DNA of 64,000 nucleotides from Catajapyx aquilonaris. Its lineage: Eukaryota. The position numbers and the translations under genes were made by a program. A model generated the notes under the pieces. The model was not told the origin of the DNA. It saw only the letters and a list, made by a program, of their open reading frames with translations, and did not search any database. The stretch covers positions 1 through 64,000 of the forward strand of contig KZ538147.1 of the NCBI GenBank assembly GCA_000934665.2, read 5' to 3'. Shown in pieces: positions 1 to 64,000 of the stretch; positions within the stretch are counted from its first letter, which is position 1, and every line of letters starts with the position of its first letter.

Positions 1-1505
1 AGAAGGTAACATACGTGACAGGCAGAAAAAATACGCAGCAACCTTGAGAGAAAACAGGGCCCGCCTCCTCCTTGTCCAGCACTCATCTTCCAATTGACAA
101 ATGATTCCATCGCGACTGAATCTATGATACACTTGGGCATTTTACTGCCCTATTTTGAGCGATTTCACAAGTTCCTACAAGGGTGCCAGTCAGATGGTAA
201 CAGAGTGTGACGATGTCACGCTTCACATGCTTAAATGATTTGCAAAATTTAGTTATATGTTAAATGACAATGATATGTATAAATTTTGGGGTATCCAATG
301 GTAACAAGCGTAAAAAAAATTGGGTTCAAAAAATCCGGGTACTGACACAGCTGTATGAAATTCACAAATGACTAATGTTGCTATCGGCTTCACCTCATTT
401 CAATACACTTTTCATCATTTTTTATTTAGTTACATATGACTGAATGTATTCAAATCCATGTTTTTGATATCAAATGAACACATATGAATGTCTCGTTCAC
501 GTAAATGAAAAATGACTTGCAGGATTGGTCACAGTTATTAATATTATTCTTTTCTACATTGACACAGCAAATGCGCAAAAAAATGAAAATGCGACCCAGA
601 TAATACTTCGATTTCAACGCGGTTGCAGATATTTCAGGATTGCGTCGGTGAAATGATTTCACAGCCAGGGCATCTAACTAGACATAATACATTGCGTGTA
701 CTACAGAGTACACTAATCGAGTCGTGGTATCCTGCGTGTGGTATTTAGAATGTATGCATTGCTCTGGGCTTATCAGCTAACTCCTCCAGTACAATTGCCA
801 TTGCACAAAAACATTTAAGCTGTAATTTTTATGGAGCTGTTTATAAAGGAAACATGCCATTCAGATAACAGAGTGCTATAAAAAAAGGGTCATACCCATA
901 ATATGTACCCTCTCATTTTACTTTTGAATACCGGTATATTATTTACTTATTTCACTTATTTTATTTATTGTACCCCATTCGAGGGCAGTGCCCTTTTAGG
1001 TTTTTTTGAATATATTATTAAACGCGTGAAGTTCAATTACAATTTCAATTACAATTTAAGTAAATAATCCGATATTAACTTCTGCGCAATTTTTCCCATA
1101 ATTTGTAAAATAAAATAAAAATATGCACATGCCATACATTATTTTCAAAATAAATGTAACATAAAGACAATGTGGCAACCTCATTACTATATCTTATAGT
1201 GCCAAGAATAATAGCATATCTGGATACGGTGTACCGCATAAGCCTGGTATAAACTAACTAGAATTCAACAGTCAGCAGAATATTTCTCCATATCTCCAGC
1301 AAAGTTCACTAACATAATACCGATAAGAAAAATTCCATTAGCGGCAAACAAGTATATGTGAAAATGCACAAGAATGTGTGTCAACTCTGAGCATATTTTC
1401 ATCCAAAATATGCAGCTGGGCCACACATGCAAGCAAGCTTACGCTACTGCATGTGAAGCAGCAAACTAGTCACAGGATTTCAGAAGGATACCTCTGACTT
1501 TCAAG

Positions 1506-1745
1506 ATGCTGCCTGTAACTTTGCTGACTTGTGGCATCCTGATAATGGCAATCAGTGCCCCTAGCGTCGTATCAGATGACATGGAAAGGACACTGGGCCT
1601 GCTCAATTACCCTTGCCTGCAAGAAGAGTCATGCAATCTTGATTGTAAGAACCAGGGCTACCTCCGTGGGTTTTGTGCCCCTGGACGAACCTCAGAGGAA
1701 CTAGGATCTCGATTGCCTCTCTGCATCTGTCAGCAAAAAGAGTGA
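1506..1745 (+). CDS. Secreted CS-alpha-beta defensin/toxin-like peptide 1
   Basis: Hydrophobic signal peptide MLPVTLLTCGILIMAISAPSVVS, then C-x5-C-x3-C-x9-C-x15-C-x-C with GY..G.C (CLQEESCNLDCKNQGYLRGFC...CIC). The stop overlaps a GTGAGT donor at 1742, so a spliced ending (exon 1840-1870, ...QKEWVISYSRFP*, AATAAA at 1950) is possible. Confidence 0.8.
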   Translation: MLPVTLLTCGILIMAISAPSVVSDDMERTLGLLNYPCLQEESCNLDCKNQGYLRGFCAPGRTSEELGSRLPLCICQQKE

Positions 1746-2200
1746 GTCCAATAATCATTTCTCTAAAGTAATCTGCTGACCTCTTTTATATTATCAGTAA
1801 AATAATAAGTCTCTAGAAACTAATTGGCTTGCATTTCAGGTGGGTTATCTCGTATTCACGATTCCCATAGCAAGCATCATCTGGCAGTGACTTGCCCCAG
1901 GATCCTTTATGTATCTTGGACTGTTTGAACTAGTACAGTCGTATGCTGAAATAAATCAAAGTTATCTTAATTCTTAATTGTTATTTTCAAGCATCGCAGT
2001 GTTTCATGTAAGTCAACGTACCAGCCCCCAAAATATTACGCATGCAGCTCATAATATGTAGCTCTGAGTATCATTGTTGCTAGCCTAGAGAAAACTCTTG
2101 GGCAAAGAAATCTCGGTGGTTACCATAATATCTTGAATAGTGGGTGGGTGGGGAGAAAGTATGTAGTGGACCAAAAGTTGTGAAGTGGGCAGGACAAGCA

Positions 2201-2581
2201 ATGTACATTCGTTTCAAATTGAACAGTATTTCTCAAGAAATAACACCACTGACAGGTCTGTTCTGCTTGCTGCTAATACTCCACCCAGCGAATGGTAATA
2301 GACTCCATTTGGGTAAGATACAGTTATATACACATATTTTGCAAAGCACAAGTTAGTAATGTGAAGCTGATGGTTTAGATCCACTTCTTCATGAAACCTT
2401 CCATGTGAGAGGATGGTTTCGCCCATGCTGGTCAGCCATGATCTGTGCTCTAGCCTGTGAGCAGGAAGGCTACGACACAGGAGCCTGCCTTCCACCCACA
2501 GTGGGTGACAGTGGACCGAAGCTTGATATTTGTTCCTGTACGATCCACCCAATCCAAGGGAAAAAGTGGCATTTTATTTAA
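2201..2581 (+). CDS. Secreted CS-alpha-beta defensin/toxin-like peptide 2 (spliced; mature part not in ORF track)
   Basis: Exon 1 2201-2312 (MYIRFKLNSISQEITPLTGLFCLLLILHPANGNRLHL), phase-1 intron 2313-2378 (GTAAGA...GCTGAT...TTTAG), exon 2 2379-2581 DPLLHETFHVRGWFRPCWSAMICALACEQEGYDTGACLPPTVGDSGPKLDICSCTIHPIQGKKWHFI*. Pattern C-x5-C-x3-C-x9-C-x14-C-x-C; AATAAA at 2581. Start codon and donor (2295 vs 2313, both phase 1) are uncertain. Confidence 0.75.
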
Positions 2582-3099
2582 ATAAAACAACATTTATAAG
2601 CTTTGAATTACTTTATTATTTGCACTCAACTCCTTCTTCCTCCTTTCTTAGCTATTGTAGCCACTTATTTCCACGTCATTTGGTTGCAGGTCAGTGGTTT
2701 AAAAGGTATTGACTTGGGTTATTTCACTGCATACCAAAAACTTATTTAAAAACTCGTTTCCTTAAATAATGAATTGCAGCACCTACACAGCATCTGTGTT
2801 GACCTCATTCTGTAGCAATGTGATGAAAAGTCATGAGCCTCACTTGGGCCAAACTTTGGTCACTATCCACTACCCAGACTAAAAGGGATGCGGCATTGGG
2901 ACTGGCCATAAGACATAGCACTATTACAATTTAATAATAGTAGTTGTGTCTTTCTTATCAGCTGAAAGTAACATGATCTAAATGTCAATAGAAAACATTA
3001 CCTTCAGGGTACTTCGCCATCATAATATCAGCTGAAAGTAGCAGGCTATCCACTTCATCCACTGAAATACTTATTTCACTGAGAATATCAGAGGCAATT

Positions 3100-6000
3100 T
3101 CATAGCCTAGAACCATCTCGCCTCCTACGATGTCGGTTGTCATCGTCATTGTCGTCATCGTCGTCATCATCATCTTCATCGTCTGTGTCAAAGGAGGTGG
3201 TAGAAACAACACTGGGAGATCCCATAGGATCATCACCCATACTGACAATCACCATTGGAACAGGTGCAGTAGCAGCAGCAGTACTTGCAACAGTTTCTTT
3301 GGCCCCGCTGGCACTTCCACCAACCAATGCCGGTCCACCTCCACCTCCTCCAACCCCACTACTTCCTCCTCCACTCCCACCACTTCCCCCTTCATCTCCT
3401 CCACCACTACCACTTCCCCCTTTCTTCCCTGCAGATGTCTCCGATTCAGGATCCAACCCATCGTAACATTCCCTCAGGGCAGGAGCAGTCCCAGAATTGC
3501 ACTCCTCAATAGTTTTGCGCAGCTGCAAATATGTAATTGTTAATTAAGCTGCATCGCATTTCTGGTTTAAAAATTGCTACAGTATTATTTTAACTAATTT
3601 GTAAAGGTGTACCTCTGTAAGTGCCACAACTCCAACTAGTCTGCCAGTGCTTGTGACATATGCCAGTCGGACTCCCAGGAGGGAGAAGAGGGAGTGTACT
3701 TTGAGCAGGGACGTCCTCTCCACAAGCTGGAATGGGGCAGGGTCTACTCGGCACTGTTCAAACTTGACCAGTTGTGCCAGTTCATGTTCCTCCCATGCCT
3801 GCTGCTCCTCAGGAGACATGTCAATCACTCTCTCTTTCGGCTGCAAAGTAAATACGAATTTTTAAAGCAGGCATTTTAAGTTGATTTAATCATTGGTGTA
3901 GACCAATGCACAATGATTGTTACTTCCAGCTATAGTGTACTAGTACTTCATTTATTATTGATCTCTTTATGCAAATTTTACTGTCTAGTTTTCCCTGCAC
4001 TTCTAGGCCATACTTATATCAATTTCAATTTTTACTTACAGTAATACGGTATAAGCTACCTCCTTCCCACCTCCTTTCTTTTAAAAAAGCTCACATGTAC
4101 TGTAATCATCATAAGTGATAGAACATACCAATTGAACCTTCTTGGCAATAGATGGACTAGGAGGTGGAAGTCCATTGGTCGCAGCACCGGGTACTCCAGC
4201 AGCATCAGGATTGACATCCTGCAATGTAGCTGCCTTTCGGAAGACAGCCTCAAATGCCTGTCTCAGGCGAGACTCAGCCCCAGTGACTGTTGTGTAGGGA
4301 GTGGACATGCCCAGTTGGGCATGGGAAGGAGACAATGACTTGAGCGAAAAGGAATTTGTCTTCTTCAGGATGGACTTGGTGGGCAGCAATGGTGAGGGTG
4401 GTGGTATATGGAGTGGCTGCTGCAGCCGGAGGACATCTGGAGCTGGCACCACTTCAAACCGGGATTCACGCCGTCCAGTTCTGGCTGCTGCGGCCCGGTT
4501 CTGCTGCTCCAACAGTGCTTCCCTCCTTCGCCTTTCCTCCTCCTGCTGCTCCAGGAATATCTGTTGCCGTCTCTTCCTCTCTTCCTCCATCTGCTCCCTA
4601 GCCCTGTCCTGTGCCTCCCTCTGCCATTTGGCTGCCACCTGAATCCTCCTCTCCCTTCCCACTTGCTTCTCTAGTACCTTGACAAGCTCCATCCGTTGGA
4701 TAGATCCCAGCAGAATCATTGAGTCAGGACTGTCCACCAATGGAAATGAGCGGAGGGCTCTGTGTGCCCTGAGTAAGTGCCTCATCTGGAGGTAGTCCAT
4801 CCCTTTCCAGATGAAAACAACATCCCTAACCATAAAATCTGCTACCCTTAGTCGGTAGGCAGCAGCATTAGAAGGCAAGATGTCAGGCAGGTAAGGCAAG
4901 CGTTTGATCAGGATGATAGAATCGTATATTGATGGTTGCAGAAGGGCAGCCACCGCATTGGCCACCAGAACCGCAATCATCACAGGGATGATGTGAGTAA
5001 TTTGGCCAGTCATTTCAAACACAATCACTGAGATGCTAATGGTATGAGTGCTGGCTCCTGCTAGGGCAGCTGCTCCCACAACTGCATAGCCACCTGTAAA
5101 ATCAGATACAAAGTTACATCATCCTTGCATTTCTCATAATCATGACATCTGCTGCCTATGTAAATTCACTGTCAGTTGTAGCAAGAGCTCTTGGTTGTAG
5201 TACTGAATAATGCATCTACGTACTGTGTTAGAGTAAGTGTAAGGTAACAGGTCACAAATGGTCTACATTTAGTTTCATGAGATATGCGACATTTTAACAA
5301 ATATTTGAACAGGCACAGGGCAGATGATGTAAGCAAATCTATTACAGCATGTCCTAAAACTACCTTGTAAGAGCTAGGAAGTATGCACATTCCTCACCAT
5401 TTCAGGATCACCAGAGAAAGAGGCAAGATAGCTGCAGACATATACCTGGATTTATAGGCTGTACACCTCCCGTGGGACCATAGCTGAATCCCTCAGGAAA
5501 CCAAAGTGCCATGGCTTCACCCACCAACCGCCCAAGAGCAGCCCCAATCTTGAAGACAGGCACTAGGGATCCAGAAGGCACAGGAAGTGTAGAGGCCACA
5601 ATGGATGTCACCATCTGCAGAGTACACAAAATTAACATGAGCTCACATCAACTGACAGATGAATGTAGCCTATACCTGAGACCCATTATACTGTATCAGT
5701 ACGTTGGCATACATACCGTGAAACAAATGTAGAGGGCCAGGTTGATCAAGACCCCACTGTAGGGTGTAGTCCAATGAGACACAGTATTTGCCTGAGTCAC
5801 AGTAAGTTGCCCCTGTGTCCAAGTGAAGTTGGCAAAGAGGCTTGTAACTTGGTCATGGGTGGACAGGTCAGCAGCAAGAAATTGACCCAATCCAGGGGGA
5901 AACAGCAGTGATGCTATGGCAAAAGACACCAGCAGTGGGTACACGAATCGGCTATAAAAAGAAATTAATTTTGCTATGAAAGTTTTCATATAATGACGGA

Positions 6001-9000
6001 AAAACTTGGGTGGGTTTTAACTTTTTCAGGGAGCATGATTGTGAAAGTTTAATTTTACTGCGCATTTATGTTTGTACAGTAATTAGCATGCCAATTTGTG
6101 TCATGGGTCTTTAGTACAGATTACCTAGCTAATTATTCAAAAATACATACTTTTTCTGTAGGAATTCATTGACTTTTTTGCTGCGTCGCATAAATATCAC
6201 ATACTGACGATGACCCCACACAAATCCTGCTCCTGCCAGTCCACTGACCATCCTGTAAAATAAGGCAGTTAATAAAACCAATCATTAATTGGTGGACCCC
6301 AACATCTGATATTTTGCCATATTAATAGCAATCAATCAAATCAGAAAAACGTCTATCACATTTTACTGAAGAAACCAGTAAGTGGTTACTCAACAAAAAG
6401 GATCGCTGGAAACCAGTAACTTTCTCGTGCAAGGAATATCATTGCCCTTTTTAAAATTAATAATATAAATGGGTATTATTTTAATGCAGTGAATGTCACT
6501 ATTGAAATGCAATAATTCCTGCGTCCATCACAATATTACGAAGTAACTAAACAGTCGTGAACTGCAGCACTGTTATTAAATACGCACCCGAGCAGGGCGA
6601 AGACTAGAAGTTCCTGAATATCAAAAGGAAATTCCCTGGTGAGATGCGTCTTGAAAACTGGAGTAAGTGTTTCTGAAATCCAAAACATGAACACCTGAAG
6701 CACACTATATAACCCTGCACAACAAAAAGCAACAATTTAATTCGGCACCATTTCTTTACCATATATCATTTAACTGCAAATTATACTGCTGTACAGTACC
6801 ATTCAATAATATTAAATAAATAAACGTATCAGTCAATGTATCCTAGAGGTATGCAACCATCATCACTCGAGCAATATCAAGGTCCTTTTTTTCCTAGACC
6901 TTCATCGTGTTCGAGAGCTAGAGGCTGCATACCGCCAGAATACGTCAGTTCGACGACCTTTTTCAATGAAATTAGTGCAATTGTCCAGTTGGACAAAAAT
7001 AAAACACAAATGCATAAATACCTTGGTCCTCGAACCAGACCGCAAGAAGTCGAAAGGCCGTGGCTCCGCAAACAGCCGCAAAAAATCCCCTCCAGTAATT
7101 CCTGACTGCAAAATAAACTGCCGTAACCTCAATGGAGAACAAGACGCCACCGATGGGCGCCGCAAAGCAGCAGGCGACGCCCACGGCGCAGGCAGCAGCC
7201 AGCATCTCCGCCGCCCTGCTCTCGTTCTCATACAGCCTCTGGAAGGAGGTGACCAGCTTGGACAGGAGGGTGGCCACCACCGAGGCCACGTGCACGAAGG
7301 GGCCTTCCTTGCCCAGGGGCATCCCAGAGCCCAGGGCAGCGGTCAGGCCGACAGCTTTGGCCACAAGGGTGCGGAATGTCAGGTACTCCTTCAGGACCAC
7401 GCCTCGGAGGATGGTCTTCATCTCGGGGATGCCTGACCCGATGGCCTGCGGGGCCACCACGTGCACGAACCCGGCAGAGAAGAGCACCAGGAAGACAGGC
7501 AGCGAGATCCATGCCAGAAGCTGCAGGGCAGGATGGGTGGCTGCCAGGTCTCGGTACAGCCAGAGCCTGGCCCTGGTACAGACGGCCACTCCGTAGTCCA
7601 TGGCAAAGGAGAGGAGGGCCATGAAGATACCCAGGAGGGCCAAGAAGACCCAGTCCTCTCCAAGCCTGGCGAATGTGTGCCTCCAGGCCACGGACAAGGC
7701 CTTGGCCACCCAGCCGACCACCACTCCGTGGCCACCAGCTTTCCCCACCACCTGGCCACGTAGCTCCTTCTCTCGGCGACGACGACGACGCTCCTCCTCA
7801 TGCCTGCGACGCTTCTCCACTCTTCGAGCTTCATCCTTGGCGTACGAACCCAGTTCCTTCGTGTACCTTCCATACATCTGCGTAAAGGAACAAAACAGCG
7901 TCAGTTGGGATCTAAAACATATAGTTCAAGATATGACATGCAGAACCGTCAGAGTCACAATGCAAATAAACCGGTTATTAACCATGGTGTAAACGTAGTC
8001 CAGGTTCTGCCTGGACGATGACGGCGTGGCCATGCCAGGACCAGGGGCGGCCCCCGTGGCCGACGCCCGACGCGGGACGGATTCCAGGTCGTTCCCGATA
8101 TCCGAGTGCAACAACGGCGCTGTAGCAGTGGAGGAGATGTCCGAGTTGGCCATCAGGTCAGAGGTCAAGGTGCCCGACAACCTTCCAGACTGGTTTCTAT
8201 TCCGCCTCCCCTGGGCTCGAAGCGCCATATGCCTCGAATCTCCAAAGAAGCCCATCTGTTGGTACAACGCCAATCGCTCCTGAGACGATGCCGACGCCAC
8301 ATGTTGCTGCTGTTGCTGCGGATGATGCTGGATGATGCTGATGCTTCCCCTGCCCGGCGGTGACCCCGAAGACAGCAACGCAGCATCGCAAGAAGACCTA
8401 CTGCAACACGACCCAAACTCCAGGTCCTCTGACTCTCGAGCAGACAACGCCATGTCGGAATCGTCCTTACTAACACAACTCACTAGTAAGACGTCACTCT
8501 CCGCATACCGAACAACAAAGTCACGCCTGATTGTCCCCGGTGTGTTTCTAAGAAAATAATCAGCTAAATGGGAAAATATCCTAGATAAAGTCCCGCCCTG
8601 TTGGCAAACCGTGCCTGTCCTCGCACAATACCAGCCTGCTGCCTCCCTGACACCCACTGGACCTATTATCTATTCTTCTTGGAGTATCTTCCAACAACCC
8701 CCTCCCCCACCTCCTTACACCCCCACCAAATCTTCCCCCGACCTGCGTTGCCACTTGCTCTATACACCACTTAAATCACACCCTACATGATCACAAACCA
8801 TGTTATGTAGCCATTACCCTACTAATAAATAACAGGATCATTACACTAATTGCATCAATTTCTCTGATCAGCCCGATACATAAAGGTACCTGATGTGCGT
8901 ACAGGTCTCGTGCATGGCAACATGCATTCTTTCCTTCACAAGAGAAAGGCCATCAGTCTCGAGACCGATGCGAGATCACGTGTTGACGTCAAAGGTCCGC

Positions 9001-12000
9001 CCGCAGGACACCCTGAGGACATTTTCTCCCGGTAATTATTTGCCAGGTGAGCCAATCTTCCTAAGGGGACGATGCACAAAGAGAGCATCGGCAACAAGGG
9101 GGCGATCATCTCAGCAGGTTTATCCTTCTCCGGAGGCCAATTGAGCCCATGAGGTGATAGATCTACTCAGCGTCTCAATCTCAGTTCGCACGTCCTTTCC
9201 GAACCAGCATTGCTCAGCCATTGGCAAGAAATTCTGACTCCATTATATTCCAATTAGTGGCCAACGTCACAAACGCAATTAACCAGTGCATGTCCGATAC
9301 GTTAATATACACGTACCGGTACATGACATAATTATAATAGGGATATTGGTTACGGAAATTTAGGGATGTGTGTGCACTCATATGAAAGGGGGGCGACTGG
9401 TAGTTCCATATGAACCTGCAGGATTGTTTGCTTTGTCGTTGGTGCGCGAGCAAGCATTGATTACGGAACAATGCTTAGCGAATAATGAAATGGAGAGCCA
9501 GTCTGCAGCAGGCGAACACAGCAAGACTCGATGTGCACATAATGCCCCCTTACAATCGCCATACATACACTCACACAATGCAGAAAAATGGGCGTAAACA
9601 AACCCATCTCTTTCATTCAAACGCAATAACTGGCCTCTTCAGATAATATCATAATATTTACGCCAATTGAACCAAACTGCGACTTAATATTCCTGTAAAG
9701 AGGAAATTGCTGTCTGCTTTTAATATTTATGCAGTGATCTGGGCTTGTACCATTGTAAAAGTTGCGTCATATGTGCATGAATAAACTTAACAAGTGACTT
9801 TTTTTTCTGGGAGTGGTGGTCATAAAGATGTCCAGAAAGATAGCAAGGAGGCCAGGTCACGCACGTTCCGACCACCGGTAGATCTTAGCATTCGCCTAGA
9901 TCCATTAAGGCGCTCCTAATCTTCATTAAGTCAGCGTCCTCTCCGCCACTCTCTCATTAGCATGTTATTCAACACCAGACTTCTTCTTTCTCCCCGCCTT
10001 CCCATCATCTCCATACTGCTTGGTTGGCCCCCTGCCCTTTCAGGCCGCAATGACAATATTGCACTACTTATTACATGAATTGCACGTCATAAAAATTCAT
10101 CAAGTTTTATTTCTTGCGACATTTCATTTATTAGCTTCCCACCCGGATTGCTTATTCACAGCTCGAATGGTTCGTCATGTGTCGGAAGCGTGTATCCAAG
10201 GTCAATAGGTGCGACTAATTACTTGCATTTTACAGTCAGCACGCATTATGATCCAAGTTGAGATATGAAGAGAGAAGTTAGCTTAATCAGTGCCATGCTC
10301 TGTAATTAGTGGGGGGTTACGGGTGGAGGCCCTAAGCGTATAGCGTACCCTCATTAAGAGGTCAGCAGCTTAAGAGGATTAATTTTGATTCAAGTACGCC
10401 TCAGTGTTTGTAACAGTACATATCTATGAAGCCTGATTAGACAGTACAAACACAATTTTTTTATATGTACGTTGTGCAATATTTTGTCATACGTCTGCAC
10501 TACTTACATATTGCCAACTGGGTGAAACTGCCTTTTTTTATTGTCATACTGTATACTGATGAAAATTCAACATAGCTGAATTCTAAGTTGTCCAGGAACT
10601 AGCCTTGTGCGTCACGAATATTGGAAAGCGCATAAAATTAGTAGCTACTGCATAACGTACAGCATGGGGTATACTTTAGTTCAAAATGGTACCTGCCAAT
10701 CACGCTGGTGTAATTATATCATTAGATTCATAGCACATGCTGCAGATCCTGCCACACGTGTGAATCTATAACACTATCGTTTTGCTGATTACTTTTTCTA
10801 CAAATTGTTTGAACATCAGCGTTTGTGATTTCTGATCATTCCTACTGTATTAAATTGTATACATTGTGATGCTTTATAATCGTTCCAAAATAAGCATTAT
10901 ATTCAGCCAGATCTGAGCCGTCTCTTCATTCCTTCGAGTCCCACAGTGGTCACTCAATATTTCAACCATCAGTGTAGACTCAACTGTCAGTTATCGAACA
11001 CATTTTTGGCATCAGACCAATATTCGATTTACTCAGTCTTATCACCTGCTATGGCCTGGGGTGGGATAGGTCAGGTTTATGTTGGGTTACGCAATGCATT
11101 AAAATATACGTCCGGTTCAAGCAGTGTGCTACTTTAAAAAATTCCCCACATGCAGACTTACTAATCAAAACTGACAGCGACATTTGTTGACATTCCCCAT
11201 GCATAATAAGGCTGGATTCGTCATTGTATGTCTAAATACGTGTACTAGTAATACCCCCAATACATGACATCCGCCTGTGCGTGTAACAGTTACATTCGAG
11301 TCTACAAAAATTCTGCGAGTTCACGTCAATTGAATAAAAATAGCAACATGACGGAAGCAGTGACGCAAGAAGAAAAACAGTCTGGAATATCAGCAGAACG
11401 AATGCGGATCAGGCTCATGTTGAGAATGTAGACTGAATAACAAGGCACAGAGAAGGTGTACGATGACGTGTGCTGCTGTATAGGGGACGATAGAGTAGTG
11501 ACATTGAATCCGGCTCAATCTGTTACATCTTACGCCACGAGAAGAATGCAGATTGCACCGGTAACCCCGTCGCTTGACATTATTCTGTACTGGAGAAAAC
11601 TTGCCAAAGTGCTCTGGCCTGATGCTCTAACAGGCGACACTGACACTATTCATTTGCCTCATTGTGATTTCAGCTGGGCCAAGGTCGGCTCGGATATGAC
11701 TTATTTTATTACACAGTGCATCAACATGATGACCCCGAATTTGTGACATTAATGGTCTCATCGCGCAATTTTTGACCCAATTTTCCATCGTGTTGGTAAG
11801 GTATGCATTCAATAGTAGGCCTACATCACAAAATATGTTGAACTTAGATTCCACAAGAAGGAAAATCCGGCAGGTGCGTGCAGAGAACTACTCTTGCTCT
11901 CAGACTATAATTTAACTGCAGAAAATTAAAGAGTTGTCAGCACCAGGAAAGTGAAGGGTCAGTCTCATTGTTCGCTTGTTTTTACTATCTCCGTACCTAT

Positions 12001-12071
12001 TGACAACAATGTGGCTTATTAAGGAACTGTGTAGCAAGTGATGTTATATCCCACATATGCAGTACACGCGT

Positions 12072-12130
<59 letters not shown>

Positions 12131-15100
12131 GTTCTGCTTAGTAAAATCAGATCTACGACACTTCGTTTGTTCACCAACATCGCGTGTGAGGCAATGAGGG
12201 AAAAAGATTATTCTCTGTTCAGCAGTCATGAGGGACCATTCTAAGGCAATGGAAATGCAACAGTGTCGTGCATAAAGGCCCACACACGCTCGTTTTGGAG
12301 AGTACGATGATTTATTGTACTTAATAATAAGGCGCTTTATAATACGGCATTCGGCGACGTTTAATGCATTATCGCACTGCACAAAATTTCCTTTTACAAA
12401 AGAATGGTGTGCATACATCACAACTACAGTGACATAGGACATGACGTATAAAGAGCTACCTTGTATACGCTCCTGAGTTAAAATAGTGTATGTGAAATTT
12501 GATGTCATACCTGTGTAAATGTAACAAAACTCCTATACCTGATCACGTCTGTTTGGTTCTGATATTTGCAAAGTATTATTTAAAAGTACGGTCGATGCTC
12601 CTTTGTATAGTTTACGCAGCGTAATGTATGCGACTTAACTTTGTAAAAATAAACCCACACCTATATGCCCGGCTATAAAATTTCATGACATCATGGGCTA
12701 TAAATGCAATTCAAGACTGCCAGCAAAGTGTATTGTACTGTACAGTACAGTAGTGCGATATACAGAGGAAGTCTGCACCTTTATCGGAAAGAAATATGTA
12801 TATTACATACAAAGCTATGATGGCACAAATAAAATTTGATAACATGTGACGCAATTTCAATTTATGCGTATTCTACTACTTCAGAGCCATAAAGTGTAAA
12901 ATATCAAAAGCAGACAGTCGATTCTCTATAATAATCGCGAAATTCCGCCGGATACAGGCTACTGTCACTCATCCATAATATTTAGTTTTAAAGGTTGCAT
13001 TTCGCATTCATTGCAAACGTCGCAGTGCAGATTGAACCGCGAAACAACGAAAGTCGAGCAGGCCTGGAATAAACCCACATCCGCTACAATCAACCACTAT
13101 ATATATATATTTGCTTCAAGGACGACAGTTTCCTGCATCTCTCTCAAATCACAGGCAATCTCTAGGTTGCATAGAGAGAAACATTCCTCGATTATGAGTG
13201 CGACTGATGTGATTCGTGTGGTTTTCTGGAAGTACTGGGTATATATAAACCCATAAAGTATTTATGTGGAACAAAATATCAAACAGCGTTAATCTAAAAA
13301 AATATTTTCTCGAAAGAAATATATGAGGCCTTTTTCTCTCCATGCGATTGTCGATAGAGTAAATTAATCCCAACGATGTGTGCATACTATTTGCTCAAAC
13401 CCTGAACGTTTTTCTTGATTATCCCGAGCGTGATCCCGAGTGCCGAGTTGGGCTTGAGTATAATTATGTGACATTGGGCTTGAGTATGTGACATTGCATG
13501 TCGCATATTATTACGCATCATGATTGTTTTGTCGATTATTTTGCGTCTCCTTTTCCATCCATGTGGCTACCCTTTCGCCGTGTTGTTGTTTTTGTTTCCC
13601 TCTTGAGTTTAACACGCAACCAATAACAGACATGTCACATCGCAGCACACATAGAGGAAATCGTCATTGGCCACTTTCCTTTATTTCTCTAAATTACTAG
13701 ATACGCTGCTACAATCCCAAATACGACAGCACTCTGCCATTTAATAGCATTTTGTGACGCAGTACATGAAAAGATACCCATATTTCATATCATTTGTTAT
13801 TTCTTAATACTTAATGCGGACAGGTCAGAAAATAAATACATCTCCTTAGGCACAACATTTATAAAAATGATAAAACCCACGTCTCTTCTGAAGAGGCCAA
13901 TAACCGTGCACATTCCCCCCTAGTTAGTCCATCACCCTGAACTAGATATCTGGCGCATCTGATCGACATCGCGTGTGCGGTGTGCCTGGGCCAGAGAAGA
14001 GGCGCCTCTTCGGCCTCAACCCAACAGGTGCACACGTCAATGCCCCTCACTCAAAAAAAGTCCGCGAACCGTAAACTCAGATACGATTGCACCCTGTTGG
14101 CACCACATCTACTCGGGGGGAAGCAGATTGGCAACCTTGAGAGTGGGCGGGGCTTCCAATCAGGAGAGAAGCCATTTTAGGCAAACAAGGAATCAGCTGA
14201 GGGAAGGACAACAAACAAAGAGTCGAAAAGAAAAAGGAACGTGAAGTGTGCGGGGGAGGAGGACAGGCCAGGCGATGCCCGGAGTCGACTGAGGGGACAG
14301 CCGTCTGGAAGCAGGGGATACACTAAATTTACAGAGTGGAAGCTGCTGCACTAAGCACGTTCTGAAAATTCGACGAAGATGGACCAACAAGAAGGCGGAA
14401 GTCAGGATTCTAACGGTATGTGTTCCATTTCCTATAATTTCGCTAATGCATTGCATTCCTAGTGACGTCATCGCAAACTTTGTGAAAATTATAGTTCTTG
14501 AAATGTTGTGGTGTCATTGCAGGTGGGAGCAGCTCTGGTGGGTCGTTGGATGCTGCCATGGTTGTGATGGGGACATCACCGCCACGGGTCATGAGTCTGT
14601 CGCAGCTGCTGCGGGTTGCCAATGGGATGACTAACATGGCATTGGCGCATGAGATCTCCCTCAACGCCAACTTCAAGGTGCCTGAACCAACCGTGATGGT
14701 GGGTCACAAGCCACCGTCGCCGCCCTCGGGTGCTCAGGAGCTGGAGGCAGCCTTAACGAGTGAGCCTCCAAATTGGACCATAGCACTGTCGACACTCAAC
14801 TTCATACGGGAGCAGCTGTTGTCTTTGCTGTTGCGTCACAGTCAGCGATTCCGGGCCATTATCCAGGAGGAGCTTGAAGAGGAGCGCCTCAAGACTCAGG
14901 CTGAAGCAGATGCCCTTGATCTGAATGAATTGGCCCAGTTCATTGTGGGGGTGATGCTGCAGATGTGCGCTCCAGTCAGGGATGCCCAAATTAAGGAAGT
15001 CAGCCAGCAAACAAGTATATTTGCTCTGTATGCCGGAATACTGGAAGTACTTGCCTTGATGCATGTAGATATGGCCAACTATGCCATTAAGACAGCCCGT

Positions 15101-17817
15101 CCACATTTAAGTGCTGAGTACGAACGGGCAAAGTTCACTGAGTGGGTTACCGTGCAGGGCGGGCCAGGAGTGGCTCTTAAGCGAACCCGAGCGTGGTTAG
15201 AGAAGCACTCCAAAGCAGGCATGGACACTGAGACAGCACTGAACAATGCATTTGCTTCACTTTTGACGTGGAACTGGGATGATCGAGACAGCCTTCCAGA
15301 GACTGTACGCTTGGATGAGAAGCGACTTCGAATAATGTCAGCGCAGGTGATCCGATTGACCCTTGTTGGTGCAGCCATGCTGGTGACCCAAGCAAATGTT
15401 GGCAGTGCAGTTCAGAGTTTTAAAGCGAAGTTGAGGGACCATCTTCTGGCGCTAGTCCAACCAACCTCAGATCCAAAAGAAGTGATGCCCTCAGTGGCCG
15501 AGCAGGTGGTACACGAGGTGAAGCAGTCAGTGGAAGACATGTCCCCAGAGGAGAAACCTCCAGCTGAGTGGGAAGAAATGCTGAAGGCCCAGCTCACAGC
15601 TCTGGCTAACCCTGACCAGCCAGTTCGGAAGGTCGTGTCAAATAGGATGCACGAATTTGCGAAGAATCTGGCAGCTACTTCAGGAGTCCCTCAAGAAGCA
15701 AGGCCCAGATCTCCCAGTCCTGGCCGTGATACCGCACCAGAGAAACACATCACAGATATTCCATTCCCTGTGGGGATGTCCATCCTAAACAACCAGCTGG
15801 CAGAAATGGCTTCCGCCTACCTCCACCTCATCAGACACAACCGATCAGTCTTCATACCATTTTACAACTCCATCTTAGAGGACATTTTGCACCAGGAACC
15901 CTCTTCTGCCTCCCAAATATAATTGATTAACATAACCTCCCCCTGCCTCCCCCCACCCCACGTCCAAAAAAAAATAGAAGTATATATTATTCTGTACAAA
16001 CAATTTAAAATTATGACCTACTGACATGTTTCTCCTTCCAATACTAAACTTTACAAAATAATATACATTATACAGTATAATAATTGTTATGGGTATATCA
16101 AGGTATATGTAACACTATATAAATAAACCAGCTTAAACCATTCATGTTGCTATTGTCCATTTGGCTATTTTCATGAATTGTAAGTTACATAGTGAGGCAT
16201 TCCCGCTGCATGCGACTGCCATACGAGTCAGCTGTGTGGATTAATGTCATCCCAGCAAAAAAGTCAGTTGCAGCAAAACATTTCTGAAGATCCAGTCCAC
16301 TTATCTCCCCAGCCCCACCCAATTTATCCCTCCCCAATTCCTAATAACAATAATAGGAGGAGGAGGAGGAGGGGGGGGGGNGGGGGGGGGGGGGTAATCC
16401 CCTTGATGACGCCATGGCTCAAACACATCCCATCTTTTTCTCTCTTTTTCTTCATGTGTATGATTGGAGCTGAAATGCTGGCAACAGTCCATCCTCAAGG
16501 ACGTAATGCCACCCCCGATCCCATTTCAACCCCAGCTTCAGCACTTTGGCAGGCCTCAGGGCAGCTGGGCCAAACCGATGACGTCACACGCACCTGTTCA
16601 TCCTGATTTCCCAACAGGTGAACACTCATTAGCACTTCTGTAACAACCAGTTCGCTCTGACGCCTCTCATTAGCGGTCAACCGGCATTCACGTTGTGGCT
16701 AATTAACACTCAGAAAAATTATCTCAAATTTTGTTGCAATATTCAAAACGCCTATTCGGATATATTGTTAATATTTGCGAAATGCCCGCGAAATGCAATA
16801 TGAGAAAATCAGGTCGTTTTTCTTCTGCTGCAATGTCGATGCCACATAACTTCTGTCCAAGGTTACTCTTGCTGGGTAGAGTGCAATATATGTAAGCAAA
16901 CGTACCGGTACATTAATTGTTACGTGACTAATAGGGCGGGAATAAAATGTCGCAGAAATCAGCCCGGACTAAATGTTGACAGGTTGTGCAAGGTCATATT
17001 TTTGCGGCCGATACGATGCGGATCTCGGAGCACTAGACATGATTCTCTGTGTGATCGTATAAGTCACGATTGTGAAACTCGACTCGGGACATGCAAAAGA
17101 GCAAGAGGTCATACACTGGTCCTTGACATCGCAACAAATGCAAAGGGACGACTCTGCATAAATTCTATTACAAGTCAACATATTCATAGGCACATTCGTC
17201 ATACACACACCTATTGTCCGCTTCAATGCTTGGGATGGGAATGAACTACTGAAGTTTTTGTCTCCACTAGTACCTAGATCCACCAGAATGTTCCACCCAC
17301 GTCCTTTTTTTCCCCATCACTTGACCGCAACATTCCAACTAATTTTTTGCATAAATTCTACATAATGTGCGTAAATTCGCTGGCACAATGATTACAACAA
17401 GGAAAAAAAAGTGTATGTGGAAATCCCTTCTTTTATCGCCACCAGTTTGCATAAAGCACAATGTTAAGTCAACACAGTTATCTCCTCGCTCCATTTCTCA
17501 GAATCGTAATAACAACCAGGAAAAAAAGACCGAACAAGTTGTCTGAGGTAAGGAATGCAGACCAGTTTGCAAGTTCATCGAACTGATAAAGAGCAGGGTT
17601 CACACGGATGTAGTTGTCTTTGAGCGGCCCAACGACATCGACCAACGACAGCCGTGTGAACCCGCTTTTTTTTTTTAAAAAAAAAGAGGGGGGATAAACT
17701 CACCAAAGTGTGTTGGTATCCCAGTGCGTTTGGTCCTCCATTTGTCGTGTCTCCTGGTCCTGTTGGTCCCCCCCTGCCGACGACGGGCACGGACAACGTC
17801 GTTTTCCTGGACGTCAT
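3100..17817 (-). CDS. ClC-a: ClC-2-type voltage-gated chloride channel (ClC-a/CLCN2), multi-exon
   Basis: Motifs [20 protein letters not shown] (Val at the proton-glutamate site, channel type), PSIYD and CBS domains. Exons: alternative first 17817-17704 or 8453-7983; then 7877-7022, 6672-6588, 6252-6151, 5951-5717, 5614-5446, 5093-4129, 3840-3613, 3522-3100; all GT-AG and phase-compatible. The exact C-terminus is uncertain. Confidence 0.95.
7983..8453 (-). CDS. ClC-a: Alternative (proximal) first coding exon of ClC-a
   Basis: GC-rich [17 protein letters not shown]...QNLDYVYTM ending at a phase-0 GT donor (7982) that joins MYGRY at 7877; YVYTM parallels the YEQTL/YQHTL motif preceding MYGRY in ClC-2. 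Confidence 0.6.
12075..12128. repeat. (AT)n microsatellite
   Basis: Pure AT dinucleotide run of about 54 nt. Confidence 0.95.
14379..15922 (+). CDS. T-complex protein 11-like (TCP11/SOK1 family), nested antisense in the ClC-a intron
   Basis: Exon 1 14379-14415 ([18 protein letters not shown] donor), exon 2 14523-15922. TCP11-family motifs [30 protein letters not shown] and HNRSVF. Confidence 0.88.
17704..17817 (-). CDS. ClC-a: Distal first coding exon of ClC-a
   Basis: [38 protein letters not shown] followed by a perfect GTGAGT donor, phase 0; joining to [10 protein letters not shown] recreates the ClC-2 N-terminal motif (YEQTLMYGRYT in vertebrates). Confidence 0.8.
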
Positions 17818-19019
17818 GCCTGTGCCTTTTTCCTCCTTTTGCAGCAGCAGCAGCCAGCCAGCCTCACTCCGCCCCAGGGATGGAAAAGGCGGGACACACA
17901 CACACGCACGTGTCTGATTGACCCACTTGGCTTACACTCCCGGGTTCAACCCCAGTCTAGTGCAGTACCCAGCCCGGATCGGGTCTGCCGGTACCACCAC
18001 CATCCCCGGTCGCGGAAATTACTCTGAGCATGTATGTCTCTTCGTAATGACTATTCCCTCATCCGCCTGCAACTGAATGAGATTCGCGCAATTTACGACA
18101 GAGGGCGGGGCGATGCAGGACTGCGTTCGTATCGCTGCACTGACACGTTCGTATCGCTGCCTTGCACCCGCTTTATTCAAATTTTAAGCAATGTTCGAAA
18201 AATGATGGCAAAAAATATACAAAGTTCACCAGCCATAGTGGCGCAGAAGGTAGCGCAAATTTCTAGGGATCTTGTGGAGTTACGTGTTGACAGTTGGCAG
18301 TCTGTCCAAAGCAGATGCAGCGTGAACTGCGTGTTAAAGTATTGTGTGGCGGATACAATGGGCAGAGCCAAGTGTTTGCACAATATGGCACGTGATTCAA
18401 CGCTGGTTCCTTTGTTGTGGGGATTAAGTCGACAAATTCTGGTGTGGTATACAAAATGTCAGATTGCGATGCATACTACAGGTGCATGCTGCTGTCATGT
18501 AGCTGACTTGCATCTGCCTTGACATGGGCTGCTATGCGTATTAGATAACTCACTTTAGAATTTTTTTGCATTTACGATGTTTTCCTCAGATGTGCCACAT
18601 TTCTTTGCTTTTTCCTATATTTATCAGATTTATAGTGTCCATGATTGAGGACTGCTTGGAAACATCAAACTTTATACCCTCTTTATACCATTTCCAATAA
18701 TTACCACACACATGGCTGTACAGTATTATCTCTGCAGGTAAACAGTGTAACTCTCACACCTCTCACATGACAAAATGAAGTTATATCATAAAACCAGATA
18801 CACATACTATCCACTACATCTCATGGGACAGTACTCGACATGAAACACTTGCGTAGAGCATCCTTAATATTGAAACTTAATCCAGCACCTTGTTAACCCG
18901 AAATAAGCAAACGCAATGTAAACATAACACTAGCCTGTCAGCCATAACAATAGTCAATGATGCTCCAGTGTCCTGGGACTCGGCCAAAGTTCCAGTGGTG
19001 CTCCAAGGTATACCTGGTT

Positions 19020-19307
19020 AGGGCGGCATAGTGGTCTAGCGGTTACGCCGCTGGCCAGCCAAGCGGGAGGCCGGGGTTCAAATCCCTTCCCCGTCACCTC
19101 TGCTTGGACGGGTCTTTTTCCGCTTTTCACCTGACATGCCGGGGCAGAATTGCACTTCCTACTCTGCCCAGGGCCAGGAGAAAAGACCTGTTGTATTTCA
19201 CAAGTCAGAAATTACTAAAAATTACAGCGCCCTCCCTAGGGAACCACCCCCTTCCCCCCTAAGAGAGCCACTGGCTCTATCACGGGGTAAAAAAAAAAGA
19301 AGAAAAA
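19020..19307 (+). mobile_element. tRNA-derived SINE
   Basis: Pol III A-box-like TAGTGGTCTAGCGG and B-box GGTTCAAATCC, A-rich tail, and a 15-bp target-site duplication AAGGTATACCTGGTT at 19005-19019 and 19308-19322. Confidence 0.88.
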
Positions 19308-19413
19308 AAGGTATACCTGGTTGGCACTCCAAAGTATTCTGCTGTGTCAATGATCTGAGACATCCCACTAGCGTGTCCCATTGTTATTCTAACTACAGCC
19401 AGTCACTGACTTA

Positions 19414-20320
19414 CGAGGGCTGGTCAAAAAAATACCACACTTTTTAAATAGCGCCTCAACTGGCACAAACAGCGTATTGTGGCTACTGACAGCACCTAGC
19501 AAAATGTCTTGACAACAAACTGCCACTTGCCACCTTCCGCTATGACCATTGCTCATCCAGATACATCCACTTAAGTGAGCACTTGCACAAACTGTTCATT
19601 GGATTAGCGACAAGTGAAAATGAGAGAGCTTGAAAAACAATGTGTTTGTGTAAAAGTTCGCTGCAAAATTGGTAAAAATTTTACAGACATTTCAATTGCT
19701 TTATCAAGCATACTTGGGAAGGGTCTTCATGACCAAAAGAGGCACAGATGAGTCAGTCAAAAGTCAAAGTGATGTTGGTTGTGTTTTTGGACTGGAAAGG
19801 CATTTTCCATTATGAATTTGGACCATGTTGTCAGATTGGTAGACAAACAGTTGTAATACCGGAATGTTTTAGTGCGTTTGAGGCATGCTGTGACCAGGAA
19901 AGGCCTAAATTGTGGGAAAGCCAGACTTGGATGTTGTGCCATGGCAAATTAGCTGGCTCACACATCACTCCTGGCCATCAGTTATCTGGCAAAACATCAC
20001 ACATCCTTTGTGCCAATCTACCCTATTCTCTGGACTTGGCCCCTGCAAACTTTTTCCTATTTTCGACACTTAAAACCAATTTGAAATTACGTCTTTTCCG
20101 AACCATAGCATAGAGGCGATTCAGGACAATGCAATAAGAGCACTGCATGCAATCACAGAAAGTGCATTCCAGGAAGCATTCCAACAATGGAAAAAAAAAC
20201 CTGAAACCATCTATCGCCAGTAAAAGGAACTAGTTTGAAGGGGACAGTGCTTAAAATTTTGCGAATTGAGCAATCGAGTCTGTATCAAAAAAAGTTTGGT
20301 ATTTTTTTGAACACCCCTCA
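19414..20320 (+). mobile_element. Degenerate, internally deleted mariner (Tc1/mariner) element
   Basis: Imperfect TIRs CGAGGGCTGGTCAAAAAAATACC / GGTATTTTTTTGAACACCCCTCA with flanking TA; transposase remnant 19748-20113 with KVMLVVFLDWKGIFHYEF and PYSLDLAPANFFLF (decayed YSPDLAPxD). Confidence 0.9.
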
Positions 20321-21924
20321 TACGTCAGTGGATCATCTTACAACATTACAAGCAAGTTGGATGTTACATATTCTAGGAACCTGATTTTATTTATTACGCA
20401 GTATGCTGGCATGTACATTAAACACTGATACTCGAGTTGCTGCATATTCAACTGAGTTTGTCCTAAGCAGGAATGGTTTCCCTGTGAAGCCCAACGTATA
20501 CCAACTTGTGAGGAATGAGTTTAGGTGAATAGGCCTGAGTTGCCATATTATCCTGAAACTCTACATGTTATCTTGCAATTGCCCTAATTTTAAGTTACCA
20601 GTTTGTGACAGATTTTCTACACTTGACATTTTTAAATTATATGAGTCCATTGGAGCTACACATGCTGTGGACTGACTGTAGGCCTGAGGTTCTCAACCTT
20701 TGCCACTTGTCAGCTATGTTCTGACTGCACAAATTGTGCAGAACTGCACGCTACAGTAAGCCCTGAGAAGAAGTGCTTACCTAATCAGTGCCACTTTTGT
20801 GCATGTTTTGAGTCACATAATTTTTTGATTCATTTTTGGCTTTTACTCAAGATTATAAGAATCATTACACCTCTGGAATGAGTAAGAATAAAATCGTATA
20901 CGCAGATGACAATACAGTACACTGAAGGAAATATGCAACTCGAATGAATCCATGTTGATGGTTTAGTGTCAGTCACAGTCATACTATAATGTGGCCATCA
21001 ATCCAGTCGTTTTGCATCCAACTTGCACCCAACTGTAACTCCAGGTACCAGTTTAGGAGACATTGAAAAACTCAAAAGTGTCACTATTTATCAGTTATTA
21101 TTATTTCACCAGAGGCCGATTACAAGTCAGTCATCCTATTGATACGAATATCCGAAACAGAGTTTTTAAACAGTATTATCGATATTACTCTTATCATTAC
21201 ATTTCTTTATGTAATTCATAATGTATTTATCTTTTATATTATTTTTTTCAGTTGTTTTAAGTTTAACTGTTCAACAGTGCAGCGGTGGCGGCAGCAGCAG
21301 CGAGTTGCAGATACAATGGAGTGGCAAATGGAAGGAGGACAGTGTAGGTTGATGGGAAAAACATGACTTGAACATCCAAGACACATCTCTCAGACACACA
21401 CACACACTCATGTGCTCTATTTGGTGAACTATACAGTGGGGAGATTAAAACATATGTGGTGGTAAGGCAGCGCCCCCTCACGGACACTTTGGTGGAGAAT
21501 AGAAGGCGTATCTCCATTGGGCTCTGCCTTACTACCATTAACTCTTTTCCATCTCATTTTCCGCACACCTCCCCACATCCCCTACCCCTTCGTCATTGTA
21601 TGCACTCACATGCAGCCATTCTAGCGCCAACATTTACATATATACTTTACATATTATGATCAACTGAATGGCTTCTCACACATGCTGCCTTTACCTCCAC
21701 TCTCTCCCATCACATGCACACATATTCACACTCACATATACACAGGTTTGCTATCTGGTCCCAGCGCAACTCTCTCTCCAGGTCTTTTCCTTTCCTCCTC
21801 ATTCCCTCTTTATCCTTCCTTTTTGCAATTCCAACAAAGCAAATAAGAAAAACATGTGGGACACTCAGGATAAGGAAGTGGGAAGGGATGGAGTGGTAGG
21901 CAAGTAGGATAGGGTGGCCGCCTC

Positions 21925-24900
21925 TTAAGGTGATGGTGATGGTGTCGTCGCTGTTGATGAATCGTCAGAGCTTCCCGCAGTCACCCATACTAAAAGTCAA
22001 CAAATAAAAAAACATAATAAAATATTCTCGAACTTAGGCACTACAACTTAAAAGTAACTTATAACACTACAGAAATTTGAAAAAAATCTGGAAAACAGAG
22101 GAGTAAGGATTGCATAAGGATGAAGTGATATACAAAACTGCTGAAAATTGTTACAAAATAGTAAAGTAATTCCAGTTACTGGCTGTAGTAACTATGGAAA
22201 AAGTAACGCTGGAAAAAACATTGCTTTTGATACACACTGGATGTGCATATGAGAATGTGGCCCAAGCCCCAAACACATGTGCGCTTCATGTCCTTCAAAT
22301 TTACTCTGCCTCTACACACACAAAACTAGTTCTAAACCACGTGTGCATGTGGTGCCAACTAGGCTACTCTCTGCATATTATATACATTCAACTTTTCCCT
22401 GCCCAAAACTGAACCAGGACCCCAACAATAACGACATGTTAATTCGCTTAAAAAATTGGACTGGAAATAATGAAGTGACTATGCACACAACACTATGCTT
22501 GAACAAGTAACGTTAGAATTCTGGGCAATAAGATTTAAACTGGTTTTATCTTGAAAACTGGGATGCAAAACAGAACTACGTCACTATTTGACAAACACGA
22601 TGACCATAAAACGTGAATTGCTAGATCTTGAATCAGCATTGTAGCAAGCAGCTTCCTCCTAATTTTAAAAATGCGACTAGGTTTAGGGTGAGTGGTTATG
22701 AAGTATTGTCATTTGTGAGGTTCTGCAAAAAGCAGTGCAGTGGCAAAGTTTAACCTCTATTCAGCGCGCTCGCTCACACTCACAAGCACTTAGTGTCCAC
22801 ACATGCCTAATGCTCTTTCCCTATCACGTCAAAACTAAATTGGTGTGGATACTACCTCATGTGGGGCTTGGGCCATGCTCTTAGAAATGAATCGATGACG
22901 GGGAGGGCAGGTGGAAAAAAAGGAGTAGGAGTGCTTGCTGGGGTCAGCAGAATTGTCGTTGATTTCACGTTAACATGCACACATGTACACACACCCAACT
23001 TTGCACATGTGATGCACCCTCAAAAAGTTGAGAAAAGAAATGTAGGAGAAATTATAAGAATGACACAGGCAGTTAGACGAGGGCAGCTGATTGAAGCCCA
23101 ACCACATGTATAAGTGAGGACCAGGCTATTAAGGTAGGGGGGACACAAACACACATTCATACACACACACAGCTCAGGTCAAGCCAGGTATTAAAAGGCC
23201 TTGGTCACTGCAGAGGTCACTGGACCAAACCCCAACAGTGTAAGAAAGCCTTCCCGTTCTTCCATCTTCTCTGTTCCTTCCTCCACCAAATCTTCTGCGG
23301 TCTTCTGTTTGTTACATGCACACCAGAAGGCTTAGAGGTGGTGGTGGGGACCGAGGGGGTAGTCATAGTGTGATATGCATGTGAATGTGTGCACAGGTAT
23401 GGTGTTACATGAGGGAGGGAGTTAAGCGATGGCGGAGTTAGGCATGAGGCCACACGGGAGGAGAAGGCCACCGTCGGGCTCAATATTCGGGGCTTCTCCT
23501 TCCTTAGCCTCTGCCATGACACCTTCATCGGGTTTATTGGAAGATGAGGACTCCAAGGACAGGAAATGAGGAGAGTAGGGCAGAACCTATACCATTCGTC
23601 GTGTGTGGGTGTGTGGTTGGATCAGGTTGGAGGTGGGGGTGTGAAAGGGGAGACGCTTTAGCTCGCCACCCACGCTGTGAGAAAAGGTCTTCGTTAGTAA
23701 TTCCCTCTTTAAGGAAGAAAACATCCTCTTTCTCCTCATAAATCTACAGAGCAGACACCAAGAAATTTGAGGCTCACATTACTGCACAACTCTTCAAAAC
23801 TACTCATGCTCAAGAAGGTTCATGAAAATGTACCATACCTGCAGACCACTCCCAACTCTTTTCAAGCCCTCTGTACTCCACACCAATCCATGCCAGGAAA
23901 TCCCATACAGGTTAATTTACCAATTTTTACATTCAACTTATGAGTGACTTATGACATAATCCCTTGCCAAGTAGTCAGATCACTTTAAAACACTTGGATG
24001 AAAGTTCTGATACAACTCCAAGTAATTCAATTTCTCAAATATTCACTAAAATTGTGTTTTTTGTCCTTCAATCTGGATCAAACTCACCATAGTGCAAGAT
24101 GCACTAACAACTTCATTGATGAAAAATGAACCAATTGTGCAATGCCAAGATATGTTAACACTAGGTACCGTGTAATTCATGCTGGTGATTTAAATAGATG
24201 CAATGAAATTTGACATTCCTCTAACCATACAGCCTCTGACAGTGTAATTGTTAATACCAGGCATAAAGGAGAAAGGCCAACTAAGCATGCAAAAGCACGA
24301 CCAATAAATAACTGACAAACGAAGCCATGGAGCAATTGAGTTAGTAAGGCTGACCTGCACAGAAGGAGAGCGAGCCAGGGAGCGCAGGGGAAGGGGGGGC
24401 ACAGGGCACACACAAGGCCTTTACATGTAGGTCACTGAGAATTAGAGAGAAACAGAAAGGAAAATAATGACAGAGGTAGGCAGGTAGACTCAGTGAGGCA
24501 GAGACATGACTCATTTTAGTAGTAATGTTAGTTCAAAATCACCAAAAATTTGCATTACAAAATCATCCCTGTAAGACGGCAACTTACTCCTGACATTTGG
24601 CCCTATATACCGTACCTAGAGGTACCGGAATCTCTCTCTTGCATCTTGTAAGTTATTAACATAATTACCTTTATTACCCTGCAGCCATGCATAGCATCTT
24701 CTCCTATTGCCAACTGCAGTAACTCCCCTGATTCAATAGCAATTTTCAATGGTGTTCAAATTACACTCCAGGGATACTTAACTGTGCAACAACAAAATTG
24801 GAAAGCATCATGTTGCACTTTCAGCTATATTAAAGGTTAATTCATTGATTCTGAGAGATTGTCAGCCAGTTCCATTCTGGAACTGAGTGGGTGTTGTTTA

Positions 24901-27900
24901 GCTTTCCAAGCCTTTCAGCCTACACCCACACCATATGCACTGAACCCCATGTTCCTTGTTATAGTAGAGCAGCCACTGTAATTAATTATATCTGCCCACT
25001 ACTTCCTACCTGGCAGAGACAACAACTTCCCATCCTTAATTAATTAGGGGAGAAGAGTACAGTTAAAGACAAGTAGGAAATGGTAGGCAGGAATCAAGAA
25101 AGACACTGACCTACGATGATGACCACTATGACAAGTCCGATGGCCCCCATAATCAACATCATCTTCATGTTTTTCCACCAGAACTTCCTCTTCAGTTTGC
25201 CTGCCTGCTGCTCAAACTGCGATGCTCCCTGTTGCAAAGCATCTGGGTGTGGAAAAAGTAATTAGCCTTACATTTGTCCCATTACACAACACTCATCAAA
25301 TTTGAAATAAAAGGACTTCACTACAGCCTAACATATTAGTGGCAGATTATTCCCGGCGCCCATTCGTCACGTTAACTTGCAAATAAAAAGTTCTAAGCAC
25401 CTACATGCCACTTTTATGTTGAAATTCACCAGTTTGCAATGAATTAAATAATTTTCTTGAACTGTTATTCATGTCATCTCAAAGACAGTCACAAGTCACT
25501 AATCACAGGCTATTCATGCAAGCTTTTTATGAAATCAGTGCATATTTAGTGACTCATCCCTGCATAGAATAAGACTGCAGTAATTTGGTTACAAAGTTCT
25601 AATCAGACAAGAAATTCTCCCTGATGCCAGATATGCTTCAATGCACAGGTAGAGTGAGTCATACTTGTGATCTAATGGCAAGTGTACCCAGTATGCACTG
25701 CATGATTCATACATCTTGTGATTGGTCTGGTTCAAATTCAACATGAAAAGGTGGCCTTTATTCTATTTCATTCCACATGCAAATACTTGGCACAGATTTT
25801 TCAGATTGTTACACAACCTGGCAACTCATGCAGGCCAGTCATTTTTGTTTGCACTCCTGACAGCTCATACGTGGTGAAACACCAAAGGCTTTCTCATGGC
25901 ACTGTTATCACTTCACTGATAAAAAGTTCTATCGTTCTATGAGGCCAACAATCAGAAAAACTGTGCTGTTATCACCAGACCTGCGCCACTAAGGATCAAG
26001 ATGGACACCCATGCACTGAATTGTGAATTCACTGTGTCCAGAAGCAAAGAGTAATAGCCAAAGAAATGAAGTGAAAAATTATGCGAAAAAAGGTTCTCTA
26101 CAAATGAATATTGCATTGAAACATGAAAATTTGGGACTCTCTAACCTGCTCGGTCATCCAGTTCGGACAACTTCTGATCACGCTCCAGCACTTTCTCTAC
26201 ATTAGTCCGCATGATGTCCACCACCTGGGTGAGGCCCAGGCAGAAGGAGCAGATGAAAGGCAGCATGGGAAGGGAAAGGGTGAAAGAGAGAAAACAGGCA
26301 AGGTATGCCATCAGTCAATGAAACAAGTTGCCCCGTTTCAATAGGAGGGAGACACAATTCATTAACTTGGGCGCCGGGCAGGTAATTACAGTACCTAGAA
26401 TGCTGCTCTAATGCTGAGCGTATGTCTCAAGGGGTAAGAGTTAGTAGATTATAGCACTCGTGCACATTCCCCAAAACAGTTTCAGATGCAGGACCTCACC
26501 TGCCCTGTCGTCCAGCTCTGAAAGCTTCTGGTCCCTCTCTAGCACCTTCTCCACGTTCACCCTCATGATGCCCACAACCTAATGTGTGTTACATAGTATA
26601 CATTTGTGTGCATCAGTCAATTAAATCAATCTAAGTGTGTCATGAACAATAAACTTAACAATATCATTGATACTGAGGCACACAAAACTGAACAAAAGTA
26701 ATAAATCAATGTTCTGGCTAAATCATCACTTCTTGTCTGACTTCCACAGCACCTGCAATTATCATCATTGTGAATCTGAAACCTTCTGATGTGACAATTA
26801 TGCAATTATAATAAAGTGCAAGTTCATATTTGAGTATGCACAAGTGCTTCCTCAAGATTGCACTACATGCACAGGGAAGGTTTCAAATCCTCAAGATTCA
26901 AGAAAGTTATTACACATCACAGTTGAGCAATGTGAACTAGATATGAAATCAGTGATTCACTTCCATTTTGACCATTATTGACTGTTCCACTTCTACTTTA
27001 ACGTGATCAACATACAGCAATAATTACTACACAAATCATATATTATCCACATGAGGTCACAACTATTCCGTAAACATAGTGACTTCACTTTTGTTACAAT
27101 GCCTCTGAAAATAGCAATGTAACAACCAGTAATGATATCAAGCATTTAAAAAATACAAGTAATACTTTCTAAAGTGCCATCAGCCCTTGGAAGACAATTA
27201 CAACACAAAGTTCTTGATGAAGAAGGTGCACTTATTCAATTATTTCTCTCAGCAGGAGTCACAGATGGGTCAAGGTCATGTGCATTCATGTCAACGAACT
27301 GACCTCATCGACCTGTGCCTGTGTCTGCTGCAGCCTCTTCTGCGCTGCCATCTGCTGAGGAGTGCGAGGACCTCCAACGATGGCCCCTTCCCCATCTGCC
27401 GCACCCCCCTCCGCTCCGGGTGCCGCAGCTGGCGGGCCACCCGCCGCTCCACCTTCCGTTGACCTGACAAGAAAAACAAATGTAAGCTACAGGCATCCTA
27501 ATGAAAGAACAACAATGTATAATACACCCTACATTGCAATTTTTTCAGCAATGACAAACAAAAGTATATCACTAAAGATTCACACACAAATCCTGCCACA
27601 GAGAATACAAGTTCCTTTAGGCAAGTAATCTAGGGTACAATACCACAAACCTTCCTGCCCACATGATGTCTGCCCACTTGCCCCTGCAGATCTGCTGTCC
27701 TTTTAATCGTTGGACAGCAGGGTCATATGTTATCTCAATTTACAGCTTGATTAATGGGAAACGTCACTACATTATCAAAACTTTCCGCTGACTTACACCT
27801 CTACCAAGGGCAACTCCTCCCACTCCTGTCATTGCTATCTTGTAAAATTGTTGCTTTTTTAGACAAAATGCTTGTGCGTGTTTGCATTATTGCAATTGAA

Positions 27901-30900
27901 CTACACTGGCCCAAGGGTTACCATTAACATGGAATTTATCTACAACTGGTCATTGCATATAAGATTATATGTGTTCATATATCATAACTCTAGGGTACAT
28001 TGGCTCTTTAAAAAAAAAAACATTGCAATGGCCAAGAGGCGGAAACAATCATTGTCAGTAAGTTAACAAATTGTAAAACAGTTCTCATGTCATATTTTCA
28101 CTGAAACTGAAAAGATGGGCTTTTGAATGTTTAGCCTATATGCAAATATGTGAACTATTCATTATAAACCACCAAACCATGTCTTCATGACGCTCCTACC
28201 CATGCTCCCAACAGCAATGCAATCATTCAATACATTCCTGGCTTCTTTTGACCCTATCATATTCCTGAGATCTTTACAACTGTGTCCAGTCTAGGTGATT
28301 CCACTAATCTGAGAGATAACTACAACACCTTGGTGATTACACGTACTAAATCAGTCATTCAAGTCTTCTCAAAGCAGAAAATTGAGGTGTGGAAAGCAAC
28401 AATGTGGTCATCTTGCCCATGAAATTGTGGATTTGCACATCACTGACCCATTATGCTGGGTACACTAGGCACTGTAATGTCTGAAAAGTTGCACAAATAG
28501 GGGGCATGCACACCAATTCATCACCATTGCCTAGTTTGCTCCTGATCTTTCAGTTCAAATAGCAGAGACAGAGGGCAGAGCAGACCAGTGGGAGAAAGAC
28601 AATCCTTCCTGACGTTCCAACTACACTTGTGCCCACTGCCTCCAGGATTTGAACTTATATCAAAGGATGTCCTGAACTGGGCAACAGTGACACAACTGCA
28701 ATGGGCAGGTGTGCAGGCATCTCACTCCTGCAACCTTTTAGCCATACATCACAGCTTCAATGGCTAGTTTGCATGCAACCCATGACAGTATGAGCTGAAG
28801 ATAAAGATTGTATTTTTGGATCAGTCTGTAGCCTACAAGGACCCTAGTGGAACTGCACTTTGTGAATTACTGACCTAAATCTGCCAATAATTAAGTGGCT
28901 GTGGCCTACTTGCCAATGGATGATTACGATCACACGACCATTGTAGGATTACTATAGCTACTTCTCAAGAGGCCTCTACTTTCATTAACCCATTTTTCTC
29001 TTAATTTCACTTATGAACTCTTTAATTGATTAAGTCTCAGCACCAATTGTGCAGGGAACAATACACATACAGATAAATAGGTCACTACATGTCATCAGGA
29101 AGAATATTACGCCACTCCATTGTCAAGTCATCATAACTTGTTTTATATTTTCAAAACCACACCCAAGTGGCATAAACGTACGTGATTAACTTCACAGCAT
29201 TGAGAATGCCATCATCCGTGTTAACTCGCCTCAAGCTGCACATGTGTGACACATGCAGTTAACCAGGGTTTATTAACACACCACTGCATAAATTAAACGG
29301 ATGAACAAGAGGTCAAGGAACTAACTCTCTAAATCATTCTGTTCAAAAGCAACTGATGTTTCTTTTAAATTCCTCATTTCTGTTTCGTCACCACAAATAT
29401 CATGAAGCCATATGGATGCTGAGGGCAAATTAATAATTTGGTTGTCCTGTGATGGGTCTAAAGCACCTTTTTCAGGTAGCGACCCCCTTTTATGATAGTC
29501 AAGTAATCTGCAACCACCACGCTCCCGAGTATTAGTATAACATTATTGTAGTGCAGACATATTCAAACATATTTTTAAAACCTTCGTGGTGAAATTTCCT
29601 ATAAAATTCCAAGTAAAAATAACCACAGCCACTGTGCGACCCCCCAGAAAAGGCTTGGTGACCCACAGGTTGGGAACCACTGGTCTAAAGAGTCTTTTTA
29701 AATGACTCAATCACTGGATTATTAATGGAGGAAAAACCCAGGTAAACAAGGTGAGTAGTCCTGGCAATGTGCAGTCATTATGTGTATGGCCCTTAGAGTA
29801 CCCAGGATTCTATCATGTGAAAAATCAATGTGTATCAATGTAAACAAAACTCATTGCCCTGGCATCTTTTCTTTTCATTCGCAGCAAATTTCAGCTAAGA
29901 TATTTCACCATAATACACTGTGTCTGCATGTTTATTATACCACAAATTTTTCACAACTACAGAAAAATTATTTCATGCTACTCGATGATGCGGTGTCTAC
30001 TGCACAGGGTTCTTCTAAATTACAATCTTCCAACATTGTGTCCCCACTTCATATGGCAGGCCTGACCCCAACACCTTATCTTAATCCCACCCACCACCCA
30101 ACCCAAACACAACAACCTAGAACAAAGGTCTTGCAAAGATGCACAAAGCTTCTGCACCTTATGCCTATAACAAGTTATCACATTTGAGTTGGTGTATTGG
30201 TGGAATTTAGATAAGGGGGTGGATCAGGGCTGCCACATGAGCGAGGGATCCAGGTGTAGAAGGTAGATAATTTACGCAAAACACCTGGCAACGCAATGCT
30301 AACCATTTATAAAAAATTGGAATAACTTATTTTGTAACAGCAGAATGCAATATTCAGTATGGATCGTGGTATGGAAAAAATGGGCAGTTCTTGAAAGCTA
30401 CCCATAAACTTAAATATGATTTTACGTGAGGGTAGGGAACACTTAGCAACTTGCAGCACAAACCTCCAAACTTGTCCCAAGACACTTACACAGCTCTGAC
30501 AGCTAAAGCCCCCAACCCAATGTGCATGTTTGCACTGTACCTGATGGATTCCCTATAATGCATTCCGAACTTGACTGGAACCTTCTATCGACTGAACTTC
30601 CCTGGTCATTGACTTTACACACATTTAAAACTAGCAATCACATATCAGGAACATTTAACCTCTGATTTAATCTCTGATATTGTTCACTTAAGGGGGTTAG
30701 GGACAGTTGTAACTCATGTTCATACAAGTGGACCTTAGTAAGCTAAGGTCACAAAGGCTGGGTTGCATGAATGATTGTAAACCTGGAACAAATAATTAAT
30801 CTTGCACCTGTTCTAGGGTTACTTTGTTTATTCTACCAGCCCAAAGTATGAAAATATGGCATTCATCACCTTGTTCCCAAATTACAAACCTTTCTTATTG

Positions 30901-32091
30901 CTCATTTCTTCATTGGAAGCAACAGGCCTCTTACGCACATTTGAACATATGGGGCATGCTGTCACAATTTATTATAATCGACCTATATTATGAGTAATGA
31001 ACTAATTAGATTTAATTCAGTTAACGAATACATGGACAAAAGAAAATGAAAGGAATTTTTCCCACAGTTGGCTGCAGTGCCAAATACCACTGCTGTCCAC
31101 TAATTTTTGTGCAAATCTTGAATAGTAATTATACTCGCAGCTTTAAAACTAGGATACTTTCTTGCATGACTCACATTTTGGAGTTGCCTAGAGCCCCTTT
31201 TAGAAGCCTTTTTAAAAAACACTCAGAACCTGCCTGAGAAATAAATTATTCACTTCACCTCCCCTTTGGTAGTGTCATTTTATTTACGCTGCTCTGACAA
31301 TACGAAAATGTTCTGGAACAGGCCCACTATCTGCTTGCCAAGGACAACATTGCCAAATTATGCCTAAATTATAGATTCAACCACAGTATGGCACTGATAC
31401 CCCAATGGGCAACATGGCCACTCCACAATGCCAGTCAATGAAATTGCTTGTGAAATTAGTGCCAGGCATGCAGGGTGTCCTAATTGAAATGTCAGCAGCA
31501 GTCAGAAATCTGCAGCACCAACCTGCTAACATTTAAGATGCTACTTTTAATAGTTTTTGTTAGAATTAGCTGCTTATCCACTTCTTATGTGCTAAGCTAG
31601 GTAGAATCATTGATCCACGCTCTGAATAGCATTGAACTTCCCTCTGGGAATTGTATGTCAGTACAATTGGCATTCCATGTCAATAATACAACCTACTTTT
31701 GCGGACCTGACCAGTTAATTTTTTTGACAGCCTCTTCAATGAACTGCTTAAAATAAGCATACTAGTCCCAAATAATTGTTGACCCTACTGACACATCAAT
31801 TTGATTTCAAATGTCAGAAATTCAGCCTCCTCTGGAACAAAATAATATTTTTAAAAATCCATTGCAGCTGATTATTTCACTCCCCATCTTGTCACTCACT
31901 GTACCTACTAATTGGCGTTCCAGCCCTAATTAGCTCCAATTTAGTGGTTCCACCCCAATTACCCCAATTCCGGGAGTCCCGATTTCTGCCCGCCATCCAC
32001 CAACGGGCCGAGTGCCAACAAGGCACTGACACATCCCCATGACTGTTTATTTCCATATAAAATCCCACCCCCCCATGTAAAAGACTCACAT
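21925..32091 (-). CDS. Syb: Synaptobrevin/VAMP2 R-SNARE with mutually exclusive exons
   Basis: Split start codon AT(32091-32090)|G; exon 27463-27304 (..[12 protein letters not shown]); exon 3a 26578-26500 or 3b 26224-26146; exon 25242-25111 ([25 protein letters not shown] plus TM helix); best terminal exon 21989-21925 ([21 protein letters not shown]). Confidence 0.93.
29460..29683. mobile_element. Possible degenerate hAT-type MITE
   Basis: Ends in CAGGTTGGGAACCACTG, a terminus typical of Charlie-like hAT MITEs, with repeated internal GCGACCCC; the left terminus is not recognisable. Confidence 0.4.
30050..30240. repeat. Degenerate fold-back inverted repeat (old MITE-like)
   Basis: CATATGGCAGGCCTGACCCC..CCTTATCTTAATCCCACC is imperfectly complementary to GGTGGAATTTAGATAAGGGG..GATCAGGGCTGCCACATG. 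Confidence 0.5.
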
Positions 32092-32761
32092 GACGAGGCT
32101 GTGTTTGTTGCTCTTCCTCTTCTTCTTCTACTACTCTCCCGTCAGCGGAGTGCTTCCTGGATCAAGTCGTCGTGGTTGGTTCCACCTCCAACCCAGCGCC
32201 GAGACCCCCGTCCGTCCCCGTCTGTCACACACACTGCAGTATCCCAACCGGCCGGGTTCGTCCTTCAGTTCCTGCCCTTCGCTTCCTTTCCCCCCCGGCC
32301 TATCTGGACGTCACGGCGGGGCAGGCGAGGCTGTGCGTATCTCCCTGCCTCGGGCTAAAAGCGAGGCTGGTGGCGGTAGGAACACTGCTGGCTCGGGACA
32401 GTCCCCCAGCTCGACCTGCTGCAATGGCGACCTCGGCCCTTTTCCCCTCTGATGTCATCCATCCGGGAACTTTTCGGGTGGTGGGAGGGGGAGGCGGGCG
32501 GGCGGGTTGGCGGGTGGGTGGGTTGGAGGTGGCGGGGGCGGAGTGGGCGGCACGCACACGCATCCACATTAAACGCACTTTTAATTAACCAAAATGTTAA
32601 TTAATTACACGCAACTAATTAGAGCCGCATGTTAGCTGAATAGAGGGCAGCACGTGCTTCCGGTCTGTCCTTGTCGTCACTTCCGGTCTGGTGCAGGCCT
32701 ATCCTCGTGTCATTTGCGGTTCGTGTCGGGTCCGAGTTCGTCGTGTTGTTCGAGTACAGAG
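32092..32761. promoter_or_regulatory. Divergent Syb / RpL22 promoter region
   Basis: Head-to-head start codons about 670 bp apart in a CpG-rich island; two CTTCCGG (ETS-like) motifs at about 32657 and 32680 upstream of the RpL22 ATG. Confidence 0.55.
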
Positions 32762-33202
32762 ATGCCACCGGTAAGTACGGCTCATTACAAGGGCATACAC
32801 TAATTGCGATGGGCTGTTTTAAGTATTTGGGATATCGGATGGACTTGAGCAGGGTCAGATTTGATCGGATTGGAGGGTTGACCATATTTTTTTCGGGGTG
32901 TAGGCAAAGGAGAAGAAGCCGGCCCCTGCTGCGGGAGGTGCGGCCAAACCAGCCCCTGCTGCAGGAGGTGCAGCCAAGCCGGCCCCTGCTGCGGGAGGTG
33001 CAGCCAAGCCGGCCCCTGCTGCAGGAGGTGCAGCCAAGCCAGCCCCCGCTGCGGGAGGTGCCAAGCCGGCCCCACAGCAACAGCAGCAGAAGAAGGCTCC
33101 GGCCCAACCTGCACAGCAACAACCAAAGAAGGCTGCTTCGCAACCGGCGCAACAACAACAACAGCAGTCGCAGCAGCCCAAGAAGGCGCAGTCTCAGCCA
33201 GG

Positions 33203-33237
<35 letters not shown>

Positions 33238-35259
33238 AGAAGGCAGCGGCTCAGCCTGCACAACAACAGCAGCAACAGCCCAAGAAGGCTGCATCACAGC
33301 CTGCCCAACAGCAGCAGAAAAAGGAGAAGGCCCCCGCACAGCCTGGCCAGCAGCAACAACAACAGCAGCAGAAGAAGGAGAAGGCCCCCGCACAGCCTGG
33401 CCAGCAGCAACAGCAGCAGAAGAAAGAGAAGGCCCCCGCACAGCCTGGCCAGCAGCAACAGCAGCAGAAGAAAGAGAAGGCCCCTGCACAGCCTGGCCAG
33501 CAGCAGCAACAACAGCAGAAGAAAGAGAAGGGCCCCGCACAGCCTGGCCAGCAGCAGCAACAACAGCAGAAGAAGGAAAAGGGTCCCGCACAGCCTGGCC
33601 AGCAGCAACAACAGCAGAAGAAAGAGAAGGCCCCTGCACAGCAGCAGCAGCAGCCGAAGAAGGAAAAGGGTCAACAGCCAGCCCAGCAGCAGCAACAGCA
33701 GCAGAAGAAGGCCCCTGCCCAACAGCCTGCCCAGAAGAAGGATGAGCCCAAGAAGGCTGCCTCGGCCACCACTCCCAAGCAGCAGCAACAGCAGCAGCAG
33801 CCAGCCAAGGCAAAGGGAGGAGCCAAGCCTCAGGAGGCTGCCAAGCAGCAGCAACAACAGCAGGGCAAGGCCAAGCCTGCCCAGCAAACCCAGCAGCCAG
33901 CAAAGAAGGAGCAGGCCCCCCCAGCTCAGCAGGCGCAGAAACGGAAGGCAGAAGCACCCAAGAAGGATGCTTCCCAGCCTGCCCCGAAGAAGAAGGCCGA
34001 GGGTGCTCCTGCTGCACAGCAGCAGCAGAAGAAGGGTGATGCCAAGAAGGCCGAGCCAGCCCAGAAGAAGAAGGAAGGTGTCAAACCAGCTCAGCAGCAG
34101 CCAGCCAAAAAGGCTGCATCTGCCCCAGCCACTGCCGCTCCCCAGCAGAAGGCAAAGGCCGTCAAGCGTGAGGCTGGGAAGGACTCTTCTGCACCTCCAG
34201 CCAAGGAAGCCAAGACTGCTCCCAAGGCAGCAGCTAAGCCTGCAGCCAAGCCAGCTGCCAAGCCAGCTGCCAAGCCTGCCGCCAAGCAAGCCGCCAAGCC
34301 TGCCGCTGCCAAGCCCACTGCTGCCAAGCCTGCTGCTGCTAAACCTGCAGCCAAAACGGCAGCCAAGGATCCTAAGGCCGCAGGGAAACCTGCTGTCCCC
34401 AAGGTCGCCGTCCCAGTGAAGAAGACAGCCGCTGCCAAGGCTGCTGCCAAGCTGTCCAAGGCGTCCAAGCCCACCCAGAAGAAGGCGACAGCTGCTGCCA
34501 ATGCTGCGGCCGCTGCTGCTGCTGCTGCGCAAAGGGCAAGGCAGCTGAGCAGGCAGAAACTGAAGGGGAAGGGTCAGCGTGGACGGAAGGTGACAGTCAA
34601 GTATGGGATCGACTGCGCGCATCCGGTTGAAGATGGCATTATGAATTCAGCTGATTTTGTGAGTGCAGCCAGCAGTGACCCCTGGGACCAGATGCCATCT
34701 TGGACATTTTCGGTCCTAGGGCTCTCTTCCCTAGCGACCCAGGGACCTCTTCCCTGCTTGCCTGCCTGGCACCTTGGTGCTGGGCGGCATGGCAGTGGCT
34801 AGGGCTACCTTCCCTAGCCCCCATACTGCCACCAAATCATGGTCACGTGGCATGTTGACTCATTTGTTCCTTTGTCATTTCAGGAGAAGTACCTTCGTGA
34901 GCGTATCAAGGTCAATGGGAAGCTGAGCAACTTCGGAAGTGTTGTCTCACTTGAGAGGAATAAGAACAAGATCAGCCTCACCGCTGACATCCACTTCTCA
35001 AAAAGGTGATTTTTAAATGTTGAATAGCAGAGTCGTCATCATTTGTGGCCATATAATTTTTCAATTTGTGTTAGATTCTCATGACCTCAACTAATGGTGA
35101 AACTTGTTCTTTCCCAGGTACCTCAAGTACCTGACAAAGAAGTACCTGAAGAAGAACAACCTTCGGGACTGGCTCCGAGTGGTTGCCCCTAACAAGGAGA
35201 ACTACGAGCTTAGGTACTTCCAGATCAACCAGGAAGAAGAGGATGACGATAAGGACTAA
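32762..35259 (+). CDS. RpL22: 60S ribosomal protein L22 (eL22) with very long Ala/Lys/Pro/Gln-rich N-terminal extension (~675 aa total)
   Basis: Exons 32762-32770 (MPP), 32904-34658, 34884-35005, 35118-35259. Core motifs [60 protein letters not shown] and an acidic tail. Confidence 0.95.
32916..34380 (+). repeat. Coding tandem repeats in the RpL22 extension
   Basis: About five 30-nt units encoding [10 protein letters not shown], about seven 45-51-nt units encoding [22 protein letters not shown] runs and AAKP repeats. Confidence 0.9.
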
Positions 35260-36039
35260 GCGGTTATTCCTGACATACCTTTTCCCTTGATTTTTTATGT
35301 ACTGACTTTTTTTCAGTATTGGAATTGAGAGGGAGGAGAATAAAAAATGGACAGGAAATGGACTTGTGCATTGTTATTCCAAATACATTGATTTGTGCAG
35401 GTAGTCCCCATTGACCATGACCTCCCCTTGCACATCTTTGTGCAACATCTGATTTTGGCTCATTTCTGTAATCAGGTTTGGTGCAATGATTGCATTGTAT
35501 GGCTGGATTGGGCTGGATTTATGAATGAACAGCTGAAGTCCAAGACCGAATGAATGATTATATGTAAGCGCATATTATTTGGATCACAATTCCAATACTA
35601 AAAGTGAATGACAAAATCATGCATGTTTTTTTGGTGATAAACTATTTGCAGTCCATGTACTGTAGTTCCAACATGCCATAAAAGTACGATGTAATGACTA
35701 CTACATTGCCTTCTGCAGTTTGGATACGTTCTTAGTGACGTAGATACAAATGGTGAAACTTTTTATCCATAAAAATGGAGCTGATTCTGACAGAGGCCGC
35801 TGCGAGAGATTCGGCAACGTTGCATGCCTAATCCAAGATGGCAGCCCCCAGTGGTTAGGTTGGTTTTCGTCCACGTAGGCCATTGGAGAGTCTCTCTTTC
35901 CCTGCCGATTTATCCGCTCCCTTGGCCCCTAATCGCCGTCATTCTCTTCCCGGCTGCCAGTCCAGTTCCTTCTGTCTGACTTCTGCTGCGCCTGCCATCA
36001 TCTGCGGTTGACTCGGCCTGCTGAGACACATCAGTGGAC

Positions 36040-37848
36040 ATGGATTTCTTCAAGAATGTACCGACCCATATGGTATGTCGCTTTGCATAGTTGCACACCG
36101 GGTTTGTTTGTTTTTGATGTGATTTGTGCCTTGACAGGACTATGACGGGCAGCGTCGGGCCGAGAAGTACTCCCGCTTCATCATCCTGGTCTTCGGGGTG
36201 AGTCTGCATTGTCTTCCCAAACATCGTGTAGGCGTACTCATGCTGCGTGTGCAGGAGTCCAGTGATCGGATTGCTGGTTTCATTACATGGAAATTTAGTT
36301 GCATTTTTCACGACATTGGCAGAACCATATGTTCGTTTGGATCTTAGAGGAAGAATCTGCAAGTTGCGCTCCTTATATCTGCAGAAATGGTCATTGATTC
36401 TAAACGTTTCGCCAGTTTTATAAAGTACGGTAATGATGCATAAGCAAAATGTCGATTAGCTCCGAGTCGTAATTTGCCTTTCATGTGACAGTAGTCAAAT
36501 GTACATTATGCTACTATGGGCTCCCATTATTGTTGGTTTTTCCCCCGGGTAATAAGTGACTTTTGAGGCCAAATTTTCGAGCTCTTGCACTATGTTGGGA
36601 ATTTTGAGTGTGGCATCACCCTCAGCTGAGCCTCACATCACACTGTCACAGTGACGTCAACTCTCCCACCCCTACCAGTGTGGCATGCAAACGATATTGA
36701 CTTTGATGATCACTGCAACTGAGGCTGTACTCCAATTTATCCCGTAGTTTTGCGCTCTTCTCTCCTACTTAACTACTTTGCCCCTCCTCCCATTGTAATG
36801 CAACAACTTCCAAAGAATCAGGAGAAATGGGTATGAAACGCACCAAGTTGGAGAGGTGCAGCAATGATGTTTACGCCCACAGATGTTTCCCTTCGTGATT
36901 CATGCATTGTTTGAGGATCCCTGGTTTTGCCTCTGGTGGAACATCTGGTTAGATTTCCCATCCGAGGAAGTGGAAAATATGGCCACATAGCACTTCTTTT
37001 CTCTCCTTGCCATTCATAGTTGTTGTTAAGTAGCCAAAGTCATATTTTTATTCAATATCATGAAGTTGGCATCATTAGAGTTTGATAACTGGCTTCTCTT
37101 TCAGGGTGTGGGCCTGGTGTGGGGATACATCCTGCAGCAGTTCTCCCAGACTGTCTACATCTTGGGAGCTGGATTCGCACTGGCATCTGCTGTAAGTCAA
37201 GTGTGATAGTATGTGGTATGGGAGCAGAGGGAAAGGTTTGGCTCACAAGCAGAAAAAGATTGGATTGTTACACAAAGTCTCAACTTCTCTTTGGCTCACT
37301 CAAAACAGATACAACTTAAGTGAAAAACGTACAATGTTAAATAGGAAGAAATTATGCACCCTGTATCAGGGTTGCCCTTAAAAAGCTTAACTGGGAAGCA
37401 AGTACTTGTGGCCGACTAAGAAAGTTGTCACATCAAGCAGCGTGCTGCTGGATCAATTCAGTCGAAGTGAATCGAGTGGACCCACTAGTTAAAAAATGAC
37501 TAGACAGCATTGAAATAGGCACCAGCAGGTGAATAGAGCATCCATGTAAATGGCACACTTGAGGAGTGGGGACTAGAGATTAAACATAAGACGTGGGCTT
37601 GCAGAACATTGCAATAAAAACCAGATTTAGGATAGCGATAATAAATATCAGTCTAAGACAAGCATATAATTGGTCCAGCAGCACAAATTCTTTCTTTTTT
37701 TGTCTATTTTCAGTTGACTATTCCTCCATGGCCGATGTTCCGCCACAAGCCCCTCAGCTGGCAGAAGCCTCGCCCTGAGTCTGACCCTGTGGATGCCAAC
37801 TTTGCCAGCTCCCCTGCTTCATCTACTCGCAGCAAGAAGAAGAAGTAG
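36040..37848 (+). CDS. SPCS1: Signal peptidase complex subunit 1 (SPC12)
   Basis: Exons 36040-36072, 36138-36197, 37105-37191, 37714-37848: MDFFKNVPTHMDYDGQRRAEKYSRFIILVFGGVGLVWGYILQQFSQTVYILGAGFALASALTIPPWPMFRHKPLSWQKP...KKKK*; AATAAA at about 37936. Confidence 0.93.
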
Positions 37849-37953
37849 AGGCCTGCAATTAATTCCATTCTGAAATTATGGTTTTGAAACAATTCCATGC
37901 ATGTTTTGTATTTAACAGCCCAGTTGGGTTCAACAAATAAAAACAAGTCACCT

Positions 37954-40388
37954 TCAAACATATCGGAACTGCTTGAGACAGTCATTCCCAAGGTCCGCCA
38001 CCAACAGGTGGCCCCCATCTGGCAATGGCGCAACGCCTGATGGACGCTTCAGCTTGGCGCCAAATGAATCGATGGTGCAGAGCAGGTGGCCATCGTTTAT
38101 GCGGAACACTTGCACAAAACTGCGACCCTTCTCACTCCGTGATGCAAGGACACGTCCACAGCTGTCCACGCAGATTCCACCATAGCGACCTTTACCTGAT
38201 TGGCATTAAAAATAAATTAATCGCAATTCCCCAGTAAGGTCTATTTGGCCTAAGTGCTTATTTCGCATAGGACTTGCGCATGCAAACATTCTCTGCTTCG
38301 TGAAACATTAATTACAGTATTTGTAACGGCTTTATGGGTACTGTCATTTTTGCTACATTTACTTGAGCATTTTCTCAATTCTCCAGAGTAATTAGCATTA
38401 TTTCATAACCAATTTGGTACCACAATAATTACAGTTTTACTACCACACTTTTCAAGTATGATTTGAACAATCTCAGGTTATCATCATTATGCAGTTATGA
38501 AATGCATACCTTTCCCTTCTGCATTGATCTCACGCAGAAACTTTCCAGCAGATGAGAAGACCACAATAGTTGAGTCGGCCACCAGGATCTCACCAGTTGA
38601 TGAAACAGCCACGGCTGCCACCCCAACCTTCCTGTTTGCAACTTTTCTCACCATCTGACCTGTGGCAACGTCCATCACAAAGACTGCACCAGCCGCATGG
38701 TCACCAACGGCAATGCATCCTTCACCCGCAGCAGCCAGGGACACTGGCTCCAGAAATTCAGAGCATGTGAAGCTTGAACGGGTCTCGCCTGTGCCTGGAT
38801 TCAACACGGAAACAGTCTTTGTCCTCCAGTTGACGACAGCCAGCTCTTCAGTTGGTAGCCACGCAAGTCCAGTGCCAGATCTGCCTTCCAAGGCACTGCT
38901 GTCTAACTGCCGCAGTGGCTCCAGATGAACATCGAGTACTTGTATGCGTGAGTTACCAGTATCCAGCACATATATCTCAGTACGTGATGTTGCAATGGCT
39001 ACAGGTTGAACCAATTCCCGCTTTCCAGATCCCCTTGAGCCATATATAGCCACTGGTGGATGTTGAACAGATGCTTCAATCACCAATGGTGATCCTCGAA
39101 CTGGTCTACCAAAGAGGGTCACTTGAAGTTGCGACACGCCCGGTGGAGGTCGGAATCGCAATATGTATGTTCCATCATCTTCGTCCTCAATTGCAACTGG
39201 CATGGTGGGACCTTCGTCAGGAACCAGGCTAGCCATCAGAGGATCACCGCCGTTGGTACGCCTTCTCCCATTTAAATCCACAGCAGTGAAAATGGCACTT
39301 GTCTCCAGTCCAGCCACTAATGTGGAATCAGGTGTCTCGTGGGGGATTTCCAGCGAACATAATCCAGGAAGAGTGCTGGATGACCGTACACGCCCAAGGG
39401 ATGCAGCAGCCTCTGCCAGCTGCCCCCGTGCTGGCCCATGGTCAGATTCAAACAGCAAAAAAGCATTTTCACGTGGCTCACCAAGTGTTGACACTGAATC
39501 CAATTTGGCCCCCAATTCAGCTATTCGTCTTGATATGTGTCGAACTTCAACTTGCCAGTGCAGACCTTCAACCTCTGCCTGAACCTTGCTACGTTCAGCT
39601 GAAATCAACTCAAGTTGTTCTGCCAGGACTTTCTGCTTTGCTTGTGCCACACTACGTACTTCCTCAAGAACAGCTTCGCGGCGTTTCTCAAGCACCTCAA
39701 CCGCCTCTTGGAAACAGCGATTGACATCTGCCAATCCAGATTCGACAGATAATTCTAACGCTGCCAATTCAGCCTCAACCCTTCCAGATGCTTCATCCAA
39801 TTTTCCAACACACTCATTAGCCTTGTACAGTAGGATTTCTGACATGCGCTTAATTGCAATTGAAAATGGTATCACAGTATGTTCTGAAGCTGGCAGCTGT
39901 GAAGACGAGGATGAGGATGATGATGTGTCTGGATCCTTCACATTGGTCGACGACCCAGACGCACCACCTGTCTGATGGGAGCCTCCAACGCACAGGCTGC
40001 AGAACACGGTGTCGCACGTCTCGCAAAACAACAGCTCCTGAGCAATATGCGTTGCACACTTGGGGATCACGTGACGGCGTTGACGAGACATGAGATCCAG
40101 AAGTTGGTTGACCAAGAAAGATGGCGGCAAGGCGGAGACTCCACCACGGGGTATCCCAATAAGCTCACGGCATATCGGACACCTGAAGGTGCCATCGTCC
40201 CTGGTCTGGGAAGATGCGATGCGTCCCAGGCACTGCAGGCACACGGTGTGGGAACAGGGCAGCAGCTTCGGGGTGTGCTCGCCCCCATCATACATGCACA
40301 GGCACGTCCCACACGTCAGGAAGCTCTCATTGAAGTCCTCATAGTTGATGGAAACAGTTTCCACCAATGTAGACGTCATGTTGATCAT
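37954..40388 (-). CDS. TRIM2/3-like RING - B-box - coiled coil - filamin - NHL protein
   Basis: RING (CGTC...PCSHTVC..C...CPIC), B-box (CATH..ELLFCETCDTVFCSLC), filamin repeat (DGTY...GSP) and NHL repeats (VLDTGNSRIQ, VADLGNDC). Exons 40388-38510 and 38195-37954; the true start or upstream exons are uncertain. Confidence 0.9.
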
Positions 40389-40646
40389 CTTCGATCCCAG
40401 ACGAGCCCTGTGAAAACGAGACGATTTTCTTGGACTCCAGCCACCCCAAATTTTATTTATACTACATCCTGGTCCCCTGCCAAAATATGCAATCAAGACA
40501 CTAGACACACACATAACTGTCAAAAAGGTGTAAACACACTGACAAGTGCAAGCATCGAATGCACTAGTTGCCGCAGAATGAAAACATGTGTCACTAAAAG
40601 TGACAAATGGCAATGCATATTGTTGAGCCTTGGTAACAACTCCATT

Positions 40647-40994
40647 AATTAATTCGAGGGGTTAATCACTTGACGCTATAGTGTAAGATGACCTTCACAG
40701 ACTTCAGTCGCGTTAAGGGTTTATTATGAAGGAGCCAAAGCAACTATTGCTATCTGGCTATGAGAAGACACAAAGGTGGGGTAGATACTTGGGTAGATAG
40801 AAATGGAAACGAAGAGGAGGAAAGATTGGTATCTCTCTTAGTACAGCATGTTTCCTATCCAACTTGGGAGGTCATGCCAGTAGACGAAGCTACCACCAGC
40901 ATAGCTCTCTGGGTCACGGGAGAACACAAAAGTCAGTCGGACTTCAGTCTAAACGAAAAGAACTTCATAAGTGACTAACCCCCTCGAATTAATT
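40647..40994. mobile_element. MITE with ~25-bp TIRs
   Basis: AATTAATTCGAGGGGTTAATCACTT (40647-40671) versus AAGTGACTAACCCCCTCGAATTAATT (40969-40994); no recognisable protein inside. Confidence 0.7.
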
Positions 40995-42144
40995 GCACCC
41001 TGTCCCGTCCTCGTGTAATTATAATATGGCCCCCTACTAATTAAATTAATTTATTAGCATTTTACCATTTGTACAGTTTGCGCCACATCTCAACTCCCAG
41101 CAGGTGGCAGGACCAATCAAAAAAAACAGTGGGTCGTTACCCAAAGGCGCAACAGATGTAGCTGTCGTCACCATAAACAAACATTATCGTACATAAACAG
41201 TGGGGGGTGGGGGGGAGGGTAAAAGTCAAGTACCACCGTTGCCATATCTCCCACCACAATAAAACCCTTCCAAAAAAATACTCACAATAAAGTGCAGCAG
41301 TTGGTCATGAAAACCAGGGGCTGACCCCGGGGCAGAGCACGGGCTAACCTCCTCCTGCTCTGTCGGACCAGTGCTCACTCTCGCTTGGCCTTCATCGATG
41401 TCCTTCCTTCTTCTATTTTTCCTTCTTTCTTTTTTCCTTGGACTGCCCTTCCTTCCTTTAATATATTCGATCCTTGTCTGGTTGCTTTGGACGGTGGGCG
41501 GTATTATATCCACTGTTTTTAGCCGAGCGGATCGATCCAATGCGCCGGCGCGGATGGTTTGGTATAGCAGCTGCTGTAAGGACAAAGACGGATGGGAAAA
41601 AACGCTGACAAAAGCAATCAGCTGTAAGCGGAAAAACAAGATAAACACATGCGGAGGTTGATAAGTTTTGTTTGAAAAAAAAAAGAAATGAAAAATTGTA
41701 TGCGGTTGGTCATGTCAGTCATCCGTCAAGGCTGCGGGTTACCGGCCTTAGGGCGAATAGCCTCAGGGCCAATGACCTCGCCGTCTATAGCACCTAACCA
41801 GCCGGATTCCTCACCTGCAACGTTTGACCCGAGGTCACCGGGCAGTGCTATGATGCAAATCCGATGAAAGTGACCGCCAGGCGATACGAACCGGACGAAA
41901 ACCCGATCGACTCTTGGTGCGAAAGGCCAGAGTGGCAACACTGCGTGTCCGCCATGTTGGATATAATCCACCTATGCGCACCTTGGAAAAATCCGCAGGG
42001 GGCGGAAGAGGGCGTGGCCACCTACCCACCCAACTCCCCCCTGGAAGGAACAGTCGAAGGTCGCAATGCGCGGGACGTTCGATTTTCATTCGAAAGGAAA
42101 AGGGAAGATAAAATGAGGGAGGATCAAACGTCCAGGGTGTAAAA

Positions 42145-44809
42145 ATGGAAGGGTGGGTTTGGCTCGTGGCTGTGCTGCTGGCTGGTGCGGTGGAGGAAGG
42201 GGAGGCATCGTACGGAGACAGGTCATGGGTGTACCGGTCATGCGGGGGCAAGTGTGTGGAGGAGAACTGCACCGGTATGGTTGTTTGGAATAATTGTCAT
42301 TAGCAGGCTGGTATGGACAATAATTAGTATGCATAAGCAGTCTGGATAATTTAACAGAAGTAGGCATATGGATTATGAATACTATTTTTATATCGATATA
42401 CCGGTAACACTGACGCTGTTATGCCATGCCCTAAAGCATTGTTAACTTGTTGATTTGTTCACTCAACATAATGCAGGCTTAATTATGTTACAGAAGATGC
42501 GGCCAAATTGAAGCCGGATGTTGGTTTGTTGGTGTGGCTGTTGCAGCCCTTGCAGGTTCTTCCGGAATGGACTTGCAAAGATGAGTGCAAGTATATGTGC
42601 ATGTGGAAGACGGTTTCGCGGTTCCTCGAGGAAGGATACTCTGTTCCGCAGTTTCATGGGAAGTGGCCCTTTGTGCGTGTGATGGGACTGCAGGAGCCGG
42701 CGTCGGCGTTCTTCTCCTTGCTCAACTTGTGCGCTCACGGCTTTGGACTGGCCGCTTTTAGACGGAGAGTACCTATAAGAGCGCCGATGAGTGTGGCGGT
42801 GCACCTGTTTGCAGCGGTGTGCATGCATGCTTGGCTGTGGTCATGTGTGTTCCATTCCAGGGACACCCCATTCACGGAGGCTATGGATTACACCTGTGCT
42901 TTCTCTGTGGTTTTATCATCCCTACTGTTGCTCTTCCTGAGGCTGGGGTGGTCCGGCCCTGAGACCATGCTTGGAGCCAGGCGGCGGTGGGGTGCTGCTT
43001 CCTTGCTCATATGCTTGGCACTGTTTGCACACCACGTGTTGCATGTCATGCAGGAGAGCTTTGACTACGGGTACAACATGAAGATGAGCATTGCTGTAGG
43101 TGGGTATCATGTTCAGTGTTAACAATGACATGTCTAAGGTATCCCTCCAGTCCATGTTGGAAAATGGTCATTAAAATCAGGAAGCTGTAATCTTTCAGCT
43201 TTAGCTCTGAACTGATATGAGGTGGTATTTTAAGCTACATCAGTCAGCATTATGCAATGACAGTATGTATACAAAAATTCAGATATGTTAACATGGAAAA
43301 GCCTTGAAAGTTATTAGATAACTCCTTTGCACTAACACACAACAAGCTTCAAATACCAAGTGTAATGAGTCTGCCAACATTGTGACTTGTACAGTACAAG
43401 TCCTTAGCCTACTGTTTGCATGGGAGGTTAATTGAAGTGCCTGTTATGGAACTCACTTTCACGTTGCAGTACAAATTAATGCAAGTGGTGTAGTTTCAGT
43501 TGTCAAATTCTGCAGTTATTTCTTTTTAGATGCACTAACAGTATTGTCTACTTTCTGATATCCCAGTGTGCACAGTATGAGATAAGCATGTGACTGTAAA
43601 CATTGCACAACTTTTTACAGAACTCCTTTCTGTTTTCTGATAATTATCCTACCATCTGAAAGTTAAGACTGGTGTTATGAACACAAGTTAAGCAGGAAAT
43701 CGCCAATTATTTCATTTCATTTATTTAACCTCCCTGCCTCATTCACGCAGGGAGGGACAATCGCCAATTATGTCAGATTATGTATTTTGAAATACCAATA
43801 CATAATCAGAGATTTTCCCTAATTTTCTTTCAGGCAGCCAGCCAGCCTTTATTCCATTGCTCTCAAGGAATATGTGTAATAAACATTTCATTTGTTCACA
43901 GAGGTATGCTTGTGCATTGTGTTGAAGGCTTAACTTTTGAAACAATCAATGCTAAATTGTTCCTAGAGATTGGTCCTAATTCTTGCACCGTGAGTGGAAA
44001 GCTAATTTTTTCCTATATTTAACATCCATTTCCATATACCCATTCAAAATTATCTTGTTTTGGTACTGTTGGCTCTTGGCAGGAAGAAGGAATGTTGGTA
44101 TCACTCTGTTGATTCCATTGCTTGGATTTATTTTTGCATAGCTGCTCATATCACTTGAAGGATGAGGGGCTGTCATATCTTTGTAAATATGCACACAATT
44201 CCGAATGTCTTGTTATGTTGCGAATGGTGCATTGCTGAATTTTTTATGCCATCACTTCTTTGTAAACTGTAAAAGGTAAGGATGAGCAAAATATTGTAGA
44301 ATGCAAATGTGGCTTTTTTTTCCCATAGGATGGCAAATGAGGGAAGGAGTGAGAAAGAGTTATTTCAGGGGTTGTACAGGAGTGCCGTATTAGAAAAAAA
44401 AAATGTAATTTGTTCATTACCCAAATTACACTAGGTTGAGCATTCTAACGGTAATTGTTTCAATGCCTTAAACTTTCAGGGTCTATCAATGGGATTGGAT
44501 GGTTGGTGTGGTGGTGGATGTGCAGGCGCGCTTTCCCTTACGCATGGAAGGCAGCAACCTTTGTGGTCCTCCTAGCAGCTACAATGCTTTTAGAAGTGGC
44601 AGACTTCCCTCCCCTGCTCTGGACTCTTGATGCACATGCATTATGGCATTTATCAACCATTCCTCTCCCAGCCCTGTGGTACAAGTAAGGACAAGCGTCA
44701 TTGTTAAAATTCTAACATCAAACTTACAATGCTTTTACTTTTCAGTTTCTTAGCTGACGACAGCCAGATGCTGCAGGACATGTCAATTGGTTGGGGGAAG
44801 AAAGTCTAG
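42145..44809 (+). CDS. PGAP3: Post-GPI attachment to proteins factor 3 (Per1 family)
   Basis: Exons 42145-42274 (signal peptide, ASYGDRS..C...C...NC), 42494-43099 (WTCKDECKYMCM, QFHGKWPF, QEPAS, FHSRD, FDYGYNM), 44480-44684 (DFPP, DAHALWH), 44746-44809. Confidence 0.95.
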
Positions 44810-45036
44810 CTGCTATTCTTTCAGAATAATAAAGTGTTTTAGCCAAAGGAGGATATCAATGTGGCGACAGTCACAACCAGTCTCCTAAAAAAATTCCAGG
44901 AATCAGGGTGTTTACTTTTTGTTGACGCATGCCAGTGGGCATTCTCCAGCACAGTGTGGCGCAGCTTCTACTCTTTGGCTGCTCTACCAGTTGCTCTTCC
45001 CTTGTGCCACGTGCCAGTCCAGATCCTTGATCAACC

Positions 45037-45240
45037 ATGGCATTGCTCCTAGTCCTCCTCATCCTCAACTTATCCTCCTCCCTAGTGACCAGTGCCCTTC
45101 TGAGTTGCCAGGACAACAATACCTGTGCCAAATCCTGCCATGACCTAGGGAACAACCAGGGTGGGGTGTGCGTGAGATACTTGGTGCCAGGAATGCGTCC
45201 CAGCGAAGGAAGCATCTGCTACTGCCTTCCAGCGTTGTAA
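45037..45240 (+). CDS. Secreted CS-alpha-beta defensin/toxin-like peptide 3
   Basis: Signal peptide MALLLVLLILNLSSSLVTS, good start context (ACCATGG), then C-x5-C-x3-C-x10-C-x15-C-x-C (CQDNNTCAKSCHDLGNNQGGVCVRYLVPGMRPSEGSICYC). Confidence 0.78.
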   Translation: MALLLVLLILNLSSSLVTSALLSCQDNNTCAKSCHDLGNNQGGVCVRYLVPGMRPSEGSICYCLPAL

Positions 45241-45519
45241 GTTGTCACTATTTATCTTAGTGGTTCCCTTGAGGGCCAGGGTTGGGATTGGTTTCATCTC
45301 CCTTCTCCAAGTTCCATTAGTCCTGGTCCGGCCTGATAATCAAGACAACTGTAAAATCACACAAACAATTTGTACTATGTACCACCATTACTTCATTAAC
45401 ACAGTAACCACGCAAGTTTCACCATACCAAAAAAAAGTCACATCTGCACATGGCGATTAGGTTGTTCGGGTTACACACACCTTGAAATAAAAAGCACAGC
45501 CATATCGCAAGGAACAGAT

Positions 45520-45765
45520 GAGGGCTGTGGGGGGAAAACATGATAACTGACAAAAGAGTAATTTTTCAGGAGAGCGAATTGAAGTTTGAATTTTCTTAAC
45601 AATTCATAGGAAATGCTGGTTGTGATCTAGTCCGTGGCCGTCTCATGCATGATACATGAACTTGGAGTATACCAAACTGTTTGTCACGTCTTATACATAG
45701 TTGCTAGGTGTTTAGGTAAAAAATGACGAAAATGTCAGTTATCATGTTTTCCCCCCATAGCCCTC
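45520..45765. mobile_element. MITE with 33-bp TIRs (Sola-like GAG...CTC ends)
   Basis: GAGGGCTGTGGGGGGAAAACATGATAACTGACA versus TGTCAGTTATCATGTTTTCCCCCCATAGCCCTC (1 mismatch); AGAT duplicated on both flanks. Superfamily assignment is tentative. Confidence 0.8.
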
Positions 45766-46261
45766 AGATGTGACTTTTTTCAGCAGGAGAGTAGGTAAGA
45801 TGTAATGCAAATCAGTAAAAAAACAAGTCATTTCTTGGCACTGAGTAGAAAATAGAAAAAGTTTTATTTACAAATTGAGTTTGGTAGAATACTGGTAAAT
45901 TGTATGTACTTCTATGAGTGGTAGCAGACAAAAATGGGAGCTGCCAGAAAAATTGACGTATATAACATAATGATTGTGTAGGAGCACAGATGCATTCATA
46001 GCCTATGCAAAAAACAAACAAAAAAATCTAGTACAAAATGGCATAGCAAAATGATCCAAAATTTGACTCTTTTTTTAATATTGAACAAATGGGCAGTCTT
46101 GATTAATAAACTGGAAATGGCTGAGCAATGCGATAAGGCCTGGGTTATTGCTCTAGGAATGTCCACAGCTTCATCACGTGACTCTTGTTCACTCGTCGTT
46201 CCAGAGAAAATCCTTATGGAGATGGATTTCCAATCTTCTAACATCGGCACCCACTTAGTCA

Positions 46262-58022
<11,761 letters not shown>

Positions 58023-59380
58023 CTACGACGACGATCCCCACCACCGCATCCTTGTGGTCTTTGCCCCGTGCCCTTTGACCTGGGCCTAGTCCGCACCTTC
58101 TCCCAACTGCTCCACCAAACCGGGGACGCCCCACCTCACCACGGTCGGCCACCGCCTTTCTTCCCTGAGCAATCTCTGTCTCCTTTTTTTTCCGTTTTTT
58201 GTCAGTTGTGCGTGCAGGCAGCTACGACTCCGAGGGAGAGCTCGGCAGATCAAGCGACAGACACAGAGGGAATGGATGGTCACGACGCCATCTTGCCGCC
58301 CACACCGACACTCAAACAGAAAAAAATGGGAGAGAAAAAACAGCGGGGGGGAGAGGGGAGGGGAAAGGAGGACGAGAAAAGGGCCGCCAGAGGAAAACGC
58401 TGTCGTGTGACCTCGCAAGGATGCTTCGATTGAGGCTGCTGACTAGCAAGGACACAATACAGTGTTGCATAATATGCACTATTTAATAATTCATCTATTT
58501 ATTTTATCGATTACATTATGTAATCTTTTCCATTAATTTAATCGATTGATTTAATGGGGCTAATTAATTTCCTTATTATTTTAATTAATCTGGTTAATTT
58601 ATTTAATTAAGGTATTTATTTACTTATTAGTTAGGCTAGTTTATTCCATTTCAGATTGCATAATGTGAAGCTATTTATTTATTAATTAATTACAGGTAGG
58701 CTAGTCCCCAGTGTATGAATGGGGTTATTTCCTGTAAGCCTGCTGAAAGTGTCCATAGGCGGGATTTGTAGATAACTCAAGTCCATACAACATAGCATGC
58801 ATAGCGTAAAGATGCTCCAGCAAACTGCAGCTTACGTCATGTCGTCATGTGTCTGTTTACTGCATGATGTACTTCGTTTCCCAATTATTTATTTATGACA
58901 CAATATTTTTGTTGAACTTGGTGTCGGTCAATGTATGTAGAAGCGATTGAAATTGGAGGAATAATTATAAATTTTCCTTCCGGGGAGCCTTGGGAGCCCA
59001 TTTGTAAGTACAGATCAGCGTAAGTCAGGTCGTACGTAAACCAGGGACTTCCTTTAATATTAATAAATTCTCAGATTGCATAATGTGCATTAGAGGAAAC
59101 AGCTACGCTATCATTTCAACGCTGTATTATCATTTATTCCGTAATCCTTATATTTCACCTGGCATACCGGAAACCACGTTTCCTTGCACACTTAAGAGAT
59201 AAAGGCAGATTTTGCATTAACATTTTATTAAACGTTTATGTACACATGACTGTGTTGTTTCTGCAAAACCCACCGTTAATTTTTTCACATACCTAAAAAA
59301 AATTACAGGGTGTGTATGGCAGTTACTTTCCTAATCTGCTAACCGGTCGTACAACTAAGGATGGATTGCTTTGCCCGCCA

Positions 59381-59931
59381 TTAGTGGTGTCCCTCCTCGC
59401 CGTGATGACCATGGTGTGCAGGAGGGTTGATCTTGTCCAGCACGTACTCCACCCCCAGAGTGCCCAGGAAAGCTGCAAAACCCCACTTGAAGCCTCGGAA
59501 GAAGAGCAGACGTGCCCGCATACCAGTGGATCCAAATTTGTCTCTGCGGTACCGCCACACCTCATTCCTGGTGTGTAAAAAAACACATTGAAAAAATATT
59601 CCTCATATATGGAGATGAATTACAGCGTTCAACTGACATTTTCACTACTGATTCAACCAGAGAATGGTACAGTACTGATGCTACTTCGTTTATTCTTTGC
59701 GTCATGTTGACAGTGCTTAAAGTAACTGTTGCCCATAATCAGCATCATAATCTGGTTGAAATGCTGCGTTAACCAGCATTGTCTGTATGATGATGTTCAC
59801 CTGAGCCATGGGTCCTTGAGTCCCTTCTGGGCCAGAGCATCTCTAACCACCATCAGCTCCGGCGCATCATCCACCTTGTACTCCTTCCAGTCCTGCACCT
59901 TGTACGTGGGTTCGTGGTGGTCGCCTCCCAT
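59381..59931 (-). CDS. NDUFB3: NADH dehydrogenase 1 beta subcomplex subunit 3 (B12)
   Basis: Exon 59931-59801 MGGDHHEPTYKVQDWKEYKV...LAQKGLKDPWLR and exon 59567-59381 NEVWRY...FRGFKWGFAAF...HHGHHGEEGHH*. Confidence 0.93.
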
Positions 59932-60891
59932 CCCGGAAAGACCTGGATTGACCTCCCCTTTTGCAGCAGCGAGGTCAAGTTTGCGACCTCTCTCTCGCCT
60001 TCTGTTCCTTTCCTTCGAGATTTGCCGGGGGTCGTCCGAATGGATGTGCCTCCTCGGAGGGAAGCACATCCACCTCGTGCTGTGTGCGGCGTTGCCAAAT
60101 CGTCCTCGCTTCTTGGAGTTCACATTGCCTGTCCATGACATTTTTTTTTTTTTTACATGCAGACATGCAGTACTGTACATATGCAGGAGTCAGGAATTTA
60201 GAGATCGTGCTCTCAAAGTGTTGATTATGCCAACAAAAACATGAAAGAGTCTGAAATACCGCTGTAAAATATGGAAAAAAATTGGATCCAGGTTGTGGTT
60301 TCGTTTTTTGGTTGTAAACAATGCAAAAAACCTCAAGTTTTCGCTTCAACACCACCAGATTTTTAATACAGTATTCCTCCTATACAAGTCAAATTGTAGG
60401 CAATGTTTAACCTTGCCTTTGGGTGTCCAATCGTAGTAGCGATAATAAACAACAATAATATACATTGAAATTGAATCACGTAGCAGTACCAAATTACTCG
60501 TCAATTATTATATTTCTTAGCTTATTATTTTTTATTTTTTTTTGCAAGCAAGTGTCCACTTGCAAATGTCCATTCCCACAATCCCAACTGCAACCTTAGT
60601 CAATTATATTAATATTTTACAGCCAGGCAAGTCCAACAAGGTGTGTTCTCGCCATACAACAATTTGCTGACCTTTGATTTGAGGTGAGTCGCAGCGAGAT
60701 CACACATTCATGCACACTCATGTTCTCTCATGCACACGTGTATTGTCAGGGAAGCCAACCCTCCCCCCCAATTATATGGGCCATAAAAGGCACAATATTT
60801 TCCTTCCCGCAAGAAAAAAAAAAAATGTTAACTTTAAGGCTCGACAACATTGCTCCTGGCCAGCCAGCCAATGCCGAGCCCACCATTTGTT

Positions 60892-62592
60892 CTATCTCCG
60901 ATGAGAAAATCCCCTCGACCCATCTGGACCTCGGGGAAGGCGGACCACATTGTTGACCTGCTCTTCTGCTAGAATCAGCTGTGCAGGAGGATGGGGCAAG
61001 AGTCCTGAATGTTGCTGTTGCTGCTGCTGCTGCAGCTGTTGATGATGGTGGTGGTGATGTAGAGACCTCTCCTCAGCCTTCAGTTGGATCTGCCTCACTC
61101 TGGAGATGCCAACATGATTATCCATAAATATTAATTACACACGGAAAGTTATCATCCAAACATCAGATGCTTCATTACTTATAGCAAATGTCAGTTTGCG
61201 GGCAACAATATTTCAAAGCATCTTGACACTGAAATGCAAGAAAGATTTTGCTTCTTTAATAGAAGGTGAATATAGTTAATCTGCTTTTATATGGCACTGC
61301 TTTTGTGATGTAAATTACTTGTAGGTAATGCTCAAAGATCAACCACTACAATTTCTTAACATTACTCACTGATACTGAAATTGGGCTACTCTCAGCTCTT
61401 ACTAGCACATGCAAGACTTTCAGACTACTTTGGCTGGTTGCTGCTAATTTCTTTTATGAAATAAGCTTATCCTGCTTGAAAATACCATCCAAACATGCAT
61501 CCAGTGAGAAGAAACTGTCACGTATTGAATGCTTCTTTGAACACGTTGTGATTAAAATTTTTAAAGGGAAGCAGGTACTTAAGTGCTAAGATTAAAATCC
61601 CTTCTTTCATAAGCTACCTCAGCATAAGCCACTACATCACTTGCAATAGCTTCCCATATTTGATACAAGAACAACACGACACCTCAAATGCATGAGAAAT
61701 GCAATACAAAATCCCACAGGTAAGATGGGCCATCACCAAAAGGATAAAGACATGCAAACCAAGACTTCTTCATTGCCAGCTTCTCCTTAGTAAGACTCGC
61801 ACAGATTATGCATACAAAATAAAATTCTCAGCTGTACAAAAGCAAACCAATCCATCAAGCAGGCACGATTTGAACAACACCAGCATTCCTAGTTGGGCAC
61901 AACTGCCCTGAAACAAAAATCCCCAGGAGTTCATCTGCGAATTTTTTTTGTCCTTTTTGCCATATGAAAAGTATCAATCACAGAGTCAAAACACCTAACA
62001 GGTGGTGGTGATTTACAAGCCAGGTCAAGCAAGGTCGGATGGAGGGAGGAGGTCAGGTGCAGGCCATAGCTTGTGAGAGTTCTGCTTTGTTGACCTGTCA
62101 TGGTGAGCCTCTTCAGGGGATTTGGCTTCGCCTAGAATGCGCAATCTTGCCAATGCATACTCCTGCTCCCGCTGCTGTAAGGTCTTGAGCTGGCGGGGAC
62201 GGGCCTCCCCGTTGCTCATTGGAAAGAAGGTGCCCTCCAACCCATCCTGACCTCCCAAAAGCCCTGCTCCCCCGTCTGGGGGTGGTTTGTCCCCTCCCCC
62301 ACCACGCCTTCCAGGTCTCCTTAATATCTTGACTTGTGGCTCAGGTGGGACGTACTGTGATCTAACACTGTCTTCTACTACTGTCGTTGTTGCTCCAGGT
62401 CCTGCTCCGGGTCCTGCTCCCGGACCTCTGCTGCGGGGGCAGCTGTTAAACGCAATGACATTATTAATCATTAACATGTTGCCTGGTACCCTAATCATGC
62501 AAGTGGCATGAACCAACCAACCTTGATATTACAGATCCATCTTCTGTGGACAGCACTGCGAGCCTCATTTTTTCAAGTTTTTCATCCAGGGC
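60892..62592 (-). CDS. SZRD1: SUZ domain-containing protein 1, 5'-partial
   Basis: Exons 62592-62522 (ALDEKLEKMRL), 62442-62095 (PQVKILRRP, KTLQQREQEYALARLRILG), 61099-60892 (SUZ-C motif VRLPRGPDGSRGFSHRR*). The first exon was not found in the window. Confidence 0.88.
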
Positions 62593-63169
62593 CTGGAAAT
62601 AAAACATCAGTAGAATGATGTAACAGTAATACCAAGTCAAGTCTTCACAGCAATGAGAATTATTTCACTGAGATTCCATTACGTTCCTGGCAAAGTAAAT
62701 CCTTAAGTGCCTGCATCTAATGTGCAGGCAGACTCAAATGATTCACAAGCACACTGTCAATCCAGGGGTTAGGGTCCAACAAAATGGTCATAAAATAAAC
62801 TCATAAAATTAGACTAAATTATATGAGGTGCAGTCAAAAATTACTTGAGCGTAATTTTTTAAATTGACACCAGAGCAATGTACAGTCTTTTGCGTTTGCC
62901 TGGACCTTGCTACAAGCTGCTTAGAATTGAGCAACTGGTTACGTTCCAAAAGATACTCACAATATCAATATTAGTTGCAAATATTAAGTAAGAAATAAGC
63001 ATCTCTTAACGTAAAAATTGAATGGCCCAATGGCCAATTGTCTTACTTATTGGAAGTTCCTTGTAATTCATAGCCTGAAGAACACTAACTTATATTCAAC
63101 ATGACACTGGCTTATAATTTCCATATTCTATCCGTTTCATGTGGAAAATGTAGGTTTTATAGTGACTAA

Positions 63170-63760
63170 AATGGCCTATTTCGTGGTTTTGGGAACTATT
63201 TTGCCTATTCTGGCTTTTCGCGACTTTTCATGCCTATTTGGCCTTTTTTGGGATAGTTTTTGAACTTTTTGAAGCAATTTAGGGACTTTTTGGGCCAATT
63301 ACGGACCTATTTCTTCAGCTAGGCATGGTTGCTTTTTTTTTTGGGGGGGGGGGGGGGNTTTTTTTGTGCTGAAAGGACCAAAATCATTCAGAAGTAATAC
63401 AAATCATGGTTCTGTGACGAGTATTGTTTCAATCAGAGGAAAATTTAGAAAAGGATTTGGCAACATATTGTGCAAGTGGAAACTCGCTAAAGCGGTAGAG
63501 TCCAGAGCAAGTGATAGTTGCTTGAACTTTGTGTCTTTTGCCTAAGTTTCGTGATTTCCTGTCAGTTTATTGTTGGCATTCAGTTTTTGCTATGGTTTGT
63601 TACCTTATATTTTTTAGGCCTATAAAATTATTCTAGCTTTTTTATTTTGTGTAACATTATCCTCCATGCGCCTGAAAAAGTAAACATTGTGTGCCTATTT
63701 GAGGGTTTTTTCGTGCCTATTTCGGAGGTTTTTAGTGCCTAAAAATCCGGATTCTAATCA
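63170..63760. repeat. Probable degenerate DNA-transposon remnant
   Basis: Dispersed GCCTATT/GCCTA motifs clustered at both ends of a T-rich stretch ending GCCTAAAAATCCGGATTCT; no clear TIR pair or ORF. Confidence 0.3.
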
Positions 63761-64000
63761 TTAGAAATGCACTGTACACTTTGATTCTTTGGAAAACAAG
63801 CGATTACCGAAAGGCTTAATTTTCTATCCCTCTGCACGATAATATACTATGCCTTAAAATGAGATACTACATTTGATAAAGTGATTGTGAAAACTGCCAG
63901 GAAGAAGGCCAAGAAAGAAAATTGCAAGACTTCCATTGCACTAACAGATAATGTGAAGCAAAATACACATGCAAGCATTGGATTCATTAAAGAGGAACTT

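Follow-up and report, generated by a model that had tools for sequence, protein, structure and literature searches.

A synaptobrevin gene of a non-insect pancrustacean with a tandem, probably mutually exclusive pair of 79-nt exons

Among the proteins studied most in cell biology is synaptobrevin, the vesicle SNARE that acts in neurotransmitter release. In studies of arthropod synapses, each synaptobrevin gene has been taken to give a single protein. In the crayfish, for example, a cloning report describes a forward primer encoding the D-type motif and a single isoform (PMC3991612). The minus strand of the 64-kb window (the whole stretch of DNA analysed here) carries a synaptobrevin/VAMP gene in which one part of the SNARE motif is encoded twice, by the tandem 79-nt exons 3a and 3b. 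The locus raises the questions of whether both exons are used, how old the pair is, and what the two proteins would be for. We consider it probable (roughly 0.8) that the pair consists of mutually exclusive exons, derived from an ancient tandem duplication inside a single brevin-type R-SNARE gene of a non-insect pancrustacean. What follows demonstrates how the gene is built, that both forms are spliced, that the reading frame constrains the choice, and that the pair is conserved across Arthropoda. The parts of the gene are:

32090..32117, minus strand: 3' end of exon 1 (5' UTR and the AT of the start codon); checked in this 3' part only, not in its further 5' extent
32089-32084, minus strand: exon 1 donor gtgagt; the sequence reads ...cgtcat/gtgagt
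27304..27463, minus strand: exon 2, 160 nt; third base of the start codon and 53 codons (STEGG...QQTQAQVDE)
26500..26578, minus strand: exon 3a, 79 nt, 26 residues, equivalent to VAMP2 residues 42-67, with G44/V48
26146..26224, minus strand: exon 3b, 79 nt, 26 residues, with D44/T48
25111..25242, minus strand: exon 4, 132 nt; finishes a D codon, then encodes 43 residues
24355..24434, minus strand: alternative exon 5a, 80 nt; stop after four codons (...VTYM), the rest 3' UTR
21963..23674, minus strand: long 3' exon after 5a, untranslated in the 5a form (contig record 5)
21161..21989, minus strand: alternative terminal exon 5b, with an internal acceptor at 21989; 21-residue tail, stop and 3' UTR

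Exon 1 was recognized from the loose end of a contig upstream of exon 2, which has a unique match in the window at 32095-32117. The start codon is split; the AT of exon 1 and the G at 27463 together form ATG. Exon 2 encodes the N-terminal region and the beginning of the SNARE motif, and shows 80% identity to cockroach VAMP2 over 91% of the exon's length. The C-terminal half of the SNARE motif and the transmembrane helix are encoded by exon 4, which is followed by two alternative 3' ends. The 5a end is supported by the joints 25111/24434 and 24355/23674 in spliced contigs, and contig record 5 (1821 nt, zero mismatches) spans 21963-23674. The 5b end is supported by the joint 25111/21989 at a depth of 206 and by contig record 4 over 21161-21992. 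The computed products are 128 aa long with the 5a tail and 145 aa long with the 5b tail. The tail encoded by 5b is similar to the Daphnia tail VWATSGSS.

As judged from homology, the gene is a brevin-type R-SNARE in its profile match, its zero-layer arginine and its C-terminal anchor. Exons 3a, 3b and 4 match the Pfam Synaptobrevin profile (PF00957) with 28.9, 30.5 and 56.2 bits, respectively; at a gathering cutoff of 26.4 bits, 3a and 3b each pass singly. Either version of exon 3 covers profile positions 15-40 and exon 4 covers positions 42-84, together 15-84 of 89. Residues 2-96 of P0104, a homologue from the Daphnia cluster with the 3a motif, align to residues 2-96 of PDB entry 1sfc_A. Both 3a and 3b read ...VLERDQKL..., and through this alignment the R is matched with VAMP2 R56, which we take to be the zero-layer arginine of the SNARE motif. 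Exon 4 ends in 17 residues that come immediately after the SNARE motif and are aligned by homology to the anchor region of VAMP2.

The initial annotation had placed 3a at 26578-26500 and 3b at 26224-26146, and both coordinates and translations proved exact. The two exons have the same length, and each runs from phase 0 to phase 1. Of their 79 bases, 20 differ (75% DNA identity, 92% protein identity), with 13 codons that differ only synonymously and two that change the residue (G/D and V/T). Synonymous differences are saturated (pS 0.82) while 24 of the 26 residues are identical, which bears out the proposal of purifying selection on both exons and marks this selection as strong. When each exon was searched against the whole window with tblastn, two copies only were found (E 2e-13 and 7e-12, with the next match at E 0.5), and neither a third exon copy nor an alternative transmembrane exon was among the matches listed. 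A recent duplication or an assembly artefact, unrelated to other arthropods, is scarcely credible as the origin of the pair. The DNA of the two copies has diverged by 25%, a 275-nt intron of unique sequence lies between them, independent spliced contigs confirm both of them, and the same ordered pair occurs in many taxa; this explanation is already refuted by these findings, and nothing was found in its support.

Splicing was read from the contigs of run X1, the only public run listed in a search with 10 kb of the locus, the kind of which is unrecorded and which has no tissue label; no run recorded as RNA was listed. The contigs match the window with 0-1 mismatches over up to 1.8 kb; they show the presence of a form only, and give no ratios, no strand and no absence of rare forms. 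Exon 3a is joined at 27304/26578 and 26500/25242, and exon 3b at 27304/26224 and 26146/25242, in each case at the predicted borders and with GT..AG on the minus strand. The joints 2-3a, 3a-4, 2-3b and 3b-4 are thus all present, in agreement with the mutually exclusive pattern that had been predicted. Neither a 3a-3b nor a 2-4 joint is among the joints listed for the run X1 contigs, from which rare forms could escape. Since 79 cannot be divided by three, the inclusion of both exons or of neither shifts the frame and leads to an early stop. The initial annotation had claimed this shift, and in the computed splices the reading frame stops after 87 residues with both exons and after 70 with neither. 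Each mature mRNA would carry exactly one of 3a and 3b. A membrane-anchored SNARE would be encoded by the one-exon forms only, in a version of 145 or 128 aa according to which 3' exon is independently chosen, and wrongly spliced forms would presumably be removed by nonsense-mediated decay.

It is very unlikely that one exon is a relic, in decay or seldom used, and that the gene is in effect a one-protein gene. Such a relic would be compatible with contigs that carry no ratios and with the fast divergence of 3b in insect Syb-type genes (e.g., VVEIMQIN... in the insect Syb-type gene L032), but in the window both exons are intact, have canonical splice sites and lie above the Pfam threshold. In addition, the spliced contigs contain 3a and 3b at depths of a similar order, and their residues have been kept despite the saturated silent sites.

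The splice sites of the two exons are complementary in strength. Exon 3a (...cattag/GTTGTG...GGGCAG/gtgagg) has a weak polypyrimidine tract and a strong donor, exon 3b (...cacccag/GTGGTG...GAGCAG/gttaga) a pyrimidine-rich acceptor and a weak donor. This weak GTTA donor of 3b recurs at three genomic loci (L074, L078 and L079). The combination of a weak acceptor with a strong donor in 3a, and of a strong acceptor with a weak donor in 3b, suggests that the choice of exon may be regulated. Steric hindrance between the copies was rejected as a mechanism, because the intron between them measures 275 nt in the window and 451-2897 nt at other loci. Pairing within the RNA is not supported as the means of exon selection; the introns of the window contain 17 inverted repeats of 11-19 nt in 2 kb, short and at chance level only, none of which stands out. 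Two of these repeats flank 3a (26479-26490 with 26771-26782) and 3b (25352-25362 with 26368-26378), and no weight is placed on them.

Homologues were collected from databases with residues 35-74 of P0104 as the query. The ordered pair (3a, then 3b) was found in spiders, ticks, horseshoe crabs, brine shrimp, isopods, an amphipod, springtails, mayflies and a thrips. Its presence in chelicerates, crustaceans, springtails and early-branching insects marks it as ancient; a recent duplication, which the initial annotation had named as an outcome that would speak against it, was not what was found. At least nine public gene models mistakenly merge 3a and 3b, which gives the pair practical importance for annotation. 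The nine fused models, from three spiders, Orchesella, Ephemera, Frankliniella, two Armadillidium and Hyalella, have the exons in the order 3a then 3b without exception. RefSeq isoforms that differ in this exon alone are present for ticks (e.g., X1 vs X2 of Dermacentor silvarum), Limulus, Tachypleus, Artemia and Neocloeon; both isoforms are already in the automated annotation of several species. Tandem pairs were also found at seven of 80 metagenome loci, where 14 of 14 exons are 79 nt long and have AG/GT flanks, with the introns between the copies in the range given above. At 13 of the 20 genomic-looking metagenome loci a single copy lies within the available stretch, many of the contigs being short. 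At the DNA level, the window's 3b shares 80-84% identity with the 3b of L074, L078 and L079 vs 75% with its own 3a, and across species the DNA of 3b is more conserved than that of 3a. Daphnia has 3a only, in 11 of 11 cluster members. A literature search, with subscription journals and supplements outside its coverage, found no paper on an exon pair in arthropod synaptobrevin.

The two variable residues had been equated with positions 44 and 48 of VAMP2, and the alignment to the structural homologue confirmed this. G44 and V48 of P0104 lie opposite D44 and V48 of VAMP2, which is a mixture of both types. Two combinations, G44 with V48 and D44 with T48, have been maintained in chelicerates, crustaceans and springtails. 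The pair could be real and old and still encode functionally equivalent proteins. It would then have been kept as a regulatory device, in which differing splice-site strengths and enhancers give cell-type control of output, including unproductive splicing, and G/D and V/T would be tolerated and not selected. We regard this as unlikely, with a fair number of observations on its side. Residue 44 toggles in one-exon genes: it is G in the single-exon-type nSyb of the termite Cryptotermes (two of two cluster members) and in one nSyb isoform of the sawfly Athalia, and D in two Syb proteins of hoverflies (one exon type). The mixed state of VAMP2, the sole 3a of Daphnia, the complementary splice sites with their recurrent weak donor and the higher DNA conservation of 3b are on the same side, as is the ability of overexpressed Syb to replace n-Syb in Drosophila, as described in a review (PMC8377282). 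Drift at tolerated sites is not expected to keep the pairing of residues, and the retention of both pairings across these three groups despite saturated synonymous sites therefore counts against equivalence.

In the crayfish report, the V1 motif comprises aa 38-47 (PMC3991612). Toxin resistance as the meaning of G44 was rejected as an argument, because fly Syb, which is of the 3a type in other Diptera, is the functional target of tetanus toxin in glia according to a preprint (10.1101/2020.08.26.268011).

The motif VVGIMRVN of 3a had been assigned to Syb, and it was indeed found in 102 of 109 dipteran Syb proteins, including those of one Drosophila species (D. melanogaster sequences are not in the set). 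Among 102 insect nSyb-type proteins, 99 read VVDIMKTN (the set does not include D. melanogaster nSyb). The parallel assignment of VVDIMRTN to nSyb agrees with these insect proteins in D44/T48 and departs from them at position 47, which is K in insect nSyb and R in 3b. Syb acts in post-Golgi fusion, whereas n-Syb acts in synaptic-vesicle release, according to the review (PMC8377282). On the preferred reading, the isoforms would serve different vesicle classes or cell types via an exposed surface and not via the bundle's core layers, and part of this division of labour would have passed in insects to a later duplication of the gene (Syb, nSyb). A splice switch may have existed before the chelicerate-mandibulate split, directing one v-SNARE backbone along two trafficking routes via residues 44/48, and may have been replaced in insects by gene duplication; we hold this extension of the preferred reading to be possible rather than probable. 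Under such a switch, 3b would send the protein to vesicles of the regulated, neuronal type and 3a would send it to constitutive vesicles. Positions 44 and 48 of VAMP2 would be solvent-exposed, in a helix that is recognized by sorting adaptors such as AP180/CALM. In insects, nSyb would have kept 3b alone and Syb would have kept 3a, its 3b drifting or vanishing.

The initial annotation had proposed just such an ancestral switch, later split into two genes. The motif correspondence agrees with it in part, but the split is not clean: both exons are still present in Syb-type genes of two mayflies, of a thrips and of four metagenome contigs, where 3b diverges fast, and residue 44 flips among single-exon orthologues. 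A gene tree (exon 3 masked, 126 columns, quick search, SH-aLRT support only, 18 of 38 inner branches unresolved) places both insect groups within one pancrustacean clade (SH-aLRT 99). Support is 81 for the nSyb group and 87 for the Syb group, the latter with a misplaced nematode. This tree may also be compatible with a gene duplication of older date, after which crustaceans lost one copy.

In the case in which the switch preceded the split, it could be considered a dated, stepwise example, in a core synaptic protein, of gene duplication taking the place of alternative splicing. If a two-residue switch operated throughout Arthropoda, it would offer a natural minimal pair for the role of the N-terminal SNARE surface in sorting and priming, and a clean case of splicing-based and duplication-based diversification trading places. 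The value of the finding is tempered by the presence of both forms in RefSeq, by the familiarity of the device from SNAP-25 exons 5a/5b, and by a functional difference that is putative, being read from sequence.

Dscam1 and 14-3-3 xi are arthropod clusters of mutually exclusive exons that are guided by competing RNA pairing. The pair described here is like them in its equal-length, tandem, homologous exons, one of which is used at a time. In contrast to these clusters, no convincing docking/selector pairing was found in the introns of the window, and the 79-nt frame rule alone enforces exclusivity at the protein level. The VAMP1/VAMP2/VAMP3 family also consists of brevin R-SNAREs with a near-identical SNARE motif, to which exon 3 contributes the segment listed above. 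Vertebrate VAMPs, however, diversify by whole-gene paralogues (D44/V48 in VAMP2, G44/V48 in some fish VAMP3), and an exon pair of the 3a/3b kind is not among the vertebrate matches listed. With Drosophila Syb and n-Syb the likeness lies in the motifs, as 3a has that of dipteran Syb and 3b resembles insect nSyb in D44/T48; there they belong to two genes, whereas in the window one gene carries both on an identical backbone. A parallel in design is exons 5a/5b of vertebrate SNAP-25, again a tandem duplicated, mutually exclusive exon in a neuronal SNARE gene with a difference of few residues. Mice in which SNAP-25 5b was replaced by a second 5a are reported to show seizures and plasticity defects (PMC2581893). 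SNAP-25 is a Qbc SNARE of another lineage, whereas synaptobrevin is an R-SNARE in which two residues differ, in all arthropod subphyla sampled, as known here from sequence and splicing.

The synaptobrevin/VAMP gene of the window runs on the minus strand from about 32.1 kb to 21 kb, and the first half of its SNARE helix contains the stretch encoded by two tandem exons, 3a and 3b. Its features, in window coordinates, are the following.

32090, minus strand: 3' end of exon 1, which closes with AT
27463-27304, minus strand: exon 2, encoding STEGG...QQTQAQVDE
26578-26500, minus strand: exon 3a, 79 nt, 26-residue translation
26224-26146, minus strand: exon 3b, 79 nt, 26-residue translation
25242-25111, minus strand: exon 4, C-terminal half of the SNARE motif plus membrane anchor
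24434-24355, minus strand: exon 5a, followed by a long untranslated exon; four-residue tail
21989, minus strand: acceptor of the alternative 3' end, inside the long 3' exon; 21-residue Ser/Thr-rich tail

The start codon is split by the first intron, with AT closing exon 1 (32090) and G opening exon 2 (27463). After exon 4 (25111) the alternative 3' ends begin at 24434 or 21989, with computed products of 128 and 145 residues, respectively; the Ser/Thr-rich tail resembles that of Daphnia. In the exon 5a form the 3' UTR keeps a spliced intron about 70 nt past the stop. The upstream neighbour is an intronless ORF of 724 codons (38490-40661, minus strand), whose matches to RING, B-box, filamin and NHL mark it as a protein of the TRIM-NHL type. 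Immediately 5' of exon 1 lies a 2-kb low-complexity stretch (about 32600-34600). Both strands have several open frames there, Q/K/A/P-rich on plus and L-rich on minus, and the stretch probably represents simple sequence or repetitive coding DNA.

The initial annotation had described 3a and 3b as tandem 79-nt exons of identical phase. Translation and splice sites confirm this at exactly the same coordinates; both exons start in phase 0, end in phase 1 and are flanked by an acceptor AG and a donor GT. They differ at 20 of 79 bases. As had been claimed, most codon changes are silent (13 synonymous only, two residue-changing), and the proportion of synonymous differences, 0.82, is saturated. Each exon alone scores above the Pfam Synaptobrevin cutoff (profile positions 15-40). 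No third copy was among the tblastn matches listed for the window with either exon as query.

Sequencing runs were searched with 10 kb of the locus, and one run, X1, was found (kind unrecorded; contigs, no tissue label). Its contigs aligned to positions 18001-32000 with 0-1 mismatches across up to 1.8 kb. They contain the joints of exons 2-3a-4 (27304 to 26578, 26500 to 25242) and of exons 2-3b-4 (27304 to 26224, 26146 to 25242), all four at the predicted borders and with GT..AG ends on the minus strand. Neither a 3a-3b nor a 2-4 joint is listed in X1, whose contigs report presence only and carry no information on relative amounts or on whether rare forms are missing. The proposed use of both exons is borne out as presence in this run. 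The expected frame shifts were also found: computed transcripts stop after 87 residues with both exons and after 70 with neither, so that the 79-nt length enforces a one-or-other choice at the protein level. Mutually exclusive splicing of 3a and 3b is supported, and misspliced forms would be removed by nonsense-mediated decay. The donor after 3b is weak and of the GTTA type (gttaga, 26145-26140). In three metagenome loci (L074, L078, L079) gttaat stands downstream of 3b, and 3a donors are gtgagg or gtaa; the conserved weak donor suggests that the use of 3b is regulated.

A search with exon 2 gave 163 matches at E <= 0.01 among 1128 candidates, and two Armadillidium models among the best 120 hold both exons consecutively. 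With residues 35-74 of P0104, a Daphnia-cluster homologue with the 3a motif, as the scored region, a further search gave 3293 matches among 3324 candidates. Top-ranked in its best 120 were further mis-merged models from three spiders, a springtail (Orchesella), a mayfly (Ephemera), a thrips (Frankliniella) and an amphipod (Hyalella). At least nine public models (P0054, P0092, P0127-P0130, P0132-P0134) wrongly carry both exons, in the order 3a then 3b in 9 of 9; they read through or bridge the intron, so that the protein is too long and half of its SNARE motif occurs twice. Cluster look-ups from ticks to Neocloeon gave RefSeq isoforms of one gene, identical outside exon 3.

Exon 3 type of cluster members
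Ticks (first cluster): 14 members; 3a 5, 3b 8, no motif 1
Haemaphysalis: 9 members; 3a 2, 3b 7, no motif 0
Ixodes: 3 members; 3a 1, 3b 2, no motif 0
Tachypleus: 6 members; 3a 3, 3b 3, no motif 0
Limulus: 4 members; 3a 2, 3b 2, no motif 0
Artemia (two clusters): 7 proteins; 3a 2, 3b 4, no motif 1
Neocloeon: 2 members; 3a 1, 3b 1, no motif 0

Daphnia is the exception, with 3a only in 11 of 11 cluster members. Horseshoe crab and tick isoforms (P0256-P0259, P0273-P0275, P0187/P0175) also vary in their transmembrane segment, which is either MIAIMVGIGVV... or MWAIIIGI.... The two segments look like the products of a further alternative exon pair that combines freely with 3a/3b; no such pair was among the tblastn matches listed for the window.

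Metagenome contigs were scanned (380 pattern matches, 278 confirmed, 80 loci kept), and tandem pairs were found in seven of the 80 loci. All 14 exons of these loci are 79 nt long with AG/GT flanks, and the intron between the copies measures 451-2897 nt. Thirteen other genomic-looking loci show a single copy within the stretch covered. Exon 3b of the window shares 80-84% DNA identity with 3b of L074, L078 and L079 and 75% with the 3a beside it; orthology therefore follows exon type, and the copies have not been homogenised within species. A recent duplication, named initially as a refuting case, is not borne out, and an ancient origin of the exon pair is strongly supported.

That the splice switch was later split into the Syb (ubiquitous) and nSyb (neuronal) genes is partly supported. 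The search from a dipteran-type Syb (2897 matches among 3160 candidates) gave 109 new proteins in its best 120, including named synaptobrevins of many flies and mosquitoes and of one Drosophila species; VVGIMRVN is carried by 102, VVGIMKVN by five and VVDIMRVN by two. nSyb-type proteins from ten insect clusters have VVDIMKTN in 99 of 102 cases (VVGIMKTN one, truncated two). The 3a motif is thus that of dipteran Syb, and the 3b motif differs from that of insect nSyb at position 47 only (R in 3b, K in nSyb). The division is less tidy than this: in Neocloeon, Ephemera, Frankliniella and four metagenome contigs the Syb-type gene keeps both exons, with 3b fast-diverging, and a termite nSyb has G44 in both cluster members.

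A tree was computed with exon 3 masked from the window protein and 40 database proteins hand-picked from roughly 500 (126 columns, quick search, SH-aLRT as sole support). A single clade (99) takes in every pancrustacean row, and insect nSyb (81) and insect Syb (87) are each grouped, the latter with a long-branch nematode misplaced within. The crustaceans are left unresolved between the two insect groups. The tree fits, and does not prove, a gene duplication inside Pancrustacea later than the origin of the exon pair. In Microctonus hyperodae, P0221 (Syb-type) and P0118 (nSyb-type) lie on the same contig under successive locus tags, a hint at tandem gene duplication as the origin of the insect paralogues. 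In the nematode Ditylenchus destructor, two complete tandem synaptobrevin genes, G44-type and D44-type, are fused in one model (P0125, P0126); this is a whole-gene duplication, unlike the exon duplication of the window gene.

Residues 2-96 of P0104 align to 2-96 of PDB 1sfc_A with coincident numbering. VAMP2 residues 42-67 are the counterpart of exon 3, whose two variable residues map to 44 and 48, as first annotated: G44/V48 in 3a (VVGIMRVN), D44/T48 in 3b and D44/V48 in VAMP2 itself. By the conventional layer assignment both are exposed, at heptad positions f and c, and lie between the core layers at 42, 46 and 49. The preferred mechanism is therefore that either an altered exposed surface or an altered helix propensity at this site (G versus D) might tune sorting or the onset of SNARE assembly. 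The V1 recognition motif comprises residues 38-47, according to PMC3991612.

Literature searches found no paper on the arthropod 3a/3b pair; both isoforms are already in the automated RefSeq annotation of several species. The forward primer used to clone crayfish VAMP encodes the D-type (3b) motif, so that the single neuronal isoform reported could not include the 3a form (PMC3991612). Exon 5a/5b of SNAP-25 is the closest known device to the 3a/3b pair (PMC2581893).

Follow-up and report, generated by a model that had tools for sequence, protein, structure and literature searches.

The window under study, i.e. the whole stretch of 64,000 nucleotides at positions 1 to 64,000 of contig KZ538147.1 of Catajapyx aquilonaris, harbors on its forward strand a gene for the ribosomal protein eL22 (RpL22), whose exons and introns are arranged as follows:

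32762..32770, + strand: coding part of exon 1 of the eL22 gene, read as ATG CCA CCG and followed by GTAAGT
32904..34658, + strand: exon 2, lying in the open reading frame 32904..34802, its 3' end confirmed by a spliced contig (34658->34884)
34659..34883, + strand: RpL22 intron with the hairpins, 225 nt, GT..AG, phase 0
34855..34859, + strand: candidate branch site UUGAC, 25 nt 5' of the acceptor, proposed from the sequence only
34884..35005, + strand: exon 3, established by spliced contigs
35006..35117, + strand: intron 3, 112 nt with a GC of 0.34 and no stable fold (z +0.62), always spliced out in the contigs
35118..35259, + strand: coding part of exon 4, containing the KKYLKK RNA-binding stretch and the stop TAA

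Exon 1 is presumably spliced to position 32904, and exon 2 encodes an Ala/Lys/Pro/Gln-rich N-terminal extension of about 560 codons and then the beginning of the eL22 domain. The predicted eL22 protein is arthropod-like, its best matches being insects, at 53%, and it retains the KKYLKK stretch, which one report describes as the RNA-binding motif of eL22 (PMC3750023). The intron at 34659-34883 runs from GTGAGT at its 5' end to ..TTTCAG at its 3' end and is GC-rich relative to its neighbors (0.578 versus 0.439 and 0.339), as the earlier note had held, and the following elements can be distinguished within it:

34680..34689, + strand: CCCUGGGACC, able to pair with 34712-34721 (probabilities 0.62-1.0) and so to compete for the 5' arm of hairpin 1, a pairing present in the minimum free energy (MFE) structure
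34716..34734, + strand: hairpin 1, CUAGGG-CUCUCUU-CCCUAG, read directly
34740..34756, + strand: hairpin 2, CAGGG-ACCUCUU-CCCUG, read directly, pairing probability 0.6-1.0
34759..34789, + strand: fourth hairpin, GC-rich, with a CUUG loop closed by C-G, present in the MFE structure
34790..34831, + strand: hairpin 3 and the outer stem below it, with a local energy of -24.1 kcal/mol and a probability of 0.93-0.98

That note had also described three near-identical hairpins, each with a G-C closing pair and a 7-nt loop ending in U, and direct reading finds all three in place and of that form, their loops CUCUCUU, ACCUCUU and CUACCUU all ending in CUU. Hairpin 3 comprises an inner part at 34797-34819 (in DNA GGCTAGGG-ctacctt-CCCTAGCC, in RNA GGCUAGGG-CUACCUU-CCCUAGCC) set on a 7-bp outer stem (TGGCAGT 34790-34796 / ACTGCCA 34825-34831). 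The three hairpins agree without exception with the L22 consensus given in a recent study, in which a top pair of G (5') and C (3') closes a loop of 5-7 nt with a 3'-terminal U (bioRxiv 10.1101/2023.12.29.573614). The same top pair, loop length and 3' U characterize the EBER1/SELEX ligand of Dobbelstein and Shenk 1995, as restated in later papers, although the hairpins compared in this analysis have much more in common with one another, namely an AGGG/CCCU top and a loop ending in [C/A]UU. The fourth hairpin does not fit this consensus. Hairpin 1 is predicted to form with a probability of just 0-0.37, since 34680-34689 competes for its 5' arm, and hairpin 2 can gain an extra A-U pair that closes on a 5-nt loop, thereby leaving the consensus.

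The array stands out from chance both in fold and in number. The MFE of the intron, for which the earlier note had proposed a folding analysis, is -100.5 kcal/mol as compared with -77.5 +/- 4.9 for shuffled sequences (z -4.67, with none of 200 shuffles equally stable), versus z values of +0.62 and -0.59 for the two neighboring introns. The motif AGGGNNNNCTTCCCT occurs four times in the 64-kb window, both strands taken together, and three of these lie within this intron, against an expectation of 0.02 (100 shuffles). Eleven sense-strand hairpins of the window fit the L22 consensus and have 5 or more Watson-Crick pairs, of which three are inside the 225-nt intron and a fourth is in exon 3 of RpL22 (34937-34952).

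Retention of the intron had been predicted to read in frame to a TAG, and the open reading frame of exon 2 indeed runs on to a stop at 34800-34802, within hairpin 3. RNA retaining the intron is present in the same organism: at the contig level, run X5, whose type is not on record and which we took to be transcript-derived from its spliced contigs, contains a 59-nt contig in which 34658 is spliced to 34884 (k-mer depth 200.2) and, next to it, a 284-nt contig (34630-34913, depth 54.2) that spans the whole intron with 0 differences. These are the contigs of one run, contig depth is a poor gauge of level, and an intron so strongly folded might be spliced slowly for that reason alone. In X5 a spliced contig (depth 547.2) spans the site of intron 3, and no contig covers intron 3 itself; since carry-over of DNA would cover both introns, this pattern speaks for retention of the hairpin intron. 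An unspliced eL22 transcript thus accompanies the spliced one, as in the RPL22 feedback of yeast, and the next intron is found spliced only. Runs X12, X13 and X19 stem from distant organisms, cover the conserved exon 4 only and are silent on the intron.

Two of the 3' arms resemble splice acceptors. That of hairpin 1 is a pyrimidine run followed by UAG (34732-34734), whose use would mean a 149-nt extension, a frame shift and a stop at 34924-34926, and that of hairpin 3 ends in a UAG (34815-34817) that as an acceptor would add 22 in-frame codons. With regard to the suggestion that the array acts through retention or alternative splicing, the X5 contig shows that retention occurs, while no joint of 34658 to either acceptor-like UAG was seen in X5; contigs lose rare variants, and the missing joint is no evidence of absence.

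The closest known counterpart is human RPL22L1, whose splicing responds to RPL22 according to three reports (PMC12035866; bioRxiv 10.1101/2024.08.15.608201; bioRxiv 10.1101/2023.12.29.573614). Its intron 2 is described there as containing juxtaposed L22 consensus sites (bioRxiv 10.1101/2023.12.29.573614), and two stem loops that overlap an alternative acceptor, where a CLIP peak for RPL22 and a frameshifted product sensitive to NMD are also reported (bioRxiv 10.1101/2024.08.15.608201). A primer sequence from human intron 2, GGG-TTCTCTT-CCCTAG, matches hairpin 1 at 15 of its 16 bases (GGGTTCTCTTCCCTAG.. versus GGGCTCTCTTCCCTAG in the window, 34719-34734), the comparison covering this one primer. 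Both genes belong to the eL22 family and carry juxtaposed consensus hairpins in the intron before exon 3, with the core GGG-N4CUU-CCCUAG, an acceptor-like 3' arm and an unproductive transcript that would lack the RNA-binding part. Human RPL22L1 intron 2 presumably lies at the same ..NF / E.. codon boundary, which fits the 64-aa product. They differ in that RPL22L1 has two consensus hairpins and the window intron three; in that the unproductive form arises from an alternative acceptor in RPL22L1 and, as seen in the contigs, from full retention in the window gene; and in that RPL22 represses a paralogue, whereas the window gene is the only eL22 gene seen, so that its loop would be truly autogenous.

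More distant parallels can be drawn with other systems. MDM4 intron 6 is described as having three closely spaced L22 consensus stem-loops, mutation of whose G, C and U abolishes control of splicing by L22 (bioRxiv 10.1101/2023.12.29.573614); this resembles the window array, although the comparison is by description only and MDM4 is another gene, with exon skipping as the outcome and an array located at the intron's 5' end. In yeast RPL22A/RPL22B and Kluyveromyces lactis RPL22 (PMC4838235, PMC5755908, PMC13630204), introns mediate feedback whereby eL22 inhibits splicing within its own gene family, autogenously so in the single-copy K. lactis gene, and alternative pairings are proposed as a switch, a further likeness to the window. 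The yeast element is, however, a long imperfect stem-loop in the first intron, between the 5' splice site and the branch point, and is said in the same sources to bear no obvious likeness to the SELEX motif, whereas the animal hairpins are short and match that motif; the window array, made of short hairpins in a different intron, does not have the first-intron long stem-loop of the yeast type. The retained intron of Drosophila rpL22-like, considered as a possible relative, was set aside as a different, non-canonical intron (PMC3074143). We likewise set aside mimicry of the 28S binding site, because the ribosomal site is portrayed as a long stem that lacks small loops of this kind (bioRxiv 10.1101/2024.08.15.608201). 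The same human study calls the L22 motif loosely defined and reports no CLIP signal at 28S sites picked by SELEX (bioRxiv 10.1101/2024.08.15.608201). In our proposal the window gene would control itself. Ribosomal protein L10a, too, reportedly steers unproductive splicing of its own pre-mRNA via a conserved intron sequence, although protein and element differ.

Conservation was examined in 80 of 227 confirmed eL22 loci, found via alignment of 12 database eL22 proteins. Most of the 80 are intron-less or cDNA, and an intron at the same codon boundary as in the window is available in just three others (L080, L063 and L062). L080 is an echinoid-like transcript contig of 1196 nt with AATAAA and poly(A) at its end. 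The product of its exons 3-4 matches a sea-urchin eL22 at 81 of 88 positions, and the contig retains at least 633 nt of the homologous intron, ending on the same codon boundary. Located 78-165 nt 5' of its acceptor are three hairpins, UCAGGG-CAACAUU-CCCUGA, UAGGG-ACAACUU-CCCUA and UAAGUUAGGG-UCACCUU-CCCUAACUUG, all of them present in its MFE structure (z -3.08); the 3' arm of the second is again a pyrimidine run followed by UAG. The hairpins of both genes share the form AGGG-N4-[C/A]UU-CCCU and differ in their lower stems. A covariance model built from the three window hairpins alone and run on the 80 loci (252,808 nt, both strands) ranked the L080 hairpins first (27.2 bits, E 0.004), second (E 0.38) and fifth (E 3.3). 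Across seven hairpins, 83.9% of cells are paired, a figure that none of 500 shuffles reaches, and the fifth pair, counted from the loop, is U-A in four, C-G in two and G-U in one. Of the conservation or covariation that the earlier note had asked for in orthologous introns, the comparison with this distant animal gives conservation accompanied by compensatory changes. The exon 3 hairpin of the window has no counterpart in L080.

The extended motif is accordingly found in two of the four animal eL22 genes with an intron at this boundary, namely the window gene and L080. A hairpin of L063 was rejected as a member, as it fits the loose consensus only and is missed by a six-hairpin model at E up to 10, and the boundary intron of L062 contains no hairpin of the kind. 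General enrichment of the loose consensus in the 80 eL22 gene regions was also discarded, with 29 matches on the sense strand versus 23 on the antisense strand; on these counts the loose published consensus carries little information. Hairpins like those of the window intron give nine matches in eight of the 80 loci on the sense strand versus none on the antisense strand; 300 shuffles yield 0.35 matches on average and never more than 3.

On the observed basis of the hairpins, their excess over chance, their compensatory conservation, their likeness to the human element and the retained-intron RNA, we regard it as probable that the hairpins are binding sites through which the gene's own product limits eL22 output, and that they are the invertebrate counterpart of the RPL22L1 intron-2 stem-loops. 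We infer that eL22 binds them and that retention depends on its level: eL22 made beyond what ribosome assembly takes up would remain as free nuclear protein and bind the array on the nascent pre-mRNA, which would stop productive removal of the intron 34659-34883. The retained transcript would then terminate at the UAG inside hairpin 3, encoding a truncated product made of the N-terminal extension and a fragment of the eL22 fold without KKYLKK, and would probably be detained or degraded, and eL22 output would drop until the free protein is consumed.

A reading in which eL22 plays no part, the hairpins being conserved splicing elements with constitutive partial retention, appears unlikely but deserves most attention among the alternatives. 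Here the structure would hide or present the acceptor-like CUUCCCUAG runs, or would offer sites for a pyrimidine-tract protein. Such a role would agree with the pyrimidine run plus UAG that makes up the 3' arm in hairpin 1, hairpin 3 and the second L080 hairpin, with the competing pairing of hairpin 1 and with the fact that retention is observed in the absence of any perturbation, but it leaves the sense-strand recurrence in eL22 genes (9 matches, 8 of 80 loci) unexplained, and the matching human region is described as having both an RPL22 CLIP peak and RPL22-responsive splicing. Far less credible is a functionless, lineage-specific local duplication or repeat fragment that fits the consensus by chance: over a stretch of 20 nt hairpins 1 and 3 are 90% alike, as duplicates would be, and the loose consensus is common, yet the same triplet occurs with different lower stems in the homologous echinoid-like intron, the core recurs in human RPL22L1 intron 2 and no further copy of a repeat, such as the transposable element considered in the earlier note, is found within the 64-kb window. 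Ribosomal protein introns are frequent hosts of snoRNAs, but that this strongly folded one should host a small RNA (snoRNA, mirtron or other) of which the hairpins are part is the least plausible reading of all, as Rfam 15 yields no hit, whether snoRNA, miRNA or other, to the intron (E up to 10) or to eight related loci (E up to 1), no C/D or H/ACA boxes were noted, and even the longest helix, formed by hairpin 3 together with the stem beneath it, is short for a microRNA precursor at 15 pairs in 42 nt.

If the hairpins are, as we favor, binding sites for eL22 and the counterpart of the RPL22L1 stem-loops, the feedback would therefore predate the vertebrate RPL22/RPL22L1 duplication and would originally have been autoregulatory. 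Human RPL22 has recently become known as a sensor linking ribosome production to the splicing of RPL22L1, MDM4 and UBAP2L; the same hairpins in the same intron of arthropod-like and echinoid-like genes would mean that the RPL22L1 element is no vertebrate novelty but the remnant of an ancestral self-regulating loop older than the gene duplication. A literature search covering part of the journals found no description of hairpins of this kind in any invertebrate eL22 gene. From the comparison, the RNA that eL22 would recognize can also be narrowed to a stem topped by AGGG/CCCU whose 7-nt loop ends in CUU, a motif that could be used to seek further eL22 targets.

We would go further only tentatively, in entertaining the possibility, to which we give somewhat less than even weight, that eL22 feedback across opisthokonts, and perhaps more widely, works through a hairpin of the form G-(N4)CUU-C, its loop 7 nt long, that has kept its form while relocating within the gene. 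Were this so, the RNA by which eL22 recognizes its own gene would be as old as most major lineages, or reinvented in them, and the binding consensus would be sharper than the SELEX motif of 1995. In the animal genes (window, L080 and human RPL22L1) the hairpin occupies the intron before exon 3, and in four filamentous-fungus-like loci (L023, L052, L042 and L044), as CUGAG-N7-CUCAG, it is found in intron 1 immediately 5' of the branch site; in loci of other eukaryotes a similar hairpin lies in the 5' UTR, 10 nt before the AUG (L035), or extends across the stop codon (L059, L061 and L076).

The intron between exons 2 and 3 of the eL22 (RpL22) gene, on the + strand of the window, contains three hairpins (hairpin 1, 34716-34734; hairpin 2, 34740-34756; hairpin 3, 34797-34819), and reading the sequence re-confirms to the nucleotide the positions that the earlier note had assigned to them and to the outer stem of hairpin 3, as well as the in-frame TAG at 34800-34802 that is met on intron retention. 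The intron is likewise GC-rich as claimed, with a GC content of 0.578 against 0.439 in intron 1 and 0.339 in intron 3. The genes of the window that concern us are these:

to 32770, + strand: end of eL22 exon 1, ATG CCA CCG, from sequence
32904-34658, + strand: eL22 exon 2, a ~560-codon Ala/Lys/Pro/Gln-rich extension, then eL22 sequence
34659-34883, + strand: hairpin-bearing intron, 225 nt, GTGAGT..TTTCAG, phase 0
34855-34859, + strand: likely branch site, UUGAC
34884-35005, + strand: eL22 exon 3
35118-35259, + strand: eL22 exon 4
4081-8669, - strand: exons of a CLC-type chloride channel-like gene, named from translation
38490-40340, - strand: single-exon TRIM-NHL (TRIM2/3-like) gene, named from translation and protein comparison
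50673-52079, - strand: multi-PDZ protein gene, named from translation

The N-terminal extension (32904-34560, ~560 residues of low-complexity Ala/Lys/Pro/Gln repeats) is much longer than whole eL22 proteins, which have 82-216 residues among the database matches listed. Upstream of exon 1, a stretch with a GC content of 0.60-0.66 and G-runs (GGGAGGGGGAGGCGGGCGGGCGGG..) at 32200-32560, followed by an AT-rich TTAATTAA-type block, is likely the promoter region. The TRIM-NHL protein is nearest to those of insects (53%), then copepods (49%) and molluscs (47-48%), and because this neighbour most resembles insect proteins we take the organism to be arthropod-like, without a close relative in the database.

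All three hairpins fit the L22-binding type that had been proposed for them, with a G-C top pair, a U at the loop's 3' end and a loop within the 5-7 nt given in PMC2668802; PMC5755908 words the motif differently, as NNNNG(N)7CUNNN. A scan of the window for hairpins of the published consensus with five or more Watson-Crick pairs returned 11 on the + strand and 12 on the opposite one; of the 11, three fall within the hairpin intron and one further within eL22 exon 3. The exon 3 coding hairpin (34937-34952, AAGUG-UUGUCU-CACUU) fits the loose consensus and has no counterpart in L080, an echinoid-like eL22 transcript contig. The sequence AGGGNNNNCTTCCCT occurs four times on the two strands of the window, three times inside the intron, as against a mean of 0.02 in 100 shuffles. 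The intron also folds with a minimum free energy of -100.5 kcal/mol, compared with -77.5 +/- 4.9 in 200 shuffles (z -4.67; 0/200 as stable), while intron 3 (z +0.62) and intron 1 (z -0.59) are unremarkable. A search for a snoRNA, which the earlier note had named as something to exclude, gave no Rfam 15 match in the intron at E up to 10, and a blastn search of the window with the intron as query returned only the intron itself and the likeness between hairpins 1 and 3.

Partition-function folds in three sequence contexts give predicted formation probabilities of 0.93-0.98 for hairpin 3, 0.6-1.0 for hairpin 2, which can gain an A-U pair that reduces its loop to 5 nt, and 0-0.37 for hairpin 1, the last being low because its 5' arm is also predicted to pair with CCCUGGGACC at 34680-34689. 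In the modelled folds the pairing of CCCUGGGACC with GGUCCUAGGG, over 34680-34721, competes with hairpin 1; the arrangement may be a two-state one.

Transcripts that retain the hairpin intron are present in X5, a sequencing run of the window organism whose type is unrecorded, and the next intron is removed from them. One 59-nt contig carries the junction 34658->34884 (GT..AG, depth 200.2), another of 239 nt the junction 35005->35118 (depth 547.2), and a third, of 284 nt, spans the entire hairpin intron from 34630 to 34913 without a break and with 0 differences (depth 54.2). The spliced junctions mean that X5 contains cDNA; carried-over DNA would cover both introns, and no X5 contig covers the sequence of intron 3 itself, so it is transcripts that keep the hairpin intron without intron 3. 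The retained branch is about 1/5 of retained plus spliced by contig depth, a poor measure of level. Splicing to the acceptor-like UAG at 34734, or to that at 34817, is seen in no X5 contig, and three further runs compared are from distant organisms and match exon 4 only.

An alignment of 12 animal eL22 proteins led to 227 confirmed loci in public metagenome collections, of which 80, mostly intron-less or cDNA, form the comparison set; three of these 80 (L062, L063 and L080) have an intron at the same F|E codon boundary. That of L062 is AT-rich, 136 nt long and without a hairpin. The contig L080 has 1196 nt, finishes with AATAAA and poly(A), and encodes an exon 3-4 product identical to Diadema eL22 at 81/88 residues; no intron separates its exon 3 from exon 4, the exon-3 boundary is preceded by 633 nt of non-coding sequence, and the contig is therefore a polyadenylated transcript retaining the homologous intron. 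It has three hairpins 78-165 nt upstream of the acceptor (UCAGGG-CAACAUU-CCCUGA, UAGGG-ACAACUU-CCCUA and UAAGUUAGGG-UCACCUU-CCCUAACUUG), all in the minimum free energy fold (z -3.08), and shares with the window a layout of two hairpins 5-7 nt apart and then the longest, 64-78 nt before the acceptor.

When the three window hairpins alone were made into a covariance model and the 80 loci (252,808 nt) searched with it, the L080 hairpins came 1st with 27.2 bits (E 0.004), 2nd with 18.6 bits (E 0.38) and 5th with E 3.3. The pattern GGG-N5-TT-CCC, counted on both strands, occurs three times in L080 and five times in the remaining 79 loci. All six hairpins of the window and L080 share the same four pairs at the top (A-U, G-C, G-C, G-C). 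In a seven-hairpin alignment 83.9% of cells are paired, against 69.3 +/- 3.7 in shuffles (0/500 as high), and the next pair down is U-A in four, C-G in two and G-U in one, counts that are not independent events, the copies being partly paralogous. L063, an invertebrate locus with 58-nt introns, has in its F|E intron (L063:906-963) one hairpin, AGACGG-UCUGCUU-CCGUUU, downstream of a CUAAU branch-like site and upstream of the acceptor; it overlies the pyrimidine tract, whereas in the window 36-140 nt separate the hairpins from the likely branch site downstream of them. As the six-hairpin model did not recover it at E up to 10, it was rejected as a member of the extended motif and fits the loose consensus only.

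According to three sources (bioRxiv 10.1101/2024.08.15.608201; bioRxiv 10.1101/2023.12.29.573614; PMC12035866), human RPL22 controls RPL22L1 through intron 2, where juxtaposed consensus stem loops and an RPL22 CLIP peak coincide with an alternative acceptor whose use shifts the frame and yields a 64-aa product that lacks the RNA-binding part and is stabilised on NMD block. The methods of bioRxiv 10.1101/2024.08.15.608201 give a primer in this intron, GGGTTCTCTTCCCTAGTTTTGC, whose first 16 bases (GGG-TTCTCTT-CCCTAG) agree at 15/16 positions with window 34719-34734 (GGG-CTCTCTT-CCCTAG), the human side being the primer only. Taken with the published RPL22L1 data, this likeness makes the window hairpins best read as a putative counterpart of an element whose binding and function others have shown. 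By frame reading, splicing at the hairpin 1 UAG would add 149 nt and shift the frame to a stop at 34924-34926, a predicted frameshift resembling that of the human variant; splicing at the hairpin 3 UAG would add 22 codons in frame. The human intron-2 primer (GGGTTCTCTTCCCTAG..) and a variant-3 primer (GGGAAGAGAACCCTAG..) are reverse complements over 16 nt, so the human intron may hold two mutually complementary hairpins; the window's eL22 gene has no antisense copy of the motif.

We propose that free eL22 would bind the hairpin array and block productive splicing, whereupon the retained transcript would terminate at the UAG in hairpin 3, ~200 nt upstream of the next exon junction, its product lacking KKYLKK, the stretch that the human protein needs for RNA binding according to PMC3750023. 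More speculatively, the alternative pairing open to hairpin 1 might make the array a switch, an idea that parallels a proposal for yeast RPL22 introns in PMC13630204. That eL22 feeds back on introns within its own gene family is already known from yeasts and, from one paralogue to another, from vertebrates; in a literature search that took in only a minority of subscription journals, we found no published account of such hairpins in invertebrate eL22, nor any of their being conserved between animal phyla.

Similar hairpins recur elsewhere in eL22 genes. A window-derived form (five or more Watson-Crick pairs, a G-C pair at the top and a loop of 7 nt that ends CUU) was sought in the 80 loci from -400 to +150 nt around the coding match (66,474 nt), and gave nine sense-strand matches in eight loci and five sequence groups, none on the antisense strand, and a mean of 0.35 (maximum 3) in 300 dinucleotide shuffles, figures that overstate significance because region and motif were set after some matches were known. 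It is absent from both strands of 186,334 nt of flanks, and the three control matches all end AUU. The loose L22 consensus is not enriched in the 80 loci (29 sense vs 23 antisense), and Rfam has no family for any recurring eL22-gene hairpin. The matches lie at three kinds of place, namely fungus-like first introns, before the AUG and across the stop codon:

L023:31-47, L052:2958-2974, L042:810-826, L044:1868-1884: fungus-like first-intron hairpins
L035:1556-1574: UUGAAG-UUAUCUU-CUUCAA, 10 nt upstream of the AUG
L059:1284-1300, L061:504-520, L076:481-497: CAGAG-UGAACUU-CUCUG, across the stop codon

L035, L059, L061 and L076 are other eukaryotic eL22 transcripts or genes. In the three distinct fungus-like genes (L023/L052, L042 and L044) exon 1 is the ATG alone and the first intron, of roughly 70 nt, conserves ..CGCUUUG-CUGAG-N7-CUCAG-UAGGCU(G)AAC.., in which CUCAG runs into UAGGCU(G)AAC and the hairpin thus lies directly 5' of the branch site. 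These hairpins fit the L22 consensus, with loops UUCUCUU, UCCCAUU and UACCCUU, that of L042 ending AUU.
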